This document shows, one piece after another, positions 1 to 64,000 of a stretch of 64,000 bases of DNA. The notes under the pieces were generated by a model. That model ran no database searches and had not been told where the DNA came from. It worked only from the letters and a program-made list of their open reading frames with translations. Source of the DNA: Hyphochytrium catenoides (taxonomy: Eukaryota; Protista; Hyphochytriomycota). The stretch covers positions 6,338-70,337 of the forward strand of contig FLMG01002232.1 of assembly GCA_900088475.1 (NCBI GenBank). Direction: 5' to 3'. Position 1 is the stretch's first letter, and each line of letters begins with the position of its first letter. The translations under genes were made by a program, and so were the position numbers.

Positions 1-1312
1 AGGTGATTCGCAAGCGCTGATCGAGAAGGTGAGCCAAAGAGTAAGGAGGTGCATCGTTCTAGATAAATCAATCATTTTTATGGAGATTTTACCATTTAAT
101 CTACCGATATCAGGTATAAAGAGGAGTCGTTGGTCAAACCACAAAATCAGTTCGATATAATCAGTAAATGCCTACAAGAGCTGATTCCCAGGGCATTGAT
201 TTATTTGAGTGATCGTTCTGATGTTGTGAGTTCTGATGTTTATGGTGGTACCCAGACCACCCCTCGGATCCGATTCCTTCCCTTGCTGGGATCTCCAGAA
301 AAGCAGCTTCCGAGGTCTGACCTTTCATCATCATCGTCATTTCCTCCTCCGTCTCTACATCTTCCCTGGTTGGCTGCTCCTCCTCCCGTCATCGCTTCCG
401 CCTGTACCGTTGTTCTATCGGCTTCTGATGGCTCACCAGTTTTGACCATTCAGTGCCTCGTAGCCCACCCGGTCCCTTAGCGATGAGAGTTAGAAGAAAG
501 TGAGAGATTGTTCACATCTGTGCACCATGAGGATGCTTCTAGGCTGCTTCAGCGACACTTCATACATTTATCCTTCATGATTATTAAGATCGATAGGACA
601 AGCGATCTTGAGAAGCTCATCAGCACATGAGCTCCCTCGACCATTCAGATTTTGACTTCCTTTCTACTGAGACAAGCCAACAAGCAGGCTTCCCAAGTAT
701 TTTCAGCTGTCTTCCTCAGCTTGCTTCAATTAACCACGAGCGACATTCCTAGGTGCCTCTATCTACATAATCCCACAGTATGATGTGCTCTGGGTACTTA
801 TGAGTGCGAATCTGTTTTTGCTTCCACGCATCACAGAGGACAAGACGACGGAACTTGTTTTCCAGAAAGGATAGTAGAGCTTCTAATAGAGAGAGGGTTG
901 ATGGTAACAAGATGTCGAGTCTACTATAATCAGTGAGGTGGCCCTTGATTCTGCCGTAGTGTTAAGAGTGGCGACCGTGCTCTTTGGGTTGCTCTCAAGA
1001 GGGGCTCTCACTTCCGCCTCTCCAGCTCTAATGCTGCTGCCGCTAACCGCATTTACCTGTTGAACCTGGACCCGGGCTCGCTGTTAGCTAAACCTGGAAC
1101 AGGAATCATTTCCATGTTCTGACCGCCCCACCCTATTTCACTTGGAGTCTTTTCTGCACGAGGTGCTTCCAGATAAAGAAGTCGAAGGCTGGTTGTTCAC
1201 GGTGGCTTCTCTTAACCCAAGCGCTTCCTTGGGCCGGGCCGAAGTAGCAGATTATTGACCGCTAGTGATACTGCGGAGTGGTCACAACCACCGCCACCTG
1301 GCTCCAATTGCA

Positions 1313-3605
1313 TCAGCTCTTGACAAGGCTACCCTGCACCCATACCCGCAGGATGTTCCTGTCATCTCCAAGATTGATAAACCGCTCCACATAGCTCTCC
1401 TTGGTATGGAGACCAGCGGCCGAAGAACTCGATCCATCATCGGAGACAAAAAATAAGTCGATAGGAGAGTTTGAAGGAGCGATATCTACCAGGAGGGCGT
1501 CAAAACACTTTCCTTCTTTCAGAGTCCCCACCTTGTCTGCTATACTAAGACATTCTGCCCCACCAAGAGTAGCAAGCCAAAGTGCCTCTTTCCAGCTAAC
1601 TCGAGGGCTCGAAGTGGAACTGCCGTCAATCTGTTGTCCTTGTGTCCTCTGTCTCTCTTCATTGGCCAGCGCTAGGGAAGCCAGCACCGTACTTCGCATA
1701 GCAGAGAGCATGGAGTAGGAATACCCGCCAGCTACATCCGTTCCTAGGCCACATGTAAGGCCTAGCCGCTGATTGAAGTGCTGAAGGGGAAAGGTCCCGT
1801 CGGCAAAGTAAAAGTTAGAGAGAGGACAAACCGCTATCGCTGCCTTTCTCTCATTGAGCAGGTGCACGTCGTCCTCCGAGAGGTGGACACCGTGGGCTAG
1901 AACCGTCTTGGAAGTAAGAAGTCCGCAGTGGTCGAAGATTAGTGTGTCGTTTCCTCCTCCTAGAGCAGGAGAAGGATAGAGCTCTCTCACAAACTTGATC
2001 TCGTCCAGAGATTCTGACACGTGCGATTGGACGTGCACCTGCAGCTCTTGTGCCATCTTGCCAAGACCTTTTAGTAGAGAGAGAGAACAGGAAGGGATGA
2101 AGCGTGGAGTGATGACGGGTTGAACTCTGTCATTTCCCTTGCTCCTTACGTAGTCTATGAAGTGTCTTGCCTCAGCTAACGCTTCCTCCGTCTCCTCCCT
2201 GTATCCCTGTGGGCTATTCTGGTCCATTGAAACCTTGCCTATGTACCCTCTTTGTCCCTCTCTCTCTACAATGTCAGCCAACAATTGGGATGGCTCTCGA
2301 TGCAGTGTAGCAAAGTAGAGAGCTGTGGTGGTGCCATTGTCCAGGAGACGTCGGACAAGCTGACCTACAAAGTCCGAGCAAGTGAGAGTAGCGAAGTCGG
2401 ATTGTCATAACCTTGATACTGAAGCATGCGAACGATGAGCAAGAAGGAGAGAGAGAGAGAGAAAAGGAAAGAGAGAGAACGAGAAAGAAAGGCCAATGAG
2501 GAGACCATGCAGACAACTGATTAGAGAGAGGCATGGTACTTAGGTGGAACGCTGATAAATGACAAGAAACCTTGAAAGATAGGAGGTAATAGACAGAAAG
2601 AGGAACGGAAGAGAATAACTGCAGGGAAGTGGACAAAAAGCCCATAGGGAGGAGAAGGTAAAAGACCCGAACGCGAAGACACAACCGCTAGAGCTCTCTC
2701 TGCCTTCTAACCATAAACGGCTTCTGCCAGCACCAGATCCTGCAGCCGCTGCTCAGAAGGGAACGTGTACTTGTTAAGCCTGGTGAGGCAAAAGAGACAT
2801 CAGACGAAATCTCCCATTCGTGGACAGACAGCAGGCAAAGTTAAGCTCGAAGAAGAATCTTAGTGGCAGTCATGGACCCTCAACAAGGAAAACGGGCGGG
2901 CACGACGCGTGGAGGTGCAGGGGAGGATATATGATGCCGGAGGAGCAGTTGAAAGAAGCTGAGGAGCTAAACAGAAAGGAAGGGCAACACGCTGGAGAGA
3001 GAGCAGAGGAAGACCGACAGTCCCGAAGAAGAGGAGAGATAGAGAGAGAGCAGGTTTGGGCAAGGAGAGTGTTAAGGAAGACAAGAGGAGGAGAGGTACC
3101 ACTCCATCAACGGGACGTCTAGGCCCGAACCGCAGAACTGATACTGAGGCGCATGGATGTGTGTGTCAATAAAGCCAGGGATAAGGAACTGGGTAGGAGA
3201 GAGGAACAGAATGCTCTTTCTCTCTCTTACGATCCTTTCCACGAGCGGAGAGAAGAACGGCGAGGCTGGGGCAGATGGAGAAGTGAGCAAGAAGCTTCGC
3301 AGTTGGTCTTCATCTTTGCAGACGTCTGCCGAGAGCCCTGGGAAGAGCGCGAGTATGGTTCCTCCTTCTCTTGTTTCTTCGTGATCATGAGTCTCTCTCT
3401 GGCCTTGTTCGGTCCTCTCTTTTCCTCTTCTCTCCGGCTGTTCTTTTTTATCTGCGCTCTCTTGGCCTTGAGCCGCTTCTCTTCTCTTTTTGTCTCCACA
3501 CTCTGGCGGCTTCTCAGGTGCTTCCACGGCGATAAGCGTGTCTTCTAGGATCTCTACATCTCCTCTACCTGGCGCATGCACTACGGTCCCGTGGATCAGC
3601 AGCAT
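1313..3605 (-). CDS. GDA: Guanine deaminase (amidohydrolase superfamily), 3 exons: 3605-3100, 2779-2712, 2364-1313
   Basis: The spliced product has PGFIDTHIHAPQY (HxH metal site), PLMEW|LNKYTFP, NGTTTALYFAT, ITPRFIPSCS, QSHVSE, LAHGVHL, CPLSN, GLGTDVAGG and GDDRNI. GT-AG junctions keep the frame. Confidence 0.95.
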
Positions 3606-3780
3606 CTCTGGCTTGCCTTTGTGTGCTATAGAGGTAGGTCAGACCCTGGGGAGTGACGAGACAGAGTGGCCTCACCCCCAGGATCGATCTGCCAAAGACC
3701 AGCAGCTGCTGCCTTTTCTGTCATTGCAAATTGCTCATGGCGATGGCGATGTTGGAAAACCGTTGCTTTCGCAAAGGGCG

Positions 3781-3814
3781 AGAGAGAGAGAGAGGCGGAG
3801 AGAGGGAGAGGGGG

Positions 3815-3851
<37 letters not shown>

Positions 3852-4534
3852 CGCGCAAGAGAGAGAGACATTATTATCACGAAATCAATGGAAGTGTTCT
3901 TATTTGACCCTTGAACAGAGGTCTACTGCTTAAACATACTGTGCATCTAGGCTATCGACCCATCTGCACAAACAACTGGATTCATCCCTCTTGTTGTTGT
4001 CTCTCTTGTCCTTTCCTCTCTCTACTTCTCTCTCTCCTCTCCCCTCCTTCTCTCTCTCTCCCCTTCTCTGGCTCAACACTCCCTCTCTTTCTTTCTTATG
4101 CTCTCTCTCTCGCGCGCGCCAACGCTCAGCTGCCTCTGTCTCTGTTGATAGTTAGAACTATCCAGCTGCTTCCATCAGGAAGAGAGAGGGAGAGAGAGAG
4201 GGGGAGAGAGGGACACGAGCGAAGAGAAAGAGATCACCCAAGACGGGTCACTAAGAGGGCAAGGGCGAGGGAAACTTCATGCTACCGTTTGCCTAACAGG
4301 GAAGAGAGCAAGAGAGAAGGATGAAGAGACGAGAGAGGGGAGAGGACAGTGTACTGACCAGCTTCGCAAACAGGGTAGTAAGTGAGCTGCGAGCGTACAT
4401 TATCAGCGGCTCAGACAAATTGTCCTCCATCTGTGTCAGTGTAAATGTCATTCGGGCCATGGCTGCCGTTCTCACTCTCCTTCAACCTTGGCCTCGTAGA
4501 GAGAGAGAGAGATAGAGAGATTGAGAGAGAGATT

Positions 4535-4582
<48 letters not shown>

Positions 4583-5048
4583 CTTCGGGAAGGGAAGATA
4601 GACGATAGGAAGAGAAAGAGGGCCACGCAGTGAGGCGTAACGTAGGGAAAAGTTTCTCTGGCGCGTCAGGGCAGCAGTTCCTGGCTCCTCTGCAAGTCAA
4701 CTAATTGATGCTGCTCTTTTAGGGTTCCTCTCTTTATTCTACGCAGGACCGTTTCTCCTCTCTCTTCTCTCTCTCTCTCTCTCCCTGGCTCTTACTCTTT
4801 CTTTCTTTATCTTGCACTCTCTTTCCGTCCTTCTCTCTACTCCATCCCTCGTAAGTCTCCTCACTGACCTTCCTCGGCCCCAAACCTCCTGTTTTTCTTC
4901 CTTCCAATGTTAGCCATTGCGACAGATTCAAAGCGAAGCGCAGATTAGAGGGCAAGCAGCAAGGGAGAGAGAGACAGCTCAGACAGACAGACAGACAGAC
5001 AGAGAAAGAGAGACACACAGAGAGAGAGACACACACACACACACACAC

Positions 5049-5079
<31 letters not shown>

Positions 5080-5092
5080 AGAGAAGAAGAGG
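3781..5092. repeat. Cluster of (AG)n/(CT)n/(AC)n/(AGAC)n microsatellites in the divergent GDA-ZNFX1 intergenic region
   Basis: Visible runs at about 3781-3848, 4183-4210, 4498-4580, 4760-4785 and 4965-5092. Confidence 0.95.
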
Positions 5093-5175
5093 GTAAAAGG
5101 AAGCTACAGGGAATGAGAGAGAAGGCGCAGAGATAGACTGCAGAATCGTTAATCGAAGTGAGAAAGAGCAGCGAG

Positions 5176-8100
5176 ATGGAAGAAAGAAAGAGGGATATCA
5201 GACCTCGGAGAGAGGGAAGAGACGAAGCTCCAGGAAGACGCACCACCGCTGGCAGAGAACGGGCGGAAGAAGAGAGGAAGACTGCGGAGAATGGGACAAA
5301 GCCTTCCCCTGGAAGAGGAAGAGGGAAGGAAGAGAGAAGACAGAACTTTGACGCCTCAATCACTCTTCCTCGCGCTGTCTGGGCCTCAGAGCTCACGAAG
5401 GAGAGGCCCAAAGAGATATCTTCTTTCCTCGAGTCTGCGCTGCGAGTGCATTGGGTCGACGAGCTCGTCCTCTTCCTCTCCACAGAGCAAGGAGTGAAGA
5501 AGCTGAACGCCATTCTTTCCTCTCCCTTATCGTTGACAGGATCTACGGGGAGAGAGAGGACCTTCCAGAGTATTGGCTTGAACTTCTTGAGACTCTGCAC
5601 CGGAGAGAAGTTGCTCTCCTCTTCTCATGCTTCTGCAGTGCGGACCATCTATAGAGTGATATACTATCTGTTCTTGGAGAGCTTCATTCACACTCTGAAG
5701 ACAGAGAAGAAGCATTTGAAAAGGTTGGGCCTTCTCTCTCCATCTCTTTCACTTCTCTCTTCACTTCTCTCTGCGCTATGCACCAAGGTACCAGGAGCCG
5801 CTTCTGACCCCGAGATCCGTCGCTGTGCTGAGGACTTGACAAGCTGGATTATTACTGAGAACCTGACGGGGGATGCAGAAGAGAAATCTCTCCAGACCTT
5901 GAGAGCGACTCTTCGTGTTTGTCAGCAGCTAGGGCAAAGAGAAGAGAGAGAGGAGTCGTCGGGAACACATCCTGCTTCAAGCTCTGACTACCGTCTGAGG
6001 TCGACCAATGGCTCTCTTTCTCTCCTTTCTTCCCTACGGCTCGCCCGTCCTTCTCATCCCTCAGGCCCTCGGCACGACAATGACCCAGAGGACTTCCGAA
6101 GAATTCAGATCGTGCCTACACAGGAGGAGATCCTCTCCTTGGAAGAGCCGTTCCTCCCTCAAGTGGGAGAAGTAAGGCCAAGGGAGGAAGGCCTCGAAGC
6201 AGAAGATGAGGAAGAAGAATTGGAAGAAAAGTTTCGACTTCATTTGGACCGGCACTTCCGCCTTCTTCGCGAAGATTTCTTGGCGCCCTACCGTCGAGCC
6301 ATTCAATGGCTGCTAGGGCCCGGCCCCATCTATGAAAGGCTGCAGGGGTCGAAGCAGAGCACGAGAGAGAGAAAAGAAGAGAACATCCCTCGCCTATTCG
6401 TCCTCTCTGGAGTACAAGTGCAGGGAGTCAAGGCTGACCTTAGATGCGGAATCTTACTCAGTTTCTCTTGTCGCCAACCTCCAGCGGTGCAGCAGATGAG
6501 TAAGGCGAAAGAGAGGCGTCAGTACTGGGAGAATAGTAAGATGCTTCAGCCTGGTGCCTTGGTCGCCATCGCGGTGGGAGTTCCTAGCTTCTTCGTTTCT
6601 TCCTCTCCTTCAAAAGAGAGAGCCAACGAAGAGGGAGGAGCAGACGGCAACGCTAATTCCTTTCCAAGGTTTAGAGAGGTCGGAGCAGAGCTCATCCTGT
6701 TCGCTGTAGTGGCAGAAGGAGATGTAAACTCTGCAATCCGGCGGTCCCATGACCCGAAGGAGCTAGTGGTGCATTTGAAAGTCTTTCTGCCATCCAGTCA
6801 GATCCTGACGCTGGGAAAGAGGATGGAGACTGAAGGAGGATATCCCCCGCGGCAGCAGACGCAGAACCTTCTCGTGCAAGCTTCATCTGTCTTCTTCCCT
6901 GGATACGACCCAGTGCTACGCAGCCTCCAAGCCCATGGAGAAGAGAGGGACGGCGTTCCAAAGGATATTCAACGCATTATCTGCGCGATGGCAGGAGAAG
7001 AAATCTGGACTACTCCGCCCGCTTACCTTCTTCAATCTCAGCCACCGAGGGCCTATGACATCATCCGTACTCCAGCACCTCTGTCCCATTCGATTACCTT
7101 TAACCTCGAGCACCTGGTTGCGGAGGGACGCCATTCAGCGATGGACCTAAGGAAGGTGGCAGTGCAAGACTATCCTCGTCTTAAGGAGCTCTTGCACTAT
7201 GAAGAGGCACAAGGGAACCTTCTTCTGGATGGTTCGCAGGTTGAAGCTTTTTGTGCGGCGTTGACCCATCAATGCTGCCTCATTCAAGGGCCCCCAGGGA
7301 CTGGAAAGTCTTATGTTGGCACTATTATTGTGCGGACCATTCTTCGCCAGCGTTCTCTCGTGGAGACTTCGTCCCATTCTTCTTCTGCCTCAGGGCGCCG
7401 TGCCCCACGGGTGGTTCCAATCCTCTGCGTTTGCTATACAAACCATGCGCTGGATCAATTTCTAGAAGGCCTAGTAGAGGCGGGCATTGAGAAGGAGAAG
7501 ATAATAAGAATGGGCGGTAGAAGTAAGTCCTCTCTCCTTGAGGAGAGGAACCTGACTTTCCTCATGAGAGGGGGTAAAGGAGGTGGGAGAAGTAGAGAGG
7601 AGTCACGGGCGTTGAAGGCTCAGTTTGCCCGATATCGAGAGTTAGAAGACGGGCTAAAAGACTATGCAGAAAGTCTCTCTCTCTCTCCCTCTTCTAACTT
7701 CCAGCAGTTCCAGAAGTGGATGAAAGAGTTCTACCCTGAGCAGCTGGAGAATATCACCGGCACTGAGGACGAGGACGGCTTTCAACTCGTGGGCAAAGGA
7801 GGAAAGCAATTCACCGCCTTCCAGAGGTGGCAAAGCTGGATAAGCGGGAAGAGTGAAGTACCGGTTTACCGTCCCCTGAGGAAAGAGATGGACAATGCTG
7901 AGTTAACCACTGCCTCTCCGCTCCTCTCTTCCTCTTCTCGATCCTCCTCCGCTTCTTCTCTCCTCGATCTTGACTCTGCTGCTCTTAGCAGAGAGCAGGA
8001 GCAGACGGAGGCTGCGCCAGGTGAAGATGTCGACCTAGAGGAACTGGAGGACAGCGAGACCCCTTTCTCTATTGGGGAGAGGATAGGAGATTCTCTTGAG

Positions 8101-11100
8101 ACAACAGAAGGCGAGGCAGAGAGTCTTCTGCAGCTAAACTTCTGTACCATGTGGCTTCTTTCCCCTGAGCAGCGGCTGGCAGTGGCTTCGTATTTGAATG
8201 AGCGCTTTATGCAGCACAGAGCCGAACAGTTTCAGCGGATTGTTGCGGAGTGTGAGGAGGTTGTGCAGAGGAGACGGGAGCTTGAAGATGCTGAAAAACT
8301 TCGTCTTCTTCGCTCCTCTCATATTGTGGGAGTGACCACCACTGGCTGCGCAAAGTATCGGGAGCTATTAACAAGTCTGAGGCCATCCATCGTCATCTGT
8401 GAAGAAGCTGGCGAGGTCCTCGAAGCGCAGATACTGTCATCGATCTCTCCCGGCCTCAAACAGCTGATTATGATAGGAGACCACCTACAGCTGCGCCCCA
8501 AAGTTGAAGAATACTCTCTTTCTGCCGTATCTGGACGAGGATATGGCCTGGATATATCACTCTTCGAGAGGCTAGTCTGTGAGAGGACTGCACACTATAT
8601 GAAGGAGAGCGAGGGGCAGCGGGGAAGGGATCCAAGGGACATAATGAACGAGAAGGGAATTTTGGTCACATTAAAGACTCAGAGGAGGATGAGACCCGAG
8701 ATCGCAGATTTGGTTCGTCTGACTCTGTATGAGGACCTCAAGGACTCTGCCTGTGTCAGGGACTATCCGCCCCTAAAAGGCTTCACCAGCTCTCTCTACT
8801 TTCTCGACCATCAGCACAAAGAGAAAGAAAGTGGGGGCATTTCCAAGCAGAATGACTTTGAAGCGCGGATGGTGGTCGAGCTCGTGGAGTACCTTCTGCG
8901 ACAGGGCTGCTACGGCACTGAAGACAAGACAATTGCTGTTCTTACCCCTTACTTGGGCCAACTGGTGCTTATACGAAGGTACCTGTTGGAGAGAAGGATA
9001 GCGATGTCTGTGGAAGAGAAGGATGAGGAAATGATCAAAGAGGAGGAGGAAGATGAAGAGAGAGAGAGCTCCCCGCAATCTACGCCGTCTCTCTCGTCTA
9101 CGCCGCTTATTCAGGTCCGCAGTTTGCACAGCTGTGTGCATCTCTCCACAGTTGATAATTTCCAAGGGAACGAGGCTGCAGTTATCCTTCTTTCTACCGT
9201 GAGATGCAACGCTGAGGGCCGCGTCGGGTTTCTAAAGATGAGCAATCGAGTGAACGTCATGCTCTCTAGAGCCAGAGAAGGGATGATCGTACTGGGCTCG
9301 ACAAGCACTATAAGACAGAGTAGAGGTGCCACCATGCTTCATGCCGTATTGGAGCTCTTGGAAGACAGAAACATGTTGGGTTCAGCGCTTCAGCTTCGCT
9401 GTCAGCTCCATGGGCGGGAAAATAGTGTCAGCTCACCTGAAGACTTCAGGGTCAAAGTCCCAGACGGCGGATGTCTACTTCCCTGCCGAGCACGCCTTCC
9501 ATGCGGTCACGTTTGCCCTCGTGCCTGCCATGTAGACGATGCCTCACACAATGCTGCTTCTTTGAGATGCCTGGAGCCATGCGCAAAGGTACTACCCTGC
9601 GGTCACCCCTGCACGGAGCGGTGTTGTCAGCCTTGTGTCTGTAGAAAGCTGGTAAAGAACGTTCCGTTGCCATGCGGTCACGTCTTGCAATCTGTGGCTT
9701 GCAATGAACTGCATAGGCAAGATGGCAGGCTACCTCTCTGTCATCACCCCGTTACGATCTCTTTGCCTCTCTGCGGGCACAACGTCCAGGTCCCCTGCCA
9801 TGAGCTTCAATCAGCGCGAAAGGACGGTGATGCCGAGGGCACAATGAAGATAAGCTGGCTTAGAAAGAAGTCTTATTCTTGCTCGCATCCATGCGGAGCT
9901 GTTCGTGCCGACTGCTCCCATCCTTGTTCTCTTCGTTGCGGCTTATGCCTTGTCGCCAACCTTTCTGACGCTGAAGAAGCCTTTGCCAAAGCTCTGAAGG
10001 AAGCTAGAGAGAGGGTAACTGAAGGAAGTAATATCCTTGAATGGAACGAACATGGAGGCCCCTGCCAGCAACCTTGCAACCGAGCACTGCTCTGTGGACA
10101 TCTTTGCACAGCATCTCCCTGCCACAAAGCTGGACAATGTCCTCCTTGTCCGCTACCTTGTCCAAACGCCTGTCCCCACTCAGCGTGCCAGAAGCTGTGT
10201 AAGGCGCCCTGCCCTTCTTGTGCGGAACCCTGCCCCTGGTCATGTACCCACCAGGGCCAATGTCCACTGCCTTGTGGCTCACCTTGTATCCGCTTACCCT
10301 GTGATCAGCGTTGTGAAAGAAGGTTGCAGGGATGTGGGCATCAGTGTCCCGGCCTTTGTGGGGAAGATTGTCCGGCCTCGGAATACTGCCCAAGCTGCGG
10401 CCCTAGGGCGGCGAAGGGCGATGAGGTGGTAGACCTCATTCTCCTGACAGCGCTGAAGGATCATGACCCTTCTGACTCTCCTCTAATACGTCTCCCTTGC
10501 GGGCATATCTTCACCGTGGAAACTCTCGATGGCTGTGTGGGCATAGAGTCGCTCTATGTAAGGGCAGAGAGCCCATCCGGGGGAGAACGAGAGGCATGTT
10601 GGGTTGCAGCGCTTCCCCTTTCCCATTCTACTTCTTTCGGAGCGTCCCCTCCCGCTTGCCCTCATTGTAGACAGCCTATTTATGGTGTCAGAAGGTACGG
10701 GCGTGCGATAAATTACGCTGTCCTCCAATCAGCAGAAAAAAAGTTTCAGGGGGAGACGTCTCGGGCCATTCTTCAGCTGCAAACGCAACGGAGGACGGTG
10801 CAGCGGGTCCTGGAAACTTTAAGTGACACGAAAGGGCAGAGAGCGAAGAGAAAGCGATGGGAATCTCGCTGGGACCGCTTACTAAGGATAGAAAATATGG
10901 CAAGAAAGCAAGTGCAGATGAAGACGCCTACTGAGGAAGTCTTGGAAAAGGAGATAAGCCGCCTCTCGCAGCTCTTTACGACTACGGATAGCAATGCGAC
11001 CAAGGACCTCAATCTTTCAACATACCGGCAGACATTCCAGCACAAACCAATGATAGACTCTCGCTTAGAGCTTCTCTCCATTCAGGAGCTTCTTTTCCGC

Positions 11101-11859
11101 CTTTATGCGGCGCAGGACTGGAACACCGAGGGCGGGACAGTGTGTCCAAACGTAGAGCAGGAATATAAAGGACGAGAGCACCGGAAAGGGGGATCTAGTC
11201 GAGGCCATACGGATCGAGAAAGAGAGAGTCATTTCGTGGAGACATATGAAAACGGAGTCAAGACAGAGAAGAGGTTGCTGGAGCTATGTGAAGAGTCTCG
11301 ATCCGAGTCTTCTCAGTGTAAAGCGCTGATCTTGGGCATTCACTTCCGGGCTTCCTACATCCAGGCTCTTACAAGTGTTCCACGCAAGAGCAGAGAGAGG
11401 CGAGAAGAATCGAATGAGGAGGAACGAGAAGCGGAGCTCTCAATTGAGAAGATTAGAGAGGAATTGTCTGAGACTATGGAGAGGCATTTTGAAAAGCTCA
11501 CTTCTCTGTGCAGCAGCGAAGTCTTGTCAAGCTATGGGAGAGAGCTACCACGATTACGGAGGTTGATTGATCTCAGTCGCGGTGTCCCGTTCTATAGCGA
11601 GATCAGCGCAGAAGAAAGGCTACAGATATGGCAAGCGATGGAGACGGAGGGGCTAAGTGAGCACATGTACGGAGGGTTCGGGTGGCACTGGTATCAATGC
11701 CCAAACGGCCATCCTTATTACATTGGAGAGTGTGGAGGAGCGAATGAAGCCAGAGCTTGCCCAGAGTGTGGCGCGGGGATCGGGGGAGGTAGTCATCGAG
11801 TTGCAGAGGGAAACACTTCTGCCAGGGCCTTCTTCCAGCCAGCGTTACAAGGAAGCTAG
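5176..11859 (+). CDS. ZNFX1: ZNFX1-like protein: UPF1-like SF1 helicase, NF-X1-type Cys/His repeats, RING-like segment and C-terminal RZ zinc finger; single exon, about 2227 aa from the ATG at 5176
   Basis: RHDNDPEDFRRIQIVPT and HFRLLRED (ZNFX1-family N-terminal signature); helicase motifs QGPPGTGKS, CYTNHALDQFL, EEAGE, IGDHLQLRP, QRRMRPEI, STVDNFQGNE and NVMLSRA; many LPCGH-C repeats; WYQCPNGHPYYIGECGG...CPECGAGIGG (RZ). Confidence 0.93.
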   Translation: MEERKRDIRPRREGRDEAPGRRTTAGRERAEEERKTAENGTKPSPGRGRGKEERRQNFDASITLPRAVWASELTKERPKEISSFLESALRVHWVDELVLFLSTEQGVKKLNAILSSPLSLTGSTGRERTFQSIGLNFLRLCTGEKLLSSSHASAVRTIYRVIYYLFLESFIHTLKTEKKHLKRLGLLSPSLSLLSSLLSALCTKVPGAASDPEIRRCAEDLTSWIITENLTGDAEEKSLQTLRATLRVCQQLGQREEREESSGTHPASSSDYRLRSTNGSLSLLSSLRLARPSHPSGPRHDNDPEDFRRIQIVPTQEEILSLEEPFLPQVGEVRPREEGLEAEDEEEELEEKFRLHLDRHFRLLREDFLAPYRRAIQWLLGPGPIYERLQGSKQSTRERKEENIPRLFVLSGVQVQGVKADLRCGILLSFSCRQPPAVQQMSKAKERRQYWENSKMLQPGALVAIAVGVPSFFVSSSPSKERANEEGGADGNANSFPRFREVGAELILFAVVAEGDVNSAIRRSHDPKELVVHLKVFLPSSQILTLGKRMETEGGYPPRQQTQNLLVQASSVFFPGYDPVLRSLQAHGEERDGVPKDIQRIICAMAGEEIWTTPPAYLLQSQPPRAYDIIRTPAPLSHSITFNLEHLVAEGRHSAMDLRKVAVQDYPRLKELLHYEEAQGNLLLDGSQVEAFCAALTHQCCLIQGPPGTGKSYVGTIIVRTILRQRSLVETSSHSSSASGRRAPRVVPILCVCYTNHALDQFLEGLVEAGIEKEKIIRMGGRSKSSLLEERNLTFLMRGGKGGGRSREESRALKAQFARYRELEDGLKDYAESLSLSPSSNFQQFQKWMKEFYPEQLENITGTEDEDGFQLVGKGGKQFTAFQRWQSWISGKSEVPVYRPLRKEMDNAELTTASPLLSSSSRSSSASSLLDLDSAALSREQEQTEAAPGEDVDLEELEDSETPFSIGERIGDSLETTEGEAESLLQLNFCTMWLLSPEQRLAVASYLNERFMQHRAEQFQRIVAECEEVVQRRRELEDAEKLRLLRSSHIVGVTTTGCAKYRELLTSLRPSIVICEEAGEVLEAQILSSISPGLKQLIMIGDHLQLRPKVEEYSLSAVSGRGYGLDISLFERLVCERTAHYMKESEGQRGRDPRDIMNEKGILVTLKTQRRMRPEIADLVRLTLYEDLKDSACVRDYPPLKGFTSSLYFLDHQHKEKESGGISKQNDFEARMVVELVEYLLRQGCYGTEDKTIAVLTPYLGQLVLIRRYLLERRIAMSVEEKDEEMIKEEEEDEERESSPQSTPSLSSTPLIQVRSLHSCVHLSTVDNFQGNEAAVILLSTVRCNAEGRVGFLKMSNRVNVMLSRAREGMIVLGSTSTIRQSRGATMLHAVLELLEDRNMLGSALQLRCQLHGRENSVSSPEDFRVKVPDGGCLLPCRARLPCGHVCPRACHVDDASHNAASLRCLEPCAKVLPCGHPCTERCCQPCVCRKLVKNVPLPCGHVLQSVACNELHRQDGRLPLCHHPVTISLPLCGHNVQVPCHELQSARKDGDAEGTMKISWLRKKSYSCSHPCGAVRADCSHPCSLRCGLCLVANLSDAEEAFAKALKEARERVTEGSNILEWNEHGGPCQQPCNRALLCGHLCTASPCHKAGQCPPCPLPCPNACPHSACQKLCKAPCPSCAEPCPWSCTHQGQCPLPCGSPCIRLPCDQRCERRLQGCGHQCPGLCGEDCPASEYCPSCGPRAAKGDEVVDLILLTALKDHDPSDSPLIRLPCGHIFTVETLDGCVGIESLYVRAESPSGGEREACWVAALPLSHSTSFGASPPACPHCRQPIYGVRRYGRAINYAVLQSAEKKFQGETSRAILQLQTQRRTVQRVLETLSDTKGQRAKRKRWESRWDRLLRIENMARKQVQMKTPTEEVLEKEISRLSQLFTTTDSNATKDLNLSTYRQTFQHKPMIDSRLELLSIQELLFRLYAAQDWNTEGGTVCPNVEQEYKGREHRKGGSSRGHTDRERESHFVETYENGVKTEKRLLELCEESRSESSQCKALILGIHFRASYIQALTSVPRKSRERREESNEEEREAELSIEKIREELSETMERHFEKLTSLCSSEVLSSYGRELPRLRRLIDLSRGVPFYSEISAEERLQIWQAMETEGLSEHMYGGFGWHWYQCPNGHPYYIGECGGANEARACPECGAGIGGGSHRVAEGNTSARAFFQPALQGS

Positions 11860-12236
11860 ACGAGTTGCACAACGCAGCGAGACAAAGGAACAAAACGTGA
11901 TCTGACCCGCTTGAGAAGCGTGGGGTGGGAGAGCTTTATAAAACTTTGACTCGGGATGTTGTTAAGAGCAGTGTATCAGCTTCTTAATGGGCCGTGGCAG
12001 ATGCCATCGGTGCGATTCCGTTTGGCTCTACTTTTATCCTAGTTCTAGCATACTTTAGTTCTGCGGCCGCTGCTACCCTTGGCTGAGGCCTGAAGAAGGA
12101 CCTCTCTATATCTTACAGGGCGACTAGTGCCGTATCCGACTTCCTTGAATAGAGAAGAAGGCATTCTTGGAGGCCATCTCTTGACTGTCATATCGAGAGT
12201 TGCTGCCGGTTCCATTCTTTCCTGATGGCTTCTTAG

Positions 12237-14435
12237 CTAGGCCCATTGCTTGAGCCTGCTATAACCTCCGGGGCGATGTTTGTCTAACAGTCTCCTGAAG
12301 TAGAACACCTGGCCAAGCAAGACGGCCAAATAAAGCAAACTTTCCAAGACAGAGTACCACTTCGATGATGACTTCATGGACTGTTGGACTACATAGCAAG
12401 GAGGATAAGTGAGATACAGCGCCTGCCATCTTCTCGCCAAGAGAGAGAGATAGAGCAGCACAGAAGAGCAGAGGATGGAGAAGATACTTAAGCCAGATTA
12501 CCTGCTATCTGGCTCATAGTATGCCACTGATAGAGCTGTTGCTCCGACTCCACGACGCCTAGCTTTGATTCTACTCGAAACAGAGCTTCTTCCACAGGTT
12601 TCAAGTTCTCTGAGGTCAGAAGGCGACAGGGCAAAGGGATGAAGGGAAAGAGTGAGAACCTTTTAGGGTTTACGACTGAGTGCATAGACAGCCACTTTGC
12701 CATGGCATAGGCAATGAAGAGATAAGATAAACCCCGAGGGAACAGCCTACGGAAGCGGTAATATGACCTTACTTGCGTTGATAGGGTGATTCTTCTTAAG
12801 CGTTTCAGTCGCAATGGTGATTCGTTTCGGATCGCCATAGTGCACGTTGTTAAAGCAGATTGAGTAGGTGCCCAAGGTGCTGAGGAAGAGAAAGAGAGAT
12901 AGAGGGATCATTAAAATCCATACGCCCAAGAGAGACAGAGACGCATGAGGAACTCCAGCTCCACTCGTCCACTTGTATGGTGTTAAGGTAAGCCTAAATC
13001 GAAAAGTATCACTTACACGACTGGAGCTCGGAAGAAGCCTTGCGGCTCACGCGATATCGTCCAGATCATCTTCCCATCAGGGTCACTTATCTATAGCAAG
13101 GCAAGAATTAGAACAAACAAGGCAAAAGGAGAGCTTGAACCGGAGAGATAGGCGACGCGTAATTTGGAGTTAGTTGAAGCTTTTAAGAGGAGGAAGGAGC
13201 AATGGAAGGACAAAACATCCAGGATACTGATATGACCATCGGAACAGATTCTAGAATTGCACGGCAAAGATGGATAGAAGCTTAAGATTAAAGAGGATCG
13301 CAGCTTGTGGAGGAACCTCTTGCCTGAACATCAATCTCATTCTCAGCAGAGGACACATAGTATCCCACTGCGAGGACTTCACTCTCACCCAAGTCCACAG
13401 TGATATCCTCATAGAAGCATTCGAAGCTGCCCGCCGGCACCACGAAGGTCAGAGAGCTGGACGCCGCGAAGTCAAAGTCCTCGAGCTGTCCCACATTTCC
13501 TACGGTGGCCTCCTAAAGAGCATCCACCCATTCAGCGTTTGAAGAAGGACAGCCCGAGAAGACAGGGCATGTGAGCCGAACTTCCCCGTAATGAATACAA
13601 TATAAAAATAGATGGGCACAGAGAGCTAATGAGGAGTGGCAAGACTGCTCGAAGCATAGCACGAGGGAAAGGAAAGCCCAGGGACGCGAAGACTAACAGA
13701 GATGTGGAAGAAGCTCTAAACCAGTACAAAGGGAGGTCAGATCAAGGCAAGCCGCTACAAGAGGTAGGCAATCCAGGCAAGCGCTGGCAAGACTTTTAGA
13801 GTAACAGAGTAGCTGATGGCGGCCGAAACCTTGCGTGCGGTAAAGACAAAAGAGGTGGCGACCGGGCGGTAGTGGAGAGACAGCAGCAAGAACTACAGTC
13901 TTGTCTTACCTTCACTGCCTGCTCAAACCTCTCGTCAATGTTCCCAAAGTCATCGGCAACAACTTCTGGCCTAAGCCGATCCTTGCCCATATCACCCAAG
14001 GAGCTTTGTTGAGCTGTTTAGAGAGTGAGATAGGATATACAAGTGATAAATTGCTTGAGGTCAGTGTCACGACATTGCCTCAGAACGAGCGAACCAAGCG
14101 GTGAACTTCTAGTCACGACCTTTTGCTGAGGCTTTTGATGCTGTGTCTGCCTTCGTGGCTCCTGTCGTAGGTCCTTGTGTGGTAGAGCTTACCGCCGGTC
14201 CAGCAGGTGCTGTCGATGTTGCCTTTGGAGTGCCAGATGAGGATTGAGAGCCTGTCTCCCCTGCAGTTGATGGAGGAGGAGTAGGAGCGGCTGTCGTGGA
14301 GGAGACCATGGAAGGGGCAGCAGGTTTCGAATTAGATGTATCTGTGCTTTCTGCTGAAAGGCAAAGACCGCATCTCTCAAGGGAGATCGCGGCACATAAG
14401 AGCATAATCCATCCCGCTGTGTTATGCAACTTCAT
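12237..14435 (-). CDS. p24/TMED (emp24/gp25L) GOLD-domain cargo receptor with signal peptide and Ser/Thr/Pro-rich N-terminal extension; 7 exons
   Basis: Spliced: MKLHN...signal...S/T-rich...AK|AQQSSLGD...FEQAVK|EATVG...LTFVVPAGSFECFYEDI...IDVQ|ISDPDGK...|TLGTYSICFNN...|coiled coil|...KWYSVLESLLYLAVLLGQVFYFRRLL. This gives GOLD domain, coiled coil, TM segment and short tail. Confidence 0.85.
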
Positions 14436-15296
14436 GACTCCAAAAAATCTGCAGGTGCACTTGAAGAGCACGCTTGCTTGCTGGCAAATGAAGAGACAGA
14501 TTACCGCAGATCAGGAACTGGTAAGCCGTCCGTTGCCCCTCACAGTTGACAACGCAGCTCTTCCTGATTGGCCAGAGCTCTTAGGAGCTAGGAAGCGGCG
14601 CCTTTGTTCTGCTAAGGAATAGAACGAAGGCGATACTGCTGGCGGCGCTTTGAACAGAAGATGAAAATGTATGTTGACAGGAAAGATCTTCACAAGGTTG
14701 GTGAGACTTTTTCTTGGTACGCTAACGGCTATATCTGCATCGGTTCTCAAGTACAACTGAGACAGAGCGAGAGACAGAGTGAAGGGAGGGAGAAAGAAGA
14801 GAGATAGGCGAAGAAAGAGAAAGACGGCCTTCGGAGTCTATTGCTTGCCGTTATCGGCCATCTGTCTGCAAATGTGGTGGCGATGGGGGAGGAGAAGTGG
14901 TCCTGAGACAACGATGCCAGTGCTTTTGACAGCCGATGATAGTCAGACTCTCATCAGTCACTATCGCCCTGCAAGCTCCATTCGGCAGCAATAGTGACCG
15001 GAGACAGTCACCAAATCCTGTAGCACCCGCAGCCAAGCCGCTTCCCCGGGTAACATCCGCCTACCCAGCGCGTGGAAGACAGCTCCCCACTGAAGAATCA
15101 AAGTGCGCCACCAGCGCCAGCGCCAGCGGATGCAAGTGATCATCTGCTGCTAGACGAGACAGTCTTTAGGAAGGCTCGTAAGTCCAAGAGTTTCACCTAA
15201 CGGCCACTTGCCAGTTAAGCACTTTTTGCTTGTCAACCATCTCTTTTCGTCTGCTCACCCTCAACAACAGCCCTCTTGCTACCACCTTATATTAAG

Positions 15297-16844
15297 ATGG
15301 TGCGGAGGGCACATCGTGACGTAGAAGTTAAGGTGCTTGACCATGTACCTTGGCCCATGACGAAGGAGATGTTAGTGGATGTCCTAGGACAAAGAGTATC
15401 GAACTTCAGCGATACCGTCATAGCAAGTCTGTGGGGAGGCGTAGGGACCGTGTCCCGCATTTTTATTGAGCTCAAGAACGAAAAGGACGAGTCAAATCGA
15501 CGAGGAGAAAGGCGAGGAGTACGAGACTCTATTACGAAGAAGGAGGCCTGTCAAACATTGATAGTCAAGCATGTCGACGCACACTTTGGGAGCGACAAAA
15601 AGTCACGCACGAAAGTTCAAAGTTATAGGGTAGAAGGAACTTTCTATAGAGACTTTGCGCAACAGCTCAACGCCAGGCATATCCGCGTCCCAGAGCCAGT
15701 TCTTGTCGCCGATGATGTGCTGGGCAACGAGTTCTTCTTTATTCTTGAGGATCTTCTAGTTAGCTATCCGGTTCAGAAAGAAGATTTGACGTTTTTAGAG
15801 GCACAAGCTGTCGTCCGCTGGATGGCAAAGTTCCATGCCTTCTTTTGGGAGAGTGCGCAGTCTTCCCTTTCAACAGCGTTAGGAAAAGTCGGGAGCTACT
15901 GGGAGCTGGAAAAGCGCCAGCCAGAGTACCGTGACCTAGAGTATGAGTATCTCCAAGTGTATAAAAGAATGAGAAGGCGATATGGAAGCTCCTTTGCAGA
16001 GGAAAAAGGTACAACTCTATTGCTGAAGCTGCGCACTTCTCCTCTGGGTGAAACTCCTGTTTTTATCCTAATTCGTCTGGCTCCTGAATCTCTCGTCCTC
16101 TCTTTCGCTATTCCATCTCTTCAATGTCATCTTGTCGCTATGCTTCGTACGCAGGCATGTTCTGTTCTGACACCAGGAACGTTGAGCGTTACCAAAAGAT
16201 GGCCATCTGCTGAAGCGGTATGATGCTTACACCCTCAACCCACAGGTATGGAGCAACTAGGAAAGCGACTGAAAGCCATCGCCAAGCCTGTCGATGCTAT
16301 CTTGCGTGGTCATACTACCAAAAATTCCGAGGACGGCGGGACAAGCCCACCCGACTCGGTGCGGTATATGACAGTGGTTCATGGGGACGTCAAAGGGGCA
16401 AATATTTTGCTTCGAAGGACAGAGCAGGGAGCTGGAGAGAAGTCTTCGAGCTCGAATCAGTGGGAAGCTGCACTTTATGACTTTCAATGGTGTGGACGAG
16501 GATATGGCGTCGTGGACTTTGCCTACTTCATGTGCTCGTCAGTCAAGAGTCCTGCAGCTTGTGAACAAGAGCTTCTCACCTTATACTACGATGAGCTAGT
16601 CGAAGGTCTGGGTGAGGATCGTGTTCCTTCGTTGGAGGTCATGACGCGGCTTTATGAAATTGCCCTTATTGACTTTGTCCGCTTCCTTGTCTCCTGGGGC
16701 ATGTGGGGCGATGAGAAATGGATTCTCCGAAGGACCAATGCGATCATGTCTGTACTTGATGGAGGAAGATTACTGACAGCTGAAGAGTACGCAGAGGCAT
16801 TACATGCCTATTTGGACTCTGTTGGCTTCACAACATTTAGATAA
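15297..16844 (+). CDS. Ecdysteroid-kinase-like / APH-choline kinase superfamily small-molecule kinase; exons 15297-16008 and 16246-16844
   Basis: SLWGGVG, LIVK, SYRVEGTFY, ILEDL, AKFHA, VVHGDVKGAN (catalytic loop) and LYDFQWCG (metal-binding). A phase-1 GT-AG intron joins EKG|MEQL. Confidence 0.85.
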
Positions 16845-18128
16845 CCAACTGGGAGGTAGCTTCAGTGTATAAAGTTATTTATTGCTATTAGTCCATGTGG
16901 CTTTGTCGCCCCGGTGGTGGTGGGGACTTACGGTGAGGTACCAAGAGTGTTCTTTGTGACAGACAGACAGCAGATGAATATGGGGATTTATCTCCCTGTG
17001 ACGGCCTAAGCTTGATGCCTGAAGCTTATGTAAGAGTTCTCATAAAAGAGGAGACTGAGCTCATAGAAGAGGGACAGGGACGTCTACCGAGAATGTGATG
17101 CATAAGGTCCCGTCAGACCACGTTTGCCACTCAACTAAAGGCAACCACACTAAGAGATATTTTGAAGGAAGAGGAAGGAGGGTATGGAGTCCCTAAGGTG
17201 GCGGTGTAAGTGAGCCTGCTCAAAGGCCCAAACGCGCTTACAATCACTGACAGAAAGAACTCCACAAAAAGTCCCTTCTCTGGGCGGCTACTTATCCACC
17301 AGTAGACCGTGATTCGGTGCAATCTCTGCGTTACGACACAACACTTCCACGTATCTAGCCTGTGCCAGCTTTTAGTTGATTATTCGGGACCTATCATGAC
17401 TACCGCCCGCGACTACATGACTACCGTGCTCGTTAAGCTTCCAGACCTATTTTGCACCATGAAAATAAGGTGTAAATGGGAAGGGAGATAAGCCATTACC
17501 GTCCCGCATTCTTTTATGTAGTTGTCCCATCGAAGCGTCGTACCACGTCCAAGTGACAAAGTTGCTCCTGCTTGCTCTCGATTGCTTAAATGCTAAAGCT
17601 GCTTCCAACTACTTGGCGCCGCAGGACGGTCGTCTCTTGCTCTGTATTTGGTCTCCTCGTCCAGGAAATCTATTGTTGAAGACGCAGCTGTTGTTGACGA
17701 TAAAAAGCTTCAGAAAGAACGGACTCTTCGGATGTCTGCATCAAGAAAAGCCTCTCAGATTGCTGTCGGTTAGCGGCTATGCGTGATCCAGCACGAAAGA
17801 GATCAGTAATACGTTATCAATTGATGATCTAGTGCCGTTAGCTCCTTCCAGAGGCTGTTATTTTGCTTGCCATCAGGATGAAGAGGCACAATAAAATCTC
17901 CGGATGAAGCAATAGAATGTCTCTGCTTATTACGGGCGGCTGGTTGAGAAGAGGCACAGAGACGGAGAGACGAGAGAGTTACGCCGCGTCAGAAGAGAGC
18001 AGGTGTCAGGTAGAACACAGTACAGGTTTATTTCGAGACTGTCTTTGGCCGTTCCCTTGACGGGGCTGCACGAAGAGCGGTGACATAGGGTGCTCGGAGG
18101 ACTTCTGGCAGAGGACTGTAAGTGACGG

Positions 18129-19436
18129 ATGGCATCTATTCTCCCTGAGGGCAGCTATACCACTACCATTTATGGCCTGATTAAGGACCAGCAATATGCA
18201 GAGGCTGCACGGATTCTTCAATGGGAATTGCAGAACTTCCCGAGAAGTCGTGCTGCTCTGTCTCTCCTCGGCTATTGCTTCTTCCACATGCATGACTTCA
18301 ATAATGCAGCTCTAATCTATGAACAGCTTGTGAAGATTCATCCTGAGGTTGAGGAGTACAAGATCTATTATGCCCAAGCACTGTACAAGGCTGGCATGTT
18401 CCTTGAGGCTACAAAGGCATCACACAGGGTCGATACCCAGCAGTTTGGCCAGAGAGTCCTCGTCCTACAGGTTCCGCCTAATCTTTCCAGCCAGCCTGCC
18501 TTCCGTGCTACTCTGAGTTACAAGACTACCTTTCCTTCATGCTTAGTTTCTAGCGCTTGTTCTAAGTTTGTCTTTTTAGTCATTGTACTCATTCTCCTGC
18601 CTACGCCACAGTCTGCCATCAAGTACGAACAGGACGACTTGCCAGGAGCCAAAGCGTTGCTTGATCAATGCCTTCCTGATGACCCTGATACTGTCATCAA
18701 CTACGCATGCGTTGCGTTCAAAGAGGTAAGCCAGGGGATGATGGGTTACGGACACTGTGGGTGTGCACGAGCGAAAGAGCCAGAGGCACCGGAAAGTATA
18801 TCCATTTACCAGGATCAACCAACAAGTAAAACGGACAGTGAGGATAGTCTCAGCCAGTCACGCACAGAGAGAGAGAATGAGAGTATGTGTGCGAACGAGA
18901 GAGTCTTTGTGTTCATATTTGTGTGAGAGTGCAGGGATGAGAAAGCGAGAGAGGAGATAGAATGCGCGCCTATGCGTGTCTCTTTGATTGAGGGAAAGAG
19001 AGAGCCTATTCTAAGACAAGGGAAGGAAGATTATGGAAGGAAGCAGCAGCAAGGGGAGAGGGAGGGAAGATGCGATAACGGATGTAGACTAAGAGAGCAT
19101 AACACAGTAGGGCATAACCTTTACTGATGCTGTCCGCTTCGTACTATTCAGGGGAAGTTTGATGACGCACGTCAGAAGTTTCAGGATGCAATGAACACGT
19201 TGGGACACAAAGCAGAGCTCTCTTACGCGATTGCCCTGTGCTACTATCAGCTGAAGCAGTATGGACCAGCGTTAAAGTGTATCGCTGAAATTATTGAGAG
19301 AGGGGTCAGAGAGCATCCAGAGCTGAGTGTGGGAAGCAACGCGGATGGCGTAGATGTAAGGANNNNNNNNNNNNNNNNNNNNNNNNNNNNNNNNNNNNNN
19401 NNNNNNNNNNNNNNNNNNNNNNNNNNNNNNNNNNNN

Positions 19437-19488
<52 letters not shown>

Positions 19489-20127
19489 CCTATCTATCTA
19501 TCTATCTACCTATCTATCTCTACCCTTCCTCGCATACACTCAGTCTTTCTCAATTTCTCTTAATACCTATCTACCTATCTATCTATCTATCTATCTGTTT
19601 CTCTCTCTCTCTAGCTAGCTATCTATCTCTCGGTCAAAAGTACATGTACACAGCGAATCCATTGTCCCCTCTTTGTCGTCCTCGTCTCGCTCCTCCTCTG
19701 TCCCATTACTCGGTTCTTCTTCTGCACTATGCATAGTGCCCTCTCTCGCAGTCTTCGTACGCCTGACGGTTCTAACAATTACTCTCCCTCGTACACACAT
19801 GTTCCTCACCTCTGACCTCGTTCCTACATCCATCACATTCAGCGTCGGCAACTCTACCGTTCTTCGGGACACCGCGCTCGTAGAAGCTTTCAACTTGAAA
19901 GCAGCAATCGAGTTCAACATGAAGAACATGGAGGCAGCCAAGGAAGCGTTGACTGACATGCCACCAAGGAGAGAGGAAGAGTTGGACCCAGTTTCTTTGC
20001 ACAATCAGGCTCTCATGAACATGGATGCAGGTAGGAGCTTCTATGGGCTTGTCCAATATGAGTAGATTGAGTAGTGACATATGAGACAAACTGAGTGATC
20101 TCCGTCGGCGTGCGTGAGTGTATGGGA

Positions 20128-20160
<33 letters not shown>

Positions 20161-22151
20161 GAGAGAGAAGAGAGAGAGATGAGGCCGCAGCCTTCATCGA
20201 TGACCTGGGAAAGGAAAGATGGGGGAAGTAAGGCGTTTCTATTTACTTCGGTGGACCAGTGTAACCTTTTTTATTGGATTGGTGGTATCTCACAGGTCCC
20301 TCCTTTGGGCACTGCCTGTCTCTTCTGTCTCTATCCTCTTTATTCCTCGTTTCTTCCCGTTCAAACTGGTCATCTGACTTTTCTTCTTGTAGACCCGTCC
20401 ACTGGACTTAAGAAGCTGAACTATCTTCTCGCCAATCCGCCCTTCCCACCGACAACCTTTGGCAATCTCCTTCTTTTACACTGCAAGCACCAGTACTATG
20501 ACTTGGCTGCGGACGTCCTTGCAGAGAATGCTCATCTCTCGTTCAAGCTTCTCTCTCAAGATCTTTATGAGTTCTTAGACACTACAATCATGGTGCAGAC
20601 AAGCCCAGAGGAGGCCTACAGGAAGTTTGATGAGCTCACAAACAAGCATATTGATAACCTGCGAAAATTGACAAAGCAGATTCAAGATGCAAGAATAGCA
20701 AGAGATAATGAGAAGATCAAACAGAGTCTTAAAGACTATGACGAAGCTCTAGAGCGGTACGTGCACTAAAAGAAGAAGGTCGAGAGCTCACAGGGTTCAA
20801 GACTTCTGTTAGGCTGCTTCTGGCTAACCGCTATCTCAACCTGTAAGGTACATCCCAGTGCTCATGGGTATGGCTCGAATCTATTGGGAGAGGGAGAACT
20901 ATCCGATGGTGGAGAAGATCTTTAGACAGTCGGCAGAGTTCTGCTCTGAGCACGAGATCTGGAAGCTGAATGTGGCCCATACGTTCTTTATGCAGGAAAC
21001 AAAGTTCAAGGAAGCTATCAGGTTCTCTATCCACCTCTTCTTCCTTTACCCATTATCATTTTCTTCATGAGTCCTTCCTCTGCCGTCCTGCTATCGTAAA
21101 GCCCTACCTTTCTCTCTCTCACTACCGAGCGCATCCGATGTGCAGGTACTATGAGCCCTTTGTGAAGAAGCATTACGATAGCATCTTGGATGTCCAGGCA
21201 ATCGTCCTTGCCAATCTCTGCGTCAGCTATATCATGACGAGCCAGAACGAAGAGGCTGAAGAACTGATGAGACTCATCGAGAAAGAGGCATGAATAGCCA
21301 TTCTCTCTCGCCGTCTCTTTCTGTGTGTGTGTCTCTCTGTGTGTGTCGCGTCTTTTTTATCTCTCATCGGCCTACTCCTTAAACCTCTACTGATAGGCCA
21401 CTACCTCGTTTATAGCTCAAACTCTCTAACCCTTTCAAATCGTGATGTTCCTTGACAGGAGGAGAAATTATCCTATAGTAACCCTGAGAAGCAAGTGTAC
21501 CATCTCTGCATCGTCAACCTTGTCATCGGCACGCTTTACTGCGCTAAAGGGAACTTTGAGTTTGGCATCAGGTAAGGCCTGGCATCGCCTTTCCGTTAGC
21601 TGACCGTCTTCCTCTGGAGTTCACTGCTTCCTTGATTTTTAGATCTCATAGCCACCTCGAACCTTTTGTGGCCCTCCTTTAAGCTCACCTGTCGCTGGAC
21701 AGCCATCAGTTGGTCTTTCTCTATCCTATAATAATGCTTCGAACCATTGTAGCTGAGGTGTTCACTCGCAGCCAGTTGCTTTCTTACTTCTGTCACTGGC
21801 TTCCTTGATACTTCTATGTAACGAATTATCTCTTCGCCTTGTTCTCCTCTTCGCAGCCGTATAATCAAGTCCTTGGAACCGTACGATAAGAAGATTTCCA
21901 CCGACACGTGGTACTATGCAAAGCGCTGCTTCCTTGCTCTCGCTGAGCAGCTAGCAAAGCATATGCTGATGCTGAAGGACAACACCCTCCAAGAGATCCT
22001 TTCTTTCCTTGACGAAGCAGACAAAAACGGCGGCAAGATATACACCTCCGTAGAGATGGGCATAGATGGGGAAGACCCAGTGGAGCCACGGCACACGGTA
22101 AGTTATGACGCGCGGCAACTGAAGAGAATATTCATGAAGCTAAGGGATTAG
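18129..22151 (+). CDS. TTC30: Tetratricopeptide repeat protein 30 / IFT70 (DYF-1, fleer), IFT-B subunit; 9 exons
   Basis: PEGSYTTTIYGLIK, SRAALSLLGYC, IIERGVREHPEL, EAFNLKAAIE, DMPPRREEELDPVSLHNQAL, PFPPTTFGNLLLL, YHLCIVNLVIGTLYCAKGNFEFGISR, DTWYYAKRCFL. Confidence 0.97.
19363..19436. other. Assembly gap (N run) hiding a TTC30 splice donor, followed by a (TCTA)n microsatellite at about 19437-19519
   Basis: N run. The exon reads ...DVR into the gap and resumes at cag|CGTCGGCAAC (S-V-G-N). Confidence 0.95.
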
Positions 22152-22170
22152 GCGATGGTCCGCGCACAGC

Positions 22171-22236
22171 CGACTCCTATGTTATCAATCCATATAATGA
22201 AGTCGACTCCTATGTTATCAATCCATATAATGAAGT
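22171..22236 (+). repeat. Perfect 2 x 33 bp tandem duplication just after the TTC30 stop
   Basis: CGACTCCTATGTTATCAATCCATATAATGAAGT at 22171-22203 and 22204-22236. Confidence 0.95.
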
Positions 22237-22599
22237 CCGTCTCATTAGCCATGTCATCAAAAGACGACCGTCCTCTCTCTCTCTCTCTCTCTCTCGCTCT
22301 GTCCTCTTGCACAGTCACCGAGTCTTTGATTGCCCCTGCTTGTACGTCATCCTCTCCAGATTATTTCGTTTGATTACTTAGACAAGTCTATAATGGGCTC
22401 AACCAAGTATAAAAACAGTTGCAGCTGGCCACTGTCCTCGAATCATGGACTTAAGATCCTAACTGCGTAACCCGGACTCTAGTAAGAAGATGTCAAGCGG
22501 GAGATCTAAGGACCTTTGGACGTGGAGGTACTTGCCCGCCCAAATATGCGGTGCTATGACGAGCTAGCTTGAGGATTCAGCGGAAGATTGGTGTGGAGG

Positions 22600-22790
22600 C
22601 GCCGACAGAGCTTGCTTGGGGCAGAGCTTCCCGGTGTCACGACAGAGCCTATCTAGGGAGTTTGTGGTGTGGCGCCGGAGCCTACGGAGGCAGAGCTTCT
22701 GGATGAGTCGACGGAGCTTGCCTGAGGCAGGGGTTGTGTGTATCGACAGAGCTCGTTGGAGTGAGAGATTGCCGCTTCAACAGAGATTGT
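22600..22790 (+). repeat. Degenerate minisatellite with about 35 bp period and a CGACAGAGC-like core
   Basis: Core variants near 22603, 22640, 22675, 22709, 22744 and 22778. Confidence 0.6.
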
Positions 22791-23049
22791 TATTTGCAAA
22801 AAGAAGAGAGAGTAGAGCCCGGCCAGGTCGAGCTGTCATAGACCCAAGCTGTTTGATGGCAACTAGAGCCTGCCCCGACCAAACGCCAGTGTCTCTCATC
22901 TCAGTAGAACTGATGAGCTTGAAATAGCATCTCGCAAGGAAAGCAAGCGATAGACAGAGAGATTGGGATCGCGCTCCTGGAGTAGATCTGACGGGCAAGG
23001 CAATCCTCACATCCTCTCCCTCTCCGCCATCATCACATCCCGTCTGATC

Positions 23050-23086
<37 letters not shown>

Positions 23087-23442
23087 CCTCCCCTCTCCCT
23101 CTCCTCTTTCGGCATCTCTCCTGTCATATCTGGCGCCCTTTCTCCCTCACCCTTCCCTCCTCAACACGTTTGTTGAAGCTCGAGGTCTATTATTCTTCCC
23201 TCCTCCTGGTCTGCTCCTCAAACTTCAGAAGGCCAAAGCACCCACTTTCTTCACTCTACAGTCTCTTGTCTTCTTGAATCTTCCACGCCGCCAAGTGGAG
23301 CGCTCTTTGCTCATAGCGTTCCAATCATCTCGCTGCCTCGTTGCGGTAGAGTAAGCTGCACCGCCAGGCGTCCACCCTGCACCAACGAGAGGACACGCGG
23401 CTTGTAAGAGGTCAACAGGACTCAGCAGCTTTGGCCAGCAGA

Positions 23443-26366
23443 ATGGCTAGTGAAGACTCCAAGATGCGCAGTGTGCAGTGGGACCAAAAGAAGTGCTGCC
23501 TCCAGATGATAGACCAGCGTGTCCTACCTTTGGAGTTCAAGGTAAGCTCAGGTCTGCTTTCCCCTGCGCTGTACTCTCGTTGTGTGTGCGAATGCGTGCC
23601 ACATGTCTACGTCTCTATCTATTCTGACGTCTACCTTTCTGCTCTCTGCCTCATAGACGGTTGAGTGCAGCACGGTCGAAGATGTCGCGACGCACATCAC
23701 GAAGATGACCGTCCGTAAGTGCATGAATTGAGAGTGGACCATAAGCTGTTCGTCATCCCTTTAGTCCCTACTGGGTCTCGCCGGACGTTATTTTACCTAT
23801 TCTTCTCCATCTCATTGAAACATGTCATGTGGTAGGTGGTGCCCCAGCTATCGGGGCGGCAGGTGCTTATGGCATGGCTATTGCGGCCAGACGCTCAACA
23901 ACCGGAGAAAGGTGCGGGCGAAACTTGCGACGTCCACATGCTCGTCTTGTTCTCGTTTGCTTCGCGCTAAGGCTTTTGAATCAATGAGCTACCGGCATTA
24001 TCTGCTCTTTACCGTCCTCCTCTTAGGAGGTTTCTGACCCCACGCCTCCAAGCGGAACACAAGCGCTCCTAGTCGATGGTCTCGCTATCCCTTTGAACCC
24101 TCACTTATCTCTTACCTTGTCTCTTTGCTCAAAGCAGCCAGCAGTTGATTCATAGCTTAAGAGAAGCGAAAGAAGTCCTCGATGCCGCGCGGCCGACAGC
24201 TGTAAATCTTAGCTGGGTAAGAGCTAGAAGACGGAAACTCCTCCGCGGGACTTAGGCAGGGGAGCGAGAAGAAAAGAGAAAGGGAAAGACATAGAAGAGC
24301 GAGGACAGAAAACGTGCGAGAGAGAAGAGAGAAGAATTGCAAGACTAAAGAAATAGTTGACGAGAAGACAGGACTGAAGTCTATACACAATAGCATGCTA
24401 TCAACCTTTCAGGTTTCTTCTGACCTCAGCCTCGTTGTCTCCTTTACTCTTCTACAAACTGCAGGCCACAAGCCGGCTCTTGGCCTGGGCAGAGAAGGCA
24501 GAGAAGAGGTATCTTGGTCTGCGTGGTAGTCAGCATACCAGGGTCATGAGCTAATAGGTCTCTCACTTCATTTTTCAAACGCTTGTCGTTACCGTTCGCA
24601 ACTAACGTCGTAGTGGTTCGGATGTCCATGAGATTCGGTCCGGCGTCCTAGAGCAGGCCCACAACCTTGCCGAGGAGGTAAGAGGAGGAATGGAAGAGCA
24701 CGAACAGGACCAAGTTTTGGGCATCTCCATTCGTTGTACCGCTTGCGTTCCGCTGCTTGCTGGGCCTAATCATCTTCTACCTCTCCCTCATACATTGAAA
24801 GGATGTCGAAATCAACCGCCGGCTATCAAAGTTTGGCGCAGACCTTGTACGCAAAGGCGCCAACGTTCTCCATCACTGCAACACTGGCGCTCTCGCTACC
24901 GTTGACATAGGAACAGCCCTGGGAGTAATCTATGGTAAGAGAGCCTCCGTCAAGGGAGAAGGGCGGAAGGGCACCCACGCTTGACAGGTGGAGGCTTGTG
25001 AGTGGCCCCTTTCTCTAGGCTTTCGGCCCCGTGTAGCCTTACTTCCGTGTGGTCTCCTCCTGCGCCTAGCAATTTTCTTCTTCCTTCTCCCAGCATGATC
25101 CTTAAGTGTCTCCGGTGGTGGAAGAAGGTCGTGATCATTAGCAACCTTGTTGGTCATTTTTGTAGGATAGTCTATTTTCTCCTACACGCCTCTCCCTAAC
25201 TTATGGTCTTATAGAATCTCATGCGCAAAACAAGAACATTCATGTCTGGGTGGATGAGACCAGGCCCCGTCTGCAGGGCTCAACGTTAACAGCCTGGGAG
25301 TTAATGCGAGCTAAGGTTCCGATGCACTTGATTGTTGATAACGCAGCAGGGCACTTGATGAGGACCGGGAAGGTATAGGGCTGGACTCTTATCCGTTCTC
25401 ACTCTTGTCCTCGACCGAAGTCCCTTTCTGACAAACCTATCACCTCCCTGGGTGGCCCATGTGCTTTCGTTCATCCTCCGTGTGGCGGGCGCGAAAATCT
25501 CTAACATCATGCCCTCTGGCTAGGTCGACATTATTCTTTTTGGCGCCGATAGAGTTGCAGCGAATGGGGACGTGGCAAACAAGATTGGAACATACAAGGT
25601 ATAGATGCTTGAGAAGAGTTCGTGTGTCTTGTAACTTTTGGAGCGGCAGTATCCATTCAGCAGCACAATGCGTGTTCCTGACTGATAGCATAAACCTGCA
25701 GGTGGCGGTCTGTGGTAGAGAAAACGGGATTCCTGTGTATGCTTGCGTCCCTACAAGGTATGCAATACTTCTTTGCCTCCAACTATAGTCACCACGGTGA
25801 TGGAGGGAAACGTGGTGCTTTTTGTGACTCACACCTTAACCCTTCCCTTCTGCAGCACTATCGACCTCAACTGCGCCACTGGTGATGATATCCCTATTGA
25901 AGAAAGAAGCCCAGAAGAGGTAAGACGTTTTAGAATTCATTCAGAGACACAGAGACGGAGACTGGGCCACAGGAACAGTGAGATAACCATTGGCTGGTAG
26001 ACTTGGAAGAGAGAGGGACGTCAAACGATCTAGGATAGAGTCCGAGGAGCGTTGACGGTTCTGCTGCCATCAGGTTACGTTCTTTGGAGCCAAGCGTACC
26101 GCACCTGAGGGCTGTCCTGTTTACAATCCGGGCTTCGATGTCACGCCCGCGAAGTATTTGACTGGGATCATTACAGATGAAGGTAAGCACATCACTTCCT
26201 TGCTAAGCTGCCTCTCGCCAACCTTGCCCATGACTACTACTTCTGTTGGCGAAGTCTTGTCTTGACCTTTATTTTTATAGGTGTCTGTTACCCTCCGTTT
26301 GAGCTCAGTTTGCGGAAAGCAGTTCAGGCAGCAAAGGACAGAGCAGCTAGGGAAGGGCGGCTCTGA
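23443..26366 (+). CDS. MRI1: Methylthioribose-1-phosphate isomerase (methionine salvage), about 12 exons
   Basis: [12 protein letters not shown]|[79 protein letters not shown]. Confidence 0.96.
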
Positions 26367-26492
26367 TCTAACATGAGAGAACTCTCTTACGCAAAGAAGA
26401 GTCGCAATGGAGCCAGTAGCTTTAATCTTCTGTTAAACGCTTTCTCTTCTCTCTATGGCTACAAAGGTTTTCCCTTCCTTCTATTGCTACTC

Positions 26493-29400
26493 CTATCGGA
26501 ACTCTGCGGAGACTCCGAACTGCCCGCGCTTCGTTTGGTCCTGGACAGTAAAGGAGTTAACGTGTAGTGAGAAGAAAGTGACTGGTGAGAGTAGTATAGG
26601 TTTTAGAGACAGAACGATGAGTTCTTACCGCGCCATCCGCGCCTTCCCTAAGTATCCACGAGTAATTTAACTCAAATCGTCCCACACCAGCGTCAAAGAC
26701 CTGAAGGAGATAGGTGTCAGTGGTTGAAGTACACCAAGAAGCAAAGAAGGAATGCCGTCACAAAAGACAAACATGCAGGTGCCGTAGAGCAATTAGCTGG
26801 CAGCTCATGATAGAATGGTTCTTTAGTCTCTTCAAAGGTACCAACGTCAGGGCATGACACTAGGCGCATCCCTACCAGTCCACCGCCAGCAGATATTCTG
26901 ACGTCACCCAACTTCCTGAACTCTCCTGCCTTGTGAATGTTCGTCAAAGTACCCGCGTCGCTGTAGACGTGGAAGCGGAACCCCTGTTGCTGTGGTGTGA
27001 AATAGAAAAGAGGCCATCAGCCCAGCTGACGCTATTATACTCGTTGTTGGGTCAGTTCTTTTCCAATTGCTAATGCTCGCAAGCTCCTGCTAGTGGTGCC
27101 ACTACCCCTTACCACTCATAAAGAGTGTCCTTGGCTCCTCTCCCCTATCGCACTTACCGCTAGAAGTCTGTTAGGGACTGGAAGGCTCAAGGAGGCAGAG
27201 GCAGTCGCCATCACGTTGCCTCCGAGAGCGTCTCCCTGCGGTATTCCTCCTTCTCCTGCCACCGACCGCGGACCTACCCCCTGCAGCAACATCAAGTAAA
27301 TAGTTGTATTCCTTTACACTCCTGGTTTCTTCTACTGGTGAATTGGTTGAGGACCAGCCTTTTCTTTCCCCGTGATTGCCAGCTCTCATTGGCCCTAGTA
27401 GCGTACCCTAACGTCGAATCCTCTGAGAAGAGAGCCTCCTAAGAAGAATCTATCAGATATGTGCACGCTTCTCTCAGCCCCTTTCCCCAACGCCTGTAAT
27501 ATGCCTGAATATACAAGATCGGTTTAGATTTGCAGTGTCAGAGTTGGGAGAAGGAAGGCGGTTCTAGGAAGTGATAAGACGAGACAGGCATCGACCCAAA
27601 GCAGAGAAAACTGATATTGGTAAGGAGGATGGAAACGATGTATTCATAGAACTAACACGGTCAAAGAGAAAGCTGGCGAACGACACTGTAGATGCCAAAG
27701 ATAAGAATCCACGAAGAAAGCATGAACCTATATGGGCTCCTAAATGAAGCACTACGCCCGGCACTCCCCAGAGAGGAGGCGTCAGTGCTGAATGAGTCTG
27801 GTATGAAGCTTGGACTTTGGCAAACTGTCCAAGAGAAAGAGACCAGTAAGGAGTATTATTCGAAAGAAAAGAACGGAATTGTATTCTAACTAATGCGACA
27901 GGTCCTGCAGATGCCCCAGTTTCGGCAGGAGAAGCCTTAGAAAAGACGAAGATATACACTGCAAGGGACAGCAATAAGGAGAGAAAACGCAGAGAGAAAA
28001 TGAGAGGGAGAGAGAAACATTTTCTGCCAGGAGAAGAATAGCACCCACGAGACCCACATCATACCCTTAGGTGAGCTACCCTATAAAAGCCCTTACCTTT
28101 GTGTCACCAAGAAGACCTGCAACTTCCGCACTGTTGCAGAGGGTTAGAACGTGAAACTGTAAATGGATCGAAAGGCGATCGCCGTACCTTAGGCGGCCCA
28201 GATAGCCTGCTGAAGGGGAGGTTCTGCTGTCGCGCCGGTCAGCGGTTAAAGTATACTGCCATACAAAGAATTATCATTGATATTACAGTTAGCCCTGGTA
28301 AGCCGAAAGAAGTGCCTCTGAGGGCTTACGCCTATGCTCGTCTTCAAAGAGGGCACCGCATCCTGCAAAATGCTGGCAGCAAGACCAGAGAGAAGGAAAG
28401 AGGAGTTATATAAGGAATTCCCGATAAGTCATGTCAGCCTTTATAATTGAAGAGTAGCGTTGATAGGTGTCCTCTTACCTTCGAGATGCCGCAAAGGCAA
28501 ACGGGATGGCCTCCATACGCTTAGGAAGAATGTCCCTCCAAGAAACATCAAAATGCAACTATGGAGTGAGAAAGAGTTAGGGAGAGCATAAGATGGTACG
28601 GCATTGAGGCTGACCGAAAGAGGAAGTAAACAGCATAGATGTAGTGGTAGTCCATGCACATATCTAGAAAGACAATTTTCTACTAGCGAGTTGAGGACGC
28701 ATGTTGCTAATCCCAATCTTCAAGTCTTGCTTACCCCATGGACGCTTTCTCTGTCATAGATGCTGGCCTTCACTCCACGTTGCTTCTCACTATAAGAACT
28801 GAAACGTTCAAATGCCTACGCAGTCCGGAATGTTAAGGCTGGAAGTCTACATCTAAAGGCCATACAGAAGAGGGAGAAATAGAGGAATAGAGAGTATGGG
28901 GTGGCGTTGACGTTACATTGAGATGGTTGAACCCATGGACGACAAAGTGACTGTCTCCGCCTAAGAATTGAGGTTTCTTGTACAAAAGGCTCATGTGACT
29001 GCTATGAAGATGCCCTGTAGCATATTCTCCAATGATCTTCTCTCCCTCTCCCAAGGGATTAATGAGTGCAAGTTTAGACTCCACTGTTCCTTCGCCCTCT
29101 CTAACAAATGTCGCTGAGGGCCATGGTGGTGAGAAGGCAGTGTTAAAGCAAGGCAGTGGAAGAGTGGCATGAAAGAGCATCATTACCTGCATTTAGTCGG
29201 ACAACGCCTCTTTCCTTAACTGCTACATTGACCACGATTCCTGTCTCTCCTCCTCCCGTCGCTTGCCCTGAATAAACAGTAAGCTACGACGCTGAAGTTG
29301 CAGAGGGGGCTAGGATGTTTACCTTCATGCAACTGGAAGTCTATCTTTTTAAAAATGTCTAGGCGGTTCAGGCCCTGTTTCAAGGTTGAAGAAGCCAGCG

Positions 29401-29728
29401 GAGAGTTACACTGCTCTAACACGCAAAGGCTATGAACAATCTTACATTAGCAGCAACCTGCAACGCCGTCTCTAGTTCTGACAGCGATCGCGCCTGCAGT
29501 AGCCCCTGTTGCAGTGGATTATCAATAAAGTGACTCGCGTGACCTTACTTCACCTGTACTAGCTCTGAAGCATACCTGGACCTCACGCTCAATGACTTTG
29601 GAGCTGGAAAGAGGTCAACATATCAGCATATCGAGAGGAAGGCGTTAAGGAGAGTTCACCAACCTCGTCCGATTGTTCCCAGTGATAACCAGTCCTTCCA
29701 CCCTCACAGGCTGCTCCGTGACTTCCAT
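26493..29728 (-). CDS. SAM50: SAM50/Tob55 (Omp85-family mitochondrial outer-membrane beta-barrel insertase), many short exons
   Basis: POTRA start (VEGLVITGNNRT, GLNRLDIFKKI), NPLGEGEK, DRFFLGGSLLRGFDVR|GVGPR, DALGGN, RISAGGGL, GRFELNYS and C-terminal beta-signal QFGVSAEF. Confidence 0.92.
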
Positions 29729-30667
29729 GTTCTCGTGAATGTTATAGCAGACGTTTCTCGTAGCCCGTGCCGGTCTCAGAAGGCCCAGCCTCGCTGAAGA
29801 AGCGCGAGGTCTGAAAGGAGAATAGAAGAGAGATTACCCCTACGCGGAAAGAGGAAGTCGTAACCTAAAGGGAAAAGGAAGAGTAAATCTCCCTTCTGTG
29901 CAAAGGTCAGCACAAGGTCAGTTGATGAGCTCAGCAGCAGAGTCTGACAGAGTTTATTGAGTTTTTCACGAAGATTCGCATCTTCGGCGGAATTGTTGAG
30001 CTCCACGAAAATAATGATATTGAGCGGGTAACGGAACAATCAGCCAAAATGATAATCAAAATTTAATAACTAGACTATTCATCCTGAAGATGTAACGACA
30101 TTCTTCGCGATTCCTCTTCACACATTTCTTAGACACATGCTAGTTCGGAATAAATATTCTCTTTATGGGCATATTGCCCCGATAAGTTATTCATATTAGA
30201 AATAAAGATGACTAGCCATGTCGCCCATCATCATCCTGTCTTTTCTCGCGCTTCAGCCGCACGATGTCCGCCCATCCTGGCCCCGCCTTATCGCTGGGTT
30301 CCGCCATCAGTAGTCCTTGCAGAAGAGAAGACGAGAGGCCTTCTCTACAGAGTAGGAGAGCAGGGTTAACCAAGTAAACTTGGCACTTCTTAGGCTTGCC
30401 CATCGTGCAGGACGAAGGCAGCAAAGAGCCTTTAGAGAGCAGAGAAAGGGTCGAAAGGGAAGCTTGTCTCCGGTATGCCTTTAGCTCTCTGCAGTGACGA
30501 AAGGAGCACTCCAACAAGAAAGCTGACAGACTACTGAACGAATGTCATCATAAGATCCTATTTATCTTCACTCAAACTTCGTGAAGTCGAGGTGACTTCT
30601 TGAGGTGCACAGGGCCTGTCTAGTTGGTCACGAGTCATCTGCCCTTGCCCGCTCAAGATAGGGAGTG

Positions 30668-33600
30668 ATGACGGCCTCATCTGAACCAAATGAAGCGCAA
30701 GAAGCGGAGAAAGTGGCTTGCTTGCTCATTGAGGGCAAGCAAGTCCGCCATGATCAGATGCGCTATGATCTAACGTTTAGTGCTTTGAAAAGGAAGGAAG
30801 GCTCCATTGAAATACCATCTCTGACGGACTTTTCAACCTTTCATCTACCACGGCAGCAACCGTCCACGGCGACTCTGGTGGATCTTATTACCCAAGGTGA
30901 AAAGGTGGTAAAAGCCTTTGAGGAATATACACTATCTATCGCAAACCGCTGCCCCGGGGTGCATTGTCACATCTTTCCAGGTGAGTTGTCTGATGAAGAA
31001 ACTATTCTTAGTGTCTGCCAATGCTTTTGGCCTTTCTTAACCCTAGTGTTGGTTCTTTCTCTATTTTGTTCCTTTCGCCCGTAAAGGCCTAAAGAAGGCT
31101 GAAAGGGCTAAGCAGAAGATAAAGAACGACTACGATGGGGATAGCTGTCGCCTGATGGACATTGTGCGCACCTCATTGGTCTTCAACGACGTTTCGGCAT
31201 TGAAGGAAGGTGTCTCCATCCTCATCGAAGATGTGAAGAAGTCCCCTAATATGGAGATTGAGCGGGTCAAGTCAACGTTTAAGGACAGCGCCATTCCTGG
31301 CGGATACCGTGACCTGAAGATCAACATCAGGTTTCAGGGGCACATTTGCGAGATCCAGTTGCACCTCGAGAGTCTATGGGAGCTAAAGAAGGAGGATGGG
31401 CAACGGCACTTTCACTGGTGTGAGGAGCATAAGGTCCTCCCTGACTTCTCCTGTTATGAGCTCCTCGAGAACAGCGCCGTCAGCCCTGCTTGTCTCTCCA
31501 TGGTACTCAACATTGTGAAGAGAAAGATTGGAGAGGATGCTTGGATTTTCGCTCTAGTGCATGGCCGATTGGGTCAATACCAACAGGCTGAGGAGTATTG
31601 CAGACGTGCTATTGGTGATAGTAGCCAAACGCATGGCCGGCAGGATCCACTGACATTAGGTTGTATGAACTATCTGGCACTGCTACTCATCGACCAAGGA
31701 AGGATTAGAGAAGCCGACGAGACGCTTCGGAACACTTTGAAAGGCTTTGAAATGACGTTGGACTCTAATCATCCTCAAACACTGAACACAATCAATCTCC
31801 TAGCATCTTTAATCCTCACTGAGGGTCGATGGGGTGAAGCTGAAGCTCTCTATCGCCGAGCCTTGACAGGCAGGACGGAGGCACTCGGTACTAAGCATCC
31901 TCATACACTCGAGACTCTTAATGCGTTATCAACCTTGCTCTACAAGCAAGGAAAGTATGCGGATGCTGAAGTTCTCTACAGAAAAGCTTTGGTAGGGCTA
32001 GAAGCTCTTCACGGTCCCATGCATGTCAAGACATTGGAGCAGATGACAGCGCTTGCCACCGTGCTCTGCAAACAGGGGCAGATAACAGAGGCCGAGAATC
32101 TTTTCCGGAGGGCTTCTTCCGCCTATGAGAATGTGCTGGGACCGATGCATCCAGAGACACTAACTGCTATCTTCAACCTGGCCTCGCTGCAAGCCGGACA
32201 GGGCCGAAATATCGAGGCTGAAATTCTTCATCGACGAGTGCTGAACTCTAGGGAGGAGTTCTTGGGCTATCTCCATCCTGATACCATGACGAGTGTAGCT
32301 GCCTTGGGTGGTATCTTCCAAGAGGAGAGGAAGTACGAGGAGGCAGAAGAGTTCTATACCCGCTGCATTAGAGGTAAGGACCTTCCGTTCGCGTTAACCG
32401 CGGTTGTGGAACAGCTTTATTCCCGTCTGATTACTGTCTCTTCCTCTCAAGCTCGCTTTAAGACTTCAGACCTGCCGAAGAACGCACACACATCATCTTT
32501 CCTCTTCCCTTTTCCTCCCAAGTACTTTAGTTTCCACAAAATTCCCTCCGTCCTGCCACCTCTTTCTTTCGATCTAACTTCGCCCATATATCAATCCGCG
32601 CAGATCGGGACCAGGTTCTGGGACCTAAGCATCAGCAAACTCTCTCTTGCATCTTTAGTCTCGCGACAATGTATGATGCCCAGGGCAAGTGGTTGGAGGC
32701 TGAGCCTCTATATCGAAGAGCCTTGGCGGGCTTCGAGGAAGTGCTTGGGCCCACTCACCCTGAAACGCTGGCAACCGGGAGCAATCTCGCACTCCTTCTA
32801 AGGAAGCAGGAAAAGATTGATGAAGCGGATCCTCTCTATCGCAAGGTACTGGCAGGTTACGAGCAGGTGTTGGATGAGAACCACCCTCAGACCCTCTCTA
32901 TAATGAGTGGACTTGCGGGCGTCTTGCACATCAAAGGCAGGCTGCAGGAGGCTGAGCCGCTGTATCGTAGGGCACTGCAGGGTTACCAAGAGATATGGGG
33001 AGCACGGAATACCTCTACTCTATTCATTCTCTACAACCTTGCCACCTTATTGAAGCAGCTTGGGAACCTCACTGAGGCTGAGGGGCTCTGCCGAAAGGCC
33101 CTGACAGGATACGAAGAGGTGTTAGGGCAGAAGCACGGGAACACTTTGGACAGCATCTACACTTTGGCTTGCATCCTAGCTGATCAGGGCAAAGTTGCAG
33201 AGGCAGAGTCGTACTATAAGACAGCCCTAGAAAGCTTCGAAGCTGCAATTGGCCCCAAGCATCCCGATACCCTCCGATGCGTGAACGGTCTAGCGATAGT
33301 CCTGGAAGTTCAGCAGAAGATGGAAGAGGCAGAGCAATACTATCGGAGAGCGATGATAGGTTACGATGAGGTACATGGACCCAAACATCCAGACACCATT
33401 AAGAGCGTCAACAACTTGGCCTGTCTCCTCGCCAGTCTCGGCAAACTTCTAGAGGCTGAGCCCCTTTTCCGGAAGGTTATCTCTGAATCTGGAGAGGTTA
33501 CCAAGAACATTGACACTCTGAGAAGCTTATTCAGTCTGGCAGAGCTGCTCTCAGAACAGGGCAAACTTGCGGAAGGAGAGAGCCTTCTGAGAAATGCCCT

Positions 33601-34024
33601 GCAAGGCTTTGAGGAAGCGGTCGGCCCTAAACACCTGGAGACTCTGAGGGCGATGATGTCTCTTGGAAGTCTACTGGAGCGTCAGGGAAAGTTCCATGAA
33701 GCAGAGCCCATTTTTCGCCGTTGTCTAGCGACATACAAGGAAATATATGGGAACAACCACGTGGACACCTTAACTTGCATGCTGCAAATCGCCTCTCTTC
33801 TGTCGGAAGAGGGAAAGTATGCAGAGGCGGACAAACTCTGTCTCAAAACCATCGAGGCGATTGACGACATGACGAGCAGAATGGATGTGGATGTCAAAAT
33901 CCTGACGCTAAAGAAGAGGTTTAAGTATGTCAAGCTCCGTAATAGGTTCAGAAGGCTAGTGCAGACGCTATCCTTCGGTAGCTGCTTCACTGCAGATAAC
34001 AGCAGAGTAGACGTTCTCCGCTGA
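30668..34024 (+). CDS. RelA/SpoT-like nucleotidyltransferase domain fused to about 16 42-residue TPR repeats (KLC/nephrocystin-3 type); exons 30668-30980, 31087-32373 and 32604-34024, about 1006 aa
   Basis: Spliced N-domain: PG|LKKAERAKQKIKNDYDGDSCRLMDIVRTSLVF...RVKSTF...GGYRDLKINIRF...ICEIQLH. It is followed by repeats of (L/H)GxxHPxTL...LA..L..QG+..EAE..YRRAL. Both introns are GT-AG and frame-preserving. Confidence 0.85.
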
Positions 34025-35674
34025 GGATGCTAAAGCGTCCATCAGAAGCTCTCTTCGTCGGCTGCAGCAGGTGTCCTCACCTGGCAACAATGTGCGATTG
34101 TTCATATCATATTGGAAACCTACTTTTCTTGAAGCTAGGCTATTAATATTTATCCTGTTCCTCAAACGGTCTCGCTGCTCTTCTCGCGCTATTATTTCTA
34201 CTTGGTTTCCTACCCGCTTCTGGTAGAGCGAGTCCTACTGCCGCGGGCTCACCAACAAGCTTCGGCCTCCTCCTCATCGAATAGATAGCTGGTACATTCC
34301 CTCGCTCTACTTGCATTAACCGAGCTGCAGCACTGCGACACCCTCCTTGAGTTTCACTGACGCCGTGTACGTTGACCTATTAGAACCATCATCAGACAAG
34401 GGTCAAACCTCAATCTCCGTCATCTCCTGGTGCCGTCTGCCAGGACAATGGGGCAGTGCTGCTGCAGCCCCTGAAGGCTCCGCTGATCAGCTCCGATCCC
34501 ATGCTGATCCACCCTATAACGGCCAACTTCAACTCGGCGCCTGACGCTTCCTAACAAGCAACCCCATGGCTGCTCCTCTCCCATCCTCCCTCCCTCCCTT
34601 CTAACCCTATTAAGCAGCAGCAACACCAACAGCACCGGCTCTCTCACTGGAACAGTGGTACTGTATGGGCAGTCCCATGAAGCATATAATAGATTTCATT
34701 TGTGAAAGCTTTATCAGAACCATGAGGTAAATATAGGAAAGATTGGCCTTGTACGAAACCTTGTTTATATTTCCATTTATGTAGAGAAATGTTTCCTGGG
34801 TAGGTTACGTTTCCGCTGACCTCAGGCATCTGAGGCATCCCCATCACCTCTATTATAGATATATTTAGGAGGAGGTACCCCCACCCCCATGGGCCCGGCG
34901 TTTAGTAGGTTTGTTACATGGACATCAGGGTTATGCAAGCTAACAATGTCGACCTGGAAGTAAAGTGCATGGCATTCGAGACAGAGTCAAAATGAGAGAT
35001 GAAAGTGGAAGAGCCAGAGTGGCTAGTGAGTGGTGGGGTTACGAGTAGCTTGGGGGATATTTCATAGGACACAGAGTCTACAAGAGATAGACGGGGAAGA
35101 AGAGACCAAAACCCTGAGAGGTGATGCAAATGAAGGAAGAAGAGAGTTTCTTTGTGAAGCGCGTGCAGGGTTACCTCGAGCAACAGAGCGACAAAGAAGA
35201 GTGGTGACATTGGAGCACAGGCTCCATTGGCCAATAACTGAGCTTTCGGAGGCCAAAGTTCCTCTAGTGATCTTGCGAGACAAACACGGCTGGAAGTACG
35301 GCTGTTGACCAGCCTATTAGCAAGTACGAGCGTGCAAGAGAGCAAGAGAGCGAGAGAGCGAGAGAGCTGACCACGGCGTTCAGGTCCCTGCGCCGATATA
35401 GACCAGAGTTCTATAATAGGTCGAAAGTCTTATGATGGCCTCGGGCACATCTTCACTTGGCGGAGAATCTGTCTGAGGGGAAGAGGAGAGCTTTTTTGGA
35501 GGAATAGTAATCCTTGCTGAGGGGTAGCATACAGTCTTTCCTGGGGAAGAGGGAAGAGCTGATGCCTATGAGAAAGGGGAATGCTTTCAACAATACAAGA
35601 GAGAGACTGGAGCTTGAGCTGAAGACTGTGATGCCTGTGAAGGCGTTGGGTCATCAATGCCATCAGTGAGGTCG

Positions 35675-38600
35675 ATGGAGGGGCCCACAAGGCTTCTCAG
35701 CAGGGGGGCCCATATGTTGGCCGTCTTCGTCCTAGTTCTCACACTATGCAGATCACATGCCGGCGCAAATGGGGGTTTTGACCACCCGTTGCAGCCGTAC
35801 AGAACGCATAGGAAGCTAGAAAGGTAAACGAAAGTGAGAAGGTAGATACATGAAGAGAACTTAATGGATAATTCTCTTGCTCTTTCTGTCAATTTTTTTG
35901 TCCCTTACACACAGAGCTCCTGGTGAAGTTGCTCTGACAGCTAGGAACGGTGGCAACCTTTACTTTGGAAAGATCCAAATCGACTCTTCGACCTTCAATG
36001 TGCAATTTGACACCGGAAGTGCTGACCTTTGGATCTACGCTGACAAGCTGCCACCTTCAGCCGTTGCAGCGGCTAGCAATGAGTCGGGATGGCGACTTGC
36101 GTATGGTGGAGGAGTGGTGGGTTAGACTCGGCTGTTACACTTCAGTCTTCGATGTGGTTCTTGTCTTCAGCTCTTTCAAGCCCTTTCGATACTATGACTC
36201 TTCCTGCACTTTCCATTAAGCTCTCCTTCATATTTTTCGTGTCCTACATCCAAGTCAGCAATCATACAGGTGTCTCCCTGGCAAGGACTTACTCTTATCC
36301 TTTCGCTTTCTCTCTGGGGTCGTTCCCAGGTTCAAGGCTTAGTTGCGTTCGGATCGGTTGTAGTAGGAGGCAAAACTTTGGAGGACTTTCGCTATGGCAT
36401 CGCCACCACCGGCAAGATCAACGGCTTGGACGTGGACGGCATCTGTGGGCTGGGCTTCTTACCTCTTGCGCGGATATCAAAGGAGGACAGTGTAAGCTAA
36501 GTTTGAGACTCCTCCTGCTGAACTGCATAATCTATGACCCATTCGCTTTGATTCTCTTTACTTTTCTTTGGGTCCGCGATCCTTTTCGAATGAGAGGTTC
36601 CAAGGTCTGAGCTGGTTCCATCATCTGCATATCCTCCAGTCGTCGGTTCTGCCTGTGTTCATTATAGACCAGTACTGACATGAACGACGTCCCTCTCTTG
36701 TCTCTCTTGCATTGCAGCTGCTATCCAAGAAATTCAACAACTTTTCTCTCTTTTTGACACCTGAGAACGACGTTGAAGGTTCTACATTGACCTTCGACTC
36801 CCAGCAGCCAGTTCCTGGCGCTCAGAACCTCACCTGGTATCGGTTTGACATATTTCCCGGTTCCAAATACTGGAGGATTCCGGTGGCATCTGTAGAGATC
36901 GCACTCTCAAAAATTCAATATTCATCGGGCTTGGGCTCAGCGGTGGTTGATTCAGGCAGCTCCTATGTACTGATCCCCTCGTCCAGTTATGATGCGGTGA
37001 GTACCCAAGTAAATAACACGACAGCTCTTAATATAGTGAGGGTCAGATGGCGGTGAGAGAGGAAAAGACAAGGTCGCGGAGGTGCAAATGAGAAGAGGCG
37101 GAGAAATGTGTGCAATTGGGGTTTCTTTCTCTTCTCTTCAGCACGGCAGCTTCTGGTCACTTTTTCTCTCCATGCTTGAGACTCATCGAAAGACTTCAGC
37201 TCTTGCAACCCACTTGAACGTTTCTCGCAACCCACCCTTTTCCTAGTTCTATCCGATGGTCCCCTTGCCAAGCTTTTTGCTCTGGCCCTTCCATCAGCAG
37301 AAAAGTGGGATTTATACCACTCTGTGGTGGAAGGCTGGCCAACTGCTCCATTCTACGCTTCTGCTTATCTGAACCTAATTATTGTCTTTCTGTCCACTAG
37401 GTGATTTCACGCTTCTTCTACGGCTTTAACTGTTCTGCCAACTACGGATTGTTGCTCTGTCCAAAGTCTTCGGAGCTGCCACCACTGACCTTTTCGCTGG
37501 GAAGGAATCGCACTTCGTTCGCACTTCAACCCTCAGATTATAGTTCCCCCTATGATTGTGATCGGTGAGCTCAGAAATGTCTAGTCCATGCTTGCTGTTA
37601 CTCTCTCTGCGCTATGTCTCTCTGACCTATGTTTTACAATATGCCGCTTTTTGCCCTTAAAGCTTGTTGCTTCTGTCAGGGTTTGCAGGAAGCCTACACT
37701 TTGATCTTCGTTTGCTTGGCATGTGCCGTATCCTATCTTTGATTGGTTGATGAAGCTACCATTGAGGGTGACCACACTATTAGTAACAAATCCTCAGGCG
37801 CTCACGCACGTTTGTGGCTGCCTTCGCTACCTTCAAGTTGTTATATTATTGCTTCCTCTCCGACTAAACGCTGACAACCTCTCACTATACTGACTTACCA
37901 CTCTTCAAGGGTATTGGTTGAGTTGCAGGTTAACGCGGTGACAGATGACTGGGTCCTTGGTGGTACATTTCTTCGAGCCTACCCATCTCTCTATGCCATG
38001 CCCAGTGTGGGCGGCAATGTGGCGTCAATATCCTTTGCTTGTGAGGCGGAGGGGTGCAATGGTGGTAAAGGGGTAAAGAACCTTGATATTTATTGTTCCA
38101 AACGTAAGTCAGCTCTGTCTGGAGTCCTACGTACTTTCATCTTCAGCCTCGTTATCCCTGCTTGCTTTTCTTACTCGTTATACGGAGGATGTGCCACGAG
38201 AGCTCAAGCACACATGACATTCTACTCACTTTAGCTGAGCATTTCCTTACTGAGTGACATCGAACTAGCTTCTCTCATTTCCTCAGACGCTGGAACGTTT
38301 CCTTCTACTGACCTGTCTGCTGTCTCCTCTATCCGCAGCTGGCATGACAGGGACACAGATTGCGATTATCTCAGTTTCGGTCACCTGCGCTGTCCTGGCA
38401 GTCATCACAGCCACGGTGTACATCAGACGCAAAAGGAGGCTGCAGAAGGAAGGTACGACGAAGGATCTATGCGTTGTCCCTTTCCTGAGATTCTGCCACA
38501 TTTCTGGCTCTCGATTCCTCTATTCTTCCTTCTCAAGCGACATCCTCACCTGCTCCTGTGGCGGGATGAGCTATGACTCGTGAGAGTCTAATGTACTTAA

Positions 38601-39164
38601 ATCTTGTTCTCAATGCAGTTGAGTCAAAGGGCGGCGAGGCAGTGCCAGAGAAGGGCCTGGCTGTCGCTATGCCTGTTGATGAAAGAGAGGTTAGTTGCAA
38701 GAAGGGGGTCAACTGTCAGAAAAGAATGCTGGGATGCCTGCGCTATCTTGCAATTCTTTTCCTCCGTTTCCTTCCGGCCTGATGTCTAATTGCCTATAGA
38801 GCTCTACGGGTTTATGCTGACTTACTTACCTGCTGTCTCTCGCTCCGAAACCTTGATGCAGCCTGATGAGGTGTATAATATAGTAGCAACGGACGAGCAT
38901 TTTGAGGAGGAAGACCTCACACGAGAGTCTCGCAGGAACTTGAGCATCCGTTTCTTAACTCCGCGATTCCCTGCAGAAGGAGAGGGTAGAGAGCGAGGTC
39001 GCAGTGGTTCCCCTACCTCTGCTGGCGCTGGATTTGAGCGCCTGGCCCTCGGCTCTCCAGAATCGCCGCAGTCTGCGTCTTCTCCATTGTCTCCTACCTC
39101 TACAAGGGAGTCTCCCGTCACACCTCCGGGTGATTCAGATAGGAATATTGGTTATTTTATTTGA
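35675..39164 (+). CDS. Membrane-anchored pepsin-family (A1) aspartic protease with type I topology and cytosolic Ser/Pro-rich tail; about 9 exons
   Basis: Signal peptide MLAVFVLVLTLCRSHAG; YFGKIQI, FDTGSADLW, DGICGLGF, AVVDSGSS and WVLGGTFLRAY; TM IAIISVSVTCAVLAVITATVYI followed by RRKRR. Confidence 0.9.
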
Positions 39165-39445
39165 TGAGGAGGCACAGCGCCTCCTCTTCTTTACTTATTT
39201 ATTGATTGACAGACGCTCTGAGGGTGCAGACGAAATAAAGTTTTGTCCTAGCTACCCTTGCGGCTGAGTTTAGAACTTCAAGGCTCCACTTAAATTGACA
39301 TGCTTCCTTTGTCTTTATCTACTGCCAGCTTTATATAAGAATTGCTGTCGAAGTGAAAGGCTTCCAAGTTCCATTGGGGCAGTCGCATGCCCCGATGAAC
39401 TGCTTAAGATGTAAATAATGCTCTTGAAACTTTCTCTCTTTACGG

Positions 39446-42400
39446 TCAACGTAAGCTGTCTTCTGAGGGCAAACGAGCCAAGAAGCGCATTGTCGGCCTC
39501 CTGCAAGTGCACAGATAAATCGTCAGAGAAGTGAAATGAGAAGTAGGAAATACCATCATTCAAGATAGAGCAAAGCAGGAGCAAAGATAGAGTTGACCTG
39601 GGTCCCATTTTTGTCTACTTTTTGTTCACTGTTCGGCTTTTACTATTCCCCAGATAGTCACTTAGGAGGCCTTAGTCTTTAGGAGAGTCGTACCCGTGTG
39701 GACAATTCCAGGGCTGGTCGAGTTGGTGCAGATTCCTGACGACCTTGAGCATCTCTTCGTGCTTGAGGGCCGTCCCGATCATAATTGAAGATCGACAGGC
39801 CCTGGAAGCAAACATTGCTTGCGCTTTAGGCAGGCGGACTGTCTTGGCCGGGTTGTCGGCAAGAAGTGACGCGAGCTCGTGAATGTCTGGTGCAGAGGGA
39901 ACCGACAATGAGAACGAGAGATTTGAACAAATAACTGATTAGGATTCCAATACGTGCTAGGGGAAGAAACTCCTATAGGCCGTAGACGAGAGGTTTAGAT
40001 ATCTCCATTCCCAACCTAGGCAAGCAACCAGAGAGATGGCAGGATGGCCAGAGCTTCAGCGCTAGGAAGAGATATGGCGAAACACGGAATTTGAACGAGT
40101 GGATGAATAACAGGTCAAATGGAATATATCCGGGGGACTGATGAAGGCGTCGCGCACTGGTGGTGCGGGAGCAAGAATAAAAGCTCCTGTGTCTGACCTT
40201 CGACACCAAACTGCGTAGACCTGCTGAAGGGCAGTCCCTTCACTTGAATCTTTCTCGTTGGTGATGCACTGTAGTCCACCTCCAAGTTGAACCCATTAGA
40301 CGCGAAGGTCTCTAGGTTGTCCAGGATCACCATCTCTAGCCCCGCATTGATCTCTAGAGGAATTGGACTAAGGAAATGGCAGCAACCAGAATTAGAGGTA
40401 GTGACGAAGGTAGGCACCCCAGCTAGGTTAACTTAGAAAGCCAAAGGATTATAGATCACTGTGGAAATAACGTCACGTCACAGGAGGAATCAGAAGGGCC
40501 TGACATTGGAGCACCAGCTAGATCATCATTAGGGATGGGACGAACCCTATTGAACGTCAACAGGGCAGGAAGAAGGGCGAAGGGTTCCAGAGAGTAGCTC
40601 ATCCTTAATAGTCCCCAGCGACGGAAACGAATCCGCTGGGCATTCTTTCGCTAGTGCGAAGAGTAGAATGGAAGAGGTTTTGTCGCACTAACCTAACCAG
40701 TGGCTGTTGATGTATAGTGGTGCTCTGCATCAGCCGCTCATAGTTGAACTTCTCATCACATGCGTGCTGATCTAAAATAAATAGGTCCGAGCCTGCCCTC
40801 GCTATGATGAATCCAAGGTTAAACTGGCCGATGACCGTCATTTGCAAGAATGACTCCTGCGAAAGAGGAATCAGGGCAAACCTCAAACAGGCAAGGTTAA
40901 GGTGAAGAGGATCATCAAAAAGACAAAAATAGAAGACTCTCATCTCCCTCGAGCTGGAGGAGGCTGACAGCATATGAGAGTGTGGATAATTCTGTAGAAC
41001 AAGTAGTGACAGTAATAGGCCCACAGACGTAAGACTAAATTAGCAGGAACAAACATGTCAGAAGCAACGGCGTCACTCATTAGGTCGTCAATATGCATGG
41101 TTCGTCTTGAAAGCTCACTTTGTCAAACACTCTCTCTAAAACGGCAGAAGCTTCCTGCTCCACGCCGTCTGCCGTTGCCAACAGCAGCTTCTCATCTTGA
41201 GAAGAAAGGTCGTCTCGCTTTAAGGCACTTTTGTCGGCGCTGGTTCCGTTCGCTTCTGCTGGCGCTTGTTGGGTTGACGAGTGACGTCGAAAACTCTCCA
41301 AGATATCTTGCAGATTAACGGGCAAAGTCTGCAGAGCAAACGAGTACAAGGTAACGCATGAGCTTTGGTACCTGGATCTAAAGACATTAACAAGTTCTAG
41401 AGAGTGCTTGAGAGGGCCAAGAAAGGATGCAGGAAGAAACATCCGAGTGGGGTCGGAGTTAAGGACACTAACCTGATTGCGATTGGAGTTACGACCAAAG
41501 GCCGTCGCCTGCCGCTTCAAGGGAGACTCTGACAATCACGGTCAGGGAGGAGCAGACGTCAGATACTTACCAGAGACAATCTTCCAGAGGAAAGGCACTA
41601 ACGACCAGTTGACGTGGGATCGGGATGGCAGGCCACGAAGAAGGGCTTAAGCCAGACGGGGTGGAGAGTGAGACATGAAGAGCCAGATTGCGCTAAGACC
41701 TCACATCCAGATGGGACAATGGGAGGCAACACGGAGGAACTGGCTCAGTTTTACCTCTTCTTGCACTAGTCTCCTTCTCAAGACCACTGATGGATCTCTT
41801 TCCGGTTCCTGCCCCAATGGTAGCGTCAATGCTTTGCTGGGAAATTTTGCTGCGAGCTCCATGTCCTGTGCCTGAACAACAAAGTTTGGAAGGACTGACA
41901 GTAGACGGTGGGCGTAGCACCTCGACTGAGCTCTCTTCTTCCCCTTCCGTTGCTCCCTTGAAACAATTCGAAGATGCCATGGATGCCTTACAACAAGCGA
42001 CGGGGCAATCAGTGCATAGATGGCGACATAGAGGTCTCAGTAGCTTGCACACAATAAATGGGATGGTTGGGCGAGTGAGGTTAAATGACGACCCTCACGC
42101 GAGTCAGCGAGAAACTGCGAATGAAGACGTCGTAATGCAAGGATGTCGGTATAGTAGGGTTTGATGCCAAAGGAACTCGGTCCTTACATCTGATTCTGGT
42201 CTTCGGCTAATGATGGGGACCTGCTCGTCATTCTCCTTCAATGCTTCTTCTACTTCTACCGCTCCTTCCATTTCCATAACCATCGCATGTAATGCTTCTT
42301 CGTCTTCCGCTTGCGGCGTCCCATCTGACTCGAGGTCAATGGCCGTTTCGATGATTAAGCCTGCCTCCTCCTTGGTCGTTGGGTTCCGGTTTCCCTTATT

Positions 42401-45400
42401 GAAGCTCATGCCTGAATCTGGATTTATTAGCGAGAGATGGGCCCAGGCAAGGTCGGACTATGAGTGCGGAGAAAAGTCTTCAGAAAGGAGCATGAAGGTC
42501 GACGTCCATCGGCAGTTTTGCGGTACGTAGATGTGATAAAGATCAAAAATCGTCACACTAGAGTACATTTGGGGCTGCGCTAGGTAAAGAAGCTCTCACC
42601 GGTCTCTGCTCGTTTCTCGGGATCTTGAACCCTTCTTGACAAACCGCTAGAAGATCCAGATTCAGAGGATGGCGCAGAGTTGACTGGCAGGGACGGTTCC
42701 TCGAATGGAGAAGAGGTGCTTCGCGTGTCAGCCACGTGTAATTGCGCATCTAGCTCAGTAGACAAGCACAACGTAGGTTGGATAATAAAAAGTACTGTTA
42801 GCTCGTGTTTGTTAGAGGCGTCCAACAGCCATACCATCTCTTGTTGCCTGTGTGCCCTCTGACAGTGTTGGTTGATGGGACCTCTTCGCTGGCAGCAAAT
42901 TAGAGGAAAGGGCCGGTGGGGCGGAGCGTGATAGGGAGGAGGAAGGGGGCAGCTGCGTGCTAGAGATTGACGAGAAGGAGGAGGAAGATAGAAGAGTCTG
43001 AGTCTTAAAGGTATAGCGTGAGGGCTCCCAAAGAGCATTCAAGCCATTCTTCAAGCCTTCTATGATAGCCGCTTCCTGCCGACAACAAGGGAAGGGTCGA
43101 GACACCACCAGCATAGTGTCAGAGCGCCTTACTTCTTGAAGCTCAGTTAGATAGCCATCCACACTGTGGATCATGCCGGCCCTTCAGTTAACTGCGTTTC
43201 TACTGCTACCTCGCTCCATCATCTTTATAGCACTGGGCCCTCGACGACCGATGAGAGCTCCGTATATTGAGCCATTTGCTTCCCTTTCCTTGTTATGCCC
43301 TTCTCCTTCAAATCATCCATAAACCTATCTACTCCTTTCTTCTTTGAGGGTTTACCTCCGTTAACATGGCCTCTCTCTTGTCAGGAGAAATGTTGATATC
43401 AAAAGAGCCCGGTGGAAGAGAGAAGTCGAGAATACATGCAGGCTTCTGCTTCATCTCAAACTGGCGCCAAACCTCATTCAGTGCTCGAGCTACCTGCGGA
43501 TCAACCGATAGCTTAGTGCTTAAAAGAGCTATTTAGCTGATGTCGGATAAGCTCCGAACCCTTTTGAACCTTGACCTCGTCCAACAATCACTTCACTTTG
43601 TCCCTTGCCGTACATATAAGCAGGCATACCTTGGGTATGTCTACGGGCCTGCCATTGATAAAGAAGAATTGCCTATCACTGTCGCTGCGGCCGACACCTT
43701 CTCCTGCCTTCGAAACATAGCCCTCAACTTTCCCGATCGACGGCCTTTTGTTCTCTGGAAAGGAGGAAAGTTGATGCGGAGAGCCGTTAAGCGGAGAGAT
43801 GAGCAAGATTCAGAATAGAGAGTTTACTTACCGTCCTGGGTCTCTGAGTTCTCCTCGTTACTGTCTCCGTTGTTACTTTTTCTTTCTATACTTTCCTCAG
43901 CATCGCTTTCACCACTATCCACCTCCATGGCTCCACTTTTCGGGGAAAACTCTATATCCACCTTCCTCAATGTCTTATAGAACTTTGAGCCGAACACCGT
44001 GACGAGGTTATCAGCTAGGGTCTTAGAGGTCTGCAAGTGAAGATTATAAGAATGTATCCTGAGTAAGACAGGAAAGGAATGGAGCGTGAACGCAAAGGAG
44101 CACGAGATCAATCTGCAACGACAAAGGCAGTCACGCTCCAACCAAAGGGGTTGAGTCCAATGGACGACATCATCGTAGAGTTATGTGGATTTGTGCTTTT
44201 TGCGTGCCCAACAGCGTAGCAAGTATGTGGCACAGGAGGGGTTTTGGAGTGGAAGGAAGGCGATGCCAAGCACTAATGGCATACAGAGGTTCAACTCAAG
44301 CTAATGCGGGCGGGCAAACATGCACTCTGAGGGGCAGAAAGGTTGCTTCAGCTAGCAGCCGCGGACTTCGGCCAAAAGGGGCACATGGACAAAGAAGGAC
44401 ATAGTGACCAATGTACCTGTGTAGCAATAAGCGTTTGGCGAGTCTTCCCATCCGGCGAGTTTGAACACGAGATCCGCTTATTCACAGAGATGAGACAGAA
44501 ACCCTAAGAGCGACGAGATTAAGGCGAGATGACAGCGGTGAGCAAACTAGAGCACAGAAGACCAGAAGAGCAAGGTAAGGAATGCCCTTATGACGCCGTC
44601 TGCTAATCTCAATCACCTGCATAGTTCGCATCAACTTCGCCAACTGCTTCTTAATGTTCCTCTTGAACTCGCCATGGCGCACGGGGAGTGCCTGCAGATA
44701 GCAACAAGTGATCATGAGCATTGGCCTGCTCTCTTCTTGTTCTTCACTGAAAGTGCGAATGCTGACCTCAAAAAGGCCCCGGATGGTGACTGTGGTCCCA
44801 ACTTGCCGTGCGGAGGTTTTCTAAAGACGAGCCGAACGGGTCAGAGATTGGACGAAGAAGCTCTAAGCAAGCCTTTGTTCGGTATGCGCTACACTTTGGG
44901 ACTCACTTTGGATATAAGACTGCCAGCTTTATCAAACTCTAATAGTGAGCCAGTAGACTCGTTCACAGTCCTAGTGCAGACCATCAACGAAGAAGAAATT
45001 TGGCATAGTGCGCTCAACGCTTCTCCTCTAGAAGTAAACCAACGTCAGTGAATCTGCAGTATCAATCCTTATGATGAGCCAAGCATAGACAAGGATGGAA
45101 TTTTCAAGGGTGCGAGAGTTAAGGCTGCTGAGTTTAAAGAACCTAAAGCCGAAAGACGAAAGTGAGTCCAAGTCCTCGAAGTCCCTCAGTTTGGATGTGT
45201 GGCTGCGTTTCGCCAGGAGTTCGAAGTTGGAAGGGTCAATCCCGCCGCCTGTAAGAGACAAAGATGGATTGAGCCTAATCATCCGACTGGCAACCGACCG
45301 TCTACCACCTATTTAACTCTGTCTCTCCCTTCCCATCACTTCTGATGGGCAGGTTGCGCTCCATTCATATACGAAGAGCGGCTCATCTGACTCTTCTTTC

Positions 45401-46048
45401 TTCTCATTGCTATCAATTATTCGCACTTGCCTTCACCTACAAGCCACCCTGGCAGTTCTCTCTTCATATGGTTGACTTACCATTATCAACCACTTCGATA
45501 GCATCCAACCCGGAGTTTGTCAGTTTCACTTCCACCACGGTGGCTCCGGCATCCTGCATGCCGTCAACAGGTCAGCGGGAAACAAATGAAAAGGGAAACG
45601 TGGAAGAAAGAGTGCAAGTCAATGCTCTAAAGAGAGTGAGGAGGGCTAAAGTGCCGCGATTGGGAGGATGGAAGCTGTAGTGAGCAGACTAGGAAGCGCC
45701 AAGTGTGAGAAGAGTCTAGAGAATGGCCCTCTAAGAAAGCCACGAGTGCATAGCTTTATTGAAGACTAAGGAGGCAAAGAGGATTGTGACTGGAGAGAGA
45801 TGGGAACGAGGGGGAGATCCTATTATTTCTACCAGTGAGTTCTCCACCAGTTCCTTTACAGCCGTGGAGAGGTCAACCACCGCCTGGCCCGAGCAGATAC
45901 GGATGGCATCCTGCTTAGAGATCGCACTAGGGAGGACAGAAGTATGGAAGGCGGATGACAGAAGAAGGTCAGCGTGAGACAGAACGGTGATTGGCCTACT
46001 GGTACAGAAAGGCCACTGCAAGTACCTGATCTTTCTGGCAGTCATCAT
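39446..46048 (-). CDS. PMS2: Mismatch repair endonuclease PMS2 (yeast PMS1; MutL homologue), about 15 exons
   Basis: [22 protein letters not shown]|DAGAT, VVDNG|GGI, HTSKL, FGFR|[37 protein letters not shown] (endonuclease motif), [21 protein letters not shown]|RPTMR. Confidence 0.97.
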
Positions 46049-46430
46049 GCTGCAGTCCTTTTACTTCCGCTCAAAACCTAGGAGGAAGGGTGCTAACTAG
46101 CGGAAAGGAGAGGATGAACGCGGAGTCAGCTTTCCGGCATTCTCTGAGTTCTGGCCATCGCAGGCGTCCAGCTGCTTTCCAAGCGGGGCACCGATTATAT
46201 GTCTTCCGCCTCAAAGGTGTGACGCTACGAGTGATGTGCTGCTCCTTCCTGACGGTAGGCGAGGTCTCCTCGGCAACCGGACGTACGGTGCACTTGGTCC
46301 ATGCTAAACTGATCTTCAACTGTTATGACCTATCTTTCCTGCTTTTTCTCTTTTCTTTACCTCTGTCTCTCTCTTGGTTTCCTTTCTCTCTTTTCAGTTT
46401 CTGCTCTCTTCAGTTTCTGCTCTCTCTCTA

Positions 46431-46461
<31 letters not shown>

Positions 46462-46876
46462 CCTCTCTCTCTCTCTCTTCCTTGCTTTCTGTTTCTCACA
46501 GTGCTCCTTCGCTCCTGTCGCCGCTGCTTGTCTCCTCTGCTCTTCCTCTCTCCGTCACATCATCAGCTTTTCCCGCCAAACTTCCTCTCCAAAACTGCTG
46601 CTAACGGCTACCTGGCGGTCACTAGTTTCGGTTGGGGATGCTTCTTACCGAAGATTACTCTCAGTGGGAGATGGCGTGTCATCTGAAGCCTGAGATGAGC
46701 TTCCAGATGAGCTCCCAGATGAAGAAGAGCTTTTTGGAGCTCTTGCTGTCCGGTTTACTTTGCTCGCTGGGTTGGCTTGTGAAGCTGCTGGTGGCCATAG
46801 GTCTGTGACAGACCTTGCTGGCGCTATAGAGTGGGATTGTAAGCTCTACCTAGCTAGGTGACAGGTCTAGTGCAGT

Positions 46877-49800
46877 ATGGTAGGTGCTAGATGTCTGCTG
46901 TCAACGATCGCCATCTTGATGTGTTCCCTTAGCTCTCAGTCTCGGCGCCTTCTCTTCTTCAGTAATGCATCCTTTGATACATCTTTTCTATATCAGGAAA
47001 AGTTCAACCGTTGGTCTGATAAGGAGACGGGCTTGAATCCCTTCGTGCCGTATAACCACACCCTTCGTGGTGCTCTACCTGCCAAAGTGCTGAGGGTGAC
47101 ATGGGGAAGTCTTCTCTTCACTGTTCGACTGATCCTTGTGTCAGTGGTTGTCCTGTTGCTAGCCCTTCTCGAAGGCCTTTCGTGGCTGCTGGTGAGCTCT
47201 CTGGCCTTTCTGATTGAGAGTTATTCTCATCCCACTTCTGGCGTGTTCCTCTTACTCTAACTTGCAACTACCGCGGTTGCACTCTCAGCAGCAGTTCAGC
47301 TATTGCTTCTCTGTCAGTAAGAGACAGACAACTCTTTGTATGCAATGTTGGCTCAGCTTGTCGAGCGGTTTCTTCTCCCGTCTTTGCTTGCCGAGTCTTC
47401 TTGCATCACTCTCACGGTTATTGACTCCCGCCAGATTGTTCCACAACTTCAAAGAGTCATTCAGCGACCCAGTGAGGCTTTGCTTGCTAGGCTGGTGCTA
47501 GTACTGCTGGGAGTTTTTGTCACGGAGGAGGAGGCAAACGTTAGGAAGCTCGGTCTCAGGTGTGCTTGCGTCGTTACCACTCAATGAATAGACACCGAGA
47601 GGGAGAAAAAGAGAAAATGAGCGCGAGAGGAGCATCCTTCTCATCTCAAACGGTCAAGCGCCTTCCAATAAGCCTGCCATGAAACTGCCAACATACAGAG
47701 AGTGCATTGGGAAACTAAGCGATATGAAGGAAAGAGCTTTTACCGTTTACAAAGACCTAAATCTCTTGCTTTGGACAGGCTTCAGATGCCCAAAGGCTCG
47801 AGAGCAGAAAAGGTGAAGAGCGGAGACATCATCATAGCCAATCACTCTTCATTTGTGGAGATTCTTTATCTTGCAGCGCGCTTTTCGCCTGTTTTCACTC
47901 TGATAGCTAATGAAGGTCCCTACAAGGTAGGTCTTTTGGCGTCAGAAGCCCACTTACATCGTTCCCACTGTTATATACTTTCTTCTACGCTCGGCTGCGC
48001 GTTCGTAGTGAGGCTTGGAAGAGTCTATCACCGATGACATAATGTACACCTTTTCTCTGCAGCATATGTTCACATGATCCTTTCTTTGGCTGGTTAGCTA
48101 TAGTCTAATGCGAACAGAGCAGGCCACATTCCTTACCATCCTCGCCCTCTTTGTAATCCCGTCGGTAGGGCACTGTCAGGCCGTGCGGGCTTTTTAGCGC
48201 CTTGCAGCAATCAATGGCCAAGCCACAAGTTCTCGCTTTCAAGGTTTACAACCTGAACACTCTCTTTCTCATCCATCGTCTTTCTTCTCGAGCTGCTTAC
48301 TAGGTAGAATGTGCGACTGACTGCCTGCCACCCGGGCCTGCTGTTTATTACCACGTGTGGCCAGAACAATTGCGCGGCTGCTATTGCGCGGCTGCCTAGT
48401 CTGCTACTTTCAACCTTATCGTAGAATGTGCGGCTGACTGCCTGCCACCCGGGCCTGCTGTTTATTACCACGTGTGGCCAGAACAATTGCGCGGCTGCTA
48501 TTGCGTGGCTGCCTAGTCTGCTACTTTCAACCTTATCCTGTTGCTGTGTCGCTTCCCCTTGTCATCTTTATGCGTCTTCCTTGGACCTGCCTCGCAGTCT
48601 TGCTATCTAAGCTCTGTACCACCATTGTGACCAATCTACCTTGTCAGGGCATACCGCTAAGTGAAGTCGTAAGGCGTGCCTATGGTCCAGTGGTAGTCTT
48701 GCCTGAGGTAGGTAGACCAGGAACGTATTAAGAAGGTAGTAGGGTTGTCTTTTGTTGGTGATATGTGGGTTGAAAGGGTTAAATGCTTGTCTCGTCAAAC
48801 AGTCCACAGGGTAGAAGCGACGTAGTCCCTAAAGGTAGTATTGAACCGAGAAAGAGGAGACCGGCTGTCACCCCGGCTAATAGGAGACATACGTCTTTTC
48901 TGTCTGTCCCTTTAGGGTGCCCGGACAAACTGCCGCGGGGTGCTAGAGTTTCTTCCAGTCTTCGAAGGTCAAGACAGCAATGATGCGGCGTTCAGACGAG
49001 CCCATCTCATGGCGTTCCGGTGAGATCAGCAAGACGCTCCTCTTATAGCTCTTATCATCCGTTCTGCCCTCCATGCCATCATAACTGCACTTTATTCCTT
49101 TCTGCGTCGTCTTTTTACCCCGGCCTGGTTTCTCGATGGACTAGCGGTCTCGACGCTACTTCTAAAACATGCTCCACTTTGGGTAGGTACGACTATAAGA
49201 ACTTCAGCCCGGCCATGCCCGTAGGCAACTGGTACGCTCACCTCTTCTGGATCGCATCTCAGGTATATGCACTGAGCTATCGTCTTGGGTCCTTGCTGGC
49301 AGCGTGGCATCTATCCTTAAGTCGCTTAAGAGTCGGAAAGTGATTTTATCCAAAAACTCTCCTTATTTATCACGTTTCGTCGTAGTTTTCCAACCGCCTG
49401 AGGGCCACTATGACCTACGCTCGGGACCTTCCACCATTTCCTCAAGGAGCTTCCGATAAAAACTCCAAGGACGAGCTTGGGAACTTGCTCCCGGAGACGC
49501 CAAGGTATAGCCGCATTAACTGTCACCTGTCCCCTCGTTCGCTCCCTCTTTCAGAGTGTCTTTCCTTTCTATTGTTTGTCCGTCTGTTCTCACTTTTTCC
49601 TTTGACTCTGGTCATTAGCCACTACATCGCCGCTATCCGCATGAGACTCTCTAATGTCGTTCTCCAATTACTTGCATACAATTGTTCCCTTTAACAGCCT
49701 CTGGGTAGCTCGAATACGCTCGATCCTGGCTGCAATGCTTCGTACGAAGACTGTCAAGCTTAGAGCTGAGGACCATAGGACTTTCTCAGCGTACTGGGAC

Positions 49801-49887
49801 CACCTAGCACAAGGAGGCAGGAAAAGTGCCGCTGAATTCACATCTCGTGCAGCACCTCACGAGCATGCCAAGGCAAGATTAAAATAG
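46877..49887 (+). CDS. LOA1/VPS66-like lysophospholipid acyltransferase (PlsC superfamily); first coding exon is ATG only (46877-46879)
   Basis: M|EKFNRWSDKETGLNPFVP (LOA1-like N-terminus), hydrophobic anchor, IIANHSSFVEILYL and VVVLPE|GARTNCRGVLEF. Confidence 0.82.
48304..48537 (+). repeat. 2 x 117 bp tandem direct repeat inside an acyltransferase intron
   Basis: Units 48304-48420 and 48421-48537 differ at two positions (GCGACTG/GCGGCTG and GCGCGGC/GCGTGGC). Confidence 0.95.
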
Positions 49888-50926
49888 TAATCTCAATATT
49901 ATAGAGTTCTTTCCGCTGTCATTATCCAGCACATCTACTCGTACAGCCCTCAAACTCGAGAAGCCTCGAAGCTTCCACAAGCCACCTCAGCATCCTTCGC
50001 CAATAATATGGATTGATGGACATATTCTCACTAAAGCATAAACGCACCCATGTCAGCAGTGCAACTTAGACCAGTGAGCTTCTTCCTCCAGCCTGATACA
50101 GAGCACTTGCATCTCAGATGCAGATGATCCTGCCTCTAAAGGACTGGAGTTTGCAAGCAATGCGTCTGCTTTCATTCTTCGTCTCCAACAGAGCTGCAGA
50201 CCCACGAATCATCAGAACTCAGAAGCCTATATGTCCCGGAGGAGCTCTGGGGATATTCATTTTCAGCACCTATTTTAGACGATGTGGAGATCAGGGCAAG
50301 AGAGGATGTAAACAGGTATATGATGTCAGTCAATGAGCTAAGTCACGAATACAGAATAACCGAACTTGAAGACATATTTGTTATTGGGGGTTGTTCGTCC
50401 CAAGCCTCTGTCTCACTCTCTGCTTCTCACTCACACTATCACCAAGCTCTGTCTCAAAGACATAGACTTGCAAGTACAGTCAAATACAAATCTCTATAAA
50501 AGCGCATAAATCTTCCTCTTTATCTCTCTGTCACTTTCCCTTCTGTATCCATCGCTCTGGCACAATGCCAAAGCATCATCTTCATGAAGCTCTTGGAAGC
50601 TCGCACTCAGCACTGACTCAGCCTCATTGAGCCTGTGCTCTATCCGTGGTCAAGCGTAGCTTCTGACTGGATAAAGGAAGAGGAGCAGGTTAATAGATCG
50701 CGAGGAGCAAGGCACTGTTGCCTGGCTAGATAGAGTAGATTCTCTAGGATCTGACTTGCATCGCAATGCTCTCAACCGCTGGGTAGATCAGCAATACGCG
50801 ACACTGGATTGCTGGCGTCCTTTTCTCCTCCATTGCTCTATGGGCATCATATAGCCAGCCGCAGAGAGACAGATAGTAGATAAGCGCAAGACGCAAGAGG
50901 TGCGACAGGACCGGGCCGACAGCAGG

Positions 50927-53900
50927 ATGTCTGACAAGAAGAAGTTTGTCATTAGGCCGTTTCGGCCGAACATCAGCATGGACGAGGCTAAGGCCAAAGG
51001 CATCTTAGATTCACTGCGCACAGCCATAGACGCCATACATAGCATGAATGCTTCCCAGTTGAGTTTTGAGGAGTTATACAGGTACAGTCGAGTACTCTGC
51101 AGATGCCATGCATAGTTCCCTTCCAGCGACGACCGTTTGCATGTGCCATACGTACCTTTTACACATGCGTACCTTTCACTTGCACTTCGGATATTATGCC
51201 TAGGATGGGATGTCTTTAGTCATCTTCTCTGGGCTCTAGGACCTGAATTGATCGGTCGTTTAGCAGCTTTTGACTTGGCATGGCTGAGTTTTAGCTGGAA
51301 CGTATCTTCTCTAGTCTTACTCCCTCTGAACACCCTCATGAGCATAGCTCGGCGGACTGGATTGCCCTCAAGATATCTGATGCCTAGACCCTACAACTCG
51401 ACTCCCTCCTAAAATTTGCCTTCTTTTATCCTAGGTCGGCATATAACCTGGTGCTTCATAAGTATGGGGACATGCTTTACACAGGCGTACAGAAGGCGAT
51501 AGCCGACCACTTGGTAGAAACAGCCAAAGAAGTCTCAACAACGCCTGATGATTATCTGCTGACTGTTCTCAACGCGAAGTGGAGCGATCATAAGGTCGTA
51601 ATGGTAATGATAAAGGACATTATGATGTACATGGTGAGGAACACAACGACACCCTTCTCTTTCACGTCAATCACTTTCTTCTACCTCTTGTTGTTCTAGC
51701 ATAACGATGTCTTTTTGGCACTGCAAACCTCATACTGCTCAATGGCTTGTGTGAAAGCCAGAGATAGCAACACATTTTAATATCTCTCACCATAGTGCTC
51801 TGTCGCGTCTTTGATCTAGTAAACTTTGCCCTTTTGGGCAAGGTGGTGACCCTCTTATTTTTCTTCAACTTCATGCTTTCGTCTGTTCCAACATTCCTCT
51901 CCTTAGTAGTGTTGACTTGTTCGTCGGCGCCTCGTTGTTGAGGAGGTGACGGCGATGTTGAGGAGGCGCTAGTGTACATTTGCCTCAGAGGGTTTTGCTT
52001 AAAGGCTTTCTTCGAGCATTTTGCAAAGATGTTTTGAACTTCGGACACTGCTACTCTACCCTCTCTCTGTCGTCTACCTTAACTCGCACTTTTGTGGCTA
52101 CGTAGGATCGAACTTACGTGGCGCAGAACCGAAAGGTTCCCGTTTACGATCTTGGTCTTCAGCTCTTTAGAGAAAAGATAGTACGACATGAACAAGTACA
52201 GGACAGGCTTCAAAATCTTCTCCTAGACATTGTGGAAAGGTAAAGGTTCCGTAGTGGCAGAGTTGAGTGTAGTCTATTAGAGACTGACACCGTGAGGGTT
52301 AGACGTCTGAAAGGCATTGGACAGGAAACTCATTGTACGTAGGCAAGGCGTAAAGACAGCAAGATGTAGGAAGTGGGTGCTAGAATGATGGAAGGTTTCA
52401 GGGAACATGAGGATGATGCAAACCTTCTACGAAGGGAATAAAACTGACTGGTGGTCTCTGTATCTGACCAGAGAGCGGCGAGGAGAGCTAATTGACCGCG
52501 TTTTGATGAAGAACACGCTGTCTATGCTTGTGGACCTAGGAGTGCACTCGACCCAGCTTTATGAAGAGCTGTTTGAGCAGCACTTACTTAGGATTACTGA
52601 ACAGTTCTACCGGGCAGAAAGCCAGCAGTATCTTGACAAAAACTCGTGTTCAGATTACTTAAGAAAGGTAAGGACGAGCTCTCAGAATGTCGCCTGCCAC
52701 TTTCTCTTTTCATCCCATCAGCCCATTCAGTGCTCTTTCACTGTTCTTGATGTCTTGCCTCAATTCTCCATTTCCAAGGCTCCCAAGAATCTCGATTTTC
52801 CGCCATTATCATCTTCTCGCCCTGCATCTTTGTTTATTCGTAAGGGGAACGCGGCCATACAATTTAGTGGTATTGCTGTCTGGTAGCTTCTTACCTTCTA
52901 ACGTTCTGTTTGGCGGCACTCTCTTAAGCTAGATTTGTGCTTGCGTTGACCTCCCACATCCTCTATCTTCTCTCGATGGTTAGCGCTGTTCTTTGTATGG
53001 GGTCACTCTTTTACACTCTTTTCATCGTCTTACTTTCAATGTAGACTGAGGAGCGGCTGCAAGAGGAAGCCAATCGTGTGACCCATTATCTGCATCCCTC
53101 TACCGAGCCGCACCTAAAGAAAACGGTGGAAACAGAGCTCATACAGAAGCACGCTAAGTCCCTCGTAGAGGTATGGCCTTCTTTGGTTGCCACCGGCTAG
53201 CAGGCTGCACTCTCCTAGTTCCGATGGCCTCCTTAATATGCCAAACTTTTTTCGGCGCTATTCTGTGCCCTTTCCTGATCCTGTCTTACCTTCGAAGCCG
53301 CGGTATTGATAGTTACTCCGCGTTACAGATGGATGGCTCTGGTGCAGTGACTCTATTTAGGGACGACAAGATTGATGGTAACACCTGCATCATATCTTGC
53401 CATTCTTTTTCTTCCACTGATCTATGTGCTGTTCCTTTTAGACCTGAAGCGGATGTACTCTCTATTTTGTCGAGTACCGTCCACCCTCCAGGACCTCAAA
53501 GCTTCGATGCAGGACTATATTAAGAGATTAGGAGAGGAGCTAGTAAGACGGCAGGAGGAGGTCAAGGAGACCGTTTCTTTTGTTCAAGGCCTGCTGAATC
53601 TTAGGGATAAGTTTGAGAGAATTGTCTCTGACGCATTTTCGGGGGACAAGCAGTTTCATCGTGGGCTGAAAGAGGTAAAGCAAAGGCGGAACGGTTGAGG
53701 TGTTAAGAGCTCCGTCTACTCCGTTGTTTTTCTCTTGTGGCTTTACCTCGTTTTCACTTGAGCATGAGTTCTTCCCTGCTCTCTTGTAAAGGCTGACTTG
53801 CGCGATCTTGGCTCTTTTTCTGACACTTCTTTATGGGTCCATTCTCTGCCGTCATCATTACATTAGGCTTTCGAGAGTTTTATAAATCTTGATTCACGAT

Positions 53901-56293
53901 GCGCGTCGTATCTGGCATCCTACGTTGACGAGTTGCTGAGGAACGGACTTAAAGGGAAGAGTGAGGAGGAATGTGATCAGCTACTGGATAAGGTTGTTGT
54001 ACTATTCAGATACCTACAGGTACAGGCCATTCCGTCGTATCATTGTTCCTCGCATGGCCCGCGAAGGATTGATCCTCACGAGAGCTAATGTATGATAAAC
54101 CTCCTCGCGTCCCGCTTATAGGACAAAGATATTTTTGAGAGCTATTACAAGCAGCATCTCTCCAAACGCCTTCTGTCGGACAGAAGTGGCTCAGATGAGA
54201 TGGAGAGGAACATGATTGCAAAGCTCAAGGTTAGGACCGAGAGCTGTCAATCGTCTCGCGGATCCCCTATCACGCAAGCTTTGCATCTCTCTGACAACAC
54301 CTCTCTCTGCCTGTTCAACATAGACGGAATGCGGTTATCAGTTCACGTCAAAGCTTGAGGGAATGTTCTCCGATATGAAGGTGTCTAAAGACTCTATGGA
54401 TGAGTTCAGAAGGATCAACGGGGTGAGTCTGACAGCAGTCGCTCATTCCTTATTCGACTGACTTGGCTGACTCTCTCCGCCGGTTGAGCTTCCTTTCCTT
54501 CTTGGCTAGAAAGCTGCACGCTCCGTTCGGCCCTTCATCGCTCTATTCATCCGCTTTTGTCTGTTTGGAGCGCCTTGATGATGGCATTGGAAGTACCTTG
54601 CCCTCTTGAAATTAGTACTTCATCTCTTCCTCCCGTTTTCCTTTATGGTACACTCTCTTAGTTTCTCGCTTTCGGTATCTCTATCTCCTTTCTTTTCTCT
54701 CTTCTGCTCTTCTCATCTCTCTCTCTCGCTCTTCCACACTCTCTGATACACAATGTTCCCAATCGCTGCATTGGCTCAACAGAAAAGCGTGGGCGGAATC
54801 GAGTTTTCTGTGAATGTCCTCACGTGCGGGTCTTGGCCAATTCCAATGGTGCCCAAATGCGTCCTACCGCCGCAGCTGGTGCAGTGTTGTGAGACCTTCC
54901 AGCGGTACTACTTTGCCAAGCACACAGGCAGAAAGCTCACGTGGCATACAAACGTGGTATGTGCAGAAGCACGAGCAGCTACTCTGTAATGTCGAACGAT
55001 AGAGAAAAAGGAAAGCTAGCAGCGTCCACCCGTGGACCTAGAAAAGCAACAATTGAGAGGAGAGAGTGGGAGTGAGAGACACACAAGTTGGTCTTGGCCA
55101 ACCCTATAATTCTTCCTCGGCTGTATACCGTCCTTTCAACCATCACCCACTAACATGCTGAGACCCCTTTTCGCACTATCTAGGGTACTGCAGATCTTCG
55201 GGCGGTCTTTGACCGGAAGTACGAGATGACTGTCACATCCTATCAGATGTGCATACTTCTTCTCTTCAATGACAAGCCAAAGCTGTCATACAAAGAAATA
55301 GCATCTGAGACGCAGATTGTGGAGGAAGACCTGAGGAGACATCTCCTTTCGCTTTGCACTCCCAAGGCCCGCATTCTTCTGAAAGAAAGCAAAGGGAAAA
55401 GCATAGAGACCGACGACGTCTTCACCATCAATGAAGGCTTCAAAAACAGAGTACAGCGTTTCAAGGTGAGCACCGTTCTAAAGAATTGTTTGAGCAAGCA
55501 AAGAACAATGGCAGAACGCATAGGAATGGATAACAGACAGACAAACGCCAATGGGATGAAAAGCAATCTAACACCTGAGAGAAGGAAGTACCACGGCAAC
55601 CAGAGTAGCCATGAGCTAAGCACGGAACTGGAGCATTAGAGTGTTCTCAAGGTCCCGGAAACCTCATTTCTGAACTACTTCTCTGCCCAGGTACCCCTCA
55701 TTTCTCATAAGGAGAGACTGCCCAACGTGGTCCCAGAGCCAGTCGAGGAGGATAGAAAGCATCAGATCGAGGCTGCTATTGTTCGTATCATGAAGACAAG
55801 AAAGACAGTCGAAGTAAGCAGGAATTGTTATCTACTCGATCTAGGTGGTTTGGATTGGGAAGCGGTTCGGCTCGCTCTATTCTTTAACTGCATCTTGCCT
55901 TAGAATGTACCAGTAGCTAGGTGATACGGGCTGTCATCGGTCCACATAAAACTCTGCGTATTGGCTGAGATAGATGACTGCCTCGTTGTCTGACAACTCT
56001 TCTTTTTCCTTGGCGCAGCATAACAATCTAATTGCGGAAGTGACCAAGCAGCTTCAGTCAAGATTTGTACCCTCACCTCAGATTATCAAGAAAAGGATCG
56101 AGAGCTTGATCGAGCGCGAATACATTGAAAGAACAGAGACTGACAGGTAAAACCCGAGCAAACCGTCTTCAGCGCTACTTCTCCGTCTCTTGATGATAGA
56201 GCTTTCACTTCTTTATTAGCGCTCCACTGATCGGTCCTTTGCCTGCGCATGCATCTCTCCCTGTGTAGGAGGATATACAACTATTTGGCATAG
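50927..56293 (+). CDS. CUL3: Cullin-3, about 15 exons
   Basis: [12 protein letters not shown]|[16 protein letters not shown]|DRTYV, FRYLQ|[19 protein letters not shown]|[33 protein letters not shown] (neddylation Lys), [19 protein letters not shown]. Confidence 0.97.
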
Positions 56294-56443
56294 GAAGGCA
56301 GCGTCGCGCTGGGCGTGGTGGTGCCCTTTCCCAGTTACTCCTCTTTCACTTTCTTTCTTCGCGTCACAGAGGAAGGGACATCCCATGAAGAATATGGAGA
56401 AGAGGAGTGGTCTTCCTTTCTTGGTTGAAAGTGCCTATTTATC

Positions 56444-57966
56444 TCACCTCCTTCGGTATCTTCTCCCGCTATCCCTGTCATTGCCATAGTAATAAGAACT
56501 TCTTCCTTTTCTTCCTCTATCTCGACTTCGACTAGGGCTCCTTGTCCGTCTTTCCTTCTCCCTCTCTCCACTCCGACTGTTGCTATACCTATCCCGCCTG
56601 CTGCGGCTCCTACTGCGACTTCTACGCGAAGAAGTCCTTTTTGAATTCGAAGAGGACCTTTCCTGCGACCTCTTCTTCTCTAATGTCCTCTCATCCCCAT
56701 CATTGTCGACCTTCGCTGGCGTTCTAGTCTGCCTGGGTGACTCCTGACCCTCCTTTCCATTGCGGAGAGACTCTTCCGGTTTCTTTGGGCTAAGCTTCTT
56801 GCTCAAGCCGTTTACTTGGTCTCGCTCAGAGGGCTTTCCTATCTCTATATCTTTCACGACACTCTCTTCCATGGCCCTGCATAGCGATGGCGTTAACACT
56901 TAGACAGAGAGCGGGGATAGTAGAAGCATAGCTTGGGCTTGGTTTTCTGTGCAATAGATGAAGAAAGGAAGGGGCAGCCCTCAAGTCCCGAAAGACAGTT
57001 TGGCGAAAAGGGGAAAGGGTCTTAGGTAGGAAGAGAAGAGAGTCAGACCAATGCGAATAGAACTGACAAATGCAGACATCTCGCAATAAGTAAGAGTCAA
57101 GGACGTTAGAGGATCTTCACCTCCTGTCGAACCGTCAAGATAACTTACTCTTCGGCCGGCCCTTCCTTGATAAACCTGCTAGCATCCTCGTTGTAGATCG
57201 CATTCGGCAACAGAGGATCCAGCCATTGCACCCGCTGCACCCTATACAACCGCAATAGTTGACCAGAGACAGCCAGAATATCATCGAGAGAGGCATCGAA
57301 GATGCCCCACCAGGGCGGGTTATCAGGCAGTTTTACCCGCAAGAAGCGGCAGGAAAGAAAGATTGCAGCGCATGCGATAACCTGCCCTGGGTAGCGCACG
57401 CAAAGGTCTAGGCGAAGGCTGTCATTGAGATAGTTCCACGCACTCTGCGCGACTTCTTGACTGAGATCCAAGGCCTTGATATAGTACAGAATAAACTTAT
57501 GCGGATGGTGCATCATCTTGTACAGGCTGAAGCCTAAGTCAATCAGCATCTGCCGCTCCAGGAGAAAGAGATCGTCCTTCCATTGACAATACCTGTCTCC
57601 ACCAATATCTAATGGGATGCGATACATTCGTCTTCTTTTCTGATAGATGTGGAAGAAGACGTTTAGAAGATCCTTGATGCTCTTAGGCTGCTCTTCAATC
57701 TTTGCTGCCAAGAAGGTACACGCCATCGCCGTCCGAAATGCATCAAATTTCTTCAATGACTGACGATAGTAGAACCGATGCAGAAGTGTCTGGCCCGTCA
57801 CCACAGCGACCTGAGGGAGGCGCAGTAGGATGCCACTCTCCTGGATTAGCTCGCATCCCCAGATACGATGCTGTCTCTCCACCTCTGCGGTGACGCCATC
57901 CACACTGGAAGGCGAGCTAATGAGAACGCTTGCCGGGACAAGCGTTTCTTCGGGAGCGCTTACCAT
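56444..57966 (-). CDS. CCNL1: Cyclin L with C-terminal RS-rich tail; 2 exons (intron about 56877-57149)
   Basis: SPSSVDGV, GCELIQESGILLRLPQVAVVTGQTLLHRFYY, FLAAKIEE, HPHKF, AWNYLNDSLR, PPWW; tail RRSRSRSRSRRDR. Confidence 0.94.
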
Positions 57967-58879
57967 CCTGCTTGTACAGCGGTTGTTTGCCTCACCTTAC
58001 CCCTCGCCTCCTGATGGCTCTTAGTTAGTGTCTATTCCCGTTGTCGCCCTAGCATAGTGTCCGCACGCCCAATCGACACGGAGCACCTCCTCCACTACCG
58101 CTTGCTTTGCTCCTATGAAGCTCGGAACAAAGAGATGCTACAGCTAGCTCTGTTAAGCTACTTGTGGACTGCAACTTGAAGCTACTTATGGACTGCCCGT
58201 GGATCGCTAAAGGCTGACGGCCTTCAGCAAGAACAAGCAGCACACAGCCATCGAACAATCTGCATAGAGGCAAGAAGATGAAGGACATGAGGACACTGAT
58301 CTTCAGTTCCCCGTTGCTGTGAGCCTTGTCAGGCAGTCCAGGTCGAACTCTCGACGCTATTTAAAACAGGAACTCATCTATTCCGAAGGAACGCTATAAT
58401 TTAGCTACCTATTTGCGATATGGATATTTGATTGAGGTGAGAAAGGACAAAACAGCGACCGAGCAGCTTTCAGTGTGAGCGTCGAGAGCCTGGGCGAGTC
58501 TGAGGCGATGAGAGAGTTTTCATCATCCTTCTGAAGGAGCTGACACATTAATGTGGTGGGAAGGATATAGTTCTACTACATCATGAAGGAGCTGACAGAC
58601 TGTGTGGGAGGGATCTACATCGTCTATAGTGATGGAAGAGGGACCTATGTGCTTTTCGGCAACTTGGTGTCCTCCGGCGAGCACTAGCCGTAAGACGTGC
58701 TATGCAGAGTCCGTGGCGCATACTTGACGCTGCACTTTATAATGTTTCTTTAGAAAAATGTCGCCCTAGGACAGGTAGCAGCCCCAAGTGCGAGAGCATG
58801 CGGAATAGCTTGGTCGTGAAGTGCTAGACTGGGCCAGCTGAAGCCCCTCAATAAATAAAGTGCACCTCCCTATCCACCT

Positions 58880-60254
58880 CTAGAGCTCCATTTGCCGATT
58901 GAGCCAGCGATTCATGTTCTCATATACGGCGAAGGTAACAGCAGACGTTGGTGCCACTCTAAGTAATGATGGAAATAGTCCTTTGTAAAACCCTCTCAGA
59001 CCTTCACGAGTCAAGATCTTTCTGGCACAGTCTAAGGTACCATCGTAGAGCTCAGCGGCCGGCCCTCCTTGCTGCAACCTTGATCGGATCACTTGGTAAG
59101 GGTACGTGAGAAAGCTCGCCACTATCTTGGATCCAGCTCCAGTTGCTAAGTGGTGAGCTGAGTGCTGCGAAGGGAGACGAGGAAATTGTAAGACAAAAGA
59201 TAATTGCAATTATGGCCAAGCGCGATTTGACTAACAGCGTACCAGATCTCCACCCGTAAGCTTCTGCATCTGATATTTCATCTCTTCATAGACCCAAAAC
59301 TGCCGACAAATGGGTGGTCGCAAGTGTTTAGACAGAGGCGAAGGGAACAAAGAGAGTAAGCGGGAGATTGATGGCACGCAGTTATAAGGAATACCCATGG
59401 ACCACGAGAAGAAAGCAACGTTGCATTGAATAACCATATCAAGGCAGCAAGAAGGAGAAGGGAGGTCTGTAGCGCAGATGCTGGCGCGAAAACGGACCTG
59501 AAGTGCTCCATTTGAGACAAGAATAAGCCCCGGTATGATGCCTCGATAGAACCCCACAACTCCTTCCTCAAGGTATATTCGTCTGAACGCATCTACAACT
59601 AGAGCGTCATGCCTCACGGTTCATACGATAAAATTGCAGAACCAAAACCTTACCTCGCATGCTCTGGTATGGCCTTAGGCCCGCTAAAGACTTTGGTTGT
59701 ACGTGCTTCAGGGTTTCCTTCGCCTCTGCCTGCCATGCAGCTTCTGTTTGAAGCTGAAGCCTTGTCTTCACCAACCAGATTGGGTTCGTTATCAGAGTGC
59801 ATATGGTTCCTGCTTGAGCCGCAGAGATCAGATGATAATAGTTCGGGAGGCGGTCTTTAGGCCCTAGCTCAGGTAGCAGGTGCTTCTTGTACAGCGACTT
59901 GAACTTCTCATAGAGAAAGAAGTAGGCACCCCAGGAAGAAGAAGATGCTAGCAGTGTGGGCGTGAGACCCCTTGTGAACCCGATCGGCCCTTCTGTCCTG
60001 AATATTGTGCTGAAGGCGTGAAACAAAGACCGATACGCCTTCTTAGAGGTATAGTGGACCTGATAACGAGTGCGCACTAAATCCAAGGGGTAGAACATGG
60101 TCGTTGACACAAGTCCGGCCGTGAACCCAGCGGCTGAGTGAATGTAGAGCTTCTTCTTGCCAGTGTGGTCACGTTGGACGCTACTCCTGGCAAACTCACT
60201 CCTTGCTCCGCCGCTTCTGGCGGAGAGCTCGGTCTTGAGGCTAGCACTGCTCAT
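58880..60254 (-). CDS. Mitochondrial carrier, folate/FAD (SLC25A32-like) subfamily; 4 exons
   Basis: Three Px[DE]xx[KR]xR-type repeats: YPLDLVRTRYQ, NPIWLVKTRLQ and YPYQVIRSRLQ. The W and Q substitutions in repeats 2 and 3 are typical of the folate/FAD/NAD carrier group. Confidence 0.9.
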
Positions 60255-60352
60255 ACTTCTCTGGATTGATGATTGACTTACGTGCTGCTAAGTTCACCTA
60301 GCTTCAGACAGACGACATCCATCCATCAATCTAATCCCCCGCCCTATTCTTT

Positions 60353-60405
60353 NNNNNNNNNNNNNNNNNNNNNNNNNNNNNNNNNNNNNNNNNNNNNNNN
60401 NNNNN
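60353..60405. other. Assembly gap (N run)
   Basis: Run of N. Confidence 0.99.
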
Positions 60406-60728
60406 AACAAGCCCAACGGATGAGCAGGTGGCTGTCGATTCACTGGTGCTATGTGCCGCGCGTGAGCCATAAAGTCACATGCTGATGAGCTCTTTTTAGG
60501 GCTTGCAGATGCTCCGTTGAGCATGAAGAAAGGGTGCTGAGCATGAGAAGAAAGTGTCGTGATCAATGAGGAAGTGAGACAGCAGAACAAACGAGACAGA
60601 GGACCCATTATAGTTGTCAAAAGCTTAATACATCGGGACAAGAGATACGACTCTTCTTTAACTCTCCCACAACGCTCATCAGAGCTCGAAGCTCAAGCAA
60701 TTTCTGACGACTTGGTGCAAAAAAGTAT

Positions 60729-60801
60729 TGGAGGTGCGGGGTATCGATCCCCGTGCCTCTCGCATGCTAAGCGAGCGCTCTACCATCTGAGCTACACCCC
60801 C
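60729..60801 (-). tRNA. tRNA-Ala-AGC: tRNA-Ala (AGC)
   Basis: GGGGGTGTAGCTCAGATGGTAGAGCGCTCGCTTAGCATGCGAGAGGCACGGGGATCGATACCCCGCACCTCCA; 73 nt cloverleaf with the G3:U70 Ala identity pair and a T6 Pol III terminator 4 nt downstream. Confidence 0.97.
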
Positions 60802-62834
60802 TGAGATGTAGGGGACAAGTTATTTCCCAAGAATATGAAGGTATTGACACCATTTGATGGGCGTTAGCGGTACAGCAGATCAGACACCTCTTCCTCCAAT
60901 TCTCTATAAGAATTGTCTTTTCTTTGATGAAGAAGAATAGAAGAATAATATTGGAGTAGCAGCTTGGACGACAGTAGCTGACCAAGCACTTGGGAAGGAG
61001 GGGGCCTAGCCTCAATCCCACTTGTTTTTTTGTTGAACTTCTCTCTTATTATAGTTCTATTGCTCTGGTGGAAATAGAAGACAGCTTTCTTTTTTATTGA
61101 TGAGCAGTAAAAAAAGTCCACCAGTCGTCGCACCTCCTCTTCGTTCGATCCCGCCCGCTCCTCCCGCTCCTCATCACCTCCTCCAGCACGATGCATAAGG
61201 AAATACTATATGAATTCATTATTCTCTACTATTATAATGGTTCTTTCACCACTACTATTGTCGTCCTGTGGCGATTTACAAAGAAAGGCGGAGAAGAACG
61301 TGTGCGGCGAAGCCGATGAGAAAGTTAGAGAAGTTAAGGAAGGTAGCAGCAGTACCAGCAAACCACCATGAGCTACAAGGGCATAATGCAAGAAGCACAG
61401 ATGGATGATGATGATCAACAAGAAGCAACAAGCACAATAATCATAGTCGTATTTTGATTCGTTGTCGCTCCTACCCATCATTTCCGTCCGACCTGCAGGC
61501 CGCCCACGAGTCGTGAAGCAGGAGACAATCACTACGCAGCAGAATGATGGTGATGTTCGACGAACACCACTAACTACCACCACTACGTCTAACGTGAAGA
61601 AGAGAAGACCCACCACTACCCTTCGCGCTGCACTCATCGTGAATCAAAGTTCATCATAAGAAGAAGAGGAGAAAAAGAGAAGGTATCGACTTACCCACAG
61701 GCCCATAATAATGAAGGAAGAAGGAGCCTCATGGACTGCATGCTATGTTGATGTTACATCAAGGTGAACGATGTGGCGCCTCCTTTTTGCCTTCCCTTCA
61801 GCAGTGGAGGATCTTCTGAAGTTTTCTAAAATGTACTAATTACATCCTGTCACTCCTCTTCTCTCGCTCTTTTGCGCGGCATATGGTGTTTGCTTTTCTG
61901 CTCGCTCGGCGACGCAGGCAGATGATGTCGCCACCTACTAACGCCGCTCGTAGTAACCCCCGGAAGATCTGAACATTAGAAAGAACATGACCTTTTGAGG
62001 TGGTCACCTAAGTTATCAAGAATCAATGCTTATTATAGTTGGCAACAACAACTGGCCTTTTCTATAATAGATCAATAACAACAAAAAAACAATATCTACT
62101 CGTCATCACCGCACCATCCCTTCTAACGGGGCACATGGCCTGAGGCAATTGCGAGACCTTGTGAAGAAGAAGCTTCTGAAAAGTAGGCATTTTCCAATGA
62201 TCAACATGGGAAATTCTGGGTCTCTCATGCTAAGTAGGTTGGAGCCTCATCACAGTGATGCGTCATCGAAGAGCTAGACGAACCAGGGACTGGGAGCTGT
62301 CAGAAGTTAAGGAAGAAGGAGTCGGAGAGGTCAGGTAGGAAGCCAAGGAGGAGTAATGGTCCGTCAAAATTAAAGAGGGCTGCGATCTTATGGTGTAGTA
62401 ATGTGAGCAACAGTAGTAGTGTACGTGAAGTTGTAGGGATGATGTAGGCAAGACCACCAGCTAAGAGACGAGTAGTAGAGAGAGAGAGAAGAAAGAGAAA
62501 GAGAAAAGAGGAGACAGAGAGAAGCTATGATAGATGACTGAGTAGGAGGAACAGTAGGAAGTAGGAACTAACAAGCAGGCAGTGGGAAGTGGGAATCAGT
62601 CAGGAGTTAGCTGTATCATCATCGTCGTCGTAAAGCTCCTTGTAGTAACACCCGCTCGCTAGCCTTCACAAGGTATTATCGCAGCAGCTGCTGGTTCAGT
62701 CAGGCCAGATGATGTCCTGCTCCATTATTCCACCAGGCAGCAAACTCTTGCCTCCTCACTCAGCAGCAGCAGCAATCATCGTTACTATGGAGCTGTGCAG
62801 GAAGCTGAAGGAACAACAACATGAAAAAAATGCC

Positions 62835-62907
62835 TGGAGATGCGGGGTATCGATCCCCGTGCCTCTCGCATGCTAAGCGAGCGCTCTACCATCTGAGCTA
62901 CATCCCC
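62835..62907 (-). tRNA. tRNA-Ala-AGC: tRNA-Ala (AGC), acceptor-stem variant A5-U68
   Basis: Same body as the other copies but starts GGGGATG and ends CATCTCCA; T7 terminator. Confidence 0.97.
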
Positions 62908-63103
62908 CCGATGATGCGTCTCTGGCAAAGTATATCATTCTTGTACGTAGCAGGAAGAAGTAGTACCATAGTAGTTCCATAGCCACCAGACAAAACGAAT
63001 GGCTCCCGACTTCTCCCCTTTTACATACAGTAAAAAAAAACGCCTCACAGAAGCCCTGTCCACCAGCATTCTGTACTGTCAAACTACAAAAGAAAAAAAG
63101 TTG

Positions 63104-63176
63104 TGGAGGTGCGGGGTATCGATCCCCGTGCCTCTCGCATGCTAAGCGAGCGCTCTACCATCTGAGCTACACCCCC
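63104..63176 (-). tRNA. tRNA-Ala-AGC: tRNA-Ala (AGC)
   Basis: Identical to the 60729-60801 copy; T7 terminator. Confidence 0.97.
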
Positions 63177-63273
63177 AGTTGTCTGGTGCAGAGTGAAAAG
63201 TCTAAGTACAAGTTAGCCAAGCAAACGACAGGGAACGGAAGACTGAATGCCAAGGCTTGGAAGCAAAAAGTTT

Positions 63274-63346
63274 TGGAGGTGCGGGGTATCGATCCCCGTG
63301 CCTCTCGCATGCTAAGCGAGCGCTCTACCATCTGAGCTACACCCCC
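63274..63346 (-). tRNA. tRNA-Ala-AGC: tRNA-Ala (AGC)
   Basis: Identical to the 60729-60801 copy; T5 terminator and TATATA about 30 nt upstream. Confidence 0.97.
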
Positions 63347-64000
63347 TCGCTTAAGAAATGTTGTGTTTGAGCTAGTATATATACCAGACATTATATCTGA
63401 TGTGACAACGATTTTTTTGCGACATTTTATGATTACTTCGTCATCAAGAGTGATACCCTATTGTAAGAGGATGACCTCACTCATATAAATATTTGGGTCT
63501 TTTATGAACGATGTAACCTAGTTCTAAGACGTCCTCCCTGGTTTCTTCCATAAACGCGACTTTTATGAGACGAGCTTGGCTTTTTGATTGTTCAAGGTTT
63601 GTCGAAGAACAGTAAGGGTTCTGTTCTTCTAATCATCAAGTCGTGAATCTTCTGACAGCTGTAAAAACAGTAAAAGCACTCTCTCGCTTGCTCTTTGCGG
63701 TGTGAAGAGGAGAGTCATCACTGAGCTGGGGGTAAGATCGTCATTGGGCGCATGGCAGTCAGAAAGGCGTCGTGGCAATCTTCTATGCATGTAATCGAAG
63801 CGCTGTGCACGGCACGTCAGTAGTTGGTCTTTGCCTCTCTCTCTCCGCGTGGCTCTGTGCCCGACTTTAGACTTCATTGCATCAGCGAGGGCGTGTCGAC
63901 TTTTCAGCGGTGAGAGTATATAGTCGCCCTCCTGGCCCTCTAAGAAGAGTAGAAGTATACTCAAGCCAAGACCTCGTCAGCCTCCATGGAGATGAATGGT

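Follow-up and report, generated by a model that had tools for sequence, protein, structure and literature searches.

Alarmone synthetases are usually regarded as bacterial and plastid enzymes, and to our knowledge all synthetases of (p)ppApp are toxins of bacteria or enzymes that bacteria export. Tas1 (Apk1; 6ox6) is a toxin that Pseudomonas aeruginosa delivers by type VI secretion and that synthesises (p)ppApp, forming the C-terminal toxin domain of a bacterial effector that is accompanied by an immunity protein; Tas1 homologues vary in product, making ppApp, ppGpp or both (PMC12691689). The bacterial or prophage-encoded CapRel (7ztb, 9erv) joins in one chain an N-terminal, tRNA-modifying RSH toxSAS domain and a controlling C-terminal part, a small antitoxin-type (pseudo-zinc-finger) domain that recognises a foreign protein, and it has no NTPase switch. 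In eukaryotes, Dyrka et al. (2014) reported fungal NLRs with RelA_SpoT as effector domain (PMC4986451; also PMC12258605). Divergent eukaryotic SAS ('divRel') were described from Aspergillus, Gibberella, Dictyostelium and diatoms (Atkinson et al. 2011; PMC3153485), where they are listed as unclassifiable and TPRs are not mentioned, and TPR additions to the plastid RSH4 of green algae are reported in Ito 2017, as cited in PMC6881373.

Here, we describe a gene in a 64-kb stretch of DNA from Hyphochytrium catenoides (referred to as the window, meaning the whole stretch analysed) that is predicted to encode a protein of 1006 aa from three exons (104 + 1 + 428 + 1 + 472 aa). That this protein joins an RSH-type synthetase domain to a TPR array is, in our assessment, nearly certain. 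The features of the gene are collected in Table 1.

Table 1 Features of the gene, in positions of the window
Feature	Positions	Strand	Description
Exon 1	30668-30980	+	aa 1-104 and first base of codon 105; start ATG 30668
Intron 1	30981-31086	+	106 nt, GTGAGT..AAAG; in-frame stops inside
Exon 2	31087-32373	+	aa 105-534; RSH-like catalytic core, linker, TPR units 1 to 6.5; single open frame
Intron 2	32374-32603	+	230 nt, GTAAGG..GCAG
Exon 3	32604-34024	+	aa 534-1006 and stop; TPR units 7-17, 37-aa basic C-terminal tail
RSH synthetase-like domain, Tas1/Apk1 type	30740-31478	+	aa ~25-235, split by intron 1; from profile and predicted structure
DIVR	31158-31169	+	D129 (Syn2 metal-binding Asp position) and R132; both 100% in 90 relatives
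GGYRD..N	31302-31322	+	G177, Y178, R179, D180, N184; Syn3 acceptor-base-stacking Tyr region
E193-I-Q195	31350-31358	+	Syn4 ExQ catalytic motif; E and Q 100% in 90 relatives
17 TPR_10/TPR_12-type repeats	31539-33910	+	aa 256-969, split by intron 2; from Pfam and register table

The gene model, a splice of three ORFs with GT..AG introns, was reproduced as first proposed, and its junctions (30980/31087 and 32373/32604) proved consistent with the alignments of relatives and with the TPR register. In-frame stops stand upstream of the start codon. Removal of intron 1 yields ...FP-G-LKKAERA, fitting the family consensus G.LK...RA..K, and in a residue-by-residue view the relatives P0046, P0099 and P0086 align across this junction with a gap of at most one residue beside it. 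Alignments to relatives obtained with phmmer begin at query residues 25-60 and run on into exon 2, and those of many further relatives begin well within exon 1, where the helical N-terminus of the RSH-like domain is encoded from about aa 25. Removal of intron 2 restores the exact 42-aa TPR register, with unit 508-549 straddling the junction; reading through it would add 142 non-TPR residues before a stop at 32801. In the homology, register and motif analyses, the split codons at both junctions were entered as X. Both junctions and the 5' end are predicted from sequence logic, homology and polymorphism. The fusion of enzyme and TPRs is independent of splicing, because exon 2 alone carries the catalytic core and 6.5 TPRs, and in a single ORF (31155-32801) DIVR..CEIQLH stands in frame with these TPRs.

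Polymorphism was read from DNA runs of the same organism as differences between two haplotypes, and variants were classified by codon on the concatenated DNA of the three exons. Intron 1 is the most polymorphic stretch of the gene, with 9 SNPs, a 2-nt indel and a 1-nt indel. Differences affect 11 of 3021 coding sites, of which 8 are synonymous and 3 non-synonymous (all three exon 1 variants being synonymous), and no coding indels were found between the haplotypes, indels being confined to intron 1 and the flank. The haplotype variation looks purifying, not diversifying, and the gene looks to be under constraint. It is apparently intact, intron-containing and not broken.

Searches with single sequences largely pass over the enzyme domain. 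No exon piece matches PF04607 (RelA_SpoT) in Pfam at E <= 1, single-sequence searches of NCBIfam and PADLOC gave no RelA_SpoT match, and phmmer against the PDB with the single N-domain sequence found Tas1 only (E 0.01). PF04607 is passed by 5 of 44 relatives. The family profile A2 reaches Tas1 6ox6 at E 1.6e-17, followed by RelP/YwaC 6fgk (4.8e-6), SaEAS 8vx3 (6.5e-5) and RelQ 2be3 (1.4e-3), with no tRNA-modifying toxSAS matched in the PDB at E <= 1. The AlphaFold model of exon-2 residues 1-154 (pLDDT 82) has the Pol-beta-like NTase fold of alarmone synthetases; in that of the whole exon 2 (pLDDT 89.5, pTM 0.78), a beta-sheet core (1-113 in the model's own numbering) is followed by a lower-confidence linker (110-155, pLDDT 55-76) and then by regular helix pairs. 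RSH synthetases make up 50 of the 50 matches listed by Foldseek against the PDB and 28 of the 29 best VIA-align matches (Z 9.1-5.7), with SAS1 5ded at the top (Z 9.1). The structural matches at Z 5.7-7.7 include FaRel2 (8pu1/3/4) and CapRel (Z 7.3-7.7). CapRel has no sequence-profile match, and its fold match covers the RSH domain only. The original prediction had assigned the N-domain to the RelA/SpoT-type Pol-beta NTase fold and proposed an AlphaFold/Foldseek comparison; both the profile and the structural matches bear this assignment out. The domain represents a divergent branch, recognisable only by family profile or structure.

The four motifs first reported, LKKAERAKQKI, DIVR, GGYRD and CEIQLH, are all found in the claimed order and coincide with the best conserved columns in an alignment of 91 family sequences. 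The Syn1 basic ATP-phosphate binders K107/R111/K115 are kept and show little or no variation among 90 relatives. D129 lines up with the corresponding Asp in RelP and Tas1, and E193-I-Q195 with the EIQ of both; this catalytic Asp and the ExQ pair, also claimed to be kept, are conserved in 100% of the 90 relatives. In the Syn3 region, which aligns with GYRS of RelP, Y178 and D180 are found in 100% of the 90 relatives, G177 and R179 in 98% and N184 in 90%. Of the 13 residues that vary little or not at all across the family, none has been lost (K107, K115, Y120, D129, R132, K166, G177, Y178, R179, D180, N184, E193 and Q195). A Tas1-type N-terminal block, K..ERA..KI..DY.GD....D..R, is common to this domain and Tas1, with KSRERAMQKINNDYKGDPTKIKDLARNTIIV aligned to KKAERAKQKIKNDYDGDSCRLMDIVRTSLVF, and GY, ExQ and GH..Y motifs are likewise common to the two. 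Judged by sequence, the residues used in RSH enzymes for Mg-ATP binding and for catalysis of pyrophosphoryl transfer are all retained. The acceptor is not readable in this way, because GGYRD..N differs from the corresponding Syn3 motifs of both Tas1 (GYSG) and RelP (GYRS). Three residues in the last conserved helix are unusual, namely Q210 (H/Y/F in 99% of relatives), F213 (Y in 96%) and E217 (R in 71%), and these substitutions could weaken or alter acceptor binding.

The remainder of the protein consists mostly of TPRs. An array of about 16 repeats of 42 residues had been predicted; the array is indeed present, but the count is 17 and one unit has 39 aa. Thirteen units (aa 256-801) are in exact 42-aa register, unbroken across the intron-2 junction, and are followed by the 39-aa unit and three more. 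Pfam reports TPR_12 (E 1.7e-45 and 1.9e-98) and TPR_10 (E 3.2e-45 and 6.4e-90), and exon 3 matches TPR_NPHP3 with 159 bits. The units have a mean pairwise identity of 37%, and no DNA-level tandem repeat was found in the array. The repeats thus look old, having diverged without visible traces of recent turnover. A linker of roughly 20-45 residues connects the enzyme domain to the array.

Several domains that would place the protein in a known class are missing, as the original prediction had stated. NACHT, NB-ARC, HD, TGS and ACT domains have no Pfam match at E <= 1 in the protein, no delivery modules (PAAR, LXG) are found by Pfam, and a Walker A motif is absent. A Kyte-Doolittle scan reveals no transmembrane or strongly hydrophobic N-terminal segment, the N-terminus being acidic and polar and lacking a hydrophobic stretch. 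A soluble protein is predicted, which lacks an NTPase switch, a hydrolase and any domain for ribosome binding. A classical long RSH or plant plastid RSH is rejected, since Pfam finds no HD, TGS or ACT/RRM domain. An NLR is rejected on the absence of NACHT/NB-ARC and Walker A and on the short gap, of only about 20 residues, between the enzyme domain and the TPRs. Kinesin light chain and nephrocystin-3 likewise consist of 42-aa TPR_10/TPR_12 repeats but have no NTase domain; a kinesin light chain identity is rejected, the likeness being limited to repeat type.

Compared with the described systems, the enzyme domain is closest to Tas1, its best solved match by sequence, with which it has the same fold. 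In contrast to Tas1, it lies at the N-terminus of a eukaryotic intracellular protein, is followed by 17 TPRs, and has no delivery or immunity partner that we could find. Fungal NLRs with RelA_SpoT similarly have an N-terminal eukaryotic cytosolic RSH-type domain, C-terminal superstructure-forming repeats and a proposed effector-plus-sensor logic; however, they carry a central NACHT (mostly) or NB-ARC and are found by PF04607, whereas this protein has no NOD and its sequence alone misses PF04607. Unlike the fast-evolving sensors of fungal NLRs, its repeats are diverged and its variation is purifying. The 'divRel' proteins, likened here by description and not by clade, are also eukaryotic, non-plastid-type, synthetase-only RSH without hydrolase, and diatom proteins are among the relatives of this gene. 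CapRel has the same order of RSH domain and controlling C-terminal part, although a TPR array here stands in the place of its small antitoxin-type domain.

About 1,500 representatives of the domain family are known. TPRs were found in at least 15 of 166 relatives examined, a lower bound because the TPR HMM, built from this protein's own repeats, is narrow and undercounts, and they are always C-terminal to the enzyme domain. Three TPR-bearing relatives checked in context lie on eukaryote-like contigs, and in one Atlas cluster structurally near the enzyme domain TPR_10 occurs in 99% of members. The enzyme domain followed by TPRs in fixed order is a recurrent protist design. Other relatives carry LRR, Arm, ubiquitin, helicase or AAA domains or have the domain in a C-terminal, toxin-like placement, and these partners and placements are of conflict type. 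NOD-less designs of enzyme and TPR_10/12 occur elsewhere, in Pkinase-TPR and ThsB_TIR-TPR clusters. The family is patchy: none of the relatives exceeds 44% identity, and the partner domains vary. In a domain tree of 167 sequences, 71 of 163 forks are unresolved, and many of the 'non-TPR' rows are fragments.

Taken as a whole, we favour the reading that the protein is a pyrophosphokinase effector regulated or targeted by its TPRs, with an output in conflict or stress, and we put its probability at about one half. The RSH-like domain would move the beta-gamma pyrophosphate of ATP onto the 3'-OH of an acceptor nucleotide. By analogy with Tas1, which drains ATP in making (p)ppApp, this acceptor would most likely be an adenine nucleotide and the product (p)ppApp, but Tas1 relatives also make (p)ppGpp or both. 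The TPR array would be the regulatory or recognition part, either restraining the enzyme until a protein ligand binds or carrying it to its site of action, and the output would be an arrest of growth, the death of the cell or a signal of alarm. The design may be a sensor plus effector in one chain, with a logic resembling that of CapRel and, in its effector and repeats, that of fungal NLRs minus the NOD. Autoinhibition by the TPRs is conjectural, given the low model confidence in the linker (pLDDT 55-76).

Evidence for TPR-gated, innate-immune-like signalling is mixed. A toxin as the nearest solved relative and the conflict-type partners of relatives speak for it; the old, diverged repeats, the purifying haplotype variation and the absence of a conflict gene among the neighbours scanned count against it. 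A bolder reading, in our view unlikely, places the gene in a multigene family of microbial eukaryotes whose products sense non-self or conflict in one chain and without a NOD, a foreign or danger ligand sensed by the TPRs freeing a Tas1-like enzyme to convert ATP to (p)ppApp. Were this so, eukaryotes would have their first suicide or alarm pathway that is based on (p)ppApp and drains ATP, and a toxin domain of bacteria would have been re-used as a eukaryotic immune effector. A possible, if rather doubtful, alternative is housekeeping or stress signalling, in which a cytosolic alarmone-like nucleotide is made at a low rate on a TPR scaffold, with no ligand-triggered suicide or defence. The stable, diverged repeats, the purifying selection, the lack of a NOD and of linked conflict genes among the neighbours scanned, and the cited TPR additions to ordinary plastid RSH4 would all suit such a role, but the closest relative of known structure is a toxin that kills bacteria and not a stringent-response enzyme, and a patchy family of at most 44% identity with variable partners is typical of conflict genes.

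The pyrophosphorylated target could also be a macromolecule, such as the tRNA 3' CCA modified by CapRel, FaRel2 and PhRel2, or another non-nucleotide acceptor, so that activation would block translation. The structural matches to CapRel and FaRel2 and the family-specific Syn3 and Syn5 residues, which are unlike those of known nucleotide-specific enzymes, are consistent with this; yet the profile reaches Tas1, RelP, SaEAS and RelQ and no tRNA-modifying toxSAS, and the Tas1-type motif held in common points to nucleotide acceptors, which makes such a modifier improbable. We consider it highly improbable that the gene is an inactive relic, either a pseudoenzyme or unexpressed, with the RSH-like domain serving at most as a binding module: Q210, F213 and E217 would fit a degenerate enzyme, but the invariant family residues are all retained, and the 3021-nt frame is open, with canonical introns, mostly synonymous variants and indels in non-coding DNA only. 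Finally, the introns are predicted only, and the enzyme domain and the TPR array might in principle come from separate genes or transcripts joined by a wrong model. The chance of this is practically negligible, given the same domain order in at least 15 relatives, and we reject separate genes because ORF 31155-32801 covers both parts with no splice needed.

A eukaryotic cytosolic Tas1-like family with a large protein-recognition array offers a direct experimental handle on whether eukaryotes produce and employ such nucleotides beyond the plastid, and on whether a bacterial toxin domain was recruited, with no NLR-type switch, for cell-autonomous defence in eukaryotes. The novelty first claimed for the gene was overstated. 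The divergent eukaryotic SAS of 2011 (PMC3153485), the RelA_SpoT fungal NLRs of 2014 (PMC4986451) and several relatives auto-annotated in UniProt as 'RelA/SpoT domain-containing protein' precede it, so the gene is a variation on a known theme and its novelty is limited. The expectation that automated annotation would miss the enzyme domain was sound, in that Pfam, NCBIfam and PADLOC show no RelA_SpoT and relatives go by names such as 'tetratricopeptide (TPR) repeat protein' or 'Kinesin light chain-like protein'. Because the domain is invisible to single-sequence Pfam, members are entered under 'TPR repeat' or 'kinesin light chain-like' names and surveys miss them.

Within the 64-kb window, tblastn found no paralogues of the gene, the neighbours scanned include no recognisable gene for immunity, a hydrolase or another conflict function, and PADLOC gave no match. 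The ORF products of the window have no exact match in the protein collection, and a homologue search with exon 2 returned at least 16 distant matches, including two diatom proteins (P0013 and P0014). A neighbouring gene encodes a ZNFX1-like protein, whose best named relative is from Allomyces (36%).

The gene at 30668-34024 (+) is apparently intact and under constraint, and apparently encodes a soluble protein in which a long TPR superhelix is fused directly onto a RelA/SpoT-homologue (RSH) synthetase domain. The domain resembles Tas1, a type VI-secreted (p)ppApp synthetase toxin of Pseudomonas aeruginosa. With the single sequence, Pfam, NCBIfam and PADLOC searches returned nothing relevant to the N-terminal domain, and phmmer against the PDB gave Tas1 as the sole match (E 0.01). 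When 1.84 billion representatives were searched exhaustively with phmmer, exon-2 residues 1-144 retrieved 1498 proteins at E <= 0.001, 117 of them at E <= 1e-10, and the best relative is 41% identical. The consensus of A2, a 91-sequence alignment of this family, reads G.LK...RA..K....Y.GD..R..D..R.S.V ... RVK..F.......GGYRD...N....GHICE.QLHL......K...GH..Y...R. When used as a profile against the PDB, A2 matches Tas1 (6ox6, E 1.6e-17), RelP/YwaC (6fgk, E 4.8e-6), the exported synthetase SaEAS (8vx3, E 6.5e-5) and RelQ (2be3, E 1.4e-3), and 5 of 44 relatives pass the Pfam RelA_SpoT threshold unaided. Exon-2 residues 1-154 were modelled by AlphaFold with the A2 alignment (pLDDT 82). Comparison of this model with the PDB by Foldseek, which had been suggested as a check on the proposed fold, gave RSH synthetases in all 50 of the best rows listed (entries: RelP, Tas1, RelQ, SAS1, SaEAS, FaRel2, SpoT, Rel, RelA and CapRel). 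VIA-align likewise placed RSH entries in 28 of its 29 top rows (Z 9.1 to 5.7), with unrelated folds below (Z <= 5.4). The A2 profile, the Pfam matches of the relatives and the predicted structure thus confirm the NTase/RSH reading, and the RelA/SpoT fold of the original prediction is upheld. Judged by sequence, Tas1 is the closest solved relative of the domain.

Active-site positions (full-length numbering) were scored against the RSH-like family alignment. The invariant and near-invariant residues of the family are all present (K107, K115, Y120, D129, R132, K166, G177, Y178, R179, D180, N184, E193 and Q195). In the profile alignment, D129 lies opposite the Asp that binds metal in RelP and Tas1, Y178 opposite the acceptor-stacking Tyr, and E193-x-Q195 opposite the ExQ motif. 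Departures from the family cluster in the last conserved helix, where position 210 is Q (H, Y or F in 99% of relatives), position 213 is F (Y in 96%) and position 217 is E (R in 71%). On these residues, the domain looks catalytically complete. By RSH enzymology, it would use ATP as pyrophosphate donor and the 3'-OH of an acceptor as target; by proximity to Tas1, that acceptor would most likely be an adenine nucleotide, with guanine nucleotides or tRNA as other possibilities. In its Syn3 motif, GGYRD..N, the domain departs from GYSG of Tas1 as well as from GYRS.H of ppGpp synthetases, and Tas1/Apk1 homologues yield (p)ppApp, (p)ppGpp or both (PMC12691689). The acceptor is therefore not readable from sequence.

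Region 30500-34200 was read directly and the exon pieces were translated. In-frame stops lie upstream of the ATG at 30668, and splicing of three exons gives a product of 1006 aa, identical in length to that predicted originally. Exon 1 stops one base into a codon that exon 2 finishes as GGC (Gly), followed by LKKAERAKQKI; exon 2 likewise stops one base into a codon, finished by exon 3. For junction 1, the phmmer query consisted of exon 1, an X and residues 1-150 of exon 2. Many relatives have alignments that begin at query residues 25-60 and run on into exon 2, and in the three inspected at single-residue level the junction is bridged with a gap of at most one residue beside it (in the relative P0099, C-VLGGLKK lies opposite cHIFPxLKK of the gene product). 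Since homologue alignments cross this junction, exon 1 is part of the same conserved domain. The intron-2 junction falls inside TPR unit 508-549 with the register kept, in 42-residue steps from aa 256, and if intron 2 is read through, 142 non-repeat residues follow before a stop at 32801. The enzyme-repeat fusion is independent of any splice, because one ORF (31155-32801) holds DIVR, GGYRD and CEIQLH and then six and a half TPR units.

Features of the gene and of its neighbours in the window
Feature	Position	Strand	Details
NFX1/ZNFX1-type helicase	5158-11859	+	single 2233-aa ORF
Neighbouring ORF	16248-16844	+	
Neighbouring ORF	18129-18926	+	
Exon 1	30668-30980	+	aa 1-104 and first base of codon 105
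Intron 1	30981-31086	+	106 nt, GTGAGT..AAAG
Exon 2	31087-32373	+	aa 105-534
Intron 2	32374-32603	+	230 nt, GTAAGG..GCAG
Exon 3	32604-34024	+	stop included

Two DNA runs from this organism supplied contigs whose variants were classified against this gene model. The contigs carry two haplotypes, which over 30400-34200 occur at roughly equal depth and differ mostly in the 5' flank and intron 1, small indels included; the source is therefore either heterozygous or a mix of two close strains. Intron 1 has 9 SNPs and indels of 2 nt and 1 nt, the flanks (444 nt) have 11 SNPs and 2 indels, and the coding sequence (3021 nt) has 11 SNPs, 8 synonymous and 3 not, and no indels. Such a distribution is expected of a coding frame under constraint and a genuine intron. 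By sequence comparison, the junctions first proposed (30980/31087 and 32373/32604) fit the homologues and the repeat register, respectively, and intron 1 also fits the polymorphism.

From aa ~250 to 970, TPR families are the only Pfam matches (TPR_12, E 1.7e-45 and 1.9e-98; TPR_10, E 3.2e-45 and 6.4e-90), and TPR_NPHP3 matches exon 3 with 159 bits. The predicted long array of 42-residue TPRs is present, with 17 units counted rather than about 16, the first thirteen in perfect 42-residue register (aa 256-801). Mean pairwise identity among the 17 units is 37%, and Tandem Repeats Finder detected no DNA-level tandem repeat in the array, which argues that the array is old and diverged, not recently amplified. 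Pfam found no HD, TGS, ACT, NACHT or NB-ARC domain in the protein, in line with the original prediction, and neither a Walker A motif nor a hydrophobic segment was found in it. Modelled whole with AlphaFold, exon 2 (pLDDT 89.5, pTM 0.78) comprises a confident enzyme core, a lower-confidence linker (residues 110-155, pLDDT 55-76) and very confident helix pairs. The structural interpretation, an RSH-like enzyme domain with a TPR array, is supported.

Among the relatives, the RSH-like domain is placed at the C-terminus of long proteins (toxin-like), doubled in some, or at the N-terminus of repeat proteins. Partner domains found by Pfam in 44 relatives are TPR_12 (8), LRR (2) and, in one case each, Arm, ubiquitin, helicase/ResIII, AAA and ParB-like. 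By an iterated repeat HMM, at least 15 of 166 relatives contain two or more TPR units, and in every one of these the TPRs are C-terminal to the RSH-like domain; the resolution of the domain tree is too poor to count origins of the fusion. The relative P0022 has an acyl-CoA oxidase and an RGS/7TM protein encoded next to it, P0046 adjoins Arm-repeat genes, and the contig of P0134 is 1.18 Mb long and has fragmented ORF calls; these three genomic contexts look eukaryotic. Two named matches are diatom proteins, and Atlas clusters derive from Bacillariophyta, Foraminifera and bacteria. One structurally neighbouring Atlas cluster (631 aa) has TPR_10 in 99% of its members. Most AlphaFold-DB neighbours come from transcriptomes; several already bear the automatic name 'RelA/SpoT domain-containing protein', and one of 592 aa, with the domain at 132-243, is labelled 'Kinesin light chain-like protein'. 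The gene product belongs to a recurrent protist family that is catalogued but undescribed.

Two RSH-like copies per protein are seen in 18 of 166 relatives (e.g. P0017, P0018, P0021, P0024, P0025, P0029, P0032 and P0041), often with one copy mid-protein and the other at the extreme C-terminus. They recall the two-copy T3SS effectors included among the RelA/SpoT-like toxin domains of Zhang et al. 2012 (PMC3482391).

In Aspergillus, Gibberella, Dictyostelium and diatoms, Atkinson et al. 2011 (PMC3153485) reported synthetase-only RSHs that defied classification, and they noted the lack of an RSH hydrolase in the fungi. In fungal NLRs, RelA_SpoT is described as an N-terminal effector (Dyrka et al. 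2014, PMC4986451; PMC12258605), and green-algal RSH4 with TPR additions is cited by Avilan et al. 2019 (PMC6881373). The 2025 survey of Tas1/Apk1 homologues (PMC12691689) covers bacteria only, and 'eukaryot' is absent from its text. Our literature search found no publication joining an alarmone synthetase to TPRs in eukaryotes.

CapRel is a single-chain RSH toxin that is released by a phage protein. It is among the nearest functional precedents, yet the gene product does not qualify as a CapRel-type protein. Fungal NLRs with a RelA_SpoT effector (PMC4986451) are also a near precedent, but the gene product has no NACHT/NB-ARC and falls outside this group as well. It is a variant combining known kinds, RSH toxin-type domains and effector-repeat sensors. 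Given the architecture, the TPR array may gate or target the enzyme, and NOD-less enzyme-TPR_10/12 architectures (Pkinase-TPR, TIR-TPR) are common among the structural neighbours. TPR-gated or immune-like nucleotide signalling is plausible, although the immune reading is weakened because the repeats are diverged and stable and the variation is purifying.

In bacterial ESM Atlas clusters near the exon-2 model, a protein kinase or ThsB-type TIR is joined directly to TPR_10/TPR_12 arrays, without an NTPase domain. These clusters suggest that a NOD-less enzyme-plus-TPR arrangement is a general design.

The window has ~50% G+C and short introns, and no second copy of the RSH-like domain was found within it. 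Matches of the 2233-aa ORF bear AAA_11/AAA_12 helicase and zinc-finger Pfam sets, and its best named relative, from Allomyces arbusculus, is only 36% identical. Of the two smaller neighbouring ORFs, one is a kinase fragment with an ecdysteroid-kinase-like (EcKL) match (E 3e-7), and the repeats of the other are of APC3/TPR_19 type and bear no relation to the TPR_10/12 array; most remaining window ORFs of at least 150 aa have no Pfam match. Metagenome contigs of 151-192 nt from a soil run (X4) and a leaf run (X6) match 30757-31203, from exon 1 across intron 1 into the start of exon 2, with identities of 95-100%, so the organism or a very close relative is present in soil and on leaves.
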